A stretch of DNA of 64,000 bases from the NCBI GenBank assembly GCA_963782055.1, contig CAWAIF010000003.1:4032001-4096000 (forward strand), written 5' to 3'. Within the stretch, counting starts at the first letter, position 1; each line of letters opens with the position of its first letter. The DNA comes from an uncultured delta proteobacterium. Lineage in GTDB: Bacteria; Myxococcota_A; Polyangia; Polyangiales; Polyangiaceae. A program made the translations under genes and the position numbers. The notes beneath the pieces are model-generated. The model was not told the origin of the DNA and searched no databases. It worked only from the letters and a program-made list of their open reading frames with translations. Positions 1 through 64,000 of the stretch are shown here, piece by piece.

Positions 1-160
1 CGCCCTGCTCCGCCGCGGGGCCCCTGCGGTGAAGGTGGACCTGCGCACCTCCGGGCGGAAGCCGCGCCCCGGCGCGCCCCCGCTCCGCGTGGTGTACGGC
101 GGCCTGGAGGACGAGCTGGAGAAGCGCAAGCCGCCGAAGGACAAGCGCTACCTCAATTGA
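1..160 (+). CDS. 3' end of a gene running in from the left edge (C-terminus ...LRVVYGGLEDELEKRKPPKDKRYLN*; resembles myxobacterial rhomboid-family tails)
   Basis: Open frame from base 2 to TGA at 158-160 with typical GC3-rich codons; overlaps the pdxA stop by 8 bp. The family guess rests on the tail only. Confidence 0.55.
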   Translation, partial: ALLRRGAPAVKVDLRTSGRKPRPGAPPLRVVYGGLEDELEKRKPPKDKRYLN

Positions 161-1160
161 CCGGGGCCAGGCGGGTGGCGAGGTGCATCGCGTGCTTCAT
201 CCCGCGGGGGTCGGCGTCGAAGCGCGCGGCGCGGTCGTAGGCGGTGCCGTGGTCCACGCTGGTGCGTACGATGGGCAGGCCGAGCGAGACGTTGACCGCC
301 GTGCCGAAGGCGAGCAGCTTCATCGGGATCGTCGCCTGATCGTGGAACATGGCGACGACGCCGTCGTACTCGCCGCCCACCGCCAGGCGGAACGCCGTCT
401 CCGCCGGGACCGGCCCGAAGAGCCGCGCCTTGATACGTGCATCATGCAAACGTCGGGCGGCCAGGCCGATGCCGGGGACGATCCGCGCGGCCTCCTCGCG
501 CCCCAGCAGGCCGCCCTCCCCCGCGTGGGGGTTGAGCGACGCCACCGCCACGCGCGGCGCGCCCCCGCACGTGCGCGACAGGAGCACCGCCAGCCAGTAC
601 GCCGCCGCCCCGACGCTCTTGCGGGTGACCGCCGACGGCACGCGCGCGATGGGCAGGTGCGTGGTGCAGAGCGCCGTCGTGAGGCGCTCCGACCAGAACG
701 CCATGACGACCTCCCGCGCGCCCAGCCGGCGCTGCAGGTGCTCGGTGTGGCCGAGGAAGCGACGCGCGCCGGGCGCGCCGGAGTGGGCGATGGCGTCCTT
801 GCTCACCGGGCCGGTGACCAGCGCCGCCGCGCCCCCGCGCGCCGCCAGATCGCACGCGGCGTCGACCCAGGCGAGCTGCGCGGCCCCGCCCGCGCGGGAG
901 GGTTGCCCGAGCACGCAGTCGCGCGCGCGCAGCGCGGCGCCGGGCTGCCAGACGGCGATGGAGCGCGCGCCCACCTTGGCGTCGGGATCCTCGACCGCCA
1001 CGACGCGCGAAGCGTCGATCCCCCTGCCGCGCGCCGCGCGGCGAACCACCCCCAGGTCACCGACCAGCAGCGCGCGCGCTCCGCGCAAGGAGGCCGCCGC
1101 GACGACCGCGACCTCCGGCCCGATTCCGGAGGGGCACCCGATGCTGACCGCGAGCTTCAT
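153..1160 (-). CDS. pdxA: 4-hydroxythreonine-4-phosphate dehydrogenase
   Basis: MKLAVSIGCPSGIGPEV start; GHTE, LNPHAGE, AMFHDQ and RTSVDHGTA motifs. Confidence 0.95.
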   Translation of the reverse strand: MKLAVSIGCPSGIGPEVAVVAAASLRGARALLVGDLGVVRRAARGRGIDASRVVAVEDPDAKVGARSIAVWQPGAALRARDCVLGQPSRAGGAAQLAWVDAACDLAARGGAAALVTGPVSKDAIAHSGAPGARRFLGHTEHLQRRLGAREVVMAFWSERLTTALCTTHLPIARVPSAVTRKSVGAAAYWLAVLLSRTCGGAPRVAVASLNPHAGEGGLLGREEAARIVPGIGLAARRLHDARIKARLFGPVPAETAFRLAVGGEYDGVVAMFHDQATIPMKLLAFGTAVNVSLGLPIVRTSVDHGTAYDRAARFDADPRGMKHAMHLATRLAPVN

Positions 1161-1885
1161 GCTTCCCTTCCCGCGCCGCCCGGCGCGCGCAGGACGTAGC
1201 CCGCGCCGCGCAGCGTCTCCAGCGGCAGGGCCTCGCCGAGCTTGGCGCGTAGCCGCCGCACGTGAATGTCGACCGTCCGGGGGCCGCCCTCGTAGCGCGA
1301 GCCCCACACCCGCGCGAGCAGCGTCTCGCGCGCGAGCACCTTGCCACGGTTCTGCGCCAAGAAGGCCAGAAGGGCGAACTCGCGCGCCGTCAGCGTCACG
1401 CGCCGCCCGTCGACCGAGACCTCGTGGCCGGCGCGGTCCACCACCACGCCGCCCACCTTGATGCGCTCCTCGTTGGCGAACTCGCTCACCTGCCACTCCA
1501 GCTTGCGGATGCGTGCGTAGAGCTCGGTGGGCGTGCAGGGCATCACGATGAAATCGTCGAAACCGGCGGCGGGGTCCAGCCCCGAGACGTACCGGGCGGG
1601 GAGCGCCGCCAGCACCGGCACCCGCGCGAGCCGCGCGTCGTGACGGAGCTGGCGCAGCGCGGCCACCGCGAGGTCGGGTCGCTCGCCCGCCTCGATGACG
1701 GCCACGCGCGCCGAGTCGTCCTCGCCCAGCAGGGCGTCGGCGTCGGCGAAGAGGCCGCCCGCGCGCACGTCGGCGCCGAGCTGGCGCAGCAGGCCGGCGC
1801 ACGAGGTCTCCTCCTCGTTCTCCTCGCCGAGCACCACGAGCGGCAGGTGGCGAGCCTCCCTCGCCGCGGCCTTCTTCGGCTTCAC
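1157..1885 (-). CDS. OmpR/PhoB-family winged-helix regulator with atypical receiver domain
   Basis: C-terminal LTAREFALL...VWG...RTVDIHVRRLRAKL...TLRGAGY; receiver lacks the canonical DD, D and K; GTG start inferred; 4-bp overlap with pdxA. Confidence 0.85.
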   Translation of the reverse strand: MKPKKAAAREARHLPLVVLGEENEEETSCAGLLRQLGADVRAGGLFADADALLGEDDSARVAVIEAGERPDLAVAALRQLRHDARLARVPVLAALPARYVSGLDPAAGFDDFIVMPCTPTELYARIRKLEWQVSEFANEERIKVGGVVVDRAGHEVSVDGRRVTLTAREFALLAFLAQNRGKVLARETLLARVWGSRYEGGPRTVDIHVRRLRAKLGEALPLETLRGAGYVLRAPGGAGREA

Positions 1886-2003
1886 CCGATCCCCTTCCAA
1901 CAAGCCCCTCTCCAGCGCCGGCCGGAGCCCTCCGCGAACGCCCGGGCTTCTACGTCGGCGGACCCTCGGCGGCAAGGATCGGGTCTTGCTTGGATCCCCC
2001 CGC

Positions 2004-2369
2004 ATGACCCTACGCTCCCTTGCCCTCGCGGGCCTCCTCGCCGCCTTCGGCGCCATCGCCTCCGGCTGTGGCGGCGCCTACGAGTACGAAGAAGTCGAGG
2101 TGGCGAGCGCGCCCCCTCCCCCGCCCCCGGCGCGCGTGGAGGTCGTCACGGTCTCTCCGGGGCCCGGCTACGTGTGGACGGGGGGTCACTGGCGGTACAC
2201 GCGCCGTGGTTACGTGTGGGAGCGCGGTGTCTGGGTCGCGCCCCGGCGCCACCGCGTGGTCGTCCACGTGCGCCCGGCGGTGCGCGGGCACGTGGTGGTG
2301 CGCGGGCACGCGGTGCACGTGCGCGGCCGTGGGCACGTGTACGTCAGCGCGCATCCGCACCGGCGCTGA
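2004..2369 (+). CDS. Small YXWGXW-repeat lipoprotein with His/Arg/Val-rich tail
   Basis: Signal peptide and lipobox (IASG-C); PGPGYVWTGGHW and GYVWERGVW repeats. Confidence 0.8.
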   Translation: MTLRSLALAGLLAAFGAIASGCGGAYEYEEVEVASAPPPPPPARVEVVTVSPGPGYVWTGGHWRYTRRGYVWERGVWVAPRRHRVVVHVRPAVRGHVVVRGHAVHVRGRGHVYVSAHPHRR

Positions 2370-3041
2370 GGGCCAGAAAGCCCGCCTGGCCGTGGGCACG
2401 CCAGATCAGCTCGACCACGGGGAACCCCAGCCTCGCGAAGAGGGCGAGGTGCTCGCTCACGCGCACCGGAAAGAACTGGGTCCCTTCCCGCGCCAGGTGT
2501 CGCTCCACCGTCTCGGCGTCGCGGCCCTGGGCCCGCTGCCAGGCGGCCCAGCGCGCCCGCTGCAGGGCGTGGCCGCGATCGGTCTCCGCGCGCACGTTCT
2601 CGAAGACGACGAGGGCGCCGCCTGGAGCCAGCAGTTCACGGCACCGTGAGACGGCGCGTTCACGATCGGCCATCGTCCCGTAGTGGTGGCACTGCACGGC
2701 GGTGATCACGTCGAAGGGCCCGGCGTCGGGGAGCTCCTGCGAGCGCGCGTGGATCACCTGGGCGGCGGGGAGGTCGGGCAGGCGCGCCCGGGCGAGCGCG
2801 AGCATGGCCTCCGACGGATCGGCCAGCCAGAGCTCCGTCGCTGGCGAGGCCGCACGCACGCGCTCCGCCAGCAGGCCGGGCCCGCAGCCGGTGTCCAGCC
2901 AGCGCGCGGGCGCGGCGGGCGCGACGGCGCCGCGCGCCACGTCCACCGCCGTGGCGAGGATCTCCGCGTGGTACGGGATGGTCCGCCCGACCTGATGCTC
3001 GTAATCCGCCGCCCTGTGCGCCGTCGTGTTGTCCGCGGCCA

Positions 3042-3042
<1 letters not shown>
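2344..3042 (-). CDS. Class I SAM-dependent methyltransferase (CmoA-like)
   Basis: WLDTGCGPG motif I, FDVITAVQCHH, LAPGGALVVFE; start overlaps the tldD stop. Confidence 0.9.
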
Positions 3043-4484
<1,442 letters not shown>

Positions 4485-4611
4485 GGGAGGGCCAAGGTAA
4501 GGCCCGCCACCACGAACGCCAAGCCGCTTTCGCGACGCGGCCGGGCGCCGCGTGCCCCGCGGCTCGGGCGTTTCCTGGTCCTCTGCCGGGCGATGGGCCT
4601 ACAGTCCGGCC

Positions 4612-5034
4612 ATGCTCTCGCAGCTCCTCATCGTCCTTCACGTCACCGCCAACCTCGTCTGGATCGGGGCCATCGCCTCCGTCGGCTGGCTCGTGAGCGC
4701 CGCGACCAAGACCGGCGACCCGAGCGCGGCGGTCCTCGGGCGGCAGCTCTATCTCAAGGCGGCGACGCCGGCGTTCCTGGTGAGCTTCCTCTGCGGGGCG
4801 GGGCGCTTCGCGATGGACCCTTCGTACTACATCCACCTTCATTGGTTCCACGGCAAGCTCACCGCGGCTCTGGTGGTCATCGCCCTGCACCACGTCATCG
4901 GCGGAAAAGCCCGGCGCGTCGCGAGCGGAAGTATGCAAGCGGGGCGCGGAGGGGGTATCCTAGTGGGTGCTCTGCTGGCGTGTGCGTTCCTTTCGGTCAC
5001 CCTGGTCATCTTCCGGCAAAATCTGGTGCCATGA
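4612..5034 (+). CDS. HemJ/CopD-like four-helix membrane protein (possible protoporphyrinogen IX oxidase)
   Basis: LHVTANLVWIG and WFHGKLTAALVVIALHH motifs; four hydrophobic segments. Confidence 0.65.
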   Translation: MLSQLLIVLHVTANLVWIGAIASVGWLVSAATKTGDPSAAVLGRQLYLKAATPAFLVSFLCGAGRFAMDPSYYIHLHWFHGKLTAALVVIALHHVIGGKARRVASGSMQAGRGGGILVGALLACAFLSVTLVIFRQNLVP

Positions 5035-5141
5035 TGACCTCTTGGCGAGGGTGGACTGGACGGGGTGCCACACCTCGGCCACTTGTCTTCCGCTAGGGAC
5101 CCACCCACCAAGACGTCCGAAGTCCGGGAGTTTCGTCATCC

Positions 5142-7742
5142 GTGGCGATTGACCGCGAAAAGGTCCTCGAGGCCGCGCAGAAGCTCGTCGAGAAGAAACG
5201 CTACGACAGGGCGATCCTCGAGTACCAGAAGCTCATCGAGGAGGATCCGAACGACGCGCGGACCCTCCTCAAGATCGGAGACCTCCAGCTCAAGATGGAG
5301 GGGTATCCGGACGCCATTGCCACCTACGAGCGCGTCGGCAGGCAGTACGCCCAGCAGGGCTTCGCGCTCAAGGCCATCGCGGTCTACAAGCAGATCCGCG
5401 AGATCGTCGCCAAGCACGTCCCGCACCTGGAGGAGCGCTACGCGCACATCCCTCCCAAGCTGGCGGAGCTCTACCAGCAGCTCGGACTGGTGTCCGACGC
5501 CCTCGCCGCGCTGGACGAGGTGGCCACGCGCCTGCAGCGGCAGCAGCGCGATCAGGAGGCCATCGAGGTCTTCCGCAAGATCGTCACGCTCGACCCCACC
5601 AATCCCCTGCCCCACCTGCGTCTCGCCGAGGCGCTCTCCCGCGCGCGCGACGCCGACGGCGCGGTCAGCGAGTTCGGCATCGCCGCCGCGCTGCTCATCA
5701 AGCTGGGTCGCCGCGACGACGCGCTGAAGGTCCTCGAGCGCCTGCTCCACCACCGCGCCGAGCCCGCGCACGCGCGCATGGCCGCGGAGCTGTACCTCGC
5801 CCGCGGCGGCACGACCGACGGCATGCAGGCCCTGTCGAAGCTGCAGATCTGCTTCCACACCAACCCGAAGGACCTCACCACCCTCGACCTGCTCGCCAAG
5901 GCGTTCGTCCAGATCGGCCAGCCGCGCAAGGGCATCGAGGTGCAGAAGGAGATGGCGCGCATCGCGCGCGAGCAGAAGCGCCTGGACGTGATGGACAACG
6001 TCCTCGCCGTGCTCTCGCAGATCGCCCCCGACGACGACGGCGTCGCGCAGCTCATGATCGCCCGCGACGAGCTGGCGGTGGAGCTCGCCGGCGAGATGGA
6101 GGAAGAAGAGGCCGAGCTCATCGAGGAGGTGGAGGACTTCATCGAGGAGGTGCCCGAGCCGCCGCCGTCGGAGGCGGAGCCCCTCCTGCTCCGCAGCGAG
6201 CCTCCCACCGCGATGATGGACGAGGGGCCGGAGCTGGTGGAGCAGGAGTTCGCGCCCGCCGCGGAGCCCGACGCCGCGGTGATGTCGCGCCTCGCCGACC
6301 TGCTCGGGGAGGCGCAGTCCTTCCGGCGCGTGCGGCTCTACGCCAAGGCGGTGGAGGCCATCGCCGCGGGCCTGGAGATCGACGGCCGGTCCATCCCGCT
6401 CCGAGCCGAGCTGCGCGACATCTACCTCGAGGCGGGCCAGCCGGCCGACGCGGTCGTGGAGATGCTCAACATCGCCTCGCTGCAGCTCGACGCGCTGGAC
6501 GGCGACGGCGCCGCGCAGACGCTCCAGGACGTGCTCGCGGTCGACCCGGAGAACGAGCGCGCCGCGGTGATGCTCCGCGAGCTCGGCTACGAACCGGTGG
6601 AGGAGGCGCCCCCGCCGCCGCCCCAGGACTTCTACCTCCCGCCCGGCCGCGCGCGGATGCCCAGCTACGATCCCGAGGCGCCGCTGCCCTCGTACGACCT
6701 GGACGAGCCGGGCTTCGCCGAGGCGCCGACGGGCCACACCGCGGTCGTCGACGACGCGCCGCTGCCCAGCTTCCCGCTCGACGCGCCGGAGAGCGAGGCG
6801 CAGTTCGAGCTGATCCCCGACAAGGCTCCCTCGGTGATGCCGCCGGAGATGCCCAGCGAAGCGGCGACGGCGGCGTACGCCAAGCCCACCAGCGAGGAGA
6901 TCGAGGAGGCGCTGGAGGAGGCGGACTTCTTCGCCTCGCGCGGCCTGTTCGAGGACGCCAAGGCGGTCATCTCCGACCAGCTCTCGCGCAACCCGAGCCA
7001 CAAGCTGCTGCTCGAGCGCATGGCGGAGATCGAGGCGCAGGAGCAGGCGGCGCAGCGCGGCTCCGGCACGCGCGCGCGGCCCGACGCGACCTCCCCCGTC
7101 GCGCCCATCCCGGACGAGGACTTCGACATCTCCTCCTCGCTCGACGCGCTGGAGGCCCTCGACGTCGCCCCCGAGGCGCAGAGCCTCATGAACGACACCG
7201 GCCAGGTGGACGTCGAGGAGGTCTTCGCCAAGTTCAAGGAGGGCGTGCAGAAGACCCTCTCCGTCGATGACGGCAAGGCCCACTACGATCTCGGCCAGGC
7301 CTACCGGGAGATGGGGCTGCTCGACGACGCCATCACCGAGTTCGACACCGCCGCGCGCGATCCCAAGCTGGAGGTGGACGCGCGCTTCCTCGTCGGCATG
7401 ATCCAGACCGAGCGCGGGATGGTCAAGGAGGCCATCGCCGCCTACCAGAAGGCGCTCTCCGCGCGCATCCGCACGCCGGAGCAGGAGACGATCCTCTGCT
7501 TCGAGATCGGCGCCGGCTACGAGACGCTGCGCATGCCCAAGGAGGCGCTCAGCTTCTTCCAGCGCGTGGTGCGGCGCGACCCGGGCTACCGCGACGTGCA
7601 GGAGCGCATCCGCCGCCTCTCGCAGACCAGCGCCAAGCCGGCCGTGCGCGCGGTGGCGGTGGGCGCGGAGGACGACGAGTTCGACCGCGCCTTCGACGAG
7701 CTGCTCGGCAGCGACGGCACCCTGGGCAAGGGTCAGGGCTAG
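5142..7742 (+). CDS. Large TPR protein with acidic/Pro-rich linkers (FimV-like organisation)
   Basis: N-terminal TPR array, acidic linkers, C-terminal HYDLGQAYREMGLLDDAITEF TPRs; 866 aa. Confidence 0.85.
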   Translation: MAIDREKVLEAAQKLVEKKRYDRAILEYQKLIEEDPNDARTLLKIGDLQLKMEGYPDAIATYERVGRQYAQQGFALKAIAVYKQIREIVAKHVPHLEERYAHIPPKLAELYQQLGLVSDALAALDEVATRLQRQQRDQEAIEVFRKIVTLDPTNPLPHLRLAEALSRARDADGAVSEFGIAAALLIKLGRRDDALKVLERLLHHRAEPAHARMAAELYLARGGTTDGMQALSKLQICFHTNPKDLTTLDLLAKAFVQIGQPRKGIEVQKEMARIAREQKRLDVMDNVLAVLSQIAPDDDGVAQLMIARDELAVELAGEMEEEEAELIEEVEDFIEEVPEPPPSEAEPLLLRSEPPTAMMDEGPELVEQEFAPAAEPDAAVMSRLADLLGEAQSFRRVRLYAKAVEAIAAGLEIDGRSIPLRAELRDIYLEAGQPADAVVEMLNIASLQLDALDGDGAAQTLQDVLAVDPENERAAVMLRELGYEPVEEAPPPPPQDFYLPPGRARMPSYDPEAPLPSYDLDEPGFAEAPTGHTAVVDDAPLPSFPLDAPESEAQFELIPDKAPSVMPPEMPSEAATAAYAKPTSEEIEEALEEADFFASRGLFEDAKAVISDQLSRNPSHKLLLERMAEIEAQEQAAQRGSGTRARPDATSPVAPIPDEDFDISSSLDALEALDVAPEAQSLMNDTGQVDVEEVFAKFKEGVQKTLSVDDGKAHYDLGQAYREMGLLDDAITEFDTAARDPKLEVDARFLVGMIQTERGMVKEAIAAYQKALSARIRTPEQETILCFEIGAGYETLRMPKEALSFFQRVVRRDPGYRDVQERIRRLSQTSAKPAVRAVAVGAEDDEFDRAFDELLGSDGTLGKGQG

Positions 7743-8497
7743 GCGCGCGCGGCGCGGCGGCGCACCGCCTCGACGAAGCGGGCGACCCACGGGTCCTCGG
7801 ACGCCAGCGCGGCCGCGGCGACCGCGATCGGGCGGCCGCCCTCGAAGATCTCGCGGTAGGCGCGGACCAGCGCGCGCACGCTCGCCGGCGGCACGCCGCG
7901 GCGCTCCAGGCCGACGCGGTTGACGCCCCGCGCGCGCGCCCGGTCGCCCTGCACCACGAGGAACGGCAGCACGTCGTGCTCCACCATCGCCCCCGCCGCG
8001 ACGAAGGCGTTCTCCCCCACGCGGACGAACTGCGCGACGCCGGCGAGCCCGCCGAACGCCGCGTAGTCCTCCACGACCACGTGCCCGGCGAGCTGCACGC
8101 CGTTGGCGATGACGCAGCGCGAGCCGACGTGCGCGTCGTGCGCGACGTGGACGCCCACCATCAGCAGGTTGTCGTCGCCGATGCGCGTGGCCGACTCCTG
8201 CGTACCGCGGTGCACCGTCACGTGCTCGCGGAACACGTTGCGCCGGCCAATCTCGACCCGCGTCGGCTCGCCGCGGTGGCGGAGGTCCTGCGGGCTGCCG
8301 CCCAGCGCGGCGAAGGGGTGCACCACGCACCCCTCGCCCAGAGACATCGGTCCCTGGAGCACCGCGTGCGTCATGACGCGGCAGCCCGGCCCGACGCGCA
8401 CGCCGGCGCCGACGATGGCATAGGGCCCGACCTCCACGTCGCTCGCGAGCTCGGCAGACGCATCGACCACCGCCGACGGGTGCACCCGCGCGCTCAC
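7739..8497 (-). CDS. lpxA: Acyl-ACP--UDP-N-acetylglucosamine O-acyltransferase
   Basis: VHPSAVVD, GGSPQDL, FREHVTVHRGT, HVAHD; hexapeptide repeats. Confidence 0.95.
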   Translation of the reverse strand: MSARVHPSAVVDASAELASDVEVGPYAIVGAGVRVGPGCRVMTHAVLQGPMSLGEGCVVHPFAALGGSPQDLRHRGEPTRVEIGRRNVFREHVTVHRGTQESATRIGDDNLLMVGVHVAHDAHVGSRCVIANGVQLAGHVVVEDYAAFGGLAGVAQFVRVGENAFVAAGAMVEHDVLPFLVVQGDRARARGVNRVGLERRGVPPASVRALVRAYREIFEGGRPIAVAAAALASEDPWVARFVEAVRRRAARA

Positions 8498-8498
8498 G

Positions 8499-8945
8499 TC
8501 AGCCCGCTTTGTCGACGACGCTGGCGAGCAGCTCGCCCTGCGCGCAGAGCGTCCCGTCCACCGAGGCCTCACCCTTGAACTTCCACACGTTGGTGCGGTG
8601 CGTGAGGACGCTGACCTCCAGGTCCAGTCGGTCGCCGGGGACGACGGGGCGGCGGAACTTCGCCTTGTCGATGCCCAGGAAGTACATGAGCGAGCTCTGC
8701 GCGTCGAAGGGCTCGCTGGCGTACGCGAGCAAGCCGCCAATCTGCGCCAGCGCCTCCAGGATGAGCACGCCGGGCATCATCGGGCGGCTGGGGAAGTGTC
8801 CGAGGAACCACGGCTCGTTCATCGCCACGCTCTTGTGGCCGCGGATGCGCTCGAACGGCACCACCTCGGTGACGCGGTCCACCATCACGAAGGGGAAGCG
8901 GTGGGGGAGGATCTGCAGGATGCGGTCGATGTCGATCGAGGTCAC
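8499..8945 (-). CDS. fabZ: 3-hydroxyacyl-ACP dehydratase
   Basis: LPHRFPFVMVDRV, GHFP, MPGVLILEALAQ, KFRRPVVPGD. Confidence 0.97.
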   Translation of the reverse strand: MTSIDIDRILQILPHRFPFVMVDRVTEVVPFERIRGHKSVAMNEPWFLGHFPSRPMMPGVLILEALAQIGGLLAYASEPFDAQSSLMYFLGIDKAKFRRPVVPGDRLDLEVSVLTHRTNVWKFKGEASVDGTLCAQGELLASVVDKAG

Positions 8946-9844
8946 GTGGAGCCCTCTTTGGCGCCGCGGTACAGGCGCCCCAGCGCACGCAGCCAGCGCC
9001 AGCGCGGCACCGCCGGGTATCCTGCCACGACGGCGCCCGCCGGTACATCGCCGATGACGCCGCTCTTGGCGGCGACGCGCGCGCCCGCGCCCACGCGCAC
9101 GTGATCCGCGAAGCCCGCCTGACCGCCGACCAGCACGCCCCGCCCGAGCACGACCGAGCCGGCGAGGCCGACCTGCGCCGCCAGGATGCAGTCCTCGCCG
9201 ACCTCGGCGTTGTGGCCGACGTGGACGTGCGCGTCCAGCTTGGCGCCGCGGCGGATGCGTGTAGGCTGCAACGTTCCGGCGTCGACGGTGCAGAGCGGAC
9301 CGATGCAGACGTCGTCCTCGATGATCACCCCGCCGAGCTGCGGGATGACGCGGACCGCCCCGCCGGCGCCGGTGGCCCAGCCGAAGCCGGGGCGGCCGAT
9401 CACGCAGCCCGCCTCGATGCGCACGCGCCGCCCGATGACGACGCGGGGGGCGAGCACCACGTGCGCCCCGAGGGTGCTGCCCTCCCCCACCACCGCGGCG
9501 GCGCCGGGCTCCTCCGCGGCCTCCAGCAGCTCGGCGAAGGCCCACGACGCGAAGGGGTGCACCCACGCCGGCGCCGAGGCGACGCGAGGGTCGTCCGCCA
9601 CCCGGGCGTCGAGCAGCAGGGACGCCCCGCGCGACACCGCCGCCGCGGCCTGGGCGAGGTAACGCGAGGAGAGCACCGGCGCGAGGTCCCCCGCGCGCGC
9701 CTCCGCCACGGGGGCGACGCGCACCACCACGACGTCGCCGTGCCCTGCGCGCACGCTCCCCCCGTGCGCGGCGGCCAGCGCGTCGAGCGCGCGCGCGTGC
9801 CGCAGCGCGATGCCTGCCCGCTCCGCCGGAGCGGGCTCGCTCAC
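8942..9844 (-). CDS. lpxD: UDP-3-O-acylglucosamine N-acyltransferase (short beta-helix)
   Basis: GRPGFGW, PQLGGVIIEDDVCIG, LDAHVHVGHN, GYPA; position in the skp-lpxD-fabZ-lpxA cluster. Confidence 0.9.
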   Translation of the reverse strand: MSEPAPAERAGIALRHARALDALAAAHGGSVRAGHGDVVVVRVAPVAEARAGDLAPVLSSRYLAQAAAAVSRGASLLLDARVADDPRVASAPAWVHPFASWAFAELLEAAEEPGAAAVVGEGSTLGAHVVLAPRVVIGRRVRIEAGCVIGRPGFGWATGAGGAVRVIPQLGGVIIEDDVCIGPLCTVDAGTLQPTRIRRGAKLDAHVHVGHNAEVGEDCILAAQVGLAGSVVLGRGVLVGGQAGFADHVRVGAGARVAAKSGVIGDVPAGAVVAGYPAVPRWRWLRALGRLYRGAKEGST

Positions 9845-10419
9845 GGCTTGGCGGCCGACCCCTCGGGCGCGGGCGCCGGGGCCGGGGCGCCGCCGCTGTT
9901 GTACATCTGGATGCACTTGTCGGTGAGATCCAGGTCGGTGCGCACGTAGGCGACGGTCGCCTTGTCCACGACGAGGTCGTAGTTCTCGGTCGTGGCGATG
10001 CGCTTCACGATGCCCATGATCTTCTCGAAGATGGGCTCGGTGAGCTCCTTCTGCTTCTTCTCGAGCTCCTTGTTGTAGTCGACGAAGACGCTCTGCAGCT
10101 CCATCATCTGCTTCTGGAGCTCGTCGACGCGCTTCTGGTAGGCCTCCTTGGAGAGGACCTTCGCCTGCTTGTCGATGTCTGCCTTCTGCTTCTGAAGGTC
10201 GGTCTGCTTGCGGTTCAGCTCCTGCTGGCGGCTGTCGAAGAGCTTCTTCAACGTCGCCTGGGCGCGCAGACCGTCCTCGGTCTGCATGACCGCGCGCTGC
10301 ACGTCGACCACCGCGACACGCATGGCGGGCGCCTGCTGGGCGTGGGCCGGGGCCCCCAGGAAGAGGAGCGGAAGGAGGAGGACGGCCATCACCAGACCGC
10401 GGCGAAACGCGTGCTGCAT
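9841..10419 (-). CDS. skp: Skp/OmpH periplasmic chaperone
   Basis: Signal peptide (AHA-QQ), RVAVVDVQR, coiled coil, YDLVVD...DLDLT. Confidence 0.93.
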   Translation of the reverse strand: MQHAFRRGLVMAVLLLPLLFLGAPAHAQQAPAMRVAVVDVQRAVMQTEDGLRAQATLKKLFDSRQQELNRKQTDLQKQKADIDKQAKVLSKEAYQKRVDELQKQMMELQSVFVDYNKELEKKQKELTEPIFEKIMGIVKRIATTENYDLVVDKATVAYVRTDLDLTDKCIQMYNSGGAPAPAPAPEGSAAKP

Positions 10420-10704
10420 GCGTGGCGGGTTAGCTTGTCACCGCCACGCCGTCAACCGGACGATCCGGCCCCTCCATGCACCGGCGCCCCCGGCGGCGGA
10501 TCGCCAGCTTCCTTGCGATCGGGCGAGCGGCCGCCGTGCCGGAGGGACCGCCCCGCGTGACCGGCGGTGACCGGCCGGGTGACCGCGAGCATGCCGACGA
10601 TCGCCCCGACCCGCCCCGGCCGCGCGGCGGCGCCTGGCCCAGTGTGTACGCCCGTCCACAGCCGCAGCGGCAACCAGGTCCCACAATCGCCACCCTCATG
10701 GGAG

Positions 10705-10752
10705 GAATTGCCCGGCAATTCGTGTCATTCTCGAGCTGGCACGCGGCGTGGA
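10705..10752 (+). promoter_or_regulatory. Palindrome GAATTGCC-C-GGCAATTC plus sigma54-like -24 element (TGGCACG) upstream of the Cys-rich lipoprotein
   Basis: Perfect 8-bp inverted repeat at 10705-10721; TGGCACG at 10737-10743 with an imperfect -12 (GTGGA instead of TTGCA). Confidence 0.4.
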
Positions 10753-10805
10753 TACGAACGGACCAAGCGAGCGTCCACGCTCGCGCCGGTGGAGGCAAGA
10801 GGACG

Positions 10806-11807
10806 ATGATGAGCTTTGGCGTTGTGTCACGTGCGACCGCGGTAGCGGCGGCCTTGCTGGGCATCAGCGTTCTCTCGTCGACCGAGGGCTGCGGCCCGGG
10901 CGACACCCGCTACTACTGCGACAATGCGGGCTGCTACAACTGCGACGGCTACGGCTGCAGGCCGGTCACGCCGCCCAGCCCGCAGGCGTGCACCGGCGAC
11001 ACGAGCTGCCCGCAGGGCCAGGTCTGCACCGTCACCGGCTGCGAGACGGTCTGCCAGGCCGACGCCGACTGTCCGCAGGGCACGGTGTGCAAGCAGAACC
11101 TCTGCGTCGCGCCGACGGGCAACCCGCCGGACAAGCAGCAGTGCACCACCAAGAGCGACTGCGGCGCCTCCGAGGAGTGCGTCAACAACACCTGCCAGGC
11201 GTGCGGCGGCACCAACGGCCCGTGCTCCTGCACCCAGGCGAGCGACTGCGGCAGCAACCAGGTGTGCTCCGGCGGCCTCTGCGAGGACAAGACGAACGTG
11301 TGCCAGTACTCGAGCGAGTGCGGGCAGGGCAGGGTGTGCGCCGACGGCCAGTGCCTCACCGACTGCAGCCAGGGCCAGACCTGCCCGAACGGCGCCAGCT
11401 GCCAGAAGGGCGTCTGCGAGCCGGTCAGCGGCAACCAGTGCCAGAGCAACGCCGACTGCTCCGGCGGCACGCCCAAGTGCGTGGACGGGAGCTGCGTCCC
11501 GGCGTGCACCGCCGACGCCGACTGCGGCGGCAACGGGCTGTACTGCGACCAGGGCGCCTGCGTGGTGGACAACCGCCCCAAGCCCAACTGCACCACCCAG
11601 GCCGAATGCTCGAGCAACCAGCAGTGCCTGGGCGGGTACTGCCGCTACACCTGCAGCGGCGACCAGGAGTGCAAGCTGATCGACGCGCGCATCGGCTACT
11701 GCGCGAAGGACGGCACCTGCCGCGATGCGCAGGAGGCGAACGCCGACTGCCTGCAGTCCTCCGACTGCACGCAGGGCCAGGTCTGCATCTCCAACCAGTG
11801 CAAGTAG
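10806..11807 (+). CDS. Cys-rich repeat lipoprotein (11 four-Cys modules)
   Basis: Signal peptide and lipobox-like TEG-C; repeated C-x5-C-x5/6-C-x4-C; 51 Cys by manual count. Confidence 0.9.
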   Translation: MMSFGVVSRATAVAAALLGISVLSSTEGCGPGDTRYYCDNAGCYNCDGYGCRPVTPPSPQACTGDTSCPQGQVCTVTGCETVCQADADCPQGTVCKQNLCVAPTGNPPDKQQCTTKSDCGASEECVNNTCQACGGTNGPCSCTQASDCGSNQVCSGGLCEDKTNVCQYSSECGQGRVCADGQCLTDCSQGQTCPNGASCQKGVCEPVSGNQCQSNADCSGGTPKCVDGSCVPACTADADCGGNGLYCDQGACVVDNRPKPNCTTQAECSSNQQCLGGYCRYTCSGDQECKLIDARIGYCAKDGTCRDAQEANADCLQSSDCTQGQVCISNQCK

Positions 11808-11812
11808 TGACG

Positions 11813-11861
11813 CTCACTCCTCCTCGCCTCTCCCTGAAGGGAGAGGTGGGTGGGGGGTGAG
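11813..11861. repeat. REP-like palindrome / bidirectional hairpin between convergent genes
   Basis: Inner stem CCTCTCCCT-GA-AGGGAGAGG; outer CTCACTCC/GGGGTGAG; related copy at 33750-33787. Confidence 0.6.
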
Positions 11862-12944
11862 GTCGAAGCGCGACCGCGGGGCGGCGCACGCCTCGCTGAC
11901 GCTCTCCACCTGCACGGTCACGTACTCGACGCGGTAGGTCGAACGGATCTTCTCGCAGAGCGTGGAGGAGAGGCTGGCGCCTCCAGGAGTGCCGTACGCA
12001 TGGTCGTCCTCGGCGTGGACGTGGACGATGATGGCGTCGTGACCGGCCCCCAGCGTCCAGACGTGCATGTCGTGAACGCCGACCACACCCGGGTGCGCCT
12101 CGATCACCTGCCGGATGCCGTGCACGTCCAGGTGGGGAGGCGCCGCTTCCAGCAGGACCAGCAGCGCGTCGCGGAGCAGGCGCACCGCGCCCGCCACCAG
12201 GATCACCGCCACCACCAGGCTGGCGATCGGGTCCGCCGCCGAGGGACCGCCGAGGCGCAGCACGACGGCGGCCACGAGCGCCGCGAGTGACCCGAGCACG
12301 TCGCCCAGCAGGTGGAGCGTCACCCCTCGGAGGTTGAGCTCGTGCCCCGCCCGCGTCTCGTGCGCGTGCGCGTGCCCGTGCCCGTGCTCATCATGCTCAT
12401 GCCCGTGGTCCCCATGCCCGTGCTCGTGAATCACCCCGTGCAGCAGCCAGGCGCTCACCCCGTTCACCACGAGCGCCGCCACCGCCACCCACAGCATGAT
12501 CCCCACCTCGGGGTGCAGGTGCCCGCGCAGCGCCGCGATCGCCCGCCGCACGATCTCCGCGGTGGCGACGAGCACGAGCACCGCGTTGAAGGTGGCCGCC
12601 ACCGGCTCCGCGCGCCGCAGGCCGAAGGTGAAGCGCGGCGTCGGCCGCCGCACCGCCACGCGCATGGCGACCAGGCTCATGCCGAGGGCGAAGACATCCA
12701 TCAGCAGGTGGATCGCGTCGGCGATCAGGACGTTGCTCCGCGCGACGAGCGCGCCGGCGAGCTCCACGACGAAGAAGCCCGCGACGAGCACCACGACCAC
12801 GCCGAGGCGCCGCGCCTGGCGTGCCTCCTCCGGCGTGAACTTTCCCTTCGGCCCGGGTCGCGGACGCGCCGACAGCAGCGCGCGCACCTCGTCGTGGTCG
12901 CGCGCGGGTTGGTGCTGCGGGACGCCTTCCTGGAGCATCGTCAC
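11814..12944 (-). CDS. Cation diffusion facilitator (CzcD/ZitB-like Zn/Co/Cd exporter)
   Basis: ADAIHLLMD, FTFGLRRAE, His-rich loop, HLLGD, HDMHVW. Confidence 0.93.
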   Translation of the reverse strand: MTMLQEGVPQHQPARDHDEVRALLSARPRPGPKGKFTPEEARQARRLGVVVVLVAGFFVVELAGALVARSNVLIADAIHLLMDVFALGMSLVAMRVAVRRPTPRFTFGLRRAEPVAATFNAVLVLVATAEIVRRAIAALRGHLHPEVGIMLWVAVAALVVNGVSAWLLHGVIHEHGHGDHGHEHDEHGHGHAHAHETRAGHELNLRGVTLHLLGDVLGSLAALVAAVVLRLGGPSAADPIASLVVAVILVAGAVRLLRDALLVLLEAAPPHLDVHGIRQVIEAHPGVVGVHDMHVWTLGAGHDAIIVHVHAEDDHAYGTPGGASLSSTLCEKIRSTYRVEYVTVQVESVSEACAAPRSRFDLTPHPPLPSGRGEEE

Positions 12945-14302
12945 ACGAGGACGTAGTCTTCGGCGACGCTCACCGTGGAGGTGGCGAGCACGCTCGACGT
13001 CTCCTCGTCCCGCTCGACCGCGAGCAGATACAGCCCCTGCAGGATGCCGGGATGGTCGCGGATGAGCGACAGGAAGTCTTCTCGCGGAAGATGCAAGGTG
13101 ACGGTGGGGTGGACCGCGACGACGTCGGCGTTGGCGCGGCGCCGGAGCACCAGCGCGACCTCACCCACCACGTCCCCAGGGCCCAGCGTGGAGATGACGA
13201 AGGGCTCGCCCCCCTCGTGGCCGATGATGGCCACCTCGCCGGAGGCGATGAGCTGCAGGCCGCTCGCCTCGTCGCCCTCGGCGATGAGCTTCTCGCCCTT
13301 CTCGAACACCTTGGTCTCGAACCGCTCGACCAGCACCGGGCGCTCCGCGGGGTCGACCGAGAGCAGCACCGGCGAGGTGCGCAGCAGGTTGGTGACCATC
13401 CGCCGCCGGCAGTGCGCGGCCAGCTCCACACCCACGTCGGGGCGCTTCTCCGCCACCGCCTCCAGCGCGTCCCGCCGGGCGACGAGCAGGATGGAGGAGT
13501 GGCGGGCCACCACGCTGGCGGCGCGCGGGGCGCGCGAGAGCAGCGCCATCTCGCCGAAGAGGGCGCCGTTGGTGAGCCGGGCGAGGGTGATGGGGACGTC
13601 GTCCTCGTCGCCGGCCTCCGGCATCCGCCGCACCTCCAGCTCGCCGCGCGCGACGATGTACGCCTCGGCGCCCTCCTCCCCCTGCGCGATCACCTCCTTG
13701 CCCGCGGGCACGGTGATCATCTCGAACGCCTCGATGAGGGCGCGCAGGCCGTCCTTCTCCAGCGCCGAGAAGAGCGGGAGCGGCGGGATGAGCGTGTCGG
13801 GGGTGTCCTCCTCCGCGCGGTACTTGGTGCGGGCCTCGTGGATGATCTGCGTCGCCTTGGAAAGGAGCGCGGGGCCGGTGAGGAAGCTGGAGAGGGGCTG
13901 GAACTTGGTGAAGGTGGGCAGCGGCGGCGGCGGCGGCGCCGTCTCGGTGAGGCGCTGGGAGTCGGCAGAGAAGGCCTCGGCCACGGCCTCGAAGTGCTCG
14001 GTCACGTCCACGCCCAGCTTGCGCAGGTCGGCGATGGCGGCGACGGCCAGCGGGAGGTTGCCGGCGTCGATGGCGCGCGAGAGGCCCAGCTTGAAGCCCT
14101 CGATCGCGGCCTCGGTGCGGTTGAAGTCGGCGAGGAGCCTGCAGGTCAGGATGAGCGCGCTCGGGACCGCGTCCTCCTGTTCCACCACGGCGGCGGACCA
14201 GCGCAGGGCCGCCTCTCGCTCCTCGGCGAGCATGAGCGAAAGCGCGCGATCGAGCGGAGAATCGGTCGTCGTCGAGCTTCCGGGAAGGTCGGGCGGCTGC
14301 AT
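12941..14302 (-). CDS. Tandem cyclic-nucleotide-binding domain protein
   Basis: Two CNB domains: FGEMALLSRAPRAASV and VGEVALVLRRRANADV; helical N-terminal region; no HTH. Confidence 0.88.
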   Translation of the reverse strand: MQPPDLPGSSTTTDSPLDRALSLMLAEEREAALRWSAAVVEQEDAVPSALILTCRLLADFNRTEAAIEGFKLGLSRAIDAGNLPLAVAAIADLRKLGVDVTEHFEAVAEAFSADSQRLTETAPPPPPLPTFTKFQPLSSFLTGPALLSKATQIIHEARTKYRAEEDTPDTLIPPLPLFSALEKDGLRALIEAFEMITVPAGKEVIAQGEEGAEAYIVARGELEVRRMPEAGDEDDVPITLARLTNGALFGEMALLSRAPRAASVVARHSSILLVARRDALEAVAEKRPDVGVELAAHCRRRMVTNLLRTSPVLLSVDPAERPVLVERFETKVFEKGEKLIAEGDEASGLQLIASGEVAIIGHEGGEPFVISTLGPGDVVGEVALVLRRRANADVVAVHPTVTLHLPREDFLSLIRDHPGILQGLYLLAVERDEETSSVLATSTVSVAEDYVLV

Positions 14303-14351
14303 CGGCACCGGGCAGAATACAACAAAAGGCGGGCGCCACCCCGCGAAGCGG

Positions 14352-15417
14352 TCAATCGTCGCTGTCGGGCGGCAGGTCGGGCTTGGAGGGCGGGCCATCC
14401 ATCACGGCGCTCATCGCGTGGGCGGTCGCGGCCACCAGCGGCACCACCTTCGGGTAGTCCATGCGGGTGGGGCCGATCACGCCCACCGCCCCCGCGCGGT
14501 GGCCACGCTCGGTGTAGGCCGCCCCGATGATGGAGAGCTGACCACCTCCCAGACCACCGGCCTCCTGCCCGACCACCACGCTGGCCCCGCTGGCCGCGAT
14601 GGTCGCGTCGAGCAGGGCGATGAGCTGCTCACGCGCGTCCAGCGCGTTCATGAGGTGCTTGAGCCCCTCCGCCCCCTTGAACTCCGGCTGGTCGAAGAGC
14701 CGGCTCTGGCCCTCGATGACGAGCTGGTCCTCCGAAGGCCCCAGGCCGGAGAGCGCCTTCTCCCCGAGCTCGAAGGCGCGACGGCGCAGCTCGTCGTGCT
14801 GCACGCGGTCGCTCGCGAGGCGCCGCGCGAACAGATCGCGCAGCTCGCGCAGGGTGCGGCCGTCGATCACGTCGTCGAGCAGGTTGTGGATGCGCACCAG
14901 CTCCGACTCCGCCACCTGCGCGGAGAGGAAGCGGTTTTGCACCGCGCCGTTGGTCATCACCAGCACCGCGAGCACCTCCCCGTTGCCCAGCGGCATGAAG
15001 CGGAGGTGCCGCAGCGTGGAGACGTCGGCGCGCGGGCCCATGATGACCGCGGCGGTGCCGGTGAGCTCGGAGAGGAGCTTGCCCGTCTCGCGCATCATGT
15101 CCTTGCCCGGCTCGATCGCCTCCAGGTGGTCGCGGATGCGCGCGTGCTCCTCGCGGGAGAGCTGGCGGACGTGCATCAGCGCGTCGATGAAGAGGCGGAA
15201 GGCGCGGTCGGTCGGCACGCGGCCGGCGCTGGTGTGGGGCTGGGCGAGGTAGCCGAGCTCCTCCAGGTCGGAGAGCACGTTGCGGATGCTGGCGGGCGAG
15301 AGGTCGAGACCGTACTTCTTGGACAGGGTGCGCGAGCCGACCGGCTCCCCCGTCGCCACGAACTCGGAGATGACGGCGTAGAGGATTCTGGCGTGCGCGG
15401 CGGCTGAGCTCGCTCAT
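14352..15417 (-). CDS. hrcA: Heat-inducible transcription repressor; +1 frameshift at about 15386 in this sequence
   Basis: MSELSRRARQ then, in another frame, ILYAVISEFVATGEPVGSRTL; SPASIRN, QPHTSAGRVPTD, GVIGPTRMDY. Confidence 0.93.
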
Positions 15418-15466
15418 GGGATGGTCAAATTGTAGCCATTTCCCCGCGGGGCGGTACTCTGGTGGC

Positions 15467-16276
15467 ATGGCGGTCCGAAGCACCACCCGCCAGAGGGCGC
15501 TCATGGCAGGGCTCGCCGCGGTGGTCCTGGCCGCGCTGCCCGCGCACGCCCAGGCCCACGGCAAGTCGCACGGCAAGACGCACGGGAAGTCCAAGGCCGT
15601 GGCGATCCACCGCCCCGCGCACCACCACTCCAAGGTGGACTTCCCGGTGGACGGGGACACGACGCCCGCCATGCGCTACGCGCGGCTGGGCCGTGCCGCA
15701 TGCGAGACCGAGCTCGGCCGCAGGCACATCGCCTTCACCCGCGTGGCGGAGGCCAAGGGCGTGCTCGCGCCGGTGCGGCTGCACGGCCCCCTCCACGGCG
15801 TCAGCTACCACTCGATGCTCCCGCCACGGCAGCGCGCCACCTCGCCCTACGAGATCATGGATTGCCGTCTGGTGCTCGCGCTGGACGACTTCTCGGTCAT
15901 CCTGGCGAAGCACGACGTGGTCGAGGTGATCCACTACTCGGTCTACCGCCCGCCGGGCCGGCGCTGGCCGGCGGACAAGCTGGGCAAGCAGCACGACGGC
16001 GCGCTGGCGATCGACGCGGCCATCTTCAAGCGCAAGGACGGCTCGGCGCTGAAGGTGGAGCGGGACTTCCACGGGCGCATCGGGGCGCGCACGTGCGGCA
16101 AGGGCGCCGGCCCGTGGCCGCTCACCCCCGCGGCGACGGCGCTGCGGAGCATCGCCTGCGAGGCGGCGGACGCGCACCTGTTCCAGGTGGAGCTGACGCC
16201 GGATTACAACTGGCAGCACCGCAATCACTTCCACCTCGAGGTCACCCCGGGCGTCCGCTGGTTTCTGGTCCATTGA
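15467..16276 (+). CDS. Extensin-like C-terminal domain protein (secreted)
   Basis: Signal peptide (AHA-QA), H-x3-LAIDA, LTPDYNWQHRNHFHLE. Confidence 0.82.
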   Translation: MAVRSTTRQRALMAGLAAVVLAALPAHAQAHGKSHGKTHGKSKAVAIHRPAHHHSKVDFPVDGDTTPAMRYARLGRAACETELGRRHIAFTRVAEAKGVLAPVRLHGPLHGVSYHSMLPPRQRATSPYEIMDCRLVLALDDFSVILAKHDVVEVIHYSVYRPPGRRWPADKLGKQHDGALAIDAAIFKRKDGSALKVERDFHGRIGARTCGKGAGPWPLTPAATALRSIACEAADAHLFQVELTPDYNWQHRNHFHLEVTPGVRWFLVH

Positions 16277-16317
16277 GAGGACGTGAGCTCCGCTCACGCC
16301 CCCCCCGCCGCGACCCC

Positions 16318-17322
16318 TCACGCCCGCAGCCTCGCCAGCACCCCGCGAAAGTCCTCCGGGGGCTCCTCCTTCCACCGCATCTCCCGCTCCGTCGCCGGAT
16401 GCACGAACCCCAGCTCCGCCGCGTGGAGCATCATCCGCGGCGCCGGCAGCAGCGGCCCCGGGTACCGCCGGACGTACACCCGCTCCCCCAGGAGCGGATG
16501 CCCCGCTTCGCTCAGGTGGATGCGGATCTGGTGCGTGCGCCCCGTCTCCAGCGTGCACGCCACCAGGCTCGCCGCGACGCCCCCCTCCGAGAGCGCCTCC
16601 AGCGGCTCGATGTGCGTGACCGCGAGCTGCCCCGGGTGGTTCGCGCGTCGCCCGAGCTCCCGGGAGCCTCGCAGACCATCACCCCGGTCCTCCACCAGGT
16701 GCGTGCGGTAGGTCGTCGCGCGCACGTGCCCGTGCACCAGCGCGAGGTAGCGGCGATGCACCGTGTGGGCGCGGAACTGCGCGGCCAGCGACTTCTTCGC
16801 GAGCCAGGTGCGGGTGAAGACCACGAGGCCGCTCGTCTCCTTGTCGAGGCGGTGCACCACACCCAGCGGCGCCACGCCTCCCCGTCGATGGCCCTCCCGC
16901 ATCCGGCTGAGCAGGGTCCGCACCTGCTCGTCGAGGGTGTGACGCTCCGTCGTCACCCCGCTGGGCCCCTCGTACGGCACCGTGCTGATCCCCGCGGGCT
17001 TGCGGACCACGATCACGTGCGCGTCCACGTACACCACCGCCTCCCGCGGGAGAGCGCCCGCGGTGGCGGGCTTGCGGGCCCTCGGGTCCAGCGCGACCAG
17101 CGCGCCCTCCCTCACGCGGGTGGTTGCCTCCAGCGCCGGCGCGCCGTCCACCGTCACCTTCCCCGCGGCGATGGCGGCACGCGCGCGCCCCCAGGAGAGG
17201 CCGAAGAGCTCTCTCACCGCGGCGTCCAGCAGCGCCGGCGCCGTCGCGGGCTGCTCGCGCCGGTGGTCCGGCAGGGGGCCTGTCGCCTTCTGCGCGCCTT
17301 TTCCCGCCGAGTTCTTCACCAT
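16318..17322 (-). CDS. RluA/RluD-family pseudouridine synthase with S4 domain
   Basis: KPAGI, VHRLDKETSG, LETGRTHQIRIH, LHAAELGF. Confidence 0.95.
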   Translation of the reverse strand: MVKNSAGKGAQKATGPLPDHRREQPATAPALLDAAVRELFGLSWGRARAAIAAGKVTVDGAPALEATTRVREGALVALDPRARKPATAGALPREAVVYVDAHVIVVRKPAGISTVPYEGPSGVTTERHTLDEQVRTLLSRMREGHRRGGVAPLGVVHRLDKETSGLVVFTRTWLAKKSLAAQFRAHTVHRRYLALVHGHVRATTYRTHLVEDRGDGLRGSRELGRRANHPGQLAVTHIEPLEALSEGGVAASLVACTLETGRTHQIRIHLSEAGHPLLGERVYVRRYPGPLLPAPRMMLHAAELGFVHPATEREMRWKEEPPEDFRGVLARLRA

Positions 17323-17416
17323 TGCGCGAATGTCGCGTACGCTAGCACCGCTATCTGGGTTGCCGCTCACCGCTTTCGATCGGCCCGCACGGCGGGTCGT
17401 CCGAGGAGACAGGCCA

Positions 17417-18295
17417 GTGTCGAAGAATCTGCTCGCCGTCGATGACAGCGCCACCATGCGAAGGGTCCTGGAGATCACCTTCAGCGGGGAGGACTTCAAC
17501 GTCATCTCCGCGGGGGATCAGGCCGGGGCGCTCGCCAAGCTGGGGGAGAACCCCGCGGTCGTCGTGATCGACACCATGCTCGGGGACGAGGACGGCTATG
17601 CCCTCTGCAAGGAGGTGCGCTCCCGCTCGCCCCACGCCGCGATCGTGCTGCTGTCCAGCCGTTACAACCCCTACGACCAGGCGAAGGGCCGGGACGCGGG
17701 GGCGGACGAGTACATGGATAAGCCCTTCGATACGCAGCAGCTCATCGACAAGGTGCGCAAGGTGCTGATCAGCAAGGAGGGGGCCGCGGCCGCCGCGCCG
17801 CCGCCCGCCGCCTCGCCCGCCCCGCCCATCGCCACCGCGCCCTCCCCGCAGCCGGCGCCCGTCGCCGCGCGCCCCGCGCCGCCGCCCCCCGCGGCGCCGC
17901 AGCCGCCCAAGTTCCAGCCCGGGCCGATGCCGCAGCGCTCCGGCACCCTGATGTTCTCGGTGGACGGGCCACCGGTGCCCGCGCCCGGCTCGCAGAACAC
18001 CGCGGAGACCGCCGCCCCGCCGCCGCCGCCGGTCGCCGCCCGTCCGGCGCCGCCTCCGCCCGCCCCTGCGGCGCCCAAGCCCGCGCCGGCCGCCGCGCCC
18101 GCGCCCGGCGCGGCCGCCGCGGCCCAGGTCAACGGCCAGCTCGGCCCCAAGCTCGCCGAGATGGGTCTGACCCCCGCTCAGGTGGAGGGCGTGCTCGCCC
18201 TCTCGCGCGAGGTGGTGGAGCAGGTGGTGTGGGAGGTCGTCCCGCAGCTCGCCGAGACGATCATCAAGGAAGAGATCGCCCGCCTCACGAAGTAA
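17417..18295 (+). CDS. romR: RomR-like polarity response regulator
   Basis: Receiver domain, Pro/Ala linker, C-terminal REVVEQVVWEVVPQLAETIIKEEI; GAGGAG RBS; directly upstream of valS as in Myxococcus. Confidence 0.88.
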   Translation: MSKNLLAVDDSATMRRVLEITFSGEDFNVISAGDQAGALAKLGENPAVVVIDTMLGDEDGYALCKEVRSRSPHAAIVLLSSRYNPYDQAKGRDAGADEYMDKPFDTQQLIDKVRKVLISKEGAAAAAPPPAASPAPPIATAPSPQPAPVAARPAPPPPAAPQPPKFQPGPMPQRSGTLMFSVDGPPVPAPGSQNTAETAAPPPPPVAARPAPPPPAPAAPKPAPAAAPAPGAAAAAQVNGQLGPKLAEMGLTPAQVEGVLALSREVVEQVVWEVVPQLAETIIKEEIARLTK

Positions 18296-18351
18296 GCGCG
18301 CGGAGGTCACAGCGTCCACAGACGGGCGTCTGTCATGCTATGGCCGCACGC

Positions 18352-21184
18352 ATGACGCCCGACGAGAACGCCCCCGCCCCGGACCTCACCAAGCCCTACG
18401 ATCCGGCCCAGGTCGAGTCGCGCTGGTACGCGTTCTGGGAGGAGAGCGGCGTCTTCGAGGCCATCGACGATCCGGCGGACACGCGCCCCGCGTACGTCAT
18501 CCCCATGCCCCCGCCCAACGTGACGGGCTCGCTGCACATGGGCCACGCGCAGCGCTGCACCCTGGAGGACGCGCTCATCCGCTTCCACCGGATGGACGGC
18601 TTCAACACCCTCTGGCAGCCGGGTATCGACCACGCCGGCATCGCCACCCAGACCGTGGTGGAGCGGCAGCTCCAGCGCGAGGGCAAGACGCGCCACGACC
18701 TCGGCCGCGAGGCCTTCGTGGAGCGCGTCTGGAAGTGGAAGGCGAAGAGCGGCGGCCGCATCGCCCTGCAGCAGCGCGTCCTCGGCGCCAGCCCCGACTG
18801 GCGGCGCAGCAAGTTCACCATGGACCCCGACCTGGGCCGCGCGGTGACCGAGGCCTTCGTGCGTCTGTACGACGAGGGCCTGATGTACCGCGACACGCGG
18901 CTCATCAACTGGTGTCCGGAGTGCCGCACCGCCCTCAGCGACCTGGAGGTGGACACCGAGGAGGGCGCCAGCGGTGAGCTCTTCGAGTTCGCCTACAAGG
19001 TGGACGGCACGGACGAGGAGATCGTCGTGGCGACCACCCGCCCGGAGACGATGCTCGGCGACACCGCGGTGGCCGTCCACCCGGATGATGCAAGATACAC
19101 GCATCTCCACGGCAAGCTCCTGGTGCACCCCTTCGTGGATCGCAAGGTGCCCGTCATCACCGACGCCATCCTGGTCGACCCCAAGTTCGGCACCGGCGCG
19201 GTGAAGGTGACGCCCGCGCACGACTTCAACGACTTCGCGACGGGCAAGCGCCACAAGCTGGAGGAGATCAGCATCTTCAACCTGGACGGCACCCTCAACG
19301 ACAGCGCGGGCCCTTTCGCCGGCCTGGACCGCAAGAAGGCGCGCGGCGCGGTGAAGAAGGCCCTCGACGAGAAGGGCCTCGCGCGCGGGACCAAGCCGCA
19401 CAAGCTCACCCTGCCGCGCTGCCAGCGCTCCGGCGGCGTGGTGGAGCCGATGATCTCCACCCAGTGGTTCCTCAGGATGAAGGGCATGGCCGATGCCGCG
19501 CTCGAGGCGGTGCACTCCGGGCGCGTGCAGGTGATCCCGCCGGAGTGGGTCAAGACCTACGACCACTTCCTGGAGAACATCCAGGACTGGTGCGTGAGCC
19601 GGCAGCTCTGGTGGGGCCACCAGAATCCCCGCCTGGCACGGCCCCGACGGCGCCATCCGCGTCGCGCGCGAGCGCCCGCCGGGCTGCACCCAGGAGGCCG
19701 GCTGGACGCAGGACCCCGACGTGCTCGACACCTGGTTCTCCAGCGCGCTCTGGCCCTTCTCCACCCTCGGCTGGCCGGACAGGACGCCCGCCCTCGCCAA
19801 GTTCTACCCGACCAACCCGGAGCAGACGAGCGACCTGGAGACGGGCTACGACATCCTCTTCTTCTGGGTCGCGCGCATGATCATGTTCGGCCTGCACTTC
19901 ACCGGCGAGGTGCCCTTCCGGCGCGTGCTGCTCAGCGGGCTCATCGTCGACGAGACCGGCGACAAGATGAGCAAGGTGAAGGGCAACGTGATCGACCCGC
20001 TGGATCTGATCCGCGGGACCACCTTCGCCGAGATGGTGAAGAAGACCCTCCCCGGCGCGCCGGAGAAGGAGGCGCTCGCCAAGTTCAAGAAGGCGTACCC
20101 GTCGGCCGCGTCGATGGGCGCCGGCTTCCCCGCCTTCGGGGCGGACGCGGTGCGCTTCACCCTCGCGACGTACCCGCCGAGCAACATGCGCATCGCCCTG
20201 GCGCCCAGGCGCATCGAGGGCAACCGCCACTTCCTGAACAAGGTGTGGAACGCGACGCGCCTGTCGCTGGAGCTGCTGGGCGACTTCTCGCCGCCCGCCG
20301 GCGTGCCGGCGCCCGAGGACGTGTACGACAGGTGGATCCTCGCCCGCCTCCACGACGCCGTCGTCACCGTGCGCCGCGGCATGGGGAGCTTCCGCATCGA
20401 CGAGGCGGCCAACGAGCTGTACCGCTTCTTCTGGTACGACTTCTGCGACTGGTACCTCGAGCTGGTGAAGCCGGTGCTGCGCGAGCCGGCCAGCCACGAC
20501 GCGGCGCGCGTCGCCGCGACGAAGGGCACGCTCCTCTTCGTGCTGGACTCCAGCCTGCGCCTGCTCCACCCCTTCGTGCCCTTCGTCACCGAGGAGCTGT
20601 GGCAGCGCCTGCCCGGGACGAAGCCGGCGAAGTCCATCGCGCTCTGCGAGTACCCCGACGCGGAGGCGATCCCCCGCGACGAGGCCGTGCTCGGGCTCAT
20701 GGCGACGTTCCAGGCGGTGGTGAGCGCCGCGCGCACCATCCGGAGCGAGCACGAGGTGAAGCCCGGCGACGAGGTGCCGCTGCGGCTGCGCGCGTCTGCG
20801 GACGCCGCGCTCGCCTTCGCGAAGGCGCGCGCCGCCACCATCAAGGTGCTGGTGAAGACGGTGGGCAATCCCGTCTTCGAGCCGACGGGTGGCCCGCGCC
20901 CGGCCGGGTCGATGACCGGCGTCGTCCCCTCTCCCGACGGCCCCATCGAGGTGCTCGTCGGCCTCAAGGGCCTGGTGACGAAGGACGCCGAGCTCGCCCG
21001 CATCGACCGCGAGCTGAAGAAGCTGGACAAGGACCTCGCCGCCATCGACAAAAAGCTCGGCTCCCCCGCCTTCGTCGACAAGGCACCGAAGGAGGTCGTG
21101 GAGGAAGCGCGGGAGCAGAGGAAGCGCATCGAGGAGGCCAAGGCCCGCCTCGTGGAGGCGCGCGGCCTGGCCGAGGAACTGTAG
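18352..21184 (+). CDS. valS: Valine--tRNA ligase; +1 frameshift at about 19624 in this sequence
   Basis: PPPNVTGSLHMGH, DWCVSRQLWWGHQ then (new frame) IPAW, DVLDTWFSS, KMSK, C-terminal coiled coil. Confidence 0.96.
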
Positions 21185-21242
21185 TCGCGGGCACGCGTTC
21201 GTTGCTGCGTTCGAGACGGAAAAGCGAGTAGAGTCTGGGGCC

Positions 21243-22724
21243 ATGTCGCAACTGGCTTCGGGGGAAGAGGCTGCGCTCCGAGCCGCGCTCGACTGGTTGA
21301 AACGCTCCCCGGACGTCCGCTACGCGGAGGTCCGCTTCGTCGGCGAGTCGCGCGAGAAGCTGCGCGTGCGCGACGGGCGCCCCGAGCAGGTGACCGGCGG
21401 CGGAACGCGCGGCGTCGGCGTGCGGGTCCTCGGCGCGCGCACCTGGGGCTTCGCCTGCACCCCGGACGTGACGGAGGCCGCCGTCCTCGCCGCCGCCGAG
21501 CGCGCGGTGCGGATCGCGAAGGCCTCCGGCGCCGTCGCGCGGGAGGCGGTCGTCTTCCCGGAGCAGGCCGCCGCGCGCGGCACGTACGCGACCGCGCTCG
21601 AGATCGACCCCTTCGGCGTCTCGCTGGAGGACAAGCTCGCCGAGCTGGACCGCCCGGTGCGCGCCATGCTCGCGCGCGGCAAGCCGGTGCAGTCGGCCGA
21701 GGCGTGGATGGAGTGGGTGAAGACGGCGAAGCGCCTGCTCACCACCGAGGGCACCGACGTCGCCCAGGACTTCGTCTACGGCGGCTGCGGCATGCACGTC
21801 TTCGCCCTCGGCGACGACGGCGTCGCGCAGCGCCGCAGCTACCCGAGCTGGCAGGGCTGCGACGGCTTCCAGGGCGGCTACGAGCACGTCGCCACCCTGG
21901 CCCTGGGCGATCACACCGAGCGCCTCGCCGAGGAGGCGGTCGCGCTCCTCACCGCGCCCCCCTGCCCCTCCGGCACGCGCAATCTCATCCTGGACGCCAG
22001 CCAGGTCGCCCTGCAGATCCACGAGTCGTGCGGCCACCCGACGGAGCTGGACCGCGCCCTCGGCTCGGAGATCTCCCTCGCCGGCGGCTCCTTCATGCAG
22101 CCGTCGATGCTCGGCAAGCTGCGCTACGGCTCGGAGGCGGTGACCATCGTCGCCGACTCCACCTCACCGGGCGGCATGGGCACCTTCGGCTGGGACGACG
22201 AGGGCGTCGCCGCGGGCAAGCACCCGCTGGTCGAGCGCGGCCTGTTCGTCGACTACCTCTCCAGCCGCGAGACCGCCGCCGCCCTCGGCCGTCCGTCCAC
22301 CGGCACCATGCGCGCGGAGGGCTGGAACCGCACGCCGCTCATCCGCATGGTCAACGTCTCCATCGAGCCGGGCAAGGGCACGCTCGACGAGCTCATCGCC
22401 GACACGCAGGACGGCGTCTACATGGAGGTCGACAAGAGCTGGAGCATCGACGACCTGCGCCTCAACTTCCAGTTCTCCTGCGAGGCGGCGTGGGAGATCA
22501 AGGGCGGCAAGAAGACGCGCCTGCTCCGCGATCCGCGCTACACCGGCATCACCCCGGAGTTCTGGCGCTCCTGCGACGCCGTCTGCGGCGAGAAGGACTG
22601 GAAGCTCTTCGGCCTGGCCACCTGCGGCAAGGGCGACCCGATGCAGATCATGCAAGTGGGCCACGGCGCGTCGCCGGCGCGATTCCGCAAGGTGAGCCTC
22701 GGCAACACCGGGAGGAACGCGTGA
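21243..22724 (+). CDS. tldD: TldD-family metalloprotease (second type)
   Basis: QIHESCGHPTELDR, GWDDEGV, RMVNVS, CGKGDPMQ. Confidence 0.92.
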   Translation: MSQLASGEEAALRAALDWLKRSPDVRYAEVRFVGESREKLRVRDGRPEQVTGGGTRGVGVRVLGARTWGFACTPDVTEAAVLAAAERAVRIAKASGAVAREAVVFPEQAAARGTYATALEIDPFGVSLEDKLAELDRPVRAMLARGKPVQSAEAWMEWVKTAKRLLTTEGTDVAQDFVYGGCGMHVFALGDDGVAQRRSYPSWQGCDGFQGGYEHVATLALGDHTERLAEEAVALLTAPPCPSGTRNLILDASQVALQIHESCGHPTELDRALGSEISLAGGSFMQPSMLGKLRYGSEAVTIVADSTSPGGMGTFGWDDEGVAAGKHPLVERGLFVDYLSSRETAAALGRPSTGTMRAEGWNRTPLIRMVNVSIEPGKGTLDELIADTQDGVYMEVDKSWSIDDLRLNFQFSCEAAWEIKGGKKTRLLRDPRYTGITPEFWRSCDAVCGEKDWKLFGLATCGKGDPMQIMQVGHGASPARFRKVSLGNTGRNA

Positions 22725-24124
22725 GCGGCCGGGAGGACGGGGCCGTGAAGGGCGCCGCGCTGCTCGACCTCTGCAAGGAGGCGCTGCGCGCCGCCGGCGA
22801 GGCCGACGCCGAGGTCTTCGCCAGCAACAAGACGCGTGGCTGCGCGCGCTTCGCCATCGGCGAGCTGGGGCAGCACATGGACATCCGCGATCCGAAGGTG
22901 GTCGTGCGGGTCGCCCGCGGCGCGCGCGTCGCCGAGGCGCGCACCAGTCAGCTGGAGGTCGGGGCCATCACCCAGGCGCTGCGCGACGCGGCCGCGGCCG
23001 CGCGCTTCGTCCCGGAGACGGAGGGCTTCCCCGGCTTCGCCGGCAAGGGCGAGCCGCACGCCGCGCCCCCGCGCTTCGACGAGGCGACCGCGGCGGCCAC
23101 GCCCGAGCAGCGCGCCGAGATGCTCGCGCCCGTGCTGCGGTCCATCCGCGACGCGGGGTTCGTGAGCGCGGGCATGCTGGAGACGACGACGGCGGCCTAC
23201 GCGGTCGCGACGACGGCGGGGTGCGCGCGCAGCCACGACGCCACCCAGTCCAGCTTCAAGGTCTGGGCGCTCGAGACCGCCGGCGCCGGCGGCTCCGCCG
23301 GCTTCGGCACCCACATGGACCGGAGCGTCGCGCGGCTGCACGTCGCCGAGGAGACCGAGCGCGCCATCCGCATGTGCCGCCTCGGCCTGAAGCCCGGCGA
23401 GATGGACGAGGGCACCTACGACGTGGTGATGGAGCCGGCGGCCGTTGCCGAGCTGCTGGAGTGGCTCTCGGCGATCGCCTTCGGCGCGCCGGAGGTGGAG
23501 CAGGGCGGCAGCCCGATGCGCCTGGGCGAGACGATCACGGGCGAGGGCGTCACGCTGGCGGAGGACCCCCTCGACGGGGGCGAGACCGGCTTCGGCGTCC
23601 CCTTCGACCGCGAGGGCACGCCCCGCGCGCGCGTCCCCCTCATCGAGCGCGGCGTGGCGAAGGCCATCCTCTACGACCGCACGTACGCCGCGCGCCGCGG
23701 CACCCTCTCCACGGGCAGCGCCCTCGCCGACAACGAGTTCAGCTCGGTGGGCGCCGGCGCATTGCACCTGGCCGGCGGCGAGGCCGGGGGCGTCGACGAG
23801 CTCATCGCCGGCATCGACCGCGGCCTCTACGTGTGCCGCCTCCACTACGTCAACGGCCTGCTGGAGACCCCGCGCGCGGTCATGACCGGCCTCACGCGCG
23901 ACGGCTGCTTCCTCGTGGAGAAGGGCAAGATCGTGCGCGGCCTGGGCAACATGCGCTTCACCGACAGCTTCCTCGAGGGCCTCGCGCGGTGCGACGGCAT
24001 GACGCGCGCGTGCCGCGCCATCCCCACATGGTGGACCGACATCGGCGCGGTGGTCGCGCCCGCCATCCGCATGCGCGCCTTCCGCTTCAACGGCCGGAGC
24101 CAGAGGCCGGCCTCCCTCGCGTGA
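22721..24124 (+). CDS. TldE/PmbA-family non-catalytic partner
   Basis: PFDREG, TGLTRDG, NMRF; no HExxxH; GTGA overlap with tldD and GGAGG RBS. Confidence 0.9.
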   Translation: MSGREDGAVKGAALLDLCKEALRAAGEADAEVFASNKTRGCARFAIGELGQHMDIRDPKVVVRVARGARVAEARTSQLEVGAITQALRDAAAAARFVPETEGFPGFAGKGEPHAAPPRFDEATAAATPEQRAEMLAPVLRSIRDAGFVSAGMLETTTAAYAVATTAGCARSHDATQSSFKVWALETAGAGGSAGFGTHMDRSVARLHVAEETERAIRMCRLGLKPGEMDEGTYDVVMEPAAVAELLEWLSAIAFGAPEVEQGGSPMRLGETITGEGVTLAEDPLDGGETGFGVPFDREGTPRARVPLIERGVAKAILYDRTYAARRGTLSTGSALADNEFSSVGAGALHLAGGEAGGVDELIAGIDRGLYVCRLHYVNGLLETPRAVMTGLTRDGCFLVEKGKIVRGLGNMRFTDSFLEGLARCDGMTRACRAIPTWWTDIGAVVAPAIRMRAFRFNGRSQRPASLA

Positions 24125-25806
24125 CCGCCGAGGCGCGCGCCGGCTCGACGTCGCCCACGGGGGCGCCGTACGAGGAGGCCCTTGCGCGGCTCGCCGCGCA
24201 CAAGGACGCGTGGGTGCGCGCGCCCATGCCGGAGCGGCTCGCCCTCATCGCCCGCTGCCGCGATCGCCTCGCCGCCGTCGCGGAGGAGTGGGTGCGCGCG
24301 GGATGCGCGGTCAAGGGCATCGACCCGGCCTCGACGCTCGCCGGCGAGGAGTGGCTCGCCGGCCCGGTGCCGGTGATGCGCAACCTGCGCCTGCTCGCCC
24401 GCGCGATGAAGGCCGGCGGCACGCCGCGCGCGCCCTGGCTGTCACGCCGGCCGGACGGCCAGGTCGTCGCCCGCGTCTTCCCCGACGCCGCCCTCGATCG
24501 CCTCATGCTCCCCGGCGTCCGCGCCGAGGTGTGGATGCAGCCCGGGAAGACCGCCTCGCAGGGCGCGGCCTACCGATCCCCGCCGCCCGGCCGCGTCTGC
24601 CTGGTGCTCGGCGGCGGCAACGTCTCCAGCATCGGGCCGATGGATGTACTCACCAAGCTCTTCGTCGAGCTGCAGGTGGTCGTCCTGAAGGTCCACCCGG
24701 TGCAGGACCCGCTCGCCGCGCACGTCGAGGTCGCCCTCTCCCCGCTGGTGGAGGCGGGCCTGCTCGCGGTGGTGCGTGGCGGCGTGGAGGTGGGCGCCGC
24801 GCTGGCCGGCCATCCCCTGGTCGACACGCTGCACGTCACCGGATCGGATCGCACCTACGACGCCATCGTCTGGGGCCCGCCGGAGGAGCAGGCGGCGCGC
24901 AAGGCGGAGGGCCGCCGGGCCAACGAGCGCCCCTTCTCGGCCGAGCTGGGGTGCGTCACGCCGGTGCTCGTCGTCCCCGGCCCGTGGTCGGCGCCCGACA
25001 TGGACTTCCAGGCGCGGCAGGTGGCCGGCATGGTGGTGCAGAACGCGAGCTTCAACTGCAACGCCGCGAAGGTCGTCGTCGTGGCGAAGGGCTGGCCGCA
25101 GCGCGAGGCCTTCCTGGGCCTGCTGGAGAAGCACCTCCGGGCGGCCGCCCCGCGGCGCGCGTACTACCCCGGCGCGCGGGAGCGCTGGAGCGCGCTCGTC
25201 GACCGCTACCCTGGCGCCGCGGTGCTCGGCCAGGACGGGGGCGGCGAGAGCGACGTGCCGTGGACCATCCTTCGTGACGTGCCCCCGCGCGCGGGCGAGC
25301 CCGCCCTCGAGCGCGAGTCCTTCTGCGGTGTCGTCGCCACCACCACGCTGGACGCGACGTCGCCGGTGGAGTTTCTCTCCCGCGCCGTCCCCTTCGCCAA
25401 CGACGTCTGCTGGGGCAACCTCTCCTGCGCGATGCTCGTGCACCCCACGACGCACGAGGACCACGAGGTGGAGGTGGACCGCGCGGTGGCGGAGCTGCGC
25501 TTCGGTGGCGTCGCGGTCAACGCCTGGCCCGCCCTTCTCTATGCGCTCGGCTCCACCACCTGGGGCGCCTTCCCCGGCAACCCGCCCGAGGACATCCGGA
25601 GCGGGGTCGGCGTCGTGCACGACGCCATGCTCTTCGACCACCCGCAGAAGAGCGTCGCCTACGCGCCGTTCCGCGCCAGCCCCAAGCCGGCGTGGTTCCC
25701 CGACCACCGCAGCCTGGATCGCCTCGGCCGCGCCCTCTTCGCCTACGAGACACGCCCCTCGCTCGGCGCGCTGGGCAAGCTCGCCCTGGCGGCCATGCGC
25801 GGATGA
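24121..25806 (+). CDS. Aldehyde dehydrogenase family protein
   Basis: LGGGN, HVTGS, AELGCVTP (Glu), NASFNCNA (Cys), ESF. Confidence 0.88.
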   Translation: MTAEARAGSTSPTGAPYEEALARLAAHKDAWVRAPMPERLALIARCRDRLAAVAEEWVRAGCAVKGIDPASTLAGEEWLAGPVPVMRNLRLLARAMKAGGTPRAPWLSRRPDGQVVARVFPDAALDRLMLPGVRAEVWMQPGKTASQGAAYRSPPPGRVCLVLGGGNVSSIGPMDVLTKLFVELQVVVLKVHPVQDPLAAHVEVALSPLVEAGLLAVVRGGVEVGAALAGHPLVDTLHVTGSDRTYDAIVWGPPEEQAARKAEGRRANERPFSAELGCVTPVLVVPGPWSAPDMDFQARQVAGMVVQNASFNCNAAKVVVVAKGWPQREAFLGLLEKHLRAAAPRRAYYPGARERWSALVDRYPGAAVLGQDGGGESDVPWTILRDVPPRAGEPALERESFCGVVATTTLDATSPVEFLSRAVPFANDVCWGNLSCAMLVHPTTHEDHEVEVDRAVAELRFGGVAVNAWPALLYALGSTTWGAFPGNPPEDIRSGVGVVHDAMLFDHPQKSVAYAPFRASPKPAWFPDHRSLDRLGRALFAYETRPSLGALGKLALAAMRG

Positions 25807-26456
25807 GGGCCGCGGTGCCGGTCCGCCGTCGCAAGAAGGTGCGCACCGTCGCCGTCGCCGGCACCATCGGCGCGGGCAAGACCTCCCTCGTGCAGTGGCT
25901 CGTCAAGCGCTACGGACTCGAGCCCTTCTACGAGCCCAACGAGGACAACCCCTACCTCGCCGACTTCTACCGCGACATGAAGCGCTGGGCGCTGCACTCG
26001 CAGCTCTTCTTTCTCGCGCACAAGCTGGAGCTCCACCAGCGCCTGGAGGCGGCGAAGGGTCCGGCGGTCATCGACCGCACCATCTACGAGGACGCGGAGA
26101 TCTTCGCGCGCAACCTCCACGCGCAGCGCCGCATGGACTCGCGCGACTTCGCCGTGTACATGCGCCTCTACGAGGGCATCAAGCGCAGCCTCCGACCGCC
26201 CGACCTGCTCATCGCCCTCTCCTGCTCGCTGCGCACGGCGAAGAAGCGCATCCGCAAGCGCGGCCGGTCGATGGAACAGGCCATCCCCGACGCCTACCTG
26301 CGGCGGCTGCATCGCCTCTACGACGACTGGTTCGATCGCTACGACCTCTCCCCGGTCATCCGCATCCGCACCGACGACATGGACTACGTCGAGGACCTCA
26401 TCGCCCTGCTCGAGCTGCAGCAGACGCTCGACGCCGTCCTTCAGAAGGTGCGGTAG
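25803..26456 (+). CDS. Deoxynucleoside kinase
   Basis: GTIGAGKTS P-loop, NPYLADFY, DRTIYED, RIRKRGR. Confidence 0.93.
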   Translation: MRAAVPVRRRKKVRTVAVAGTIGAGKTSLVQWLVKRYGLEPFYEPNEDNPYLADFYRDMKRWALHSQLFFLAHKLELHQRLEAAKGPAVIDRTIYEDAEIFARNLHAQRRMDSRDFAVYMRLYEGIKRSLRPPDLLIALSCSLRTAKKRIRKRGRSMEQAIPDAYLRRLHRLYDDWFDRYDLSPVIRIRTDDMDYVEDLIALLELQQTLDAVLQKVR

Positions 26457-26884
26457 GACGCCACCGCCGTGCCGAGCGCCGCGGTGGCGAGGGCGAGCGC
26501 GGCGGACGCGACGAACGCCCGGTGCGCGATGCGGCGGATCTGCGGGCGCTTCTCCGGCGCCGGGCGCGCCGCCAGGTAGGCGATCGCGCCGGCCCAGGCG
26601 AGCAGCAGCGCGCCGAACGCCAGGTGCTCCTTGCGCTCGAAGAGGTACCCGACCGAGGGTGCGTGCTGGAAGATCGGCGTCTTCACCTTCTCCCGGTAGT
26701 CCTTGTAGAGCAGCGCGCCGATGGCGAAGACCAGGGTGACGCCGCCGGTGGAGAGGCCCACGGCGAGGTCGGCCTTGCGCTTCGGCTTCCGCAGCACCCA
26801 GGCCGGGTGGCAAAGCAGCGCCGCAGCGAGCCACCCTGCGTGCCCATGGATGTGCTCGGCCAGCCGCAACGCCTCGGAAGACAC
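26441..26884 (-). CDS. Four-helix membrane protein with conserved-looking His residues
   Basis: HIHGH, CHPA, FERKEH, IAHR within or next to hydrophobic helices; start uncertain. Confidence 0.7.
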   Translation of the reverse strand: MSSEALRLAEHIHGHAGWLAAALLCHPAWVLRKPKRKADLAVGLSTGGVTLVFAIGALLYKDYREKVKTPIFQHAPSVGYLFERKEHLAFGALLLAWAGAIAYLAARPAPEKRPQIRRIAHRAFVASAALALATAALGTAVASYRTF

Positions 26885-27022
26885 GCCGGGGGTTGTAGCA
26901 CCTCCCCTCCGCCCTCCAGGCTGCTCCCGTGGAAGATGGGGCAATATGCCTCGGTCCGGGGCGCGCATCCCACTGCGAGCATGCTCGCAGTGAGCCGCTG
27001 GCGGGCGTTTCCGGGAGGCGGT

Positions 27023-27099
27023 GGGCCTCCGGCCAGGAGGTACGGGCCTTGCTCAGGAGGCCGTCGCGGTACGATTTTCCCACAAATTAGCCAAAATCG
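27023..27099. promoter_or_regulatory. Tandem GGGCCT...CAGGAGG repeats and CGATTTT-N14-AAAATCG inverted repeat in a divergent promoter region
   Basis: Units at 27023-27040 and 27044-27060; inverted repeat at 27072-27099. Confidence 0.45.
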
Positions 27100-27171
27100 G
27101 ACCGAGGACCGCGATCAAGTGCCCTGCCGGGCCTCCCGGTTTGAGGCACACTGCCCCAGAAGCCCAAAACC

Positions 27172-28602
27172 ATGCAAACGACTCCCATCTCCGCGACCAC
27201 CAAGGGCCGCGTGCTCCTGCTCGAAGACGACGACACCCTCGCGAGCCTCCTCGCCCGCGTGCTCCGGACCGACGGCTACCAGGTCGAGGTGCTGGAATCC
27301 GGCGAGGCGCTGCCCCAGCCGGCCAAGGTGAGCAGCTTCGACGTCGTGCTCTCCGACATCCACCTCGCCGGCAAGGCGACAGGCCACGACGTGCTGCGGA
27401 AGGTCCGCGAGGCGAACCCCACCATGCCCGTCATCCTGATGACCGCCTACGCCGACATCGAAGGCGCCATGAGCGCGGTGAGCCAGGGCGCCTACGACTA
27501 CCTCGCCAAGCCCATCGAGCCGAACGAGCTGCGCCGCATGCTGGGCGAAGCGATCGGCCGCCGCCGCCTGGCAGAGGTCAAGAAGCCCAACCACGACCCG
27601 CGCGAGGCCGCCGCCGGCGAGACGCAGATCGTCGGCGCCGCCCCGGCGATGATCGAGGTCTACAAGACGGTCGCGCAGGTCGCCCCGACGACGGCCACCG
27701 TGCTCATCGTCGGCGAGAGCGGCACGGGCAAGGAGCTCGTCGCGCGCGCCATCCACGCCAAGTCGCCCCGAGCGGGCAAGCCCTTCGTCGCGGTCAACTG
27801 CGCCGCGCTGCCGGAGTCCATCCTGGAGAGCGAGCTCTTCGGGCACGAGAAGGGCTCCTTCACCGGCGCGACCGGCGCCAAGCGCGGCCTCTTCGAGGAG
27901 GCCACCGGCGGCACGCTCTTCCTCGACGAAGTGGGAGACATCTCCCCCAAGATGCAGGTCCAGCTCCTGCGCGTGCTGCAGGAGGGTGAGATCCGCCGCG
28001 TGGGCGGCGGCGAGACGGTGAAGGTCGACGTTCGCGTCGTCGCCGCCACCAACCGCGACCTCAAGGCGGACGTGGCCGCCGGCCGCTTCCGGGAGGACCT
28101 CTTCTTCCGGCTCCAGGTCGTGCAGGTGCGCGTTCCCCCGCTGCGCGAGCGCAAGCAGGACATCAAGCTGCTGGTGCAGCACTTCCTCGCCAAGCACGCC
28201 GAGCGGCAGAAGCGCCCGGTGCCCAACGTCGCGCCGGAGGCGATCGAGGCGCTCGAGGCCTACGCCTTCCCGGGCAACGTCCGCGAGCTGGCGCACGTCG
28301 TCGAGCGCGCGCTGCTCCTCGCGCGCGAGGGTGTGATCACCGCGAGCGATCTGCCGCGCGAGATCGTCAGCGGCGGGAAGGCCTCCACCACCGGGATGTC
28401 CGCCCTCGCGGACGACTGGCCCACCCTCGCCGTGGTGGAGCGCCGCTACATCGACCGCGTGCTGGCGCGCACCGGCGGCAACAAGACGCGCGCCGCGGAG
28501 GTGCTGGGCATCGACCGCCGCACGCTCAACCGCATGTTCGCGCGCGAGCGCGCCGCCGCCGCCGCCAAGGCGCAGAACGGCGGCGCCGAGGCCGAGGCCT
28601 GA
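27172..28602 (+). CDS. Sigma54-dependent NtrC/AtoC-family response regulator
   Basis: Receiver, GESGTGKE, ELFGHEKGSFTGA, FPGNVREL, Fis-type HTH. Confidence 0.96.
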   Translation: MQTTPISATTKGRVLLLEDDDTLASLLARVLRTDGYQVEVLESGEALPQPAKVSSFDVVLSDIHLAGKATGHDVLRKVREANPTMPVILMTAYADIEGAMSAVSQGAYDYLAKPIEPNELRRMLGEAIGRRRLAEVKKPNHDPREAAAGETQIVGAAPAMIEVYKTVAQVAPTTATVLIVGESGTGKELVARAIHAKSPRAGKPFVAVNCAALPESILESELFGHEKGSFTGATGAKRGLFEEATGGTLFLDEVGDISPKMQVQLLRVLQEGEIRRVGGGETVKVDVRVVAATNRDLKADVAAGRFREDLFFRLQVVQVRVPPLRERKQDIKLLVQHFLAKHAERQKRPVPNVAPEAIEALEAYAFPGNVRELAHVVERALLLAREGVITASDLPREIVSGGKASTTGMSALADDWPTLAVVERRYIDRVLARTGGNKTRAAEVLGIDRRTLNRMFARERAAAAAKAQNGGAEAEA

Positions 28603-28608
28603 CCGACC

Positions 28609-28640
28609 CGGGCATCCCGGGCTCCGGCCCGGGGTGCCCG
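28609..28640. terminator. GC-rich hairpin between convergent genes
   Basis: CGGGCATCCCGGGC-TCCG-GCCCGGGGTGCCCG; no U-tract. Confidence 0.55.
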
Positions 28641-28646
28641 CGCCTC

Positions 28647-29639
28647 TCAGCGCATCCGCACGAACATCGACTCCAGCACGAGCTGCGGCGAGGCGTTGCG
28701 GTCCAGCTCGCGCAGCGCGCGCAGGGTGGCCTCGTGGCGCGCGGCGGTGAGGTCGGCGCGCGGATCGCTCGCGACGGCGAGCGCGCGCGCGTCGGCGGCG
28801 AAGCGCGCCCCCAGCGCCAGCAGACGATCGGGGAGCACGGCCTTCTCGCGCTTGGCTTCCTCGGCGAGGGCGAGCGCCTCGCTCAGCGTGGGCGCCGCGA
28901 CCGCCGCCAGCGCGCGGTCGACGAACGCCTCACGCGCCCCCGCCTGCTCCGGGTCGGCCAGGGAGAGCGCGGTGGCCGCGCTGCCGCCGGCGAGGGCGGC
29001 AATCCCCCGCGCGCGCTCCGGCTCGGTCCCGCGGCGCTCCAGGATCCGCGCGACGAGATCTTCCGGCAGCGGACCGAAGCGCACGCGCTGGGTGCGCGAG
29101 CGGATGGTGGACAGGAGCGACCCACCCTGCGAGGTGAGGAGCACGAAGTGCGTCCGCGCGATGGGCTCCTCCAGCGTCTTGAGCAGGGCGTTGGCGGCGC
29201 TGGTGGAGAGCTCCTCGGCGCGACGGACGATGAACACCTTGGCCCGCCCCTCGTGCGGTGGGAAGGCGGCGCGCGCCAGCACCAGCGTGCGCACCTGATC
29301 GATGGAGATGTCCTGCGTCTCCGGCGTGCGCCGGCCGATCTGCGCGGCCTCGTAGAGCCCACGCTCCAGCACCACCACGTCCGGGTGCACCGGCCGCCGC
29401 TCGCCCTCGCGGGGCACCGCGCGCGTGCAGGCCCCGCACTCTCCGCAGGCGGACTCGCCGTCGGGCGCGCGGCGCTCGCAGACCAGCGCCTGCGCGAGCC
29501 CGAAGGCCGCCAGCTCCTTGCCCACGCCCTCCGGCCCGTCGAAGAGGTAGGCGTGGTGCACGCGGCCGGCGGCGAGCGCGCGGTGCAGCGTGGCCACCGC
29601 CGTGGGCTGAGCTTCGACCCGAGAGAGCAGCGGCGTCAT
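28647..29639 (-). CDS. holB: DNA polymerase III delta-prime subunit
   Basis: HAYLFDGPEGVGK, Zn motif CGECGAC, HPD, ANALLKTLEEP, TIRSR. Confidence 0.93.
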   Translation of the reverse strand: MTPLLSRVEAQPTAVATLHRALAAGRVHHAYLFDGPEGVGKELAAFGLAQALVCERRAPDGESACGECGACTRAVPREGERRPVHPDVVVLERGLYEAAQIGRRTPETQDISIDQVRTLVLARAAFPPHEGRAKVFIVRRAEELSTSAANALLKTLEEPIARTHFVLLTSQGGSLLSTIRSRTQRVRFGPLPEDLVARILERRGTEPERARGIAALAGGSAATALSLADPEQAGAREAFVDRALAAVAAPTLSEALALAEEAKREKAVLPDRLLALGARFAADARALAVASDPRADLTAARHEATLRALRELDRNASPQLVLESMFVRMR

Positions 29640-29646
29640 CCCGGAC

Positions 29647-30300
29647 CTACTTCTCCAGCGTGCTCTTGCCGCCGGGCAGCACGTCGAAGGTGCCATCGGC
29701 GAGCAGCGCCCCGCGGTAGGCGCGCGACCCCGACGACGACGCGAGCACCACCAGGCGCTCGTCCCCCAGTCCCGTGTATTCTGCAAATACCACCGCGTCC
29801 CCCAGATCGGGCGCGCCGCTGCCCACCCGCTCGGCGTGCAGGGGCAGCCGCCGCTTGCGCTCGAAGCGCTCGCCGTCTCGCTCGATGGTGCTCGGAGGCT
29901 CCGCGCCCAGGCGCAGGTCGCCCTCCACCGGAGCCAGCCACACCAGCTCCCGCGCCGGGTCCGGCCTGGCGAGCACCGCGCGGTCGCCCCCCGCGTCGGG
30001 CGAGACGAAGAGCACCAGGCTGGCGCGCTCTCCCCGCCCCTCCGAGAGCACCAGGGCGCCGGCGAGCCACGCCTCCTCGCCGCCCGCGCGGAGCACCACG
30101 TCGCCCAGCTCGCAGGCGAAGCCCTCCATCGGCGCCGTCGTCCGGGGCGGCGGCGCCTCCTCCGCCTCCTGCTCCTCCTCCGCTTCCCCGGGCTTGCCAC
30201 CATCCGCCGGGGTCGCCGCCGGACGACGCTCCCCGCGGGCGATGAACCGCCCGAGCAGGATGCCGCCCGCGATGAGCGCCCCCGTCAGGAGGAGGCTCAT
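29647..30300 (-). CDS. Hypothetical protein with N-terminal membrane anchor (DUF4178-like)
   Basis: Good codon bias, hydrophobic N-terminus, coupled to thiE; family guess weak. Confidence 0.7.
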   Translation of the reverse strand: MSLLLTGALIAGGILLGRFIARGERRPAATPADGGKPGEAEEEQEAEEAPPPRTTAPMEGFACELGDVVLRAGGEEAWLAGALVLSEGRGERASLVLFVSPDAGGDRAVLARPDPARELVWLAPVEGDLRLGAEPPSTIERDGERFERKRRLPLHAERVGSGAPDLGDAVVFAEYTGLGDERLVVLASSSGSRAYRGALLADGTFDVLPGGKSTLEK

Positions 30301-30986
30301 CGGGCCTCCTCCTGCGCGAAGGCGTCCCCAGCACGTGACGCCCCATGGATCGCCCTGACGTACACCTCCGCCTGCGCGCGCACCGCGGCGCGGGCCGCCG
30401 CGCCGGTGGTCCCGGGCGCGGGGAGCAGGCCGCCGATCACCGCGACCAGATCCGCCAGCCGCGCCACCTCCGCCGCCCGCTCCGGGGTGATGCCGCCGAT
30501 CGCGCACAGCGGGGCGCGACCGCGCGCGCGCGCCGACGCGACGCGCAGCCCGGCGAGGCCCACCACCGGGTCTGGCGCAGGCTTCGACGCCGTCGCGTAC
30601 ACCGGTCCGAAGGCGACGTACGCCGGACGCTCGGCGAGCGCGCGCTCGAGCTGCCCGACGTCGTGCGTCGAGATGCCGAGGGCGAGCCCCGGCGACGCGC
30701 GCCGCACCTCCGCGGGCGAGGCGTCCGACTGGCCGACGTGCAGGAACGTGCACCCTGCAAGCAGCGCCAGGTCCGGCCTGTCGTTGACCACCAGCGGCGC
30801 GCCCGCCGCGGCGCACGCCGGCGCGAGGGCGCGGAGGCAGTCCACCACCGCCGTGTCCGGCGCCGCCTTCGCGCGCAGCTGCACCACGCGCGCGCCGCCC
30901 TCCAGCGCCGCCTCGGCGAAGGCGAGCGGATCGAGCGCGCGCTCCTCCAGCGCGCCCAGGTCGACGATCGCGTACAGGCCGTGCAT
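30297..30986 (-). CDS. thiE: Thiamine-phosphate synthase
   Basis: VQLRAK, VVNDR, HVGQSD, GISTH, GPVYATASK, AIGGI. Confidence 0.94.
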   Translation of the reverse strand: MHGLYAIVDLGALEERALDPLAFAEAALEGGARVVQLRAKAAPDTAVVDCLRALAPACAAAGAPLVVNDRPDLALLAGCTFLHVGQSDASPAEVRRASPGLALGISTHDVGQLERALAERPAYVAFGPVYATASKPAPDPVVGLAGLRVASARARGRAPLCAIGGITPERAAEVARLADLVAVIGGLLPAPGTTGAAARAAVRAQAEVYVRAIHGASRAGDAFAQEEAR

Positions 30987-31019
30987 CCGGGCAGGTGCGT
31001 ACCACGCCGTCACCCCACG

Positions 31020-32228
31020 TCAATCGCGCCGGGGCGGCGGCCGCGGCTCGAGGCGCACGATCCGCGCTCCCTGCTCGACCCGCGCCGCGCCCGGAGCCAG
31101 CGGCGGCTCGATCCCCAGCAGGTCGCCGCGCGCCGCCTCCTCCCAGGCGTCGCCGCGCACGCGATGACGGTCGAGCCTCGCCACCCGCGGGCGCCCCCAC
31201 GCCGCCTCCCCGTCCTGCTCCAGCTCACCGCAGAGGAAGAGCTCGCTCTTGCCCTTGCTCCGCAGCGGACGGCTCGTCACGCGCAGAGGGCGCGGCCTCT
31301 CGCCGAGCGCGTCGCGCAGCGTCGCGCCGTCACGGCGGAGCACCACGTAGGAGAAGGTAAGGCCCTGCCATCGCAGGCCGGCGCCCCGCGCGAGCGGCGC
31401 GAGCCACTCCGGGAGGTCCACCGGCAGATCCTCGTGGCACCAGTCGTCGGAGGTGGCGAGCGCGGGACACGCCGTCTGGTGCAGGCACGGGGCGAAGACC
31501 CGGCTCTTGCCGGCCGACAGCACGCGGTCGCGCACGGCGTGGAGGTGGCGTGTCGCCGGACGCAGCGCCGGCTCGACGACCACCAGCGAGCCCGAGGGCG
31601 CCAGCTCGTCCGCGAGCGCGTCGAGCAGCGCCGCGTGCTCCGCCACGCGGTCCTCATCCACCCGATCGCGCCCCATCTCGCAGAGCACCTGCCCGAGCAG
31701 GACCAGATCGAACGGCCCGCCGCGCCGCTGGACCGGACCGCGCGCCACGCGCACCCGCACCGCCACGCCGCCCTCGCCGCGCCGCTCGGCAGCGATGGAC
31801 TCGGCCAGGGCGAGCGCGCCGGCGTCGTGATCCACCAGCAGCGCGTCCACCTCGCCGCTGTCGCCCGCCGCCGCGAGCGCGCGCGCCACGCCCCACGTCG
31901 TCGCGCCCAGACCCGCGCCGAGGTCCAGCACGCGCAGGGGCCGCCCGGGCTCCAGCGCCAGCCGACCCGCCGCCACCAGCTCGCGCACCGCGCACGCGCT
32001 CTTCGGGACGTCGCGCGGGAAGCCGAAGGCGAGGCGCGCCGAGAGGGCAGCGCTCCCCGTCGGCGGCTCTGCGCCATGGTTGTAGGCGTCGGACAGCGCC
32101 CGCACGCGCGCGGCCATCGCCTTCGGCGGCGCGTCCAGGCCCTTCGCGCGCGCCACGGCGGCGAGCACGTGCCGCCAGTCCTCCTCGAGGGGCCGACAGG
32201 GCGCGTCGCGTACCGTCCGGTGGCTCAT
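31020..32228 (-). CDS. Rsm22/METTL17-family methyltransferase-like protein
   Basis: LDLGAGLG, VVEPA, APCLHQTACP, DWCHE, FSYVVL, LFLCG. Confidence 0.85.
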   Translation of the reverse strand: MSHRTVRDAPCRPLEEDWRHVLAAVARAKGLDAPPKAMAARVRALSDAYNHGAEPPTGSAALSARLAFGFPRDVPKSACAVRELVAAGRLALEPGRPLRVLDLGAGLGATTWGVARALAAAGDSGEVDALLVDHDAGALALAESIAAERRGEGGVAVRVRVARGPVQRRGGPFDLVLLGQVLCEMGRDRVDEDRVAEHAALLDALADELAPSGSLVVVEPALRPATRHLHAVRDRVLSAGKSRVFAPCLHQTACPALATSDDWCHEDLPVDLPEWLAPLARGAGLRWQGLTFSYVVLRRDGATLRDALGERPRPLRVTSRPLRSKGKSELFLCGELEQDGEAAWGRPRVARLDRHRVRGDAWEEAARGDLLGIEPPLAPGAARVEQGARIVRLEPRPPPRRD

Positions 32229-32257
32229 GCCGCCTCCGCACGCTACGCTGCGGAGCG

Positions 32258-32653
32258 ATGCACGCCAAGCTCGCGGTGGGAGGCGTGGTGGTACGCGACG
32301 ACGGCGCGCTCCTGCTGGTACGCCGCAAGGACCCGCCGGACGCCGGACGCTGGACGCTCCCCGGCGGCCACGTGGAGCCGGGGGAGAGCCCGCATCAGGC
32401 TGTCGTGCGCGAGGTGATGGAGGAGACGGCCGTGCCCGTCGCCGTCGTGCGCACGGTGGAGGTCTTCCCGATGCGCCGCCCCGACGCGGCCTTCGACATC
32501 CACGAGATCCTGTGCCGGCCGGCCTCGTCCGCGGAGCCGCGCGCGGGCGACGACGCGAGCGACGCCCGCTGGGCGCGCGCCGACGAGCTCGCCGATCTCG
32601 GTGTGAGCGAGGCCGTACGTGCGGTCATCGCGCGTGCGCGCGACCTGCTCTAG
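32258..32653 (+). CDS. NUDIX hydrolase
   Basis: PGGHVEPGESPHQAVVREVMEETA Nudix box; AGDDA. Confidence 0.93.
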   Translation: MHAKLAVGGVVVRDDGALLLVRRKDPPDAGRWTLPGGHVEPGESPHQAVVREVMEETAVPVAVVRTVEVFPMRRPDAAFDIHEILCRPASSAEPRAGDDASDARWARADELADLGVSEAVRAVIARARDLL

Positions 32654-32842
32654 AAAACCCCGCCGCCCTGAGTCGCAAGGAGCATGACACCCACCTTCTT
32701 GCCGCCGGTGTGCAACGATGAGGCCAGGCCGGAAACAAGGCGAATTCGAGGAGAGCATGGATAGTCTGTCACGTTTGGTTGACACTCCCGAGGGGACGAC
32801 TGTCCGCATTCCGGACACCATCGTGGGCTAGGCTGCGCGCCC

Positions 32843-33775
32843 ATGACCCCGTCGATCCGCGCGATCCCCGCTGCGTGCCTCGCCGTGACGCTGGCCGCGT
32901 GCGCCAAGTCCCCACCGCCCTCGCAGCTCCCCGACGCGCAGGCCGCCATCGACCGCATGCGCGCCACGACCGAGTGCGCCACGGGCGTGCGCGCCGACGC
33001 GGCCATCGATCACTTCTCCGACAAGGGCGGCCGCGTGCGCGCCGAGCTGCTCATGCTCGCCTCGCGCCCCGCGCGGATCCGGATGGACGTGATGGCGCCG
33101 GTGGTGGGCTCGGTCGCCACGCTGGCGAGCGACGGCGAGCACTTCGCCCTCAACGACATGCGCAACAAGCAGTTTCTCGTCGGGCCCGCCTCGGCGTGCA
33201 ACATCGCGCGCATCACGCAGGTGCCCATCCCGGGCAACGTGCTGGTGAGCCTGCTGGTCGGGCGCGCGCCCGTGCTGGTGCACACGCCGCCCGGGCCGCC
33301 GGCGCTCTCCCTCGCCTGGAGCGGCTCCGGGTACTACGTCGTGGGGATCGACGGCACGCCCAGCGCCCGCGAGGAGATCCACCTGCAGGTGCACCCGGAC
33401 GACTGGAGCAAGCCGTGGCAAGAGCAGCGGCTGCGCGTCATCGACGTCGAGGTGTGGCAGCAAGGCCAGGAGCTCTACGACGCGGAGCTCACCGACTACC
33501 GCCCGACCGGGATGGCGGCGATCCCCGCGGCGAACCCGCTGGACGCGGTGCTCGGCGAGACGCCGCTGCCGCCCAGCGGCCCGCAGTGCAACGCCGAGCT
33601 CCCGCGACGGATCCACGTGAACGTTCCGGGCATGGGGGAGGACGTGCTCTTCCGGTACGACAAGGTCGAGCTCAACCCGCCGCTCCCGCCCAGCTCCTTC
33701 ACGCTGCAGCCGCCGTCCGGCGTGCCCGTCGCCGTCGTGACGTGCGAGGCTCACTCCCCGGCCACCTCCCGCTGA
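32843..33775 (+). CDS. Lipoprotein, probable LolA/LolB-like (DUF4292-like) fold
   Basis: Lipobox LAA-C; RPARIRMD; C-terminal NPPLPPSSFTL; fold inferred. Confidence 0.75.
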   Translation: MTPSIRAIPAACLAVTLAACAKSPPPSQLPDAQAAIDRMRATTECATGVRADAAIDHFSDKGGRVRAELLMLASRPARIRMDVMAPVVGSVATLASDGEHFALNDMRNKQFLVGPASACNIARITQVPIPGNVLVSLLVGRAPVLVHTPPGPPALSLAWSGSGYYVVGIDGTPSAREEIHLQVHPDDWSKPWQEQRLRVIDVEVWQQGQELYDAELTDYRPTGMAAIPAANPLDAVLGETPLPPSGPQCNAELPRRIHVNVPGMGEDVLFRYDKVELNPPLPPSSFTLQPPSGVPVAVVTCEAHSPATSR

Positions 33776-33787
33776 AGGGGGAGGTGG
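33750..33787. repeat. REP-like hairpin in the overlap of convergent genes
   Basis: CTCACTCCCC...CCACCTCCC-GCTGAAGG-GGGAGGTGG; similar to 11813-11861. Confidence 0.5.
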
Positions 33788-34548
33788 ACGGCGTCGCGGA
33801 TCCGACCGGGAGCGTCGGTGATGATCCAGTCGGCGCCGATCGCCACGAGATCACGCGCCTCGTCCGGATCGTTGACCGTCCACACGCCCACGCGCAGGCC
33901 GCGATCGCGGAGCACGCTCACGAGACGCGGCGACGCGAGGGTGCGCTCGATGTGCAGGGCGTACAGCCACGGGGCGCGCGCGACGTGCAGCGCCGCCCGG
34001 CGCGACCAGCGACGCTTGGAGGTCAGCAACCATGCGCGGCGCACGCGCGGCGCGCGCAGGCCGAGGCGCAGGAGCAAGCCGGGGTGGAAGCTGGAGACCA
34101 CGACGTCGGCGCCGGACCGCGAGAGCTCACGGGCCACGCCGGCGACGAGGCGGTCCGGCCGCGGGGTGTCGTGCTTGATCTCCACGTTGAGGGCGGCGCC
34201 TCGCGCCTCGCACAGGCGCAGCACGTCGGACAGGAGCGGGGGACCGCTCTCGCCGCCGAAGAGGCGCACCGCCGCGAGCTCGGCGTAGGAGACGTCGGAG
34301 ACCTGCCGCCGGTCGGCGCCGGCGGTGGCGCGCGTCAGGTCGGGGTCGTGGAAGACGACGATCTCGCCCGACCCGCACGGCCGCACGTCCAGCTCGATGC
34401 CGTCGGCGCCCTGGGCGAGGGCGTGCTCGAAGGCCGCCATGGTGTTCTCCGGAGGCCAGCCCGGGTCGTCGGGCGTGTCGCACCCGCCGCGGTGGCCGAC
34501 CACCAGGGGTGGCGTCTCGAAGCCCCGGCGGGAGCCCGCCCGGCTCAC
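33751..34548 (-). CDS. Glycerophosphodiester phosphodiesterase
   Basis: VGHRGG, ENTMAAF, IELDV, FHD, NVEIK, WTVND, IITDAP. Confidence 0.94.
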   Translation of the reverse strand: MSRAGSRRGFETPPLVVGHRGGCDTPDDPGWPPENTMAAFEHALAQGADGIELDVRPCGSGEIVVFHDPDLTRATAGADRRQVSDVSYAELAAVRLFGGESGPPLLSDVLRLCEARGAALNVEIKHDTPRPDRLVAGVARELSRSGADVVVSSFHPGLLLRLGLRAPRVRRAWLLTSKRRWSRRAALHVARAPWLYALHIERTLASPRLVSVLRDRGLRVGVWTVNDPDEARDLVAIGADWIITDAPGRIRDAVHLPLQREVAGE

Positions 34549-35546
34549 GGGCGATTGAGCTCCTGGGCGATGGTCTCGGCGATGTCGCGAACCCGCCCGA
34601 CGTCGGCCGCCGGCAAGGTGATGGCGCCCACCACCGGGTGCCCTCCACCGCCGTAGCGCTCGCAGATGGCGGCGATGTCGTGCCGTCGAGGCACCGCGCT
34701 CCACGGGTTGTAGCCGATGGACACCTTGCACTTCTTGGGGGAGCGCGTGAGCATCAGCGAGTAGGCGCTCTTGGGGTAGAGCGCGTAGGTCACGAACTTG
34801 GTGGCGACCTCGAAGTCGTGATCGAGCAGGTCGACGAGCACCACGTCGCCGCGCTCCACCGCGCGCTCGCGCACCAGCTTCACGAACGCCGCGTGGCCTG
34901 CCTTGAGCGGCTCCAGCGCGGACTGCACGTCCGGCGCGAGCGCCACCTCCGCGAGCGGCTCCTCCAGCAGGCGCGGGACCATGCGCGAGACGAAGGCGTC
35001 GTCGCCGTGGTGCTCGACGACCGTCATGAGCTGCAGCGCCGGCGCCGTCCGCGCGACGGCCATCTCGGCGCTGGGGAAGCGCGCGGCGTCGATGATGTCC
35101 GCCCACTTCACCAGCTCCGCCAGATGCCCCGTGGTCTGCAGGCCGAAGACGCTCGCGCCGAGGTCGGCGATGAGCTTGGTGCACGAGGAGTACGAGCCGT
35201 CGTGGAACATGCGCCGCTCGGTCGCCGGGTGCCTGTGGACCGCGGCCACGTGCGCGTCGTAGGCGCTGCGGTCCTCCGGCGCCGGGAACGCGGAGACGTG
35301 GTGGTCGAAGTACCAGGTGAGCTGCGGCGCGCGCGAGAAGCGAAAATCCAGGATGGCGTTGATCTCGCCGTCGAGCAGCGCGGGGTCGACGCCGTTCTGC
35401 CCCGGGCCGTAGCCGGCGGCGCGGTAGCGCAGCTCCAGCGCATCGCCGGGGGAGAGGTGCCGCAGCAGGCGGGTGAACATCGCCGCCGAACAGAGTCCGT
35501 CGAAGCAGTGCCCGTGAGTCGCCACCACCACGCGTCGCGTCGCCAT
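34545..35546 (-). CDS. DHH/DHHA1-family phosphoesterase
   Basis: HGHCFDG, ILDF, FDHH, GGGGHP. Confidence 0.88.
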   Translation of the reverse strand: MATRRVVVATHGHCFDGLCSAAMFTRLLRHLSPGDALELRYRAAGYGPGQNGVDPALLDGEINAILDFRFSRAPQLTWYFDHHVSAFPAPEDRSAYDAHVAAVHRHPATERRMFHDGSYSSCTKLIADLGASVFGLQTTGHLAELVKWADIIDAARFPSAEMAVARTAPALQLMTVVEHHGDDAFVSRMVPRLLEEPLAEVALAPDVQSALEPLKAGHAAFVKLVRERAVERGDVVLVDLLDHDFEVATKFVTYALYPKSAYSLMLTRSPKKCKVSIGYNPWSAVPRRHDIAAICERYGGGGHPVVGAITLPAADVGRVRDIAETIAQELNRP

Positions 35547-35621
35547 CCGGTGGGGCTACCACAACTCCCGGGCCCGTGCTCCTCATCGTCGGAGTGCTCC
35601 CGCTTCCACGATCCGGCTACG

Positions 35622-36017
35622 ATGGGCGCAGGAGCACGAGCCGGCTTGAACCTCCACCACCTGGCGCTGCGGACCGGCGATCTCCCCCGGCTGGTGCGCT
35701 TCTACGGCGAGCTGCTGGGGCTCCCAGCCGTGGCGGACCACTCCCCGCGGAGCGTGTGGCTTCGGGCGGGCCCGACCATCCTGATGCTGGAGCGCGCCGA
35801 ACCGGGCGAGCCGCCGCCCCCTGCGGGATTGATGGAGCTCGTGGCCTTCGCCATCGCCCCGGCGGAGCGCGCGCCCCTCCGCGCCCGGCTGCAGCAGGCC
35901 GGTGTGCCGGTGGAGGCGGAGACCGGCTTCACGCTGTATTTTCGCGATCCGGACGGAAGGCGGGTGGGCCTGAGCCACCACCCCGCTCCGGCGCCGCCAG
36001 CCGCCCAGACTCCCTGA
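35622..36017 (+). CDS. VOC/glyoxalase family protein
   Basis: LHHLALRT, FYGELLG, LYFRDPDG. Confidence 0.88.
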   Translation: MGAGARAGLNLHHLALRTGDLPRLVRFYGELLGLPAVADHSPRSVWLRAGPTILMLERAEPGEPPPPAGLMELVAFAIAPAERAPLRARLQQAGVPVEAETGFTLYFRDPDGRRVGLSHHPAPAPPAAQTP

Positions 36018-36103
36018 AAACGCGCCCGAATCGGGGTTGGCGCCGCCGGTCCGTCACCGAAAAAGCGCCGGACCGACGTAGGAGATCATGATACATTACG
36101 CGC

Positions 36104-37648
36104 GTGGTTCTCCGCTCGCCCAGCGCTGTCGAGCTCGAGGGAACGGAGCGGGTGCCGAGCATCCGGCCGGGCACCCGGCTGGGCCGCTACGAGATCGTGA
36201 CGCACATCGCGGCAGGCGGGATGGCCAACGTCTACCTGGGCCGCGCGCTCGGGGTGGCCGGCTTCCAGCGGCTGGTCGCGATCAAGCTGCTGCACCCGCA
36301 CGTCGCGGCGGACCGGCAGTTCATCACCATGTTCCTGGACGAGGCGCGCCTCGCCGCCCGGGTGCGTCACCCCAACGTCGTCGCCACGCTGGACCTGCAG
36401 CACGGCGCCGACGGCCACTACCTGGTGATGGAGTACGTCGAGGGCGACTCCCTGCTCGGCCTGCTGCGGCAGACCGCCAAGCTGAACAAGCCGATGCCCG
36501 CCGGCATCGCCATCCGCATCATGCTGGAGACGCTCCACGGCCTGCACGCCGCGCACGAGCTCACGGGCGATCAGGGCGAGCCGCTGCACCTGGTGCATCG
36601 CGACGTCTCCCCGCACAACATCCTCGTCGGCGCCGACGGCGTGACGCGCCTGACCGACTTCGGCATCGCCCGCGCGGAGGAGCGCATCAGCCACACGCGC
36701 GACGGGCAGGTGAAGGGCAAGCTGAGCTACATGGCGCCGGAGCAGACGGGCAGCGAGCCCGTCGACCGCCGCGCAGACGTCTTCACCGCGGGCATCGTGC
36801 TGTGGGAGTGCCTCGCGTCCAAGCGTCTCTTCCGCGGGCAGACCGACGCCGAGGCCCTGCGGCAGCTCCTGGAGGCGCCCATCCCTCGCCTGCGCGACGT
36901 GGCGCCGGGCTACCCGCCCGCGCTGGACGAGGTGTGCGCGCGCGCGCTGCGCCGCGATCCCGACGAGCGCTTCGACAACGCCGCCGATTTCGCCGAGGCG
37001 CTGGAGGAGGCCGCCGAGCCGCTGGGCATCGCCACGCCCAGGGCGCTGGGCGCATACGTCCGCGAGATCGCCGCGGAGATGCTGGAGAGCGTGGACCGAC
37101 GCGTGCGCGCGTGGAACGACGGCGCGCGCGTCATGACGGCGCCGTCGCTCGAGCAGGGCGAGCCGGGGGATACCTCGGTGCGGATGACGATCTCCGCGCC
37201 CTCGTCCAACGGCGCGCAGCTCGTCCCCCTGCTGCCGGAGAGCACCGAGGCGCGCCGGCGCCGTCCGCTCTGGGTCGGCCTCGGCGCGGCCGCGCTGGTG
37301 CTCGTCGGCGCCTCGGTGGCGACGGTGACCCTGCTCGTGGCGTCGCGCGCGGGCCACGAGCCTGAGCACGCCGCGGCGACGGCCGCGCCCACGGTCACCG
37401 CGCCCGTCGCGAAGGCCGACCCGACGGCGACGACCACAGAGGCCCCGGCGACGACCTCCGTCTCGGTCCAGGACCTCCCGTCGGAGACGCCGCCGCCGCG
37501 GCCCGCGGTCCACCACCCGCACGCGCAGGTGAAGCCTCCGTCGCCACCGCCGGTTGCCTCCGCGCCCTCCGCCGCCGCCTCGGCCAGGACGCCGCCCGCG
37601 CCTCCGCCGCCCGCCACCGGCGGCGCCTTCAATCCCGAAGCCATGTGA
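36104..37648 (+). CDS. Membrane Ser/Thr protein kinase
   Basis: GGMANVY, AIK, HRDVSPHN, DFG, YMAPE; one TM helix; Pro/Thr-rich tail ending FNPEAM. Confidence 0.95.
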   Translation: MVLRSPSAVELEGTERVPSIRPGTRLGRYEIVTHIAAGGMANVYLGRALGVAGFQRLVAIKLLHPHVAADRQFITMFLDEARLAARVRHPNVVATLDLQHGADGHYLVMEYVEGDSLLGLLRQTAKLNKPMPAGIAIRIMLETLHGLHAAHELTGDQGEPLHLVHRDVSPHNILVGADGVTRLTDFGIARAEERISHTRDGQVKGKLSYMAPEQTGSEPVDRRADVFTAGIVLWECLASKRLFRGQTDAEALRQLLEAPIPRLRDVAPGYPPALDEVCARALRRDPDERFDNAADFAEALEEAAEPLGIATPRALGAYVREIAAEMLESVDRRVRAWNDGARVMTAPSLEQGEPGDTSVRMTISAPSSNGAQLVPLLPESTEARRRRPLWVGLGAAALVLVGASVATVTLLVASRAGHEPEHAAATAAPTVTAPVAKADPTATTTEAPATTSVSVQDLPSETPPPRPAVHHPHAQVKPPSPPPVASAPSAAASARTPPAPPPPATGGAFNPEAM

Positions 37649-38700
37649 GGTCGATGATCCGCACGAGCGCCCTCTTGCTCTCGGCCGCCTGCTGCGTGGT
37701 GGCCGCCACCGCTTCCGCCCAGACGACCGAAGAGGCCGTCGCCCAGGCGCGCTTCTCCAAGGGGCGCGAGCTCTTCATGGCGCAGAAGTACGCCGCGGCG
37801 CTGCAGGAGTTCCGCGCGGCGAGCCAGCTCTACGAGAGCCCCAACACGCGCCTGTACATGGCGCGGTGCGAGCGCGGCCTCGGTCACCTCGCCGCCGCGT
37901 ACGTCGAGTACCAGCGCGCGGCGAGCGAGGCCTCCGACCGCGCGCGCACCGACCCGCGCTACGTCGGCACGCGCGATCACGCCAGGGAGGAGGGCCAGGC
38001 GCTGGAACCGAAGCTCGCCCACCTGAAGGTGCTCGCGCCCGCGCTGCCGGAGGGCGCCAAGGTCGCCGTCAACGGGTCGGTGCTCGCGACCGCGGCGCTC
38101 GGCGTCGCCGCCCCCATCGATCCGGGCAGCGTCACCGTCACGGCGGAGGCGCAGGGGTACGCGCGCTACACCAAGTCGGCGCGCGCCGCCGCAGGCGAGA
38201 CGGTGGAGATCAAGGTCGACCTGACGCCGCTGCCCGCCGGGCCGCCCCCGCAGGGCGTGGCCCGGACGGGGACGCCCGCGCCCGCGACCACCACCGAGCA
38301 GCCGACGACGGTGCCGAGCGCGCCGGATCACAGCGGCGACAAGAAGGTGGGCGGCGGCGTGCGCGTCGCCGGCTTCGTCGTGGGGACGGCGGGGCTCGTC
38401 GGCATCGGCCTCTTCGCCGGCTTCGCCGCCGCCGCGCAGACCCGCTACGACCAGCTCCGCGGCGCGTGCGGCGGACGATGCGATCCCTCCCTCGCCTCCA
38501 AGATCGACGGCGGCGAGACCTACCAGAACGTCGCCAACGTGGCGCTCGGCCTGGGCGCGGCCGCGCTCGTCACGGGCGCCATCATGATCGCCGCCGGCGG
38601 GCCGAAGTACGTGACCGGCGGGTCCGGGCGACTGGTGCCGCTGGTCGAGGTGGATCGCTCCGGGCGGGGCGCCTGGTTCGGGGTGCGCCGTGCGTTCTAG
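37645..38700 (+). CDS. Secreted TPR + PEGA-like protein with C-terminal hydrophobic hairpin
   Basis: Signal peptide, TPR helices, V.VNG...PIDPG...VTAEAQG, two Gly-rich helices, ends WFGVRRAF. Confidence 0.82.
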   Translation: MRSMIRTSALLLSAACCVVAATASAQTTEEAVAQARFSKGRELFMAQKYAAALQEFRAASQLYESPNTRLYMARCERGLGHLAAAYVEYQRAASEASDRARTDPRYVGTRDHAREEGQALEPKLAHLKVLAPALPEGAKVAVNGSVLATAALGVAAPIDPGSVTVTAEAQGYARYTKSARAAAGETVEIKVDLTPLPAGPPPQGVARTGTPAPATTTEQPTTVPSAPDHSGDKKVGGGVRVAGFVVGTAGLVGIGLFAGFAAAAQTRYDQLRGACGGRCDPSLASKIDGGETYQNVANVALGLGAAALVTGAIMIAAGGPKYVTGGSGRLVPLVEVDRSGRGAWFGVRRAF

Positions 38701-39421
38701 GCTCGCGGCGCTCCTGGTCGCGCTCGTCCCCGCCGCCGGGTGCGTGCTCGACTGGGACTCCCTGCGCCCCCTGGACGGCGGCGCGGGCGACGCGGGCGAC
38801 GAGGCCGCGCCCGAGGACGCCGGCGGCGACACCACGCTCGACGCCGGCGAGGACGTCGTCACCGCCGACGCCGACGCCGGCGCGTGCTCCATCGTCCTCA
38901 CCATCAACGAGCTGCAGGCCGACGGCTCGCAGGGCCCCTCCGACGAGTTCGTCGAGCTGCGCAACGCCTCCGCGTGCGGCGGCAGCCTGGAGGGCTACGA
39001 GCTGCGCTACAGCTCGGCGACCGGCAGCGCGCCCTACCCCATCTGGGACGGCCAGGCTGGCGACACCATCGCCGCGCACGGCTACGTCACCGTCGCCGGT
39101 CAGGCCTTCCAGAACACCAACAACCTGGTAGGCCGCTTCGCCAACGGCCTCAACGGCGTCCTGAGCAAGAACGGCGGCGGCGTCGGCCTCTTCGGGCCGG
39201 ACAAGCTCCTCGTCGACAGCGTCGCGTACGAGACGCTCAACCAGTCGACCGCCAAGCACCCCTTCGTGCAGCCCCCGTCGCAGCCCGACGGCGGCGCGTC
39301 GCCCGGCGCGCCCAACCCGCCGCCCGGGCAGTCCATCGCGCGCACGCCCGACGGCGCCGACACGCACGTGAGCGCCGTCGACTTCCAGGTCGCGTCGCCC
39401 AGCCCCGGCGCCTCCAACTGA
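38690..39421 (+). CDS. Lamin-tail-domain lipoprotein
   Basis: Lipobox AAG-C, DAG repeats, INEL...DEFVELRN, LVDSVAY, SIAR.PDG.DT, PSPGASN. Confidence 0.85.
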   Translation: MRSRLAALLVALVPAAGCVLDWDSLRPLDGGAGDAGDEAAPEDAGGDTTLDAGEDVVTADADAGACSIVLTINELQADGSQGPSDEFVELRNASACGGSLEGYELRYSSATGSAPYPIWDGQAGDTIAAHGYVTVAGQAFQNTNNLVGRFANGLNGVLSKNGGGVGLFGPDKLLVDSVAYETLNQSTAKHPFVQPPSQPDGGASPGAPNPPPGQSIARTPDGADTHVSAVDFQVASPSPGASN

Positions 39422-39431
39422 CGCTCGGGCG

Positions 39432-39470
39432 ATCGTCGGGCGCGCCGAGACGAGGCCGCCGACGATTTTT
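39432..39470 (+). terminator. Probable intrinsic terminator of the kinase cassette
   Basis: ATCGTCGG...CCGACGAT followed by TTTT. Confidence 0.55.
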
Positions 39471-39553
39471 GCGCGCGCCTCGCACGACAAAAGAACGCCT
39501 TGCGCTCGAGCCGGGATGGACCGATGCTCCCGCCCCGCGAAAGGGATAGGTTC

Positions 39554-40567
39554 ATGAAGCGTTCGTTCTGGCTTGGTTTGATGGTACCCGCCGCGCTGGT
39601 CGCCGTGCCCCTGCTCGCCGGCGCGTGCGGCGGCGGAAACGACAACCTGCCTCCGCCTCCGCCTCCGCCTCCTCCCACCGCCACGCCGACGGCGTCCGCC
39701 AGCGCCATGATGGGCGAGCCCGACGCTGCCGCGCCCACCCCCGCGCCGCCCGCGCCGGTGCTGGTGCTCGGGACCGCGAGCGAGGACCCCAAGGCGCCGC
39801 TGCCGACGGTGAAGATCACCTCGCCGCGCTCCAACCAGGTCGTCCCCTCCGCCAAGGCCGAGGACTTCGCCGTCAAGCTGGACGTCAAGAACTGGAAGAC
39901 CGCGATGGGCGCGCAGCACGTCCACCTGATCCTGGACAACCACCCCTACAAGCCCATCTACGACACCAAGAAGCCGGTGAAGCTCTCCGAGCTGCTCGGC
40001 GGGGCGAAGCTGGGCGACGGCGAGCACGTGCTCGTCGCCTTCCCGAGCCGCCCCAACCACGAGTCGGTCAAGACCAAGAACGCCATGACCGTCGTGGAGT
40101 TCTGGGTCGGCAAGAAGGGCAAGGCCTCCGTCGACATCAAGAAGCCGATGCTCGTCTACAGCCGCCCCAAGGGCGACTACAAGGGCCCGCAGGCGAGCCA
40201 CGTGCTCGTGGACTTCTACCTCGCCAACGACACGCTGGGCGAGGGCAAGGACCACGTGAACATCACCGTCACCGGTCCGGGCATCGAGAAGGAGCTCACC
40301 GCGAAGGCCGACAAGTTCGGACCGCCCTACTACCTGGACAACCTCCAGGACGGCACCTACACGGTGAAGCTCGACCTGATGGACAAGGACGGCAAGCCTG
40401 TCCCCGGCGACTGGAACTCCACGACGCGCACCATCAACGTCAACCACGAGGCCCAGCCCGAGCCGATGCCCGCGCCCGCCGCCGCCGACGCCAAGCCCGC
40501 CGCGAAGGGTGACAAGGGCAAGACGCCGGAGAAGAAGCCCGCGAAGCCCGCTCCCAAGAAGAAGTGA
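39554..40567 (+). CDS. Lipoprotein with two Ig-like domains carrying His motifs (DUF4399-like)
   Basis: Lipobox AGA-C, poly-Pro linker, HVHLILD, GEHVL, HES; Lys-rich tail. Confidence 0.78.
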   Translation: MKRSFWLGLMVPAALVAVPLLAGACGGGNDNLPPPPPPPPPTATPTASASAMMGEPDAAAPTPAPPAPVLVLGTASEDPKAPLPTVKITSPRSNQVVPSAKAEDFAVKLDVKNWKTAMGAQHVHLILDNHPYKPIYDTKKPVKLSELLGGAKLGDGEHVLVAFPSRPNHESVKTKNAMTVVEFWVGKKGKASVDIKKPMLVYSRPKGDYKGPQASHVLVDFYLANDTLGEGKDHVNITVTGPGIEKELTAKADKFGPPYYLDNLQDGTYTVKLDLMDKDGKPVPGDWNSTTRTINVNHEAQPEPMPAPAAADAKPAAKGDKGKTPEKKPAKPAPKKK

Positions 40568-41886
40568 CCCGCGACGAGGTCGTGCGCCTGGACAAGGCGC
40601 GCGTCTGGCACCCGTACACCGCGATGGACGTCTACCTCGCCGAGGTGGACCCCATCGTGGTGGCTCGCGCCGAAGGCTCGTGGCTCGTCGACGCCGACGG
40701 CACGCGCTACCTCGACGGCAACGCTTCGTGGTGGACGATGGCCCTCGGCCACGCCCACCCGCGCCTCTTGCGGGTGCTGCACGAGCAGGCAGACGTGCTC
40801 GCGCACTGCGCGATCGCGGGCATCGCGCACGAGCCTGCCGCCGCCCTGGCGGAGGAGCTGTGCGCCGTGGCCCCCGCCGGGCTGACACGTGTATTTCACA
40901 CAGATAACGGCTCCACCGCGGTCGAGGCCGCGGTGAAGATGTGCGTGCAGTCGTGGGCGCAGCGTGGCGCGCCGAAGAAGACGCGCTTCGTCACGCTGGA
41001 CGGCGCCTACCACGGCGACACCGTCGGCGCGGCCAGCCTGGGCGGCGTCGACGTCTTCCGCCGACCCTTCTCCGGCGTGCTCTTCGAGTGCGTGCGCGCG
41101 CCGGTGCCCGACCGCGAGGGCTACGCGCGCGCCTTCGAGACGATCGCCGCGCTGGTGCGCCGGGAGGCGGACACGCTCGCCGCGGTGTTCGTCGAGCCCG
41201 TCGTGCAGGGCGCGGCGGGCATGCGCGTCTACGACCCGGCGTACCTGCGCGAGCTGCGCGCGCTCTGCACCAGGCACGACGTGCTGCTCGTCTTCGACGA
41301 GGTCTTCACCGGCTACGGCCGCACCGGCTTCATGTGGGCGAGCGGGCACGCGGGCGTCTCGCCCGACATCATGTGCCTCGGCAAGGCCTTCGCCGGCGGC
41401 GTGCTGCCCATGGGCGCCACCCTGGTGAGCGACGCCGTGTTCGACGCCTTCCGCGGCGACCGCGAGCGCGCCTTCTACTACGGCCACACCTTCTGCGGAC
41501 ACCCTCTGGGCGCGGCGCTCGCGCGGGAGGTGCTGCGCGTCTTCCGCGACGAGGACGTCCTCGGTCAGGTCGCGCGCAAGGCGCGGGTCGTCGCCGCGGC
41601 CTTCGAGCGACTCGCGAGCGTGCCCGGCGTGCAGGCGACGCGAGCCATCGGCATGATCGGCGCCGCCGACCTGGGCGGCGCGTCCAGCGCCTCGGAGTCC
41701 ATCGAGGAGAGCGGCTACCTCGGCTCGCTCGGCTGGCGCGTCTACGCCCAGGCGCGCAAGCGCGGCGCGTACCTGCGGCCGCTGGGGGACACCGTGTACG
41801 TGTGCCCTCCCCTCACCATCCCCGACGCGGAGCTGGAGCACCTGCTCGGCGTGCTCGAGGAGAGTGTCCGGGCGGTGGCCGCGTGA
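40564..41886 (+). CDS. bioA: Adenosylmethionine--8-amino-7-oxononanoate aminotransferase
   Basis: VWHPYT, SWW, GSTAVE, YHGDT, FDEVFTGYGRTG, CLGK, GHTF, LRPLG. Confidence 0.93.
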   Translation: MTRDEVVRLDKARVWHPYTAMDVYLAEVDPIVVARAEGSWLVDADGTRYLDGNASWWTMALGHAHPRLLRVLHEQADVLAHCAIAGIAHEPAAALAEELCAVAPAGLTRVFHTDNGSTAVEAAVKMCVQSWAQRGAPKKTRFVTLDGAYHGDTVGAASLGGVDVFRRPFSGVLFECVRAPVPDREGYARAFETIAALVRREADTLAAVFVEPVVQGAAGMRVYDPAYLRELRALCTRHDVLLVFDEVFTGYGRTGFMWASGHAGVSPDIMCLGKAFAGGVLPMGATLVSDAVFDAFRGDRERAFYYGHTFCGHPLGAALAREVLRVFRDEDVLGQVARKARVVAAAFERLASVPGVQATRAIGMIGAADLGGASSASESIEESGYLGSLGWRVYAQARKRGAYLRPLGDTVYVCPPLTIPDAELEHLLGVLEESVRAVAA

Positions 41887-41889
41887 GCG

Positions 41890-42237
41890 TCACTGCACGA
41901 CGACGCTTCCCTTGAACATCCCCATGCCGCACTGGAAGCCGAGCGTGCGCGCCTGATCCGCCGGCACCTCGAAGCTCACCGGCTCGTTCAGCGGCAGCTC
42001 CTTGGTCACCTTGAGATCGGGGAAGACCACCTTCTTCGCGCAGGTGTCGTCGGTCGTGCGGGTGAAGACGAGGGTGGTGTGCGAGCCCTTCTTCACCTCC
42101 ACCGAGCTGGGCGTGAAGCCCTTGTCGTCGGCGGTGATGGCGATGGTGCCGGGGGCGGTCGTGCCCCCCGCGTTGCTCTTGCCGTGGCAGCCCGCCGCGA
42201 ACGCGACGAGCGCCAGGACCAGAAGTCCGTTGCGCAT
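41890..42237 (-). CDS. Cupredoxin-domain lipoprotein (CupA-like)
   Basis: Lipobox AAG-C; GFTPS, TC, FQCGMGM. Confidence 0.85.
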   Translation of the reverse strand: MRNGLLVLALVAFAAGCHGKSNAGGTTAPGTIAITADDKGFTPSSVEVKKGSHTTLVFTRTTDDTCAKKVVFPDLKVTKELPLNEPVSFEVPADQARTLGFQCGMGMFKGSVVVQ

Positions 42238-42348
42238 GCGCCCATCCTAACCTCAGCGGCCGGCACGGCGCACCGAGAGGATTTGCCCGTTCCTGTACGC
42301 AGTCCACGAAGTCGACGGAGTACAGGAACGACAGAAGCCTCGAGAAGG

Positions 42349-42370
42349 ATTGGATGCCTCGGCATCCAAT
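42349..42370 (-). terminator. Perfect 10-bp hairpin just downstream of tRNA-Pro
   Basis: ATTGGATGCC-TC-GGCATCCAAT. Confidence 0.55.
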
Positions 42371-42374
42371 AGAG

Positions 42375-42448
42375 TCGGGGCGAGAGGATTTGAACCTCCG
42401 ACTCCTCGGTCCCGAACCGAGTGCGCTACCAGGCTGCGCTACGCCCCG
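42375..42448 (-). tRNA. tRNA-Pro(CGG), CCA not encoded
   Basis: CGGGGCG acceptor stem, TAGCGCAGCCTGGTAGCGC D-arm, CTCGG-TTCGGGA-CCGAG anticodon arm, GGTTCAAATCC T-arm. Confidence 0.97.
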
Positions 42449-42476
42449 TCGATTTCGCGCGCGAAACCGGGGCCGC

Positions 42477-42505
42477 GTTATGACGGGCCGCGGTGGACCC
42501 GTCAA
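42477..42505 (-). promoter_or_regulatory. Sigma70-type promoter of tRNA-Pro
   Basis: TTGACG-N17-CATAAC followed by a GC-rich discriminator. Confidence 0.6.
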
Positions 42506-42581
42506 CTGGAATCGGCCCCCCCTCGTGACGCACCCGCGGGGCATTTCCGGACGAATTGCCCGCGCTTAGGGCCCCCGCGCT

Positions 42582-42734
42582 TTCCTCTTGAAGGAGGTGC
42601 GACATGTGAGTACAAGGGCGCGGCTGCACGATTTATCGCACAGCAGCGTACCCCCTCGCTTCGCGGGCCTCGACCCCCGCGCTTGCCTACCTTCCGGCCC
42701 CTCTTCGCCACGCGGAGAGGGGCTTCTTTCGTTT
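42582..42734 (+). ncRNA. Candidate structured small RNA / start-stop minigene transcript
   Basis: AAGGAGGT-N5-ATG-TGA, two internal hairpins, anti-SD CCTACCTTC, + strand terminator; 5' end unknown. Confidence 0.5.
42697..42734 (+). terminator. Intrinsic terminator, + strand
   Basis: GCCCCTCTTCG-CCACG-CGGAGAGGGGC followed by TTCTTTCGTTT. Confidence 0.8.
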
Positions 42735-43418
42735 CTACGAGGACAGGTGCTTCTTGAAGAACGCCAGCGTCCGGTCCCAGGCGAGCTTCGCGTTCGCCGG
42801 GCTGTGCACCTCCGGCCGGGTGTCGTTGAAGAAGGCGTGGTCGGCGTCGTCGTAGACGTGCAGATCCATCACCTTTCCGGCGTCGTGGATCTGCTTCTGG
42901 ATCGCCCGAGCGGCCTCCGGCTTCACCCAGTCGTCCTTGCCGGCGACGTGCGCCATGATGGGCGCGGTCACCTTCGTGTAGTCTGCAAATTTCGGGTCGG
43001 GGATGCCGTAGAAGGCGGTCACCGCCCAGAGGTGCGGCACGTTGCACGCCGAGGCGAGGGAGAGCGCCCCGCCCATGCAGAAGCCCATCACCGCCACCTT
43101 GCCGTTGCTGCTCTCGTGGGCGCGCAGGTGCTCGGCCGCGCCGGCGATCTCGTCGAGAGCCTGCTTCCAGTCCAGCGCGCCCATCATCTTCGCCGCCTCG
43201 CCCGGGTCCTTCGTGGTCTTGCCGTGGTAGAGGTCCGGCGCGAGCACGCGGAAGCCCTCCTTCGCGAGACGCGCGGCCACGTCGCGGATGTGGTCGTTCA
43301 CGCCCCACCACTCCTGGATGAGCACCACCCCGGGGGTCTTGCCCTCACCCTCCGGGACGACGAGATCTCCCTGACACTTTTGGCCCGACGGCGTCTTGAA
43401 GTCGATGCGCATGGTCAT
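42735..43418 (-). CDS. Dienelactone hydrolase family protein
   Basis: IQEWWG, APDLY, GFCMGG, FYG, HAFFND. Confidence 0.94.
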   Translation of the reverse strand: MTMRIDFKTPSGQKCQGDLVVPEGEGKTPGVVLIQEWWGVNDHIRDVAARLAKEGFRVLAPDLYHGKTTKDPGEAAKMMGALDWKQALDEIAGAAEHLRAHESSNGKVAVMGFCMGGALSLASACNVPHLWAVTAFYGIPDPKFADYTKVTAPIMAHVAGKDDWVKPEAARAIQKQIHDAGKVMDLHVYDDADHAFFNDTRPEVHSPANAKLAWDRTLAFFKKHLSS

Positions 43419-44227
43419 TGTCCTTTCGTGTCGTCCTGCGCGAAGCTCGGACGGCGCTTCTCCACGAAGGCGCGGCTGCCCTCGACGATGTCCTTGCTGC
43501 GGATGGCCCACTGCCCCAGCTCCGCTTCGATGCGCAGCCCCTCCTCCAGGGGCCGGCCCCATCCCATGAGCGCGGCCTGCTTGTCGCTGCGCATCGCGCC
43601 CTGGGGCAGGCTGCACAGCAGCTCGGCGATCTCCAGCGCGCGGGCGAGCGACCCGCCCTGCGGCACCACCTCGGTGGCGAGACCGATGCGCAGCGCCTCC
43701 TCGGCGCCGATGAAGCGGCCGGTCAGGATGAGCTCCATCGCGCGGCCGAGCCCGACGATGCGCGGCAGGCGCTGCGTGCCCCCGTCCACGAGCGGGACGT
43801 TGTAGCGCCGGCACGCGACGCCCATCTCGGCCTGCTCCTCCACCACCCGGATGTCCGCCAGACACATCAGCTCGAGCCCGCCGGCGAGGGCGTAGCCGTT
43901 CACCGCGGCGAGGATGGGCTTGTAGATGTCGGTCTGCCGCGTGTAGCCGAGGTAGCCCGGCCCGTGCGTGACGAACTGGCGCATGGCCGAGGCGGGAGCA
44001 TCCGGGCCGGGACCGAGCGTCTCCAGGGCGGAGAGGTCGGCGCCCGCGGAGAACGCGAGGCCCGAGCCGGTGAGCACCGCCACCCAAAGGTCGTCCTCGT
44101 CGCGGAAGCGGGTCCAGGCGTCGGAGAGCAGGTCGGCCGTCTCGCCATCGACGCAGTTCCGCTTCTCCGGGCGGTTGATCGTGACGACGAGGACGCGACC
44201 GCGCACCTCGGTGATGACCTTCGGCAT
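43415..44227 (-). CDS. Enoyl-CoA hydratase/isomerase
   Basis: INRPEKRN, FSAGADL, GYALAGGLEL, DGGTQRLPRIVG. Confidence 0.94.
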   Translation of the reverse strand: MPKVITEVRGRVLVVTINRPEKRNCVDGETADLLSDAWTRFRDEDDLWVAVLTGSGLAFSAGADLSALETLGPGPDAPASAMRQFVTHGPGYLGYTRQTDIYKPILAAVNGYALAGGLELMCLADIRVVEEQAEMGVACRRYNVPLVDGGTQRLPRIVGLGRAMELILTGRFIGAEEALRIGLATEVVPQGGSLARALEIAELLCSLPQGAMRSDKQAALMGWGRPLEEGLRIEAELGQWAIRSKDIVEGSRAFVEKRRPSFAQDDTKGQ

Positions 44228-44309
44228 GGGGGCGGAGGATACCGATTCTCAGGGGTTTGTCGGCCCATTTCCGGCCCCGCCGCCGGATCCACCCTCTGCC
44301 GGTTGCCGA

Positions 44310-44352
44310 GCATTTTCTGTTTCGTTGGAATTTGAGTTTAGTGGTACTGTAA
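44310..44352 (+). promoter_or_regulatory. AT-rich promoter region with extended -10-like TGGTACTGT upstream of the REC-XRE regulator
   Basis: Markedly T-rich tract for this genome; AGGAGG RBS before the ATG at 44379. Confidence 0.45.
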
Positions 44353-44378
44353 TCCCGGCCCAGGCGGCCAGGAGGACC

Positions 44379-44987
44379 ATGCCCCCCGAGCTCCCCGCAG
44401 TCCGCATCCTCATCGTCGACGACGACAAGGCCATCTGCGACTACATGCAGACCTTGCTCGAGGCCGACGGCTACTCCGTCAAGACCCTGAGCGACCCCAC
44501 CCTGGTCGAGCCGGAGGTTCGCCAGGGCGGCTACCACCTCATCATTCTGGACCTCATGATGCCCAAGCTGGACGGCATCGAGGTGCTGCGCCGCATCCGC
44601 AAGATCGACTCCGACATCGCCGTCGTCATCTTCACCGGGTTCCCCAACCTGGAGAGCGCGGTGGCGTCGATGAAGCTGGACGCCGTCGACTACATCAAGA
44701 AGCCCTTCAACGTGGACGAGTTCCGCGAGGTCCTCGGCCGCGTGATGCGCAAGAAGGGCCTGGCGCGCACGCCGGTGGAGCAGCTCCAGCGGTCCATCGG
44801 CGACACCATCCGCAACATGCGCAAGGAGAAGGACCTCACGCTCAAGCAGATGTCCCGGCGCACCGGGCTGAGCGTGTCGCTCCTGTCGCAGATCGAGCGA
44901 GCCGAGTCGTCAGCGTCGATCGAGTCGCTCTACAAGATCGCGCTGGCCCTCGACACGCGCATCCAGGACCTCTTCGGGGAGTTCTGA
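44379..44987 (+). CDS. digR: Response regulator with C-terminal XRE HTH (DigR-like)
   Basis: ILIVDDD, LDLMMP, KPF; IRNMRKEKDLTLKQMSRRTGLSVSLLSQIERAES; same architecture as Myxococcus DigR. Confidence 0.75.
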   Translation: MPPELPAVRILIVDDDKAICDYMQTLLEADGYSVKTLSDPTLVEPEVRQGGYHLIILDLMMPKLDGIEVLRRIRKIDSDIAVVIFTGFPNLESAVASMKLDAVDYIKKPFNVDEFREVLGRVMRKKGLARTPVEQLQRSIGDTIRNMRKEKDLTLKQMSRRTGLSVSLLSQIERAESSASIESLYKIALALDTRIQDLFGEF

Positions 44988-45115
44988 GGGCCGGCCGAAG
45001 GCCGGCGGAGGGCGCGAACGGCGCGTATACTCAGCCCGCCGCGCGCGCCTCGGGGAGACCGCCGGGAGACACCTCGCCGGCGAGTGGACGTCTATTGGAG
45101 TCACCTGGAGTCTTC

Positions 45116-48100
45116 ATGATCGATCGCAGCCAAGGTCCTCGCTCGTCCCTCCGAAACGCGGCCGCCCTCGTCCTGCTCGGGGCGCTGGGGCTGGTGATGC
45201 AGCCTCACGGCGCCCGCGCGGCGTGGCCCCCGGCCAACCCCGACGTGGACATGACCAACCCGGCCAACCAGCCCAACGATCCTGGCTACCAGGGCCGGTG
45301 GAACTACTGGTCGTACCTGCCGAAGCAGGACCAGGGGACGGCGCCGTACCTCGCGGCCGACATGACGCTCGGCGCCTCCGGCATGAGCGTGGACAAGGCG
45401 TGGGCGCTGACCATCGGCGACCCGAGCGTGCACATCGCCATCCTGGACTCCGGCATCAAGTGGGACTCGCCCGATCTGGTGAACAAGGTGGCGCTCAACA
45501 TGGGCGAGCTCACCGGCACCGCCAGACCCCAGGACAAGAACGGGCAGGCGTGCGGCGGCGCGGGCAACCTCGCCGGCTACGACTGCAACGGCGACGGCGT
45601 CTTCAACGTGGCGGACTACCGCGACGACCCGCGCATCTCGCCGGTGGTGACGGGCGACAAGTGCTTCGACGGCATGGACCCGCAGAAGCCGACCACCACC
45701 GACCGCATCCAGGGAGACGTCAACCACAACTGCCTGCTCGATCCGGGCGATCTCATCCTGATGTTCTCCGACGGCAAGGACGACGACGGCAACGGCTACG
45801 TCGACGACATCGCCGGGTGGGACTTCTACCGCAACGACAACGACCCCTACGACGACACGCGCTACGGCCATGGGACCGGCGAGGCCAGCGACTCCTCGTC
45901 GGAGGGCAACAACGGCATGGACTCCATCGGCACGTGCCCGAAGTGCATGTTCGTGCCGCTGCGCGTGGGCGACAGCTTCGTCGCCGACGCCAACGACTTC
46001 GGCCAGGCGGCGATCTACGCGGCGGACAACGGCGTCTCGATCATCCAGGAGGCGCTCGGGACGATCGACCAGACGCCGCTCTCCAAGGCGGCGATCGACT
46101 ACGCCTACGCGCACGGCGTGATGATCGACGCGTCCATGGCGGACGAGAACTCGCGGCACCACAACATGCCGGCGACGACCAACCACACGCTGCCGGTGCA
46201 CACCGTCCGGTACAACGGCGACAGCTACCACAACTCCACCACCTTCCTCGCCTTCGACTCCTGCACCAACTACGGCGGACACTCCGCGCTCAGCGTCTCC
46301 GGGACGAGCTGCGCGAGCGAGGCGACGGGGCGCACCGCGGGCATCGCGGGCCTGGTGTACTCGGAGGGCCTCGGGCTCAACCCGCCGCTCAGCGCCGAGG
46401 AGGCGATGCAGCTCCTCAAGCAGTCGGCCGACGACATCGACGTGCCGGAGTCGCGGGTGGTCAACCCCGACACCGGCCTCGCGCCCTTCTACGAGTCGAA
46501 GCCGGGGTGGGACGAGCGCTTCAACTACGGCCGCGAGAACGCGTTCCGCGCCGTACAGATGGTCAAGGACGGCAAGATCCCGCCGGAGGTCGACCTCACC
46601 TCGCCCACCTGGTACCAGCCCATCTACGCCAGCCGCACCAGCGGCTCGGTGCCCATCATCGGCAGCGTCGCGGCGAGGCGCGCGCAGTCGTACGACTACG
46701 TCGTCGAGTGGGCGCCGGGCGTCGAGCCGGACGACAGCGAGTTCCAGCCGCTCATCGCGCAGGTGAGCAACGTGCCGGGCAAGACCGTGAGCGGCGGACC
46801 GAACGCGCCGCTCGCCACCTTCGACCCCTCGGCGATGGACACCGCGCACACGCCCGACCCCGACTCCCAGCCGCACTGCACGCGCGACGGGAGCTTCTGC
46901 TGGGGGCCGAACGACCGCACCGTCACGCTGCGCATCCGCGCGACGGCGCACTACGGCAGCTTCGACGTCAAGGGAGACGCGCGGCGCACCATCGCCATCA
47001 CCAACGCCAAGAACGGCGAGGACGCCGACCTCCTGCCCGGCTTCCCGATCAACCTCGGCACCTCCGGCGAGGGCAGCCCCAAGATGGCGGACATCGACGG
47101 CGACGGTGTGCGCGATCTGGTCTTCGGCGGGACCGACGGCCTGCTCCACGTCTGGTCGCTCAAGAGCGGGCAGCCGGTGGAGGTGCCCGGCTTCCCGGTC
47201 GCCACGGCGATCGTCGACGGCCTGGACGCCGCGCAGACCGACCCGCAGATCCCCTCGTACCTGGCCGGCGCGGCCTACGTGAAGGGGGCCAACGGCGGCA
47301 TCGATCCGACCAAGGTGCGCGAGGCGATCGGCAGCGCGCCGGCGATCGGCGATCTGGACGGCGACGGCAAGCCGGACATCGTCTTCGCGACGTGGCCCGG
47401 CACGATCTACGTCGTCGACCACGCCGGCAAGGCGCTCCCCGGCTGGCCCAAGCGGCTGCCGCTCGTGCCGAGCTGCCCGCTCGACCCGACCGTCAAGCCC
47501 ACGGGCGACTGCATGGACATTCGCCACGACCTCTCGCGCGGGACGTTCGCCGCGCCGGTGCTGGCGGACATGGACAAGGACGGCAAGCCGGAGATCATCC
47601 AGGCGGCGTTCGACGGCAACATCTACGTCTTCAAGGCGGACGGCTCGGCGCTCGCCGGCTGGCCGGTCCGGGTGCACACCTCCCGCGCCGACAAGTTCAA
47701 CCGCATCATGGCCACCCCGGTGCCGGTCGACCTCAACGGCGACGGCATCCCGGAGATCGTCACCGGGTCGAACGAGCGGGTCGGCGGCGGCGGCGGCTCC
47801 GGCCCCGTCTTCGCCATCGACGGACGCGGCACGAACACGCCGAACCCGCCCGCCGACGGCCCTTACCTGCCCAACTGGCCCTGGGTACGCACCTCGCTCA
47901 ACCTCTTCCCGGTCGTCGGCGAGGGCATCGTCGCCTCGCCGGTCGCGGCCGACCTGGACGGCGATGGGGTGCCGGAGATCGGCGTGGAGGGCAACGGGGC
48001 GCCGCCCATCATGGTCAAGGCGGACCCGGGCGCGCAGGTGGGGTTCGCCGACCCGCCCAACCAGCTCCCGCACCGCACCGACGAGGTGACCGGCGACCCG

Positions 48101-48880
48101 GAGGTGGGGTTCGAGCCGACGAGCATCTTCGGCGAGTACTCGCAGGCGTTCCTCCCCGACACCATGTTCCCCATCCTCAGCCAGCCGGCGGTGGGTGATC
48201 TGGACGAGGACGGCACGCCGGACCTCATCATGAGCGGCGGCTCGCTCAGCCTCATCGGGTCGCTCGCCGGCGGCGGCATTCCCCACAAGGTGCAGCACCT
48301 GCTCGCCGCGTGGAGCGGCAAGACCGGCAAGATGATGCCCGGCATGCCGGTGCCGCTCGAGGACTTCCAGTTCCTGACGAGCCCGTCGGTGGCCGACGTC
48401 GATGGCGACGGCTACCCCGAGGTGCTCATCGGCACCGGCGTCTACTTCCTGCACGCCGCGGACGCCTGCGGGCGCGAGGCGAAGGGCTGGCCCAAGTTCA
48501 CCAACGGCTGGATGACCGCCTCCGCGGCGGTCGGCGACCTGACGGGCGAGGGCTACCTCGACGTGGCCACGGCCACCCGCGAGGGCTACGTCTTCGCGTG
48601 GAAGACGCGCGGGCCATCGAGCGGCGTGGTGCAGTGGGAGTCCTTCCACCACGACAACGCCAACACCGGCAACTACAACAACCCGCTCGACCAGGGCGTG
48701 CTCGGGGGCGGCAAGCCGGCGCCCGACTGCTCCCTGCCCGCCGCGCCCCCCAGCGACACCGTGGACGCCGGCGGCGGCTGCGCGTGCGACGTGGAGGGCC
48801 ACACCGGCGGCCGCGGGGCCGGCGCCCTGCTCCTGGCGGGGCTGGGCCTCGTCCTGGTCGCCCGTCGCCGCAAGCGCTGA
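45116..48880 (+). CDS. Secreted S8 subtilase with FG-GAP/VCBS repeats and MYXO-CTERM anchor
   Basis: Signal peptide; ILDSG, GHGT, GTSCASEATG; multiple DxDGDG repeats; GGGCAC...LLLAGLGLVLVARRRKR. Confidence 0.9.
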   Translation: MIDRSQGPRSSLRNAAALVLLGALGLVMQPHGARAAWPPANPDVDMTNPANQPNDPGYQGRWNYWSYLPKQDQGTAPYLAADMTLGASGMSVDKAWALTIGDPSVHIAILDSGIKWDSPDLVNKVALNMGELTGTARPQDKNGQACGGAGNLAGYDCNGDGVFNVADYRDDPRISPVVTGDKCFDGMDPQKPTTTDRIQGDVNHNCLLDPGDLILMFSDGKDDDGNGYVDDIAGWDFYRNDNDPYDDTRYGHGTGEASDSSSEGNNGMDSIGTCPKCMFVPLRVGDSFVADANDFGQAAIYAADNGVSIIQEALGTIDQTPLSKAAIDYAYAHGVMIDASMADENSRHHNMPATTNHTLPVHTVRYNGDSYHNSTTFLAFDSCTNYGGHSALSVSGTSCASEATGRTAGIAGLVYSEGLGLNPPLSAEEAMQLLKQSADDIDVPESRVVNPDTGLAPFYESKPGWDERFNYGRENAFRAVQMVKDGKIPPEVDLTSPTWYQPIYASRTSGSVPIIGSVAARRAQSYDYVVEWAPGVEPDDSEFQPLIAQVSNVPGKTVSGGPNAPLATFDPSAMDTAHTPDPDSQPHCTRDGSFCWGPNDRTVTLRIRATAHYGSFDVKGDARRTIAITNAKNGEDADLLPGFPINLGTSGEGSPKMADIDGDGVRDLVFGGTDGLLHVWSLKSGQPVEVPGFPVATAIVDGLDAAQTDPQIPSYLAGAAYVKGANGGIDPTKVREAIGSAPAIGDLDGDGKPDIVFATWPGTIYVVDHAGKALPGWPKRLPLVPSCPLDPTVKPTGDCMDIRHDLSRGTFAAPVLADMDKDGKPEIIQAAFDGNIYVFKADGSALAGWPVRVHTSRADKFNRIMATPVPVDLNGDGIPEIVTGSNERVGGGGGSGPVFAIDGRGTNTPNPPADGPYLPNWPWVRTSLNLFPVVGEGIVASPVAADLDGDGVPEIGVEGNGAPPIMVKADPGAQVGFADPPNQLPHRTDEVTGDPEVGFEPTSIFGEYSQAFLPDTMFPILSQPAVGDLDEDGTPDLIMSGGSLSLIGSLAGGGIPHKVQHLLAAWSGKTGKMMPGMPVPLEDFQFLTSPSVADVDGDGYPEVLIGTGVYFLHAADACGREAKGWPKFTNGWMTASAAVGDLTGEGYLDVATATREGYVFAWKTRGPSSGVVQWESFHHDNANTGNYNNPLDQGVLGGGKPAPDCSLPAAPPSDTVDAGGGCACDVEGHTGGRGAGALLLAGLGLVLVARRRKR

Positions 48881-48928
48881 AGTCCCCCCCCGAAGCCGGG
48901 CGTCAGGACTCCCGTCGCAACGAAGTCC

Positions 48929-48958
48929 TTTACAGGGCTGGCCGCGCTCCACGATACT
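48929..48958 (+). promoter_or_regulatory. Sigma70-type promoter of tRNA-Met
   Basis: TTTACA-N18-GATACT followed by a GCGCGCGC discriminator. Confidence 0.55.
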
Positions 48959-48972
48959 GCGCGCGCTTTTTC

Positions 48973-49046
48973 GCCGGAGTAGCTCAGTCGGTTAGAGCGG
49001 GCGTTTCATACGCGCTAGGTCGGGGGTTCAAATCCCTCCTCCGGCA
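48973..49046 (+). tRNA. tRNA-Met(CAT), elongator type, CCA not encoded
   Basis: GCCGGAG/CTCCGGC acceptor stem with paired 1:72, TTCATAC anticodon loop, GGTTCAAATCC T-arm; Ile2 not strictly excluded. Confidence 0.92.
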
Positions 49047-49227
49047 CAGTACCCTCGTCGTGTTCGTCGAAGCCGGCGCCCTCAGGGCGTGCAGCAGGCT
49101 TCGCACGGAGCGTAGTCTACGCACCTATCCTGTTCGGTATAGTCTGGGCGCAGGTCACCGCCGACGACGATCCGCGTGGTTGCGGGCGCCGGGGCTGGCT
49201 GGCGCTCACCTTGCAGAGGGCGTCCTC

Positions 49228-50103
49228 GTGGGTTCGTTGCGTGTCGCCAGGCCCTGGGTTGGAGCAGCCGCCGTCGCCGCCGTGTGTGGCGTGAGCGCCG
49301 CGGCGCACGCGGCCGGGCCGCAGTCGCTCTCCTCGACCTTCTACAGCCCCACGCCGCACCCGACGATCGCCGGGGTCGCCTGCGCGCTGGACGCGACGGC
49401 GCGCGTCGAGGGCGTGGATCAGCCGATCGACATGCGCGTGCTGGAGGACACCTCCCTGCTCTGCTGGACGCCTCGCACGCAGCCGGGAGCGGTGCACGTG
49501 ACGGTGCAGATGACGGCCGACGTGAGCAAGGGCCCGGGGCAGATCGTGGTCGAGGTGACCCTCCCCGACAACGCGACGCAGCAGGCGGCGACCGACCTGC
49601 AGTCCGCCGCGGTGGGCATCGCCAACGAGCTCCAGCGCCGGCTGGGCGCGCAGCCGCCGCCGCAGGGCACGACCACGACGCCGGCGCCCACGCAGCCGGC
49701 CCCCCCGCCGACGCCCCCGGTGCACACGCACCCGGTGAGCGAGCCGAACTACGCGCTCATCGGCGTGGGCGCTGGCGCGATCCTGCTCGGCTGGGGGACC
49801 TCCGCCCTCATCGGCGTGGGCATCTCCGAGAGCGGTGGGGACCCGGGGACGCCGCGCTTCTGGCCGTACGTGCCCTTCTTCGGCATGGTCGCCTTCTCCG
49901 CGACGTACAGGGAGGCGGCCAACTGCGACTGCTCCGCCGGCCGCGTCGTCTCCCTCATCGGCAGCGTCGTCATCGACGCGCTGCAGGTGGCGGGCGTGGT
50001 CATGATCATCGCCGGCGTCACCTCGCCGAGGACGAAGCAGGTGCCGGACACGGTGGGCCTGCGCGTGGGACCGGGCAGCTTGATGCTGGAGGGCACCTTC
50101 TGA
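49228..50103 (+). CDS. Hypothetical exported protein with C-terminal hydrophobic helices and terminal Phe
   Basis: Signal peptide (AAHA-AG), Pro/Thr linker, hydrophobic segments, ends LMLEGTF; start uncertain. Confidence 0.72.
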   Translation: MGSLRVARPWVGAAAVAAVCGVSAAAHAAGPQSLSSTFYSPTPHPTIAGVACALDATARVEGVDQPIDMRVLEDTSLLCWTPRTQPGAVHVTVQMTADVSKGPGQIVVEVTLPDNATQQAATDLQSAAVGIANELQRRLGAQPPPQGTTTTPAPTQPAPPPTPPVHTHPVSEPNYALIGVGAGAILLGWGTSALIGVGISESGGDPGTPRFWPYVPFFGMVAFSATYREAANCDCSAGRVVSLIGSVVIDALQVAGVVMIIAGVTSPRTKQVPDTVGLRVGPGSLMLEGTF

Positions 50104-51341
50104 TGACGACGCCGCGCGATCAGGTTGAGAGGCGCCGCAGACGCATGCTCTGGCTGATCTGCTTTCTGGGCGCCTTCACGCCCAACTGCACGCGCTGCTG
50201 CCCGGACAGCGGCGGGTGCAGCTGCTACTACGCGTGGGAGGACTGCCCGCCGAGCGGCTGCAACGCGTGCAGCTCGTCCCAGTACGACGCCCCGATCGGC
50301 TTCGGCGACAGCGGGACGGCCGCCGCCCCCCCTCCGGCGTCGGCGCAGGCGCAGGCGGGCTCGCTCGTCGCCGCGCCCGCCGACGTCGACGCGTCGGTCT
50401 CTCCGCCGGAGGCGCCGTTCGGGGGCACCCTCGCCTTCGTTCCGCGCGCGGACGGCGCCCTGGTCGTGGCCGCGGTGCGCTCCACCGACACGGTGCGCGT
50501 CTTCCGCGTGACGGCCACGACCGACGACACCGACCCGCTGATCGTCCGGAGTGTCGGCGACGTGGCGATGCAGCGCGGGGACGAGCCCGGCCGCGTGGTG
50601 GTGGACGGCGCGGGGCGCGCACGCGTCCTGTTGCGAAGCGGCGGCGCGGTCGCGACGATCGACCCGGTCACGGCGTCGGTCGTCGACCGGCGCCCGGTGT
50701 GCGCGGCGCCGCGCGGGATGGCGTTCGACCGCGCGCGCGACGCCCTCGACGTGGCGTGCGCCTCCGGCGAGGTGATCACCCTGGAGACCGCCGGCGGCGA
50801 GGAGACGCGCCGGATGGTCGCCGCCGGGCAGCCGCTGGACGACGTGGCGGTCGCCGGCGACGCCGTGGTGGCGAGCGCGGGAGCGCGGATCTTCTTCCTC
50901 GGCCCCGACGGCGCCCTCGCCGCGCGCGATCCGCACGGCGCCGTGGGCGCGATGCGCGCGGGCATCCACCCGAAGGAGGTGGCCGTCGGCTACTCCGGGG
51001 CGGCTGGCGCCGCCTTCGCGCTGCTCGGCTCCGACGGCACGGCGGGGCCCTCGATGCAGGTGAAGGACAGGGCGGCGCCGGTGTCCGATCTGGCGCTGCT
51101 GGACGACGGCACCGTCGCGATGGCGGCGGACGGCGATCCCATGCTGCTCGCGCCGGGCGCGGCGGCCTTCACCGACGTGGGCGGCCCCGGCCTCACGCGG
51201 GCGGTGGCGCTCGCCTCGGTGCGGGGCAAGGACGGCGCGACGCGTCGCGTGCTCGCGCTGCAGACGGAGAAGCCCCGGCTCCTCGTCCTCTTCACCGTCG
51301 ACGGTACCCCCGACATGATCCAGGTCGAGCCGCTGGAGTGA
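50103..51341 (+). CDS. Hypothetical protein: Cys-rich N-terminus plus YncE/YVTN-like beta-propeller
   Basis: CTRCC...CSC...C...CNAC; DEPGRVVVD, PVCAAPRGMAFD, VACASG; TGATG coupling. Confidence 0.72.
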   Translation: MTTPRDQVERRRRRMLWLICFLGAFTPNCTRCCPDSGGCSCYYAWEDCPPSGCNACSSSQYDAPIGFGDSGTAAAPPPASAQAQAGSLVAAPADVDASVSPPEAPFGGTLAFVPRADGALVVAAVRSTDTVRVFRVTATTDDTDPLIVRSVGDVAMQRGDEPGRVVVDGAGRARVLLRSGGAVATIDPVTASVVDRRPVCAAPRGMAFDRARDALDVACASGEVITLETAGGEETRRMVAAGQPLDDVAVAGDAVVASAGARIFFLGPDGALAARDPHGAVGAMRAGIHPKEVAVGYSGAAGAAFALLGSDGTAGPSMQVKDRAAPVSDLALLDDGTVAMAADGDPMLLAPGAAAFTDVGGPGLTRAVALASVRGKDGATRRVLALQTEKPRLLVLFTVDGTPDMIQVEPLE

Positions 51342-51365
51342 GGCCTCCGCCCCACGCTGCGCGGC

Positions 51366-52676
51366 TCACTTCACGACGGGGTTGGACGCGACGAAGGGCG
51401 CGCGCACGCGCAGGCGGCTGACGCCCAGCACCGCGGGGATGGGGTCGAAGGGGCTGGCGCGGCGGATGGCGTCGGCGCAGTTGCGATCGAACTCCTCGAC
51501 GCCGCTCGGCCGGAGCGGCGGCCAGGAGACCGTCGCCGTGCCGTCCCTGGCGATGGTGAACTCCAGGATCACCGTGCCCTGCTTCAGCTCCAGGATGGCG
51601 CTCTTGGGGAAGGCGTGCGCCCAGAGCGGCTGGATCTTGGCGTGGATCTTCCGGAAGTAGGGCAAGAGGCGCGGGTCGCTCGTCTCCAGGTCGTAGAGGG
51701 TGCCGTCGCTCAGGCCGAGCGGCGGCGGGTGCGAGCCGGCGCCCGACGCGCCGCCCGCGCCCGGGTCGCCGCCGCCGCCGGTGCCTCCCCCGCCGGGGCC
51801 GCGCGCGCCGCCGGCGTAGCTGCCCTGGACGAGAGAGCGCAGCGCGGTGGCGACGTCCTGCGAGCTGTCGACGTCGTCGCGTGGGAGCGCGTGATCGGTG
51901 GCGGGGATGGAGACGCGGCCGAGCGTGACGTCGGGCCGGGCCCGCGTGGAGGCCGCGCTGCGGCGATGATCCTCGCCCGCGCGGACCCCGTGGACGCCGA
52001 CGCCGGGCGAGCCGACGAGCGCGCCCTCCCGCGCGGCGCCCGGGTCGCGGCGCGTGTCCTCGTCGCCGGACTCCTCACGCATGGCGCCCGGACGCCCGCC
52101 CAGCGCCGAGGCCTCGCCGGAGCGCAGCGCCCCGCGCGACGGGTCGCTCGGGCTCACCGGGCGGCGCTCCTGCCGGATGCCGTGACCGGTGACGATGAAG
52201 GTGAGCTCCATCGGGTGGGTGGTCAGGCGGCGGTCCTCCCAGCTGGCGCGGGAGGTGGCGCTGCGGATGCGCTGGATCTGATCGCGATCGAGGTGGCTCA
52301 CCTCGTCGGTGGTCAGGTGGAGGTACTCGTCGCGATCGCTCAGGTGCGTCGCCTGCGCGACGCTGGTGGCGTCCCCTCCCCGGCCGGCGCGCCCCGTGTC
52401 CAGGCGCGCGACGGTGGCGCCGCCGGAGACGACGGGCTTCTCGCCGGTGCGGTCCACCACGCCGTCGGCCCGAGCCGTCCCCTCCGCCACCACCGGGAGA
52501 TCGATGGGGATGGTGGCCTCGTCCGCGGGCGGGTGGGACCCCGGCGGCGGCGCCATCTGGTGACACTTGTAGAATGCAACGAACCCGAAGGTCCCCAGCA
52601 CGACCGCGTGCACCGCCAGCGAGGCCAGCACGGTCCAGCCTCGAAAGGGCCCGGTCTTGCGGGAGCCATCGGTCAC
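51366..52676 (-). CDS. TonB C-terminal domain protein
   Basis: SLAVHAVV TonB-type TM (SxxxH), long linker, GTVILEFTIARDG...SGVEEFD...AIRRASPF. Confidence 0.85.
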   Translation of the reverse strand: MTDGSRKTGPFRGWTVLASLAVHAVVLGTFGFVAFYKCHQMAPPPGSHPPADEATIPIDLPVVAEGTARADGVVDRTGEKPVVSGGATVARLDTGRAGRGGDATSVAQATHLSDRDEYLHLTTDEVSHLDRDQIQRIRSATSRASWEDRRLTTHPMELTFIVTGHGIRQERRPVSPSDPSRGALRSGEASALGGRPGAMREESGDEDTRRDPGAAREGALVGSPGVGVHGVRAGEDHRRSAASTRARPDVTLGRVSIPATDHALPRDDVDSSQDVATALRSLVQGSYAGGARGPGGGGTGGGGDPGAGGASGAGSHPPPLGLSDGTLYDLETSDPRLLPYFRKIHAKIQPLWAHAFPKSAILELKQGTVILEFTIARDGTATVSWPPLRPSGVEEFDRNCADAIRRASPFDPIPAVLGVSRLRVRAPFVASNPVVK

Positions 52677-52771
52677 GGGTCTACCCCTCAGTTTGCAGTC
52701 GATGGGCCGCAAATGCCACCTCCGGCGGCCCGCGGAGGGCGTGTTCGCGCCTTTCGCGCTACTGTCGGGCC

Positions 52772-53572
52772 GTGACCCCGGCGCTGATCGACACCCACTG
52801 TCACCTCGACCCGCAGTATTTCGCCTCCCCCGACGAGGTGCTCGCCCGCGCACGGGCTGCAGGCGTGGTCGGCTTCGTGGTCATCGGGGTGGGGAGCGAT
52901 CTGGGGCCGGCGCGCGCCGCCGTCGCCCTCGCGGCGTCGCACGCGGGAGAGATGGGCGCGGCGGTGGGGGTGCACCCCCACGACGCGGCCTCCCTGGACG
53001 ACGCCGCGATGCGCGAGCTCGCCGAGCTGGGCGGCAGGCCGGAGGTCGTCGCGGTCGGGGAGATTGGCCTGGACTACCACTACGACCACTCCCCGCGGGA
53101 CGTGCAGCGCGCCGCCTTTGCGCGGCTCGTCGGGCTCGCCCGCGAGCTGGGCAAGCCCATCGTGGTCCACACCCGCGAGGCGGCGGCCGACACGCTGGAG
53201 ATCCTCTCGCGAGAGGGCGCGCGCGAGGTGGGCGGCCTCATCCACTGCTTCAGTGAGGACTGGGACTTCGCCTCCCGCGCGATGGACGTGGACTTCGACG
53301 TCTCATTCTCCGGCATCGTGACCTTCAAGAACGCGCGCGCGGTGCAGGAGGTGGCGGCGCGCGCCCCGGCCGATCGCATCCACGTGGAGACGGACAGCCC
53401 GTACCTCTCCCCGGTGCCGCTGCGAGGCAAGCCGTGCGAGCCGGCGTACGTCGTGCACACCGCGGCGCGCGTCGCCCAGCTCCGCGACGTGCCGGTGGAG
53501 GAGCTCGCGCGCGCCACCCGCGCCAACGCCGCGCGGCGATTCCGCCGCCCCTTCCCGGAGGCCACGTCGTGA
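52772..53572 (+). CDS. tatD: TatD-family nuclease
   Basis: DTHCHL, GVHPH, GEIGLDY, VHTR, IHCFS, ETDSPYL. Confidence 0.95.
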   Translation: MTPALIDTHCHLDPQYFASPDEVLARARAAGVVGFVVIGVGSDLGPARAAVALAASHAGEMGAAVGVHPHDAASLDDAAMRELAELGGRPEVVAVGEIGLDYHYDHSPRDVQRAAFARLVGLARELGKPIVVHTREAAADTLEILSREGAREVGGLIHCFSEDWDFASRAMDVDFDVSFSGIVTFKNARAVQEVAARAPADRIHVETDSPYLSPVPLRGKPCEPAYVVHTAARVAQLRDVPVEELARATRANAARRFRRPFPEATS

Positions 53573-54138
53573 CCGAGACGGACGAGCGCTTCGCCGCGCT
53601 GCTCGACGATCGCGGCGTGCTGCGCGCCGCCGGGGCGCTCGCCGCGCCGGACCCTGCGTACCGGGTGTTCGGGCAGCGGCCCGACGCGCGCTGCGAGATC
53701 GGCGCGTGGCGGCACAACGCCGAGCGCTTCTTCGGCACCACCGTGGGCCTCACCGTCGACAAGCGCTACGCCGGGTCGTACCCCGACGTGGACGCCGCGC
53801 GCGTCGTCGTCGCGCCCACGAGCGGCGACGTCGGAGGCGTGCGCCTCTGCTACGGTCGCCGCGCCGCTGGCGCCGACTGGGACGCCGCCGAGCGCGCCGA
53901 CGCGCGCGCGGGCACCACCGGCCTCGGCGAGCTGGCGCGCCGCTGCCACGTCGTGTGGCTCGTCGAGCGGCAGGGCCCCGAGGACCCAACCGCGCTGCTG
54001 CTCGCGGCGATCATCGCGAGCGTGCTGCTCGGCCCCATCCTGGACGTCGCGGGGGCCTCCGCCGAGAACGCGGGCGAGCTCTTCGGCGTGCGGACGGCGC
54101 GGCTCAAGCTGGAGGGGGGCTCGGCGCCGTACCGGTAG
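53569..54138 (+). CDS. Hypothetical protein
   Basis: GTGA overlap with tatD, good codon bias; no recognised motif. Confidence 0.7.
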   Translation: MTETDERFAALLDDRGVLRAAGALAAPDPAYRVFGQRPDARCEIGAWRHNAERFFGTTVGLTVDKRYAGSYPDVDAARVVVAPTSGDVGGVRLCYGRRAAGADWDAAERADARAGTTGLGELARRCHVVWLVERQGPEDPTALLLAAIIASVLLGPILDVAGASAENAGELFGVRTARLKLEGGSAPYR

Positions 54139-55486
54139 CTCTAAAGACCGCGCGCGCCGACGCCACCGCCACCACCGCCAGCACACCCGCGCGCACCGCC
54201 CAGTCGCAGGTGGAGCCGAGCCACACGCCGCGCAGGCCCATGTGGGCCTCGATGGCGAGGGCCCACGTGCACGAGAGGCGCACCAGCACCGCCCCCACGA
54301 AGCTCACAGCCAGCACCAGCCGCGTGCGACCCGCGCCGCGCAGCGCCTGGGCCATGACGATCGCGCCGGCCATGAAGGGCTGCGCGATGGCGAGGACCGG
54401 CACCGCGGAGAGGCCGATGCGCACGACGTTCGCGTCGCTGGTGAAGAGCGGCAAGATGACGCTGCGCCCGACGAGGACCAACAGCCCGAGCGTGCTGAGG
54501 ACCGCGATGGCGTCGCGCGTGGCGATGCCCGCGGCGCGCACGGCCTCGCCCGGCCGCCCTGCGCCGAGCTTCTGCGCCACCAGCGTCGCGGCCGCCACGC
54601 CGAAGCCGTCGGCGCTGAGGAAGCAGATGGACTCCACGCTGATGAGCGCCTGGTTGGCCGCCATGCTCGCGTCCCCCAGCCGGCCGATGATGGCGACGTA
54701 GGCCAGGAAGCCCGCGTGGTAGAGCGCGCGCTCCAGCATCGCCGGCCAGCCCACGCCGACGATGGCGCGCAGCTCCGTCCTGGCGCCCCCGGCCGGGCCC
54801 GCGTCCGGCGCGTCCGCGTCGCGCCGCAGGGACACCGCGCGGCCACGCCGCGTGAGGGCGAGCACCGCGAGCAGCGCCTCCAGCCCGAAGGTGAGCGCGG
54901 TGCTGATCGCGCACCCGCGCATGCCGAGCGCCGGGATGCCCAGGCCGCCCAGGATGAGGACGCGGTTCATCGCCACGTGGAGCGCGTTGGCCACCACGCC
55001 GATGGCCAGGGGCGTGCGCGTGTCGCCGGACGCCTGCAGCGTCGCGGTGGCCATCGCCGAGACGTACATGATCGGCGCCGCGAGCAACGTCACGCCCAGG
55101 TACGCGCGCGACTCCTCCAGCACCGCGGGGCTAGCGCGGCTCGACGCCAGCGGCAGCAGCGCCAGCACCACCGGGGAGAGCGCCACCACGACCGAGCCGG
55201 CGGCGATCGCGATCCCCAGCGAGGCGAGCGCGGCGCGACGCGCCCCCGCGCGGTCGCCGGCGCCCACCAGCCGCCCCACCCGCGCCACGGTCCCGACCTC
55301 GAAGGCGAGGAAGACCGAGAAGACGCTCCACTCGACCGGCCCGGCCACCTGCATCGCCGCCAGCGACGCCTCGGAGTGGTGGCCGAGCATGACGCGGTCC
55401 ACCACGAAGACCAGCGTCTGCAGCAGCGAGTGCAGGATCGCCGGAAATGCGAGGCGGCGGACCTCCCCGCGGAGGCCGCCGCGCAT
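54104..55486 (-). CDS. MATE-family efflux transporter
   Basis: LAFP...VDRVMLG, GDTRTPL, VAQKLGAG; about 12 TM helices. Confidence 0.93.
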   Translation of the reverse strand: MRGGLRGEVRRLAFPAILHSLLQTLVFVVDRVMLGHHSEASLAAMQVAGPVEWSVFSVFLAFEVGTVARVGRLVGAGDRAGARRAALASLGIAIAAGSVVVALSPVVLALLPLASSRASPAVLEESRAYLGVTLLAAPIMYVSAMATATLQASGDTRTPLAIGVVANALHVAMNRVLILGGLGIPALGMRGCAISTALTFGLEALLAVLALTRRGRAVSLRRDADAPDAGPAGGARTELRAIVGVGWPAMLERALYHAGFLAYVAIIGRLGDASMAANQALISVESICFLSADGFGVAAATLVAQKLGAGRPGEAVRAAGIATRDAIAVLSTLGLLVLVGRSVILPLFTSDANVVRIGLSAVPVLAIAQPFMAGAIVMAQALRGAGRTRLVLAVSFVGAVLVRLSCTWALAIEAHMGLRGVWLGSTCDWAVRAGVLAVVAVASARAVFRATGTAPSPPPA

Positions 55487-57768
55487 CACACGACGAGATC
55501 GCCGAAGCGGCGGCGCAGCGTCATGCTCGCGGCGTCCGCCGCGCAGTTCGGGCAGTAGGAGAAGCGGGTGATCATCCGCTCGAGCGACTCCTTCGCGGCC
55601 TTCTTGCGCGCGGCGTCCAGGCCGCCGCTGTCCTCGCGCACGTAGAGCACGATGTCGCGCGCGCGGGCGGCGACGAGATCGCGCTTCTCGGAGAAGATGG
55701 AGTCGCGCATGAGCTTCAGGTAGTGGGGGAAGACCACCGACGCGTCCACCCTCGCGCCCGGGTGGTCCAGCGCCCACGCCGCGATGGCGCCGATCATCGC
55801 CTGCCGCGCCTCGCTCGGGTCGCCCTTGACGTCCAGGAGGCGCTCCACCTCGCGCATCAGCTTCTCGTCCGGCTCCTCGTAGTCGCCGGTGACGCGGTTG
55901 CGCACGCGCTCCTTCTTCACCCACATGCTGACGTGCTGCACGTAGCGGTCGAAGAGGTCGGCGTACTGGTCCTCCTCCACCAGGCCGCTCGTCGAGTACA
56001 GCTCGTGCTCCCAGGTGTCGAGCAGCCGCGCGGTGAGCGACTCCAGAAACTGGTTGGTGTCGTGGTAGCCGCCGCCGAGCGGCTCCTGCTGCAGCCACTC
56101 GAACTCGCCGCGGCGGCGGCAGAGCACCTCGATCTCCTCGAGCACGGCCACCGGCGAGAGGCACTGGTAGTGGGTGGACTGGGCCGCATCGAGCAGGATC
56201 ATGCGCATCTCCCGCGGGCTCGCGCCGATGCGCCCCTCGTAGATGGGGTACGAGTCGCTCTCCTCGTAGATGGACGGGATGTTGGCGCGCAGGGTCTTCT
56301 GCGCGTCCCCGTCGAGGCGCTCCGGCGCGCGGCCGGTGGCGTACAGGTCCATCTTCTCCAGGGCTGTCAGCCCGGAGAGCACCGCGCCGAGCGTGCGGCC
56401 GTAGCGCTCTGGCGTCGCCTTGCGCATCCGCGTCAGCACGGCGAACATCGCCGCCATGCGCGTGGCGTGCGGGGCGACGTGGCGCCGCACCTGCGGGGCG
56501 ACGTGGGCGTCGTAGATGGCCTGCTCCTGCACGTACGAGAGCAGGTACGGCGTGCGAATGAGCTCCAGCCGCCCGCGGAAGCTGGCGAACTCGGGGTGCT
56601 CGCGGAAGGCGTCCAGGTGCACCTCGTTGGCGCTGGCGAGCATCACGCAGTTGAGCTGCACGTTCTGCTGCGTGAGCGACACCTCCCCCGTCTCGATGCT
56701 GAGCTGCAGGTACTTGAAGGTGTCCAGCGGGCGCTTGAGCAGGTCGCTGAACTCCAGCACGCCGCCCGCCGCGTCGATGAGCTCGCCCTTCACCTCGTAG
56801 AGGGGCACCGCCTGCAACGAGGGCGGGAGCGCGGCGAGCGAGCGGTCGACGGTGAGCTGGCGCTCGCCCGCGTCGACGCTCATCTGCGGGCCGACGGTGA
56901 CGGCGCCCACGCGGTAGCGCTGCGAGATGAAGTAGCGCTCCACCTCGACGTGCTTGAGCACCTCCTTGTAGGAGCCGTCGTAGGAGGCGAGCAGCGCCTC
57001 GAAGACCTGGGCGGCCTTGTGCGAGAGCTCACCGCGCAGGATCCACTCGGAGGGCGGCTCCGGCTCGCTCCCGGTCGTGCGCTTCGCGGCCTCCCACGCG
57101 CGCTCGAGGAAGCGGCGCCGCTCGTCGAGCGGGAGCAAGAAGAGCGGGTGGTCGCGCACCTCCAGGAGGATCTTGGCGTCGATCTGGTCGTCGGCGAGGT
57201 GGGCGTAGGTGGAGGTGTCCACCTTCGCCGCGTCACCCTTGGCGAAGCCGAGCGCGCCGCGGATGGTCTTGTTGGACGGGAACACCCACACGAAGCGGTA
57301 GAGCGCGCCGTCGTCCTGGTGGGAGTAGTTCTCCATCGCGCGCATCAGGCAGCCGACGATGGTGCTCTTGGCCGACCCGTTCGGCCCGTGGAGCAGCAGC
57401 AGGCGGCCGGGGCGGCCCTCCCGCGCGAAGTTGGAGAGCGCGCGGTACATCTCCCCCTGCACCTGCTCCTGACCGATGAGGGCGCCGCGCGGGAGCGCGC
57501 CGCGCGGGCTGTCCGGCTTCTCCCACGGCAGATCGAAGAGCTTCCAGCGCGTGAACTCGCCCCACGGGTGGTCCACCGTCACCGTGCCGTAGTGGTCGAA
57601 GACGTCGCGCACGTAGCGGCTGGCGTCGCGGGCGTAGCGGACGGGGTCGGTGGCGAAGAGGTCCAGGTACTCGGAGAAGGAGAGGACGCGGCGGCCGGAC
57701 TTGAAGCGGCGCTCGACCTCCTCCGCCATCGACTCGAGCTGCTGAGACAGCGAACGTTCTTCGGTCAT
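55486..57768 (-). CDS. prkA: PrkA/YeaG-family AAA+ serine kinase
   Basis: LLHGPNGSAKS, GVLEFSDLLKRP, ASANE, PYLL, HVAPH, GASPRE. Confidence 0.88.
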   Translation of the reverse strand: MTEERSLSQQLESMAEEVERRFKSGRRVLSFSEYLDLFATDPVRYARDASRYVRDVFDHYGTVTVDHPWGEFTRWKLFDLPWEKPDSPRGALPRGALIGQEQVQGEMYRALSNFAREGRPGRLLLLHGPNGSAKSTIVGCLMRAMENYSHQDDGALYRFVWVFPSNKTIRGALGFAKGDAAKVDTSTYAHLADDQIDAKILLEVRDHPLFLLPLDERRRFLERAWEAAKRTTGSEPEPPSEWILRGELSHKAAQVFEALLASYDGSYKEVLKHVEVERYFISQRYRVGAVTVGPQMSVDAGERQLTVDRSLAALPPSLQAVPLYEVKGELIDAAGGVLEFSDLLKRPLDTFKYLQLSIETGEVSLTQQNVQLNCVMLASANEVHLDAFREHPEFASFRGRLELIRTPYLLSYVQEQAIYDAHVAPQVRRHVAPHATRMAAMFAVLTRMRKATPERYGRTLGAVLSGLTALEKMDLYATGRAPERLDGDAQKTLRANIPSIYEESDSYPIYEGRIGASPREMRMILLDAAQSTHYQCLSPVAVLEEIEVLCRRRGEFEWLQQEPLGGGYHDTNQFLESLTARLLDTWEHELYSTSGLVEEDQYADLFDRYVQHVSMWVKKERVRNRVTGDYEEPDEKLMREVERLLDVKGDPSEARQAMIGAIAAWALDHPGARVDASVVFPHYLKLMRDSIFSEKRDLVAARARDIVLYVREDSGGLDAARKKAAKESLERMITRFSYCPNCAADAASMTLRRRFGDLVV

Positions 57769-57848
57769 CGCGAGGACAAGGTAGCACCGTTGCCCGCCGC
57801 CCGCGTGCCCCCAGCCGGAGCCCGACGCGTCGCGGAGGGCCCGCGGGC

Positions 57849-57870
57849 AGGGGCGGCACGTGCCGCCCCT
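57849..57870. repeat. Perfect 22-bp palindrome
   Basis: AGGGGCGGCAC|GTGCCGCCCCT between co-directional genes. Confidence 0.8.
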
Positions 57871-57899
57871 TCCAGGCACGTCACGACGTTCACATCCTC

Positions 57900-58376
57900 T
57901 CAGCGCACGGCGACCGGGATGGACAGCTCCTTGGTGTCCAGCATGCAGTTCTGCGTGGAGCAGACGCTCAGCTTGAAGGTGCCGGAGATGGTGACCGCGC
58001 CCTTCTTCTTCGGCTTGAAGTGGAGGGTGAGGTAGCCCACCTTCTCGTTCTTCGGGTCGAGGCGGAAGTCGCCGGCGCGCTTGGAGAAGATGTTCTTGCC
58101 GCCCGCGTCGTGCCCCGCGTACTCCACGCCCGCCACGTCGTTCGCCTTGAACTTGTAGGGGTACTCCTTGTTGACGTGGAAGACCCCGAGGGCCTGAAGC
58201 TTCAGCTCCACCGTGCAGGTGGCGCCGGCGTGACAGGCGCCCTGCGTGTCGGCGAAGACGATGAACTTGTCCGTCTTGGCGACCTGACCTGCCTGCCCGT
58301 CCCCCGCGAGGGTGAGGCCCGCGGCCACCACCAGACCCGAAATAGCTGCGATAGTCTTCTTGGAGAACGTTGCCAT
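57900..58376 (-). CDS. Secreted Ig-like protein resembling a stand-alone DsbD N-terminal domain
   Basis: Signal peptide; FHVNKEYP; LSVCSTQNC near the C-terminus. Confidence 0.72.
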   Translation of the reverse strand: MATFSKKTIAAISGLVVAAGLTLAGDGQAGQVAKTDKFIVFADTQGACHAGATCTVELKLQALGVFHVNKEYPYKFKANDVAGVEYAGHDAGGKNIFSKRAGDFRLDPKNEKVGYLTLHFKPKKKGAVTISGTFKLSVCSTQNCMLDTKELSIPVAVR

Positions 58377-58381
58377 TGCCC

Positions 58382-59263
58382 TCACCTCGGTTGCGGTTTC
58401 ACGTTCGGTGAAGCGCCGGAGGCCGGCGGCTTCGGGGGTTTGGATGTGGATGCGGACGCCGATGCGGATGATAGCGCAGCCGCTCCGTTGGACGAGGCTG
58501 CCGCGCTGAGATTCACCGTGGCCGGCAGCAGGTAGAGTTCCAGACGCGGACCGGAGGGCATCCACTCCAGGCGGGACGTATCGCCCGGGACGTAGCTCTG
58601 CGGGGCGTCGAAGGGCTCCATGCCGGTAGCCACCGAAGCAAAGGCCATTCCGGTGGCCGAGGTCGTCGCTGCCACGATGCCGATCCCCTGGTCGCGCGGG
58701 TCGTGATTTTTCCAATGATCCACGATACTTCGGACATCAATACGGATCGTCGGACGGCCGGATCCGGTGACCACGGTGGCGGGGGAGCGCTCCTCCTGCA
58801 GGGCAGGCTGCCGCGGCCAGGTGATGGATCGCGCGTCCCACGCCTGGACGACCCGCTCGGCGTGCAGGGAGAAGGGGGTGGGGTCGGCGTCCACCCGCGG
58901 GGCGCGGTCCAGAAGGACGTAGGCCTCCACGACGCGGTCGGCCGGCGTCACGGCCTGCGCGTCGAAGCGCATGAGCAACACGGTGTCGGCCTCCCGCCCC
59001 AGCACGAACTCGCGGGGCACGCGCCCGGAGGTGTCCGCGCGGGAGACGTACGCCATCTCGACGGGGCGGAGCACGACACGCCGGATAGCGGGGTGCGCGA
59101 TGATGGGCGTGCCCTTCGCCTGGCAGCGACCGGCCACACACATGGCCGGGCTCGCGCACTCGCTCGCGCTGACGCACATGCGGTCGCGCGCCACGCACGA
59201 GACGCCCGCGCCGGTCGCAACGGCTGCGCCGAGGAGGACGAGCAGGCGCGTTCTCGCGAGCAT
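58382..59263 (-). CDS. Lipoprotein with Cys module and DNRLRE/CBM96-like domain
   Basis: Lipobox GVS-C, C-x5-C-x5-C-x4-[25 protein letters not shown]. Confidence 0.75.
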
Positions 59264-59374
59264 CGGGACGGAGCCTACCACGCGCGCCCGCCGGCTCGCT
59301 CCGGCGGGCGGCGTCTCGCTCCCCCCGCCCGAACGTGGCCCGGGTCGCGTGCGGTATGGTACGACCACACTGCC

Positions 59375-60370
<996 letters not shown>

Positions 60371-60371
60371 C

Positions 60372-61397
60372 ATGACGGTCGAGAGCTCCCCCGCGCCGTC
60401 CACGCAGAAGAAGGGGCGCACCCTCGTCGCGACGGACAAGCTGACGAAGTACTTCCCCGTGCAGCGCGGCCTCTTCGGCCGCTCCACCAAGTACCTGCGC
60501 GCCGTGGAGGACGTGAGCCTGCGCGTGCGCCGCGGCGAGACGCTCGGCCTGGTGGGCGAGAGCGGGTGCGGCAAGAGCACGCTCGGCCGGCTGGTGCTGC
60601 GCCTGCTCGACCCGACCTTCGGCCGCGTCATCTTCGACGGACAGGATCTCTCCCGCATGACGCAGGCGGAGCTGCGCCCCCTGCGCCGGCGCATGCAGAT
60701 CATCTTCCAGGACCCCTACTCCAGCCTCAACCCACGCATGACGGTGCGCGAGATCGTGGGCGAGGCGATCCGCATCTTCAAGCTGGCGGCGACGCGCGCC
60801 GACGAGGAGGCGATGATCGCCGACCTGCTGGGCAAGGTGGGGCTGCGCGCAGAACACATGGACCGCTACCCGCACGAGTTCTCCGGCGGGCAGCGGCAAC
60901 GCATCGGCATCGCCCGCGCGCTCGCGGTGCGGCCGGATTTCATCGTCTGCGACGAGCCCATCAGCGCGCTGGACGTCTCCATCCAGGCGCAGATCGTCAA
61001 CCTGCTCCTCGACCTGCAGGAGCAGATGGGCCTCTCCTACCTCTTCATCTCGCACGACCTGAAGGTGGTGGAGCACATGAGCCACCGGGTGGCGGTCATG
61101 TACCTCGGGCGCGTGGTCGAGTTGGCGACGAGCAAGTCGCTCTACGAGCTGCCGCGCCACCCCTACACGCGCGCGCTGCTGGCGGCCGCGCCCGTCGCCG
61201 ACCCGACGCGCAAGCGCCTCCGCGTGCTGCTGGAGGGAGACCTCCCCTCCCCCATCGACCCGCCCGCCGGCTGCTCCTTCCACCCGCGCTGCCCGCGCGC
61301 CATCCCCGGCACCTGCGACAAGGAAGTCCCGCGGCTGGAGGACGTCGAGTCCGCCGACCGCCACCGCGTCGCCTGCTGGAACCCCCACACGTCCTGA
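60372..61397 (+). CDS. Oligopeptide/dipeptide ABC transporter ATPase (OppF/DppF-like)
   Basis: [32 protein letters not shown]. Confidence 0.95.
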
Positions 61398-61400
61398 CCC

Positions 61401-62606
61401 ATGGCCCTGCCCGAACGCATCGGTCGCTACGAAGTGATCCGACCGCTCGGCGAGGGCGGGATGGGCCGCGTCATGCTCGCGCGCGACTCGGTGCTGGGGC
61501 GCGAGGTGGCGGTGAAGGTCATGCGCGACGACCTCGGGCTGCCTCCGGAGGTGAAGCGCTCGCTCTTCGAGCGCATGCGCAACGAGGCCCGCGCGGCGGC
61601 GGCGGTGCGCCACCCCAACCTCGTCGTGCTCCACGACATGGGCGAGAGCGAGGACGTCGGCCTGTTCCTGGTGTTCGAGTACGTCAAGGGGCCGACGCTG
61701 CGCGACCGCCTGCAGGAGGGGCCGCTGCCACCGCTGGAGGTGGCGCGGATGGCGATCGAGCTCGGCGGGGCGCTCACCCGCGCGCACGAGGCGGGCGTCA
61801 TCCACCGCGACATCAAGCCGGAGAACGTGATCCTCAGCGAGAACGGCGCGGTGCTGACCGACTTCGGCATCGCGCGCGTGCCCGACTCCACCCTCACCAC
61901 GGCGGGGATGGTGCTGGGCACCGCCGCGTACTCGGCGCCGGAGGCGCTGGCGAAGGGGGAGTTCGGGCCGGCGTCGGACCAGTTCTCCCTGGCGGCGACG
62001 CTCTACGAGGCGCTCTCCGGGCGGCGCGCCTTCCCCGGCGACGACGCGCTCACCGTCGCCACGCGCGTGGCCACCGAGCAACCGGCCCCCATCACCGAGT
62101 CGGAGCCCGACGTGCGGCGGCGGCTGGTCCTCGGCCGGGCCGAGGCGGTGCTCCGCCGCGGGATGGCGAGGGACCCGGCGGGCCGCTACGCGAGCTGCCG
62201 CGCCTTCGGCGATGCGCTCGCCGCGTCCATCGACGCGCGCGTCTCCGGCGGCTTCGCCACCTTCCCGACGCACAGCACCTCGGTGGTGCCGAAGGCGACA
62301 CGCCGCTGGCAGAACGTGTTCGTCGGCGCGGCCATCCTGGTGATCGCGGCGCTGATCTACTTCGGCCGCCGCGGCACGTCGGACGGCGCCTCCCTCAAGC
62401 ACGCGGCGGACGACTTCGCCCGGACGGTGGGATCGGCGGAGGCGACGACGCCGCCGGCCTCACACACCACGCACCACCGCGTGACGCACAGCCACGACGA
62501 CGCCGGGGCGGCCGACGGCGAGCCGAGCGGCACGGCCTCCGCCCCGCTGCCGGTGCCCATCCCGACAGGGCCGCCCACGGCCTCCGGGCTCCCCCAGCCG
62601 TTCTGA
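61401..62606 (+). CDS. Membrane Ser/Thr protein kinase
   Basis: GEGGMG, AVK, HRDIKPEN, DFG, APE; TM helix; short tail ending LPQPF. Confidence 0.94.
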   Translation: MALPERIGRYEVIRPLGEGGMGRVMLARDSVLGREVAVKVMRDDLGLPPEVKRSLFERMRNEARAAAAVRHPNLVVLHDMGESEDVGLFLVFEYVKGPTLRDRLQEGPLPPLEVARMAIELGGALTRAHEAGVIHRDIKPENVILSENGAVLTDFGIARVPDSTLTTAGMVLGTAAYSAPEALAKGEFGPASDQFSLAATLYEALSGRRAFPGDDALTVATRVATEQPAPITESEPDVRRRLVLGRAEAVLRRGMARDPAGRYASCRAFGDALAASIDARVSGGFATFPTHSTSVVPKATRRWQNVFVGAAILVIAALIYFGRRGTSDGASLKHAADDFARTVGSAEATTPPASHTTHHRVTHSHDDAGAADGEPSGTASAPLPVPIPTGPPTASGLPQPF

Positions 62607-62681
62607 CCCGTTGCGCGCGGCGAGGGGAAGTTTGGTCGGCTGGGCCGTAAGACGCGGTACGCTCCGGGCCCGAGACTCACC

Positions 62682-63725
62682 ATGCGAAAGCTGCTTCTAC
62701 CCCTCACCGTCCTCCTCCTGCTCACCAGCACCACCGGGTGCAAGAAGCTCTTCCGCAAACGGTTCCACCACGACGCCGGCGCGTCGCCCCTGACGGTCGC
62801 CAGCACGGTGGGGAGCGCCACCGGCGCGCCGGACGGCGGCGAGCTCTCCGCGGCCGACGAGGCGCTGCGCCGCGGCGTGGAGCTCAAGTCGAAGGGCTGC
62901 CTCGTGGGCAACGCCAAGGAGTGCAACGACGTCGGCATCGACTACGAGGAGGGCCGCGGCGTCCCCCTCGACTACCTGAAGGCGGGCGACTTCTACCGTC
63001 AGGCGTGCGACGCGAAGTCCCCCGAGGGCTGCGCCAACCTGGGCGCGCTCTACGACGACGGCAAGGGCTACCCGCAGGACAAGGTGAAGGCCTCGGCCCT
63101 GTACCGCACGGCGTGCGACGGCGGCTCCAACCGTGGCTGCAACCACCTCGGCCTGCACTACCTGTACGCCCAGGGCGGCCACAAGCAGAACAACGCCAAG
63201 GCGGTCTCCCTCTTCACGCGCGCGTGCGACCACAGCGACGCCTACGCGTGCACCAACCTCGGCTACATGTACTGGAAGGGTCTCGGCGTGCGTCAGGACT
63301 TCGTCAAGACCGTCGCCCTCTACCGGGAGGGCTGCGACGGCGGCGACCCGAACGGCTGCCACAACCTGGGCGTGCAGCAGGAGAAGGGCGAGGGCACGCT
63401 CCAGAGCTACCTGCTGGCGTCGGTCTCGTACCGCAAGGGGTGTGACGGCGGGGCGCCGGGCGCCTGCGTCAACCTGGGCGTGCTCTACGAGGACGGGCAC
63501 GGCGTCATCAAGGACGACGCGACGGCCGCCACGTACTACGAGAAGGGTTGCGACGGCGGCAAGGCCACCGGGTGCAACAACCTGGGTCACCTCTACCAGG
63601 ACGGCCGCGGCGTGACGCGCGACATCACGAAGGCCAAGACCCTCTTCAAGAAGTCGTGCGATCTGGGGGACGCCCAGGCGTGCACGAGCTACGGCACCCT
63701 GCTGCACAAGGGCGCGCCACTCTAG
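62682..63725 (+). CDS. Cys-bridged Sel1-like repeat lipoprotein (Hcp-like)
   Basis: Lipobox TTG-C; about 7 repeats of A..Y..(A/G)CDGG...GC.NLG..Y..G.G. Confidence 0.92.
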   Translation: MRKLLLPLTVLLLLTSTTGCKKLFRKRFHHDAGASPLTVASTVGSATGAPDGGELSAADEALRRGVELKSKGCLVGNAKECNDVGIDYEEGRGVPLDYLKAGDFYRQACDAKSPEGCANLGALYDDGKGYPQDKVKASALYRTACDGGSNRGCNHLGLHYLYAQGGHKQNNAKAVSLFTRACDHSDAYACTNLGYMYWKGLGVRQDFVKTVALYREGCDGGDPNGCHNLGVQQEKGEGTLQSYLLASVSYRKGCDGGAPGACVNLGVLYEDGHGVIKDDATAATYYEKGCDGGKATGCNNLGHLYQDGRGVTRDITKAKTLFKKSCDLGDAQACTSYGTLLHKGAPL

Positions 63726-63797
63726 ATCTTGCCCACGGGACGGGCGCCGGGGGTGAGGTGGACGGATGGGGCGCGCGCGCCTATGCTCGCGAGCCCC

Positions 63798-64000
63798 ATG
63801 TCGGCCGACACCGCGCACCTCGCGAAGCTCTACCGCCAGATGCACCTCATCCGCCGCCTCGAGGAGGAGGCGGCCCGCGCCTACGCGCACGGCAACATCG
63901 GCGGCTTCCTTCACCTGTACATCGGGCAGGAGGCCGTCGCGGTGGGCGCGTGCGCGGCGATGAAGGAGGACGACTACGTCATCACGACGTACCGCGACCA
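63798..64000 (+). CDS. pdhA: Pyruvate dehydrogenase E1 alpha subunit (5' part; runs off the window)
   Basis: LYRQMHLIRRLEE...IGGFLHLYIGQEAVAVG...DYVITTYRD. Confidence 0.92.
   Translation, partial: MSADTAHLAKLYRQMHLIRRLEEEAARAYAHGNIGGFLHLYIGQEAVAVGACAAMKEDDYVITTYRD

Follow-up and report, generated by a model that had tools for sequence, protein, structure and literature searches.

In E. coli reporters, a strong Shine-Dalgarno (SD) element followed by a 6-nt spacer selects the AUG in AUGUG, and on AUGUGA ribosomes reinitiate at the GUG in an RF2-dependent manner, as described in the accessible part of PMC9841429. For the small mRNA rreB, the accessible text of PMC5711450 reports a half-life that depends on the start codon (10 versus 37 min), and the portion of PMC5684412 at hand gives a prediction of three stem-loops for the sRNA Pxr of Myxococcus. 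Here we describe an AUG-UGA site that lies between genes in the genome of an uncultured soil myxobacterium of the Polyangiaceae (7.58 Mb, 72% GC, 97% complete). Positions refer to the window, the whole 64,000-nt stretch of DNA that was analysed. The gap at 42449-42734 is bounded by tRNA-Pro(CGG) and a dienelactone hydrolase (DLH) gene, each on the minus strand (Table 1). Because of its orphan terminator, its exceptional SD and its noncoding body, the element in this gap is best read as a stand-alone plus strand start-stop unit, that is, a lineage-specific, noncoding RNA of ~155 nt (about 42579-42734) whose start-stop site would be used by ribosomes and would probably control the fold or decay of the RNA itself. 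We put the probability of this reading at roughly 0.4, and we consider it likely that the element is the gene of a small noncoding RNA. An earlier interpretation made from the DNA letters (the sequence-only reading) had proposed a regulatory RNA of ~150 nt; the stand-alone start-stop unit survives from that proposal, and two of the identities offered for it, a CsrA sponge and an analogue of Pxr, do not.

Table 1. Features in and beside the gap between tRNA-Pro(CGG) and the dienelactone hydrolase gene, in window coordinates
Feature	Position	Strand	Evidence or detail
tRNA-Pro(CGG), left neighbour	42374-42448	-	ARAGORN; Rfam RF00005
Sigma70-type promoter of tRNA-Pro, outside the element	42477-42505	-	-35 TTGACG 42505-42500, 17 nt, -10 CATAAC 42482-42477
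GACG-N19-GACG pair	42527-42553	.	Fixed distance from tRNA -35 box
Weak candidate promoter	42544-42572	+	-35 TTTCCG, 17 nt, -10 TAGGGC (at 42567); inferred RNA start near 42579
Repeat copies 1 and 2, CCCGCGCTT	42559-42582 (starts 42559, 42574)	+	Sequence
Alternative sigma70-like pair TTGAAG-17-TACAAG	42588-42616	+	Overlaps SD and start-stop; RNA start would be near 42623
Shine-Dalgarno	42590-42599	+	Duplex of 10 bases with the 3' end of the host's 16S
AUG-UGA start-stop	42604-42609	+	ATG 42604-42606, TGA 42607-42609
Overlapping GTG start (AUGUGA)	42606-42608	+	Frame without stop before terminator
Long interrupted hairpin	42606-42659	+	Folding; 3' arm includes repeat copy 3
Repeat copy 3, CCCTCGCTT	42653-42661	+	In 3' arm of long hairpin
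Short GC hairpin	42662-42684	+	CGCGGG 42662-42667 / CCCGCG 42676-42681; ends in repeat copy 4
Repeat copy 4, CCCGCGCTT	42676-42684	+	End of short GC hairpin
C/U-rich anti-SD segment	42685-42694	+	Predicted to close three-way junction with SD
Intrinsic terminator	42696-42734	+	Stem 42696-42724, U-tract on + strand, stem end 10 nt from DLH stop codon
Dienelactone hydrolase (PF01738), right neighbour	42735-43418	-	Pfam E 2e-54

The left-hand portion of the gap is that of tRNA-Pro, with its promoter and the GACG pair, which the sequence-only reading had overlooked. With a position weight matrix (PWM) built from 18 tRNA/tmRNA promoters, the promoter of tRNA-Pro was the top minus strand site (8.7 bits), and both of its boxes align in all eight same-genus loci (the window, L211, L208, L008, L005, L212, L223 and L209). 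The GACG-N19-GACG pair stands at a constant distance upstream of the -35 box of tRNA-Pro(CGG) in the same 8/8 loci, window included, and forms the upstream boundary of the sequence that is conserved. This pattern has a frequency in the genome of about 8e-5 per position and was found only once in 23 other-genus loci (L216), 13 nt further out. The pair is likely a genus-specific operator. The slot beside tRNA-Pro is unstable: its genes differ from one genus member to the next, and several relatives have a plus strand gene there. At L225 (G046) it is filled by an rpsU-like gene, recognized by eye and not through a family search, that carries a U-tract terminator of its own. Among 30 related tRNA-Pro loci, a REC+HTH regulator was present within 1.5 kb in 13, an enoyl-CoA hydratase in 2 and DLH in none. 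The REC + HTH_3 regulator of the window (44379-44987) is 71-90% identical near tRNA-Pro(CGG) across the family (13/30 related loci) and is mostly divergent from the tRNA gene, with intervening genes that vary by lineage. At three unrelated loci (L103, L160 and L172), tRNA-Pro(CGG) also adjoins distant DLH homologues.

The right end of the gap holds the terminator, with a stem of 13 pairs, two of them G-U, a loop of 3 and a U-rich tail on the plus strand only. The sequence-only reading had drawn attention to a plus strand U-tract between two minus strand neighbours, and both the orientation of the neighbours and that of the terminator were borne out, the stem having 13 pairs when the two G-U pairs are counted. 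In the 2.5 kb scanned, one terminator-like site was found against 0.9 expected by chance. A scan of the genome gave 61 U-tract terminators, 21 inside called genes and 40 outside; of the latter, 19 lay no more than 150 nt after a same-strand gene, 13 lay farther from one, and 8, including the present terminator, had an opposite-strand gene upstream. On inspection, one of the other seven opposite-strand cases went with tRNA-Gly and another with a small ORF missing from the gene calls, and several of the distant or opposite-strand terminators belonged to tRNAs, to rRNA or to small ORFs that had not been called. Since 32 of the 40 follow a same-strand called gene and others were tied to one of these sources by inspection, U-tract terminators in this genome usually end a same-strand RNA. 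Of the 21 terminators that lack a same-strand gene close by, this is the sole one with AAGGAGG or AGGAGGT within 170 nt upstream. Another orphan-terminator unit was noted at G000:C3:4330350-4330690 (L236; G000 is the host genome), with an A/U-richer body, no Rfam family and BLAST matches in 0/5 genus genomes.

The SD core AAGGAGGT occupies 42591-42598 on the plus strand, and the AUG starts 5 nt later. Its duplex with the 16S 3' end (-15.8 kcal/mol) was matched or exceeded by 18 of 6353 genes (top 0.3%), these genes being rough calls made in the analysis and the element's features having been picked after the fact. The combination of SD and ATGTGA appeared in 0/100 shuffles of the window; genome-wide, a stop directly follows ATG in 1640 of 135,095 cases (1.2%), and 6 of 1926 called GTG starts are embedded in ATGTGA. 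The SD, the start codon and the immediate stop that make up a start-stop site are thus all present in the sequence. The sequence-only reading had described a perfect SD well spaced from ATG-TGA and an overlapping GTG at 42606 with no stop before the terminator. Its positions for the SD and ATG-TGA proved exact and the spacing normal, and the GTG frame was found to stay open for 399 codons, well beyond the terminator.

The body of the element is noncoding. Codon log-odds of the three plus strand frames over 43 codons were -18 to -21, a range reached by 0/4168 gene starts, although this control is partly circular, the genes having been chosen with the same score. No frame of the element had a Pfam match, and protein searches with two frames returned no homologue, only one low-complexity match. 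A minus strand ORF from the palindromic ATG had a negative score and was rejected. A SECIS hairpin placed after UGA requires a G in its apical loop; a selenoprotein that reads the UGA as Sec is unlikely, given a hairpin loop of UUUA that lacks G and a frame score of -21, though the genome does have tRNA-Sec. A type I toxin mRNA was likewise rejected, as no short hydrophobic toxin ORF follows the SD in any frame and no Pfam match was found. These results bear on the idea that the element is a relic, the ribosome site and terminator left by a small plus strand gene that has disappeared from a slot in which genes turn over rapidly. The variation of the slot among genus members, the rpsU-like gene with its own terminator in G046 and the occurrence of the identical 15-mer of SD plus ATG at the start of another, apparently ordinary gene in the same genome are in its favor. 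However, a relic is hard to match with a lack of codon signal in any frame and of protein matches for two frames beside an intact SD and terminator, and rpsU is whole elsewhere in the genome; we regard this explanation as quite unlikely.

No plus strand promoter above background was found in the gap with the PWM from the tRNA/tmRNA promoters. The candidate TTTCCG-17-TAGGGC, from which the ~155-nt RNA would start, reached only 2.6 bits; hexamers akin to its TAGGGC (TAGGAT/TACGAT) occur just beyond the second GACG in three genus loci (G001, G002 and G005). Sigma54 spacing (GG-N10-GC) was absent from the plus strand of 42450-42734. The top plus strand site in 42506-42695 was TTGAAG-17-TACAAG (5.0 bits), and it is the basis of a different proposal, in which a trans-acting sRNA of ~110 nt with three stem-loops (about 42623-42734), Pxr-like in layout only, starts from this pair. 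The SD and AUG-UGA would then lie inside the promoter and never be transcribed, and C/U-rich single strands would pair with the ribosome-binding sites of targets. An RNA that starts at 42623 is indeed predicted to leave 42682-42695 unpaired, and Pxr has also been predicted, in the accessible part of PMC5684412, to have three stem-loops. Against this, 24% of 300 random intergenic windows contain a site that scores equally, a target scan with two seeds found no gene start region better than did 6 shuffled seeds each and so no RNA target, and the precise spacing of SD and AUG would be due to chance. We consider such an sRNA unlikely. Eight of 21 read sets, listed by a search whose query was diluted by the tRNA it included, were compared, and none of the eight covers 42541-42711, which is no evidence either way. 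Two DNA runs from soil (X1 and X2) agree with the window in the flanks (42419-42524 and 42729-42892), an identity that extends to the flanks and not to the element's own letters.

Folding of the whole element, terminator included, gave z -2.73, with 0/200 shuffles as good, while without the terminator it gave z -1.45, with 13/200 shuffles as good, which is not significant; most of the structural signal therefore comes from the terminator. Both internal hairpins of the sequence-only reading were recovered, the short one (CGCGGG/CCCGCG) at 42662-42681 as described and the long one with a different apex, a 4-nt loop closed by 3 pairs in place of CGAT-TT-ATCG. That reading had further proposed that the SD is hidden by folding back of a downstream segment. 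In an RNA starting at 42582, the C/U-rich anti-SD segment, which contains CCTACCTTC at 42686-42694 (+), is predicted to pair with the SD with probabilities of 0.76-0.92. In all full-length forms the SD is predicted to be closed (unpaired probability 0.05-0.16), and to be open only on short nascent RNA. In an RNA with an upstream start the closing strand is repeat copy 2, which can pair with the SD together with the flank on its 3' side; in the other forms it is 42685-42694. The pairing thus stands as a prediction, but closure was as strong in 29% of 300 shuffles, indicating that masking of the SD is what the C-rich body gives anyway.

The long hairpin folds better as its minus strand copy (z -4.0 versus -1.9 on the plus strand), which brings in the possibility that there is no separate plus strand RNA at all. 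The hairpins would then be the 3' untranslated region and terminator of a minus strand enoyl-CoA hydratase/DLH operon, or an insulator before the tRNA promoter, and SD-AUG-UGA would be due to chance. The G-U pairs of the long hairpin and its better minus strand score, a strong hairpin that begins 10 nt past the DLH stop, the lack of a detected plus strand promoter and the lack of conservation all fit this explanation. It is weakened by the absence of a U-tract after the hairpin on the minus strand, by the finding that 14% of 115 random intergenic stretches match the minus strand score, which is thus not exceptional, and by the regions downstream of DLH homologues, none of which is alike; it also leaves the top-0.3% SD and the repeats described below unexplained. 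On balance we hold it to be somewhat unlikely.

Four copies of CCC(G/T)CGCTT, at 42559, 42574, 42653 and 42676, had gone unnoticed in the sequence-only reading, and three of them end a hairpin arm. Four near copies appeared in 0/60 shuffles and three exact copies in 0/200, and this is the only cluster of at least three copies among 291 occurrences in the genome. The CTT count of the element, 9 in 180 nt, is also in the top 0.25% among 123,606 intergenic windows, and its 4 CGCTT words are in the top 0.03%. This enrichment would be expected of a decoy RNA that binds a protein through a repeated CGCUU/CUU word, or of repeats that serve as DNA sites for a regulator, and a second CUU-rich RNA candidate in the same genome (L240, G000:C3:6625113-6625366) is likewise without BLAST matches, with 0/40 relatives in a plain search. 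That unit lies behind a sigma54-like promoter, whereas the present element has no sigma54 spacing on the plus strand. Moreover, most of each repeat is predicted to lie inside stems, the doubled motif showed no clear enrichment over a reversed control across 300 family genomes, and the partner protein is hypothetical, making a decoy or regulator site very unlikely. Membership in the genome's palindromic intergenic repeat was rejected, the terminator showing no more than a resemblance to it, with an E value of 9 when scored with an HMM built from 37 copies. This repeat, which resembles E. coli BoxC, has more than 50 copies genome-wide and a pyrimidine-rich arm, and it occurs in the window at about 11824-11864 and, weakly, at 33750-33786.

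A BLAST search of 60 relatives gave no convincing match, and one of 382 family genomes gave only low-complexity matches of 18-50 nt; a likeness to a locus in G018 (L077) is also of low complexity and was set aside. The sequence-only reading had suggested a BLAST of the region upstream of tRNA-Pro in relatives and had named two things that together would count against its proposal, the absence of a plus strand transcript ending near 42730 and a lack of conservation of sequence or structure in relatives; as to the second, no conserved element and no homologue were found. One-sequence covariance models, R1 (plus strand) and R2 (minus strand), which scored part of the candidates per genome, turned up no convincing match, whether in 60 relatives, in 6 genomes of the genus or in 140 of the order, and the best matches that were inspected were gene ends or generic hairpins. 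The element was carried by 0/30 related tRNA-Pro loci, and none of the regions downstream of DLH homologues (82 loci plus L018, from genomes and metagenomes) resembled it. Among these regions, that of one genome of the family is identical to that of Sorangium cellulosum So ce56 (L128 and L093), which points to Polyangiaceae as the family. A search with the doubled repeat as a pattern, searches of phages and plasmids, and searches of viral contigs with two exact patterns also gave no convincing homologue. The SD-ATGTGA pattern is present in 62 of 301 genomes, with 79 places outside the host genome; 29 of the 79 were inspected, and these had unrelated contexts, with a terminator within 300 nt in 0/29. 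As a positive control, the same BLAST found 6S RNA in 5/5 genus genomes at 76-83% identity. Two other small-RNA candidates of the host genome likewise had no BLAST match in relatives, and at the large distance of the nearest genomes the searches would miss an RNA that is young or changes quickly. No Rfam covariance model reached its gathering score over the element (best E 6), only tRNA passing, and 6S RNA, SRP RNA and tmRNA were rejected as identities because the host genome's copies of each lie elsewhere. In the part of the literature that was covered, no paper describes an RNA of this kind in the Polyangiaceae. In three Pyrinomonadaceae genomes (L098, L099 and L100), noncoding stretches of ~200 nt that resemble one another, with a terminator, face the homologous DLH gene from about 50-300 nt downstream; they match no Rfam family at cut-off and are a candidate for an undescribed RNA unlike the present element.

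Next to the stand-alone start-stop unit must be set the missing homologue, the missing promoter above background, a fold that is not significant without the terminator, SD closure that does not exceed shuffles, and the better minus strand hairpin. If this reading is right, transcription would leave the tRNA-Pro control region on its divergent side, and 30S subunits would load mainly on the nascent RNA, before the C/U-rich segments close the SD. Initiation at the AUG and RF2 termination at the UGA would then occur with zero elongation, and without elongation, occupancy would track the capacity for initiation and termination and not amino-acid supply. Some ribosomes might reinitiate at the overlapping GUG; because this frame has no stop before the terminator, they would reach the RNA end and need rescue by tmRNA, an established pathway for ribosomes at stopless RNA ends, and the RNA would be directed to rescue and decay. 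By analogy with the effect of the start codon on rreB, use by ribosomes would open the SD helix and shorten the life of the RNA. A more specific and speculative version, which we think unlikely, takes the AUGUGA of a free-standing RNA with AUG-UGA as its sole frame to be a ribosome-operated switch that would sense the capacity for initiation and termination without a peptide. In this version initiation and RF2 termination would open the SD helix and free the CGCUU arms, and reinitiation at the GUG into the stopless frame would destroy the RNA. A stand-alone RNA built on a start-stop site would be a minimal natural test of the effect of ribosomes on an RNA in the absence of a peptide, accessible to an in vitro assay with purified translation parts, with the limited weight that a single orphan locus carries.

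Several known classes of RNA were compared with the element. CsrB/RsmZ sponges are found where the genome has CsrA and carry many GGA motifs; the CsrA sponge offered in the sequence-only reading did not hold, as CsrA (PF02599) was not found in the 97% complete genome and 42582-42695 contains one GGA. A retron msr-msd adjoins a reverse transcriptase gene, and none of the 13 RVT_1 matches lies near the locus, so this identity was also rejected. Eight reverse-transcriptase matches on G000:C3 have equal scores and probably represent a single group II intron in several copies; a further match, at G000:C3:2273119-2273741, is split in two frames. The suggested Pxr analogue fared no better: no match to RF01812 was found at the locus or in the genome at an E value of ≤10 (150 of 2953 candidates scored), sigma54 spacing is missing from the plus strand, and there is no upstream NtrC-type two-component pair, the neighbor being tRNA-Pro.

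The likeness to Pxr (RF01812; PMC5684412) is that it too is a myxobacterial RNA of about 110-150 nt with three predicted stem-loops and a terminal hairpin; the accessible part of that paper reports it from Cystobacterineae, and the present locus has no sigma54 promoter and no pxrR/pxrK upstream. In type I toxin mRNAs such as aapA3, as far as the available text of PMC6733600 describes them, a strong SD is masked in turn by C/U-rich segments, with final 5'-3' pairing, as is predicted here, but in the present element no toxin ORF or antisense unit was seen and masking does not exceed what composition gives. The ambiguous AUGUGA/GUGUGA starts, for example that of narQ, share with the element a strong SD, a 6-nt spacer after AAGGAGG and the overlap of AUG, GUG and UGA; in narQ the GUG frame is a real gene (PMC9841429, accessible part), whereas here it is noncoding and has no stop before the terminator. 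The Start-Stop sites of E. coli yecJ and hslR likewise consist of a start codon and an immediate stop behind an SD-like sequence, and in the part of 10.1101/520783 that is available they are located within protein genes, out of frame, and adjust the translation of these genes, while here there is no host ORF. The element is not a member of the rreB/rreR group, as its SD duplex has 10 bases against the at least 16 nt required, and no conserved ORF of 14-18 codons and no peptide homologue were found; rreB itself, according to the accessible sections of PMC5711450, is complementary to 16S over 17 nt and bears a 14-codon ORF conserved across Bradyrhizobiaceae, compared with 10, a start-stop and no homologue found here. 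The same sections describe rreB and rreR of Alphaproteobacteria as stand-alone small mRNAs of ~160 nt beside a tRNA gene, as is the transcript predicted here, with a very strong SD predicted inside a stem, as in the present element, and with turnover tied to the start codon in rreB. Start-stop sites and AUGUGA reinitiation have thus already been described, in the accessible parts of these sources, within protein genes or at their beginning, and a stand-alone RNA around such a site would differ from them.
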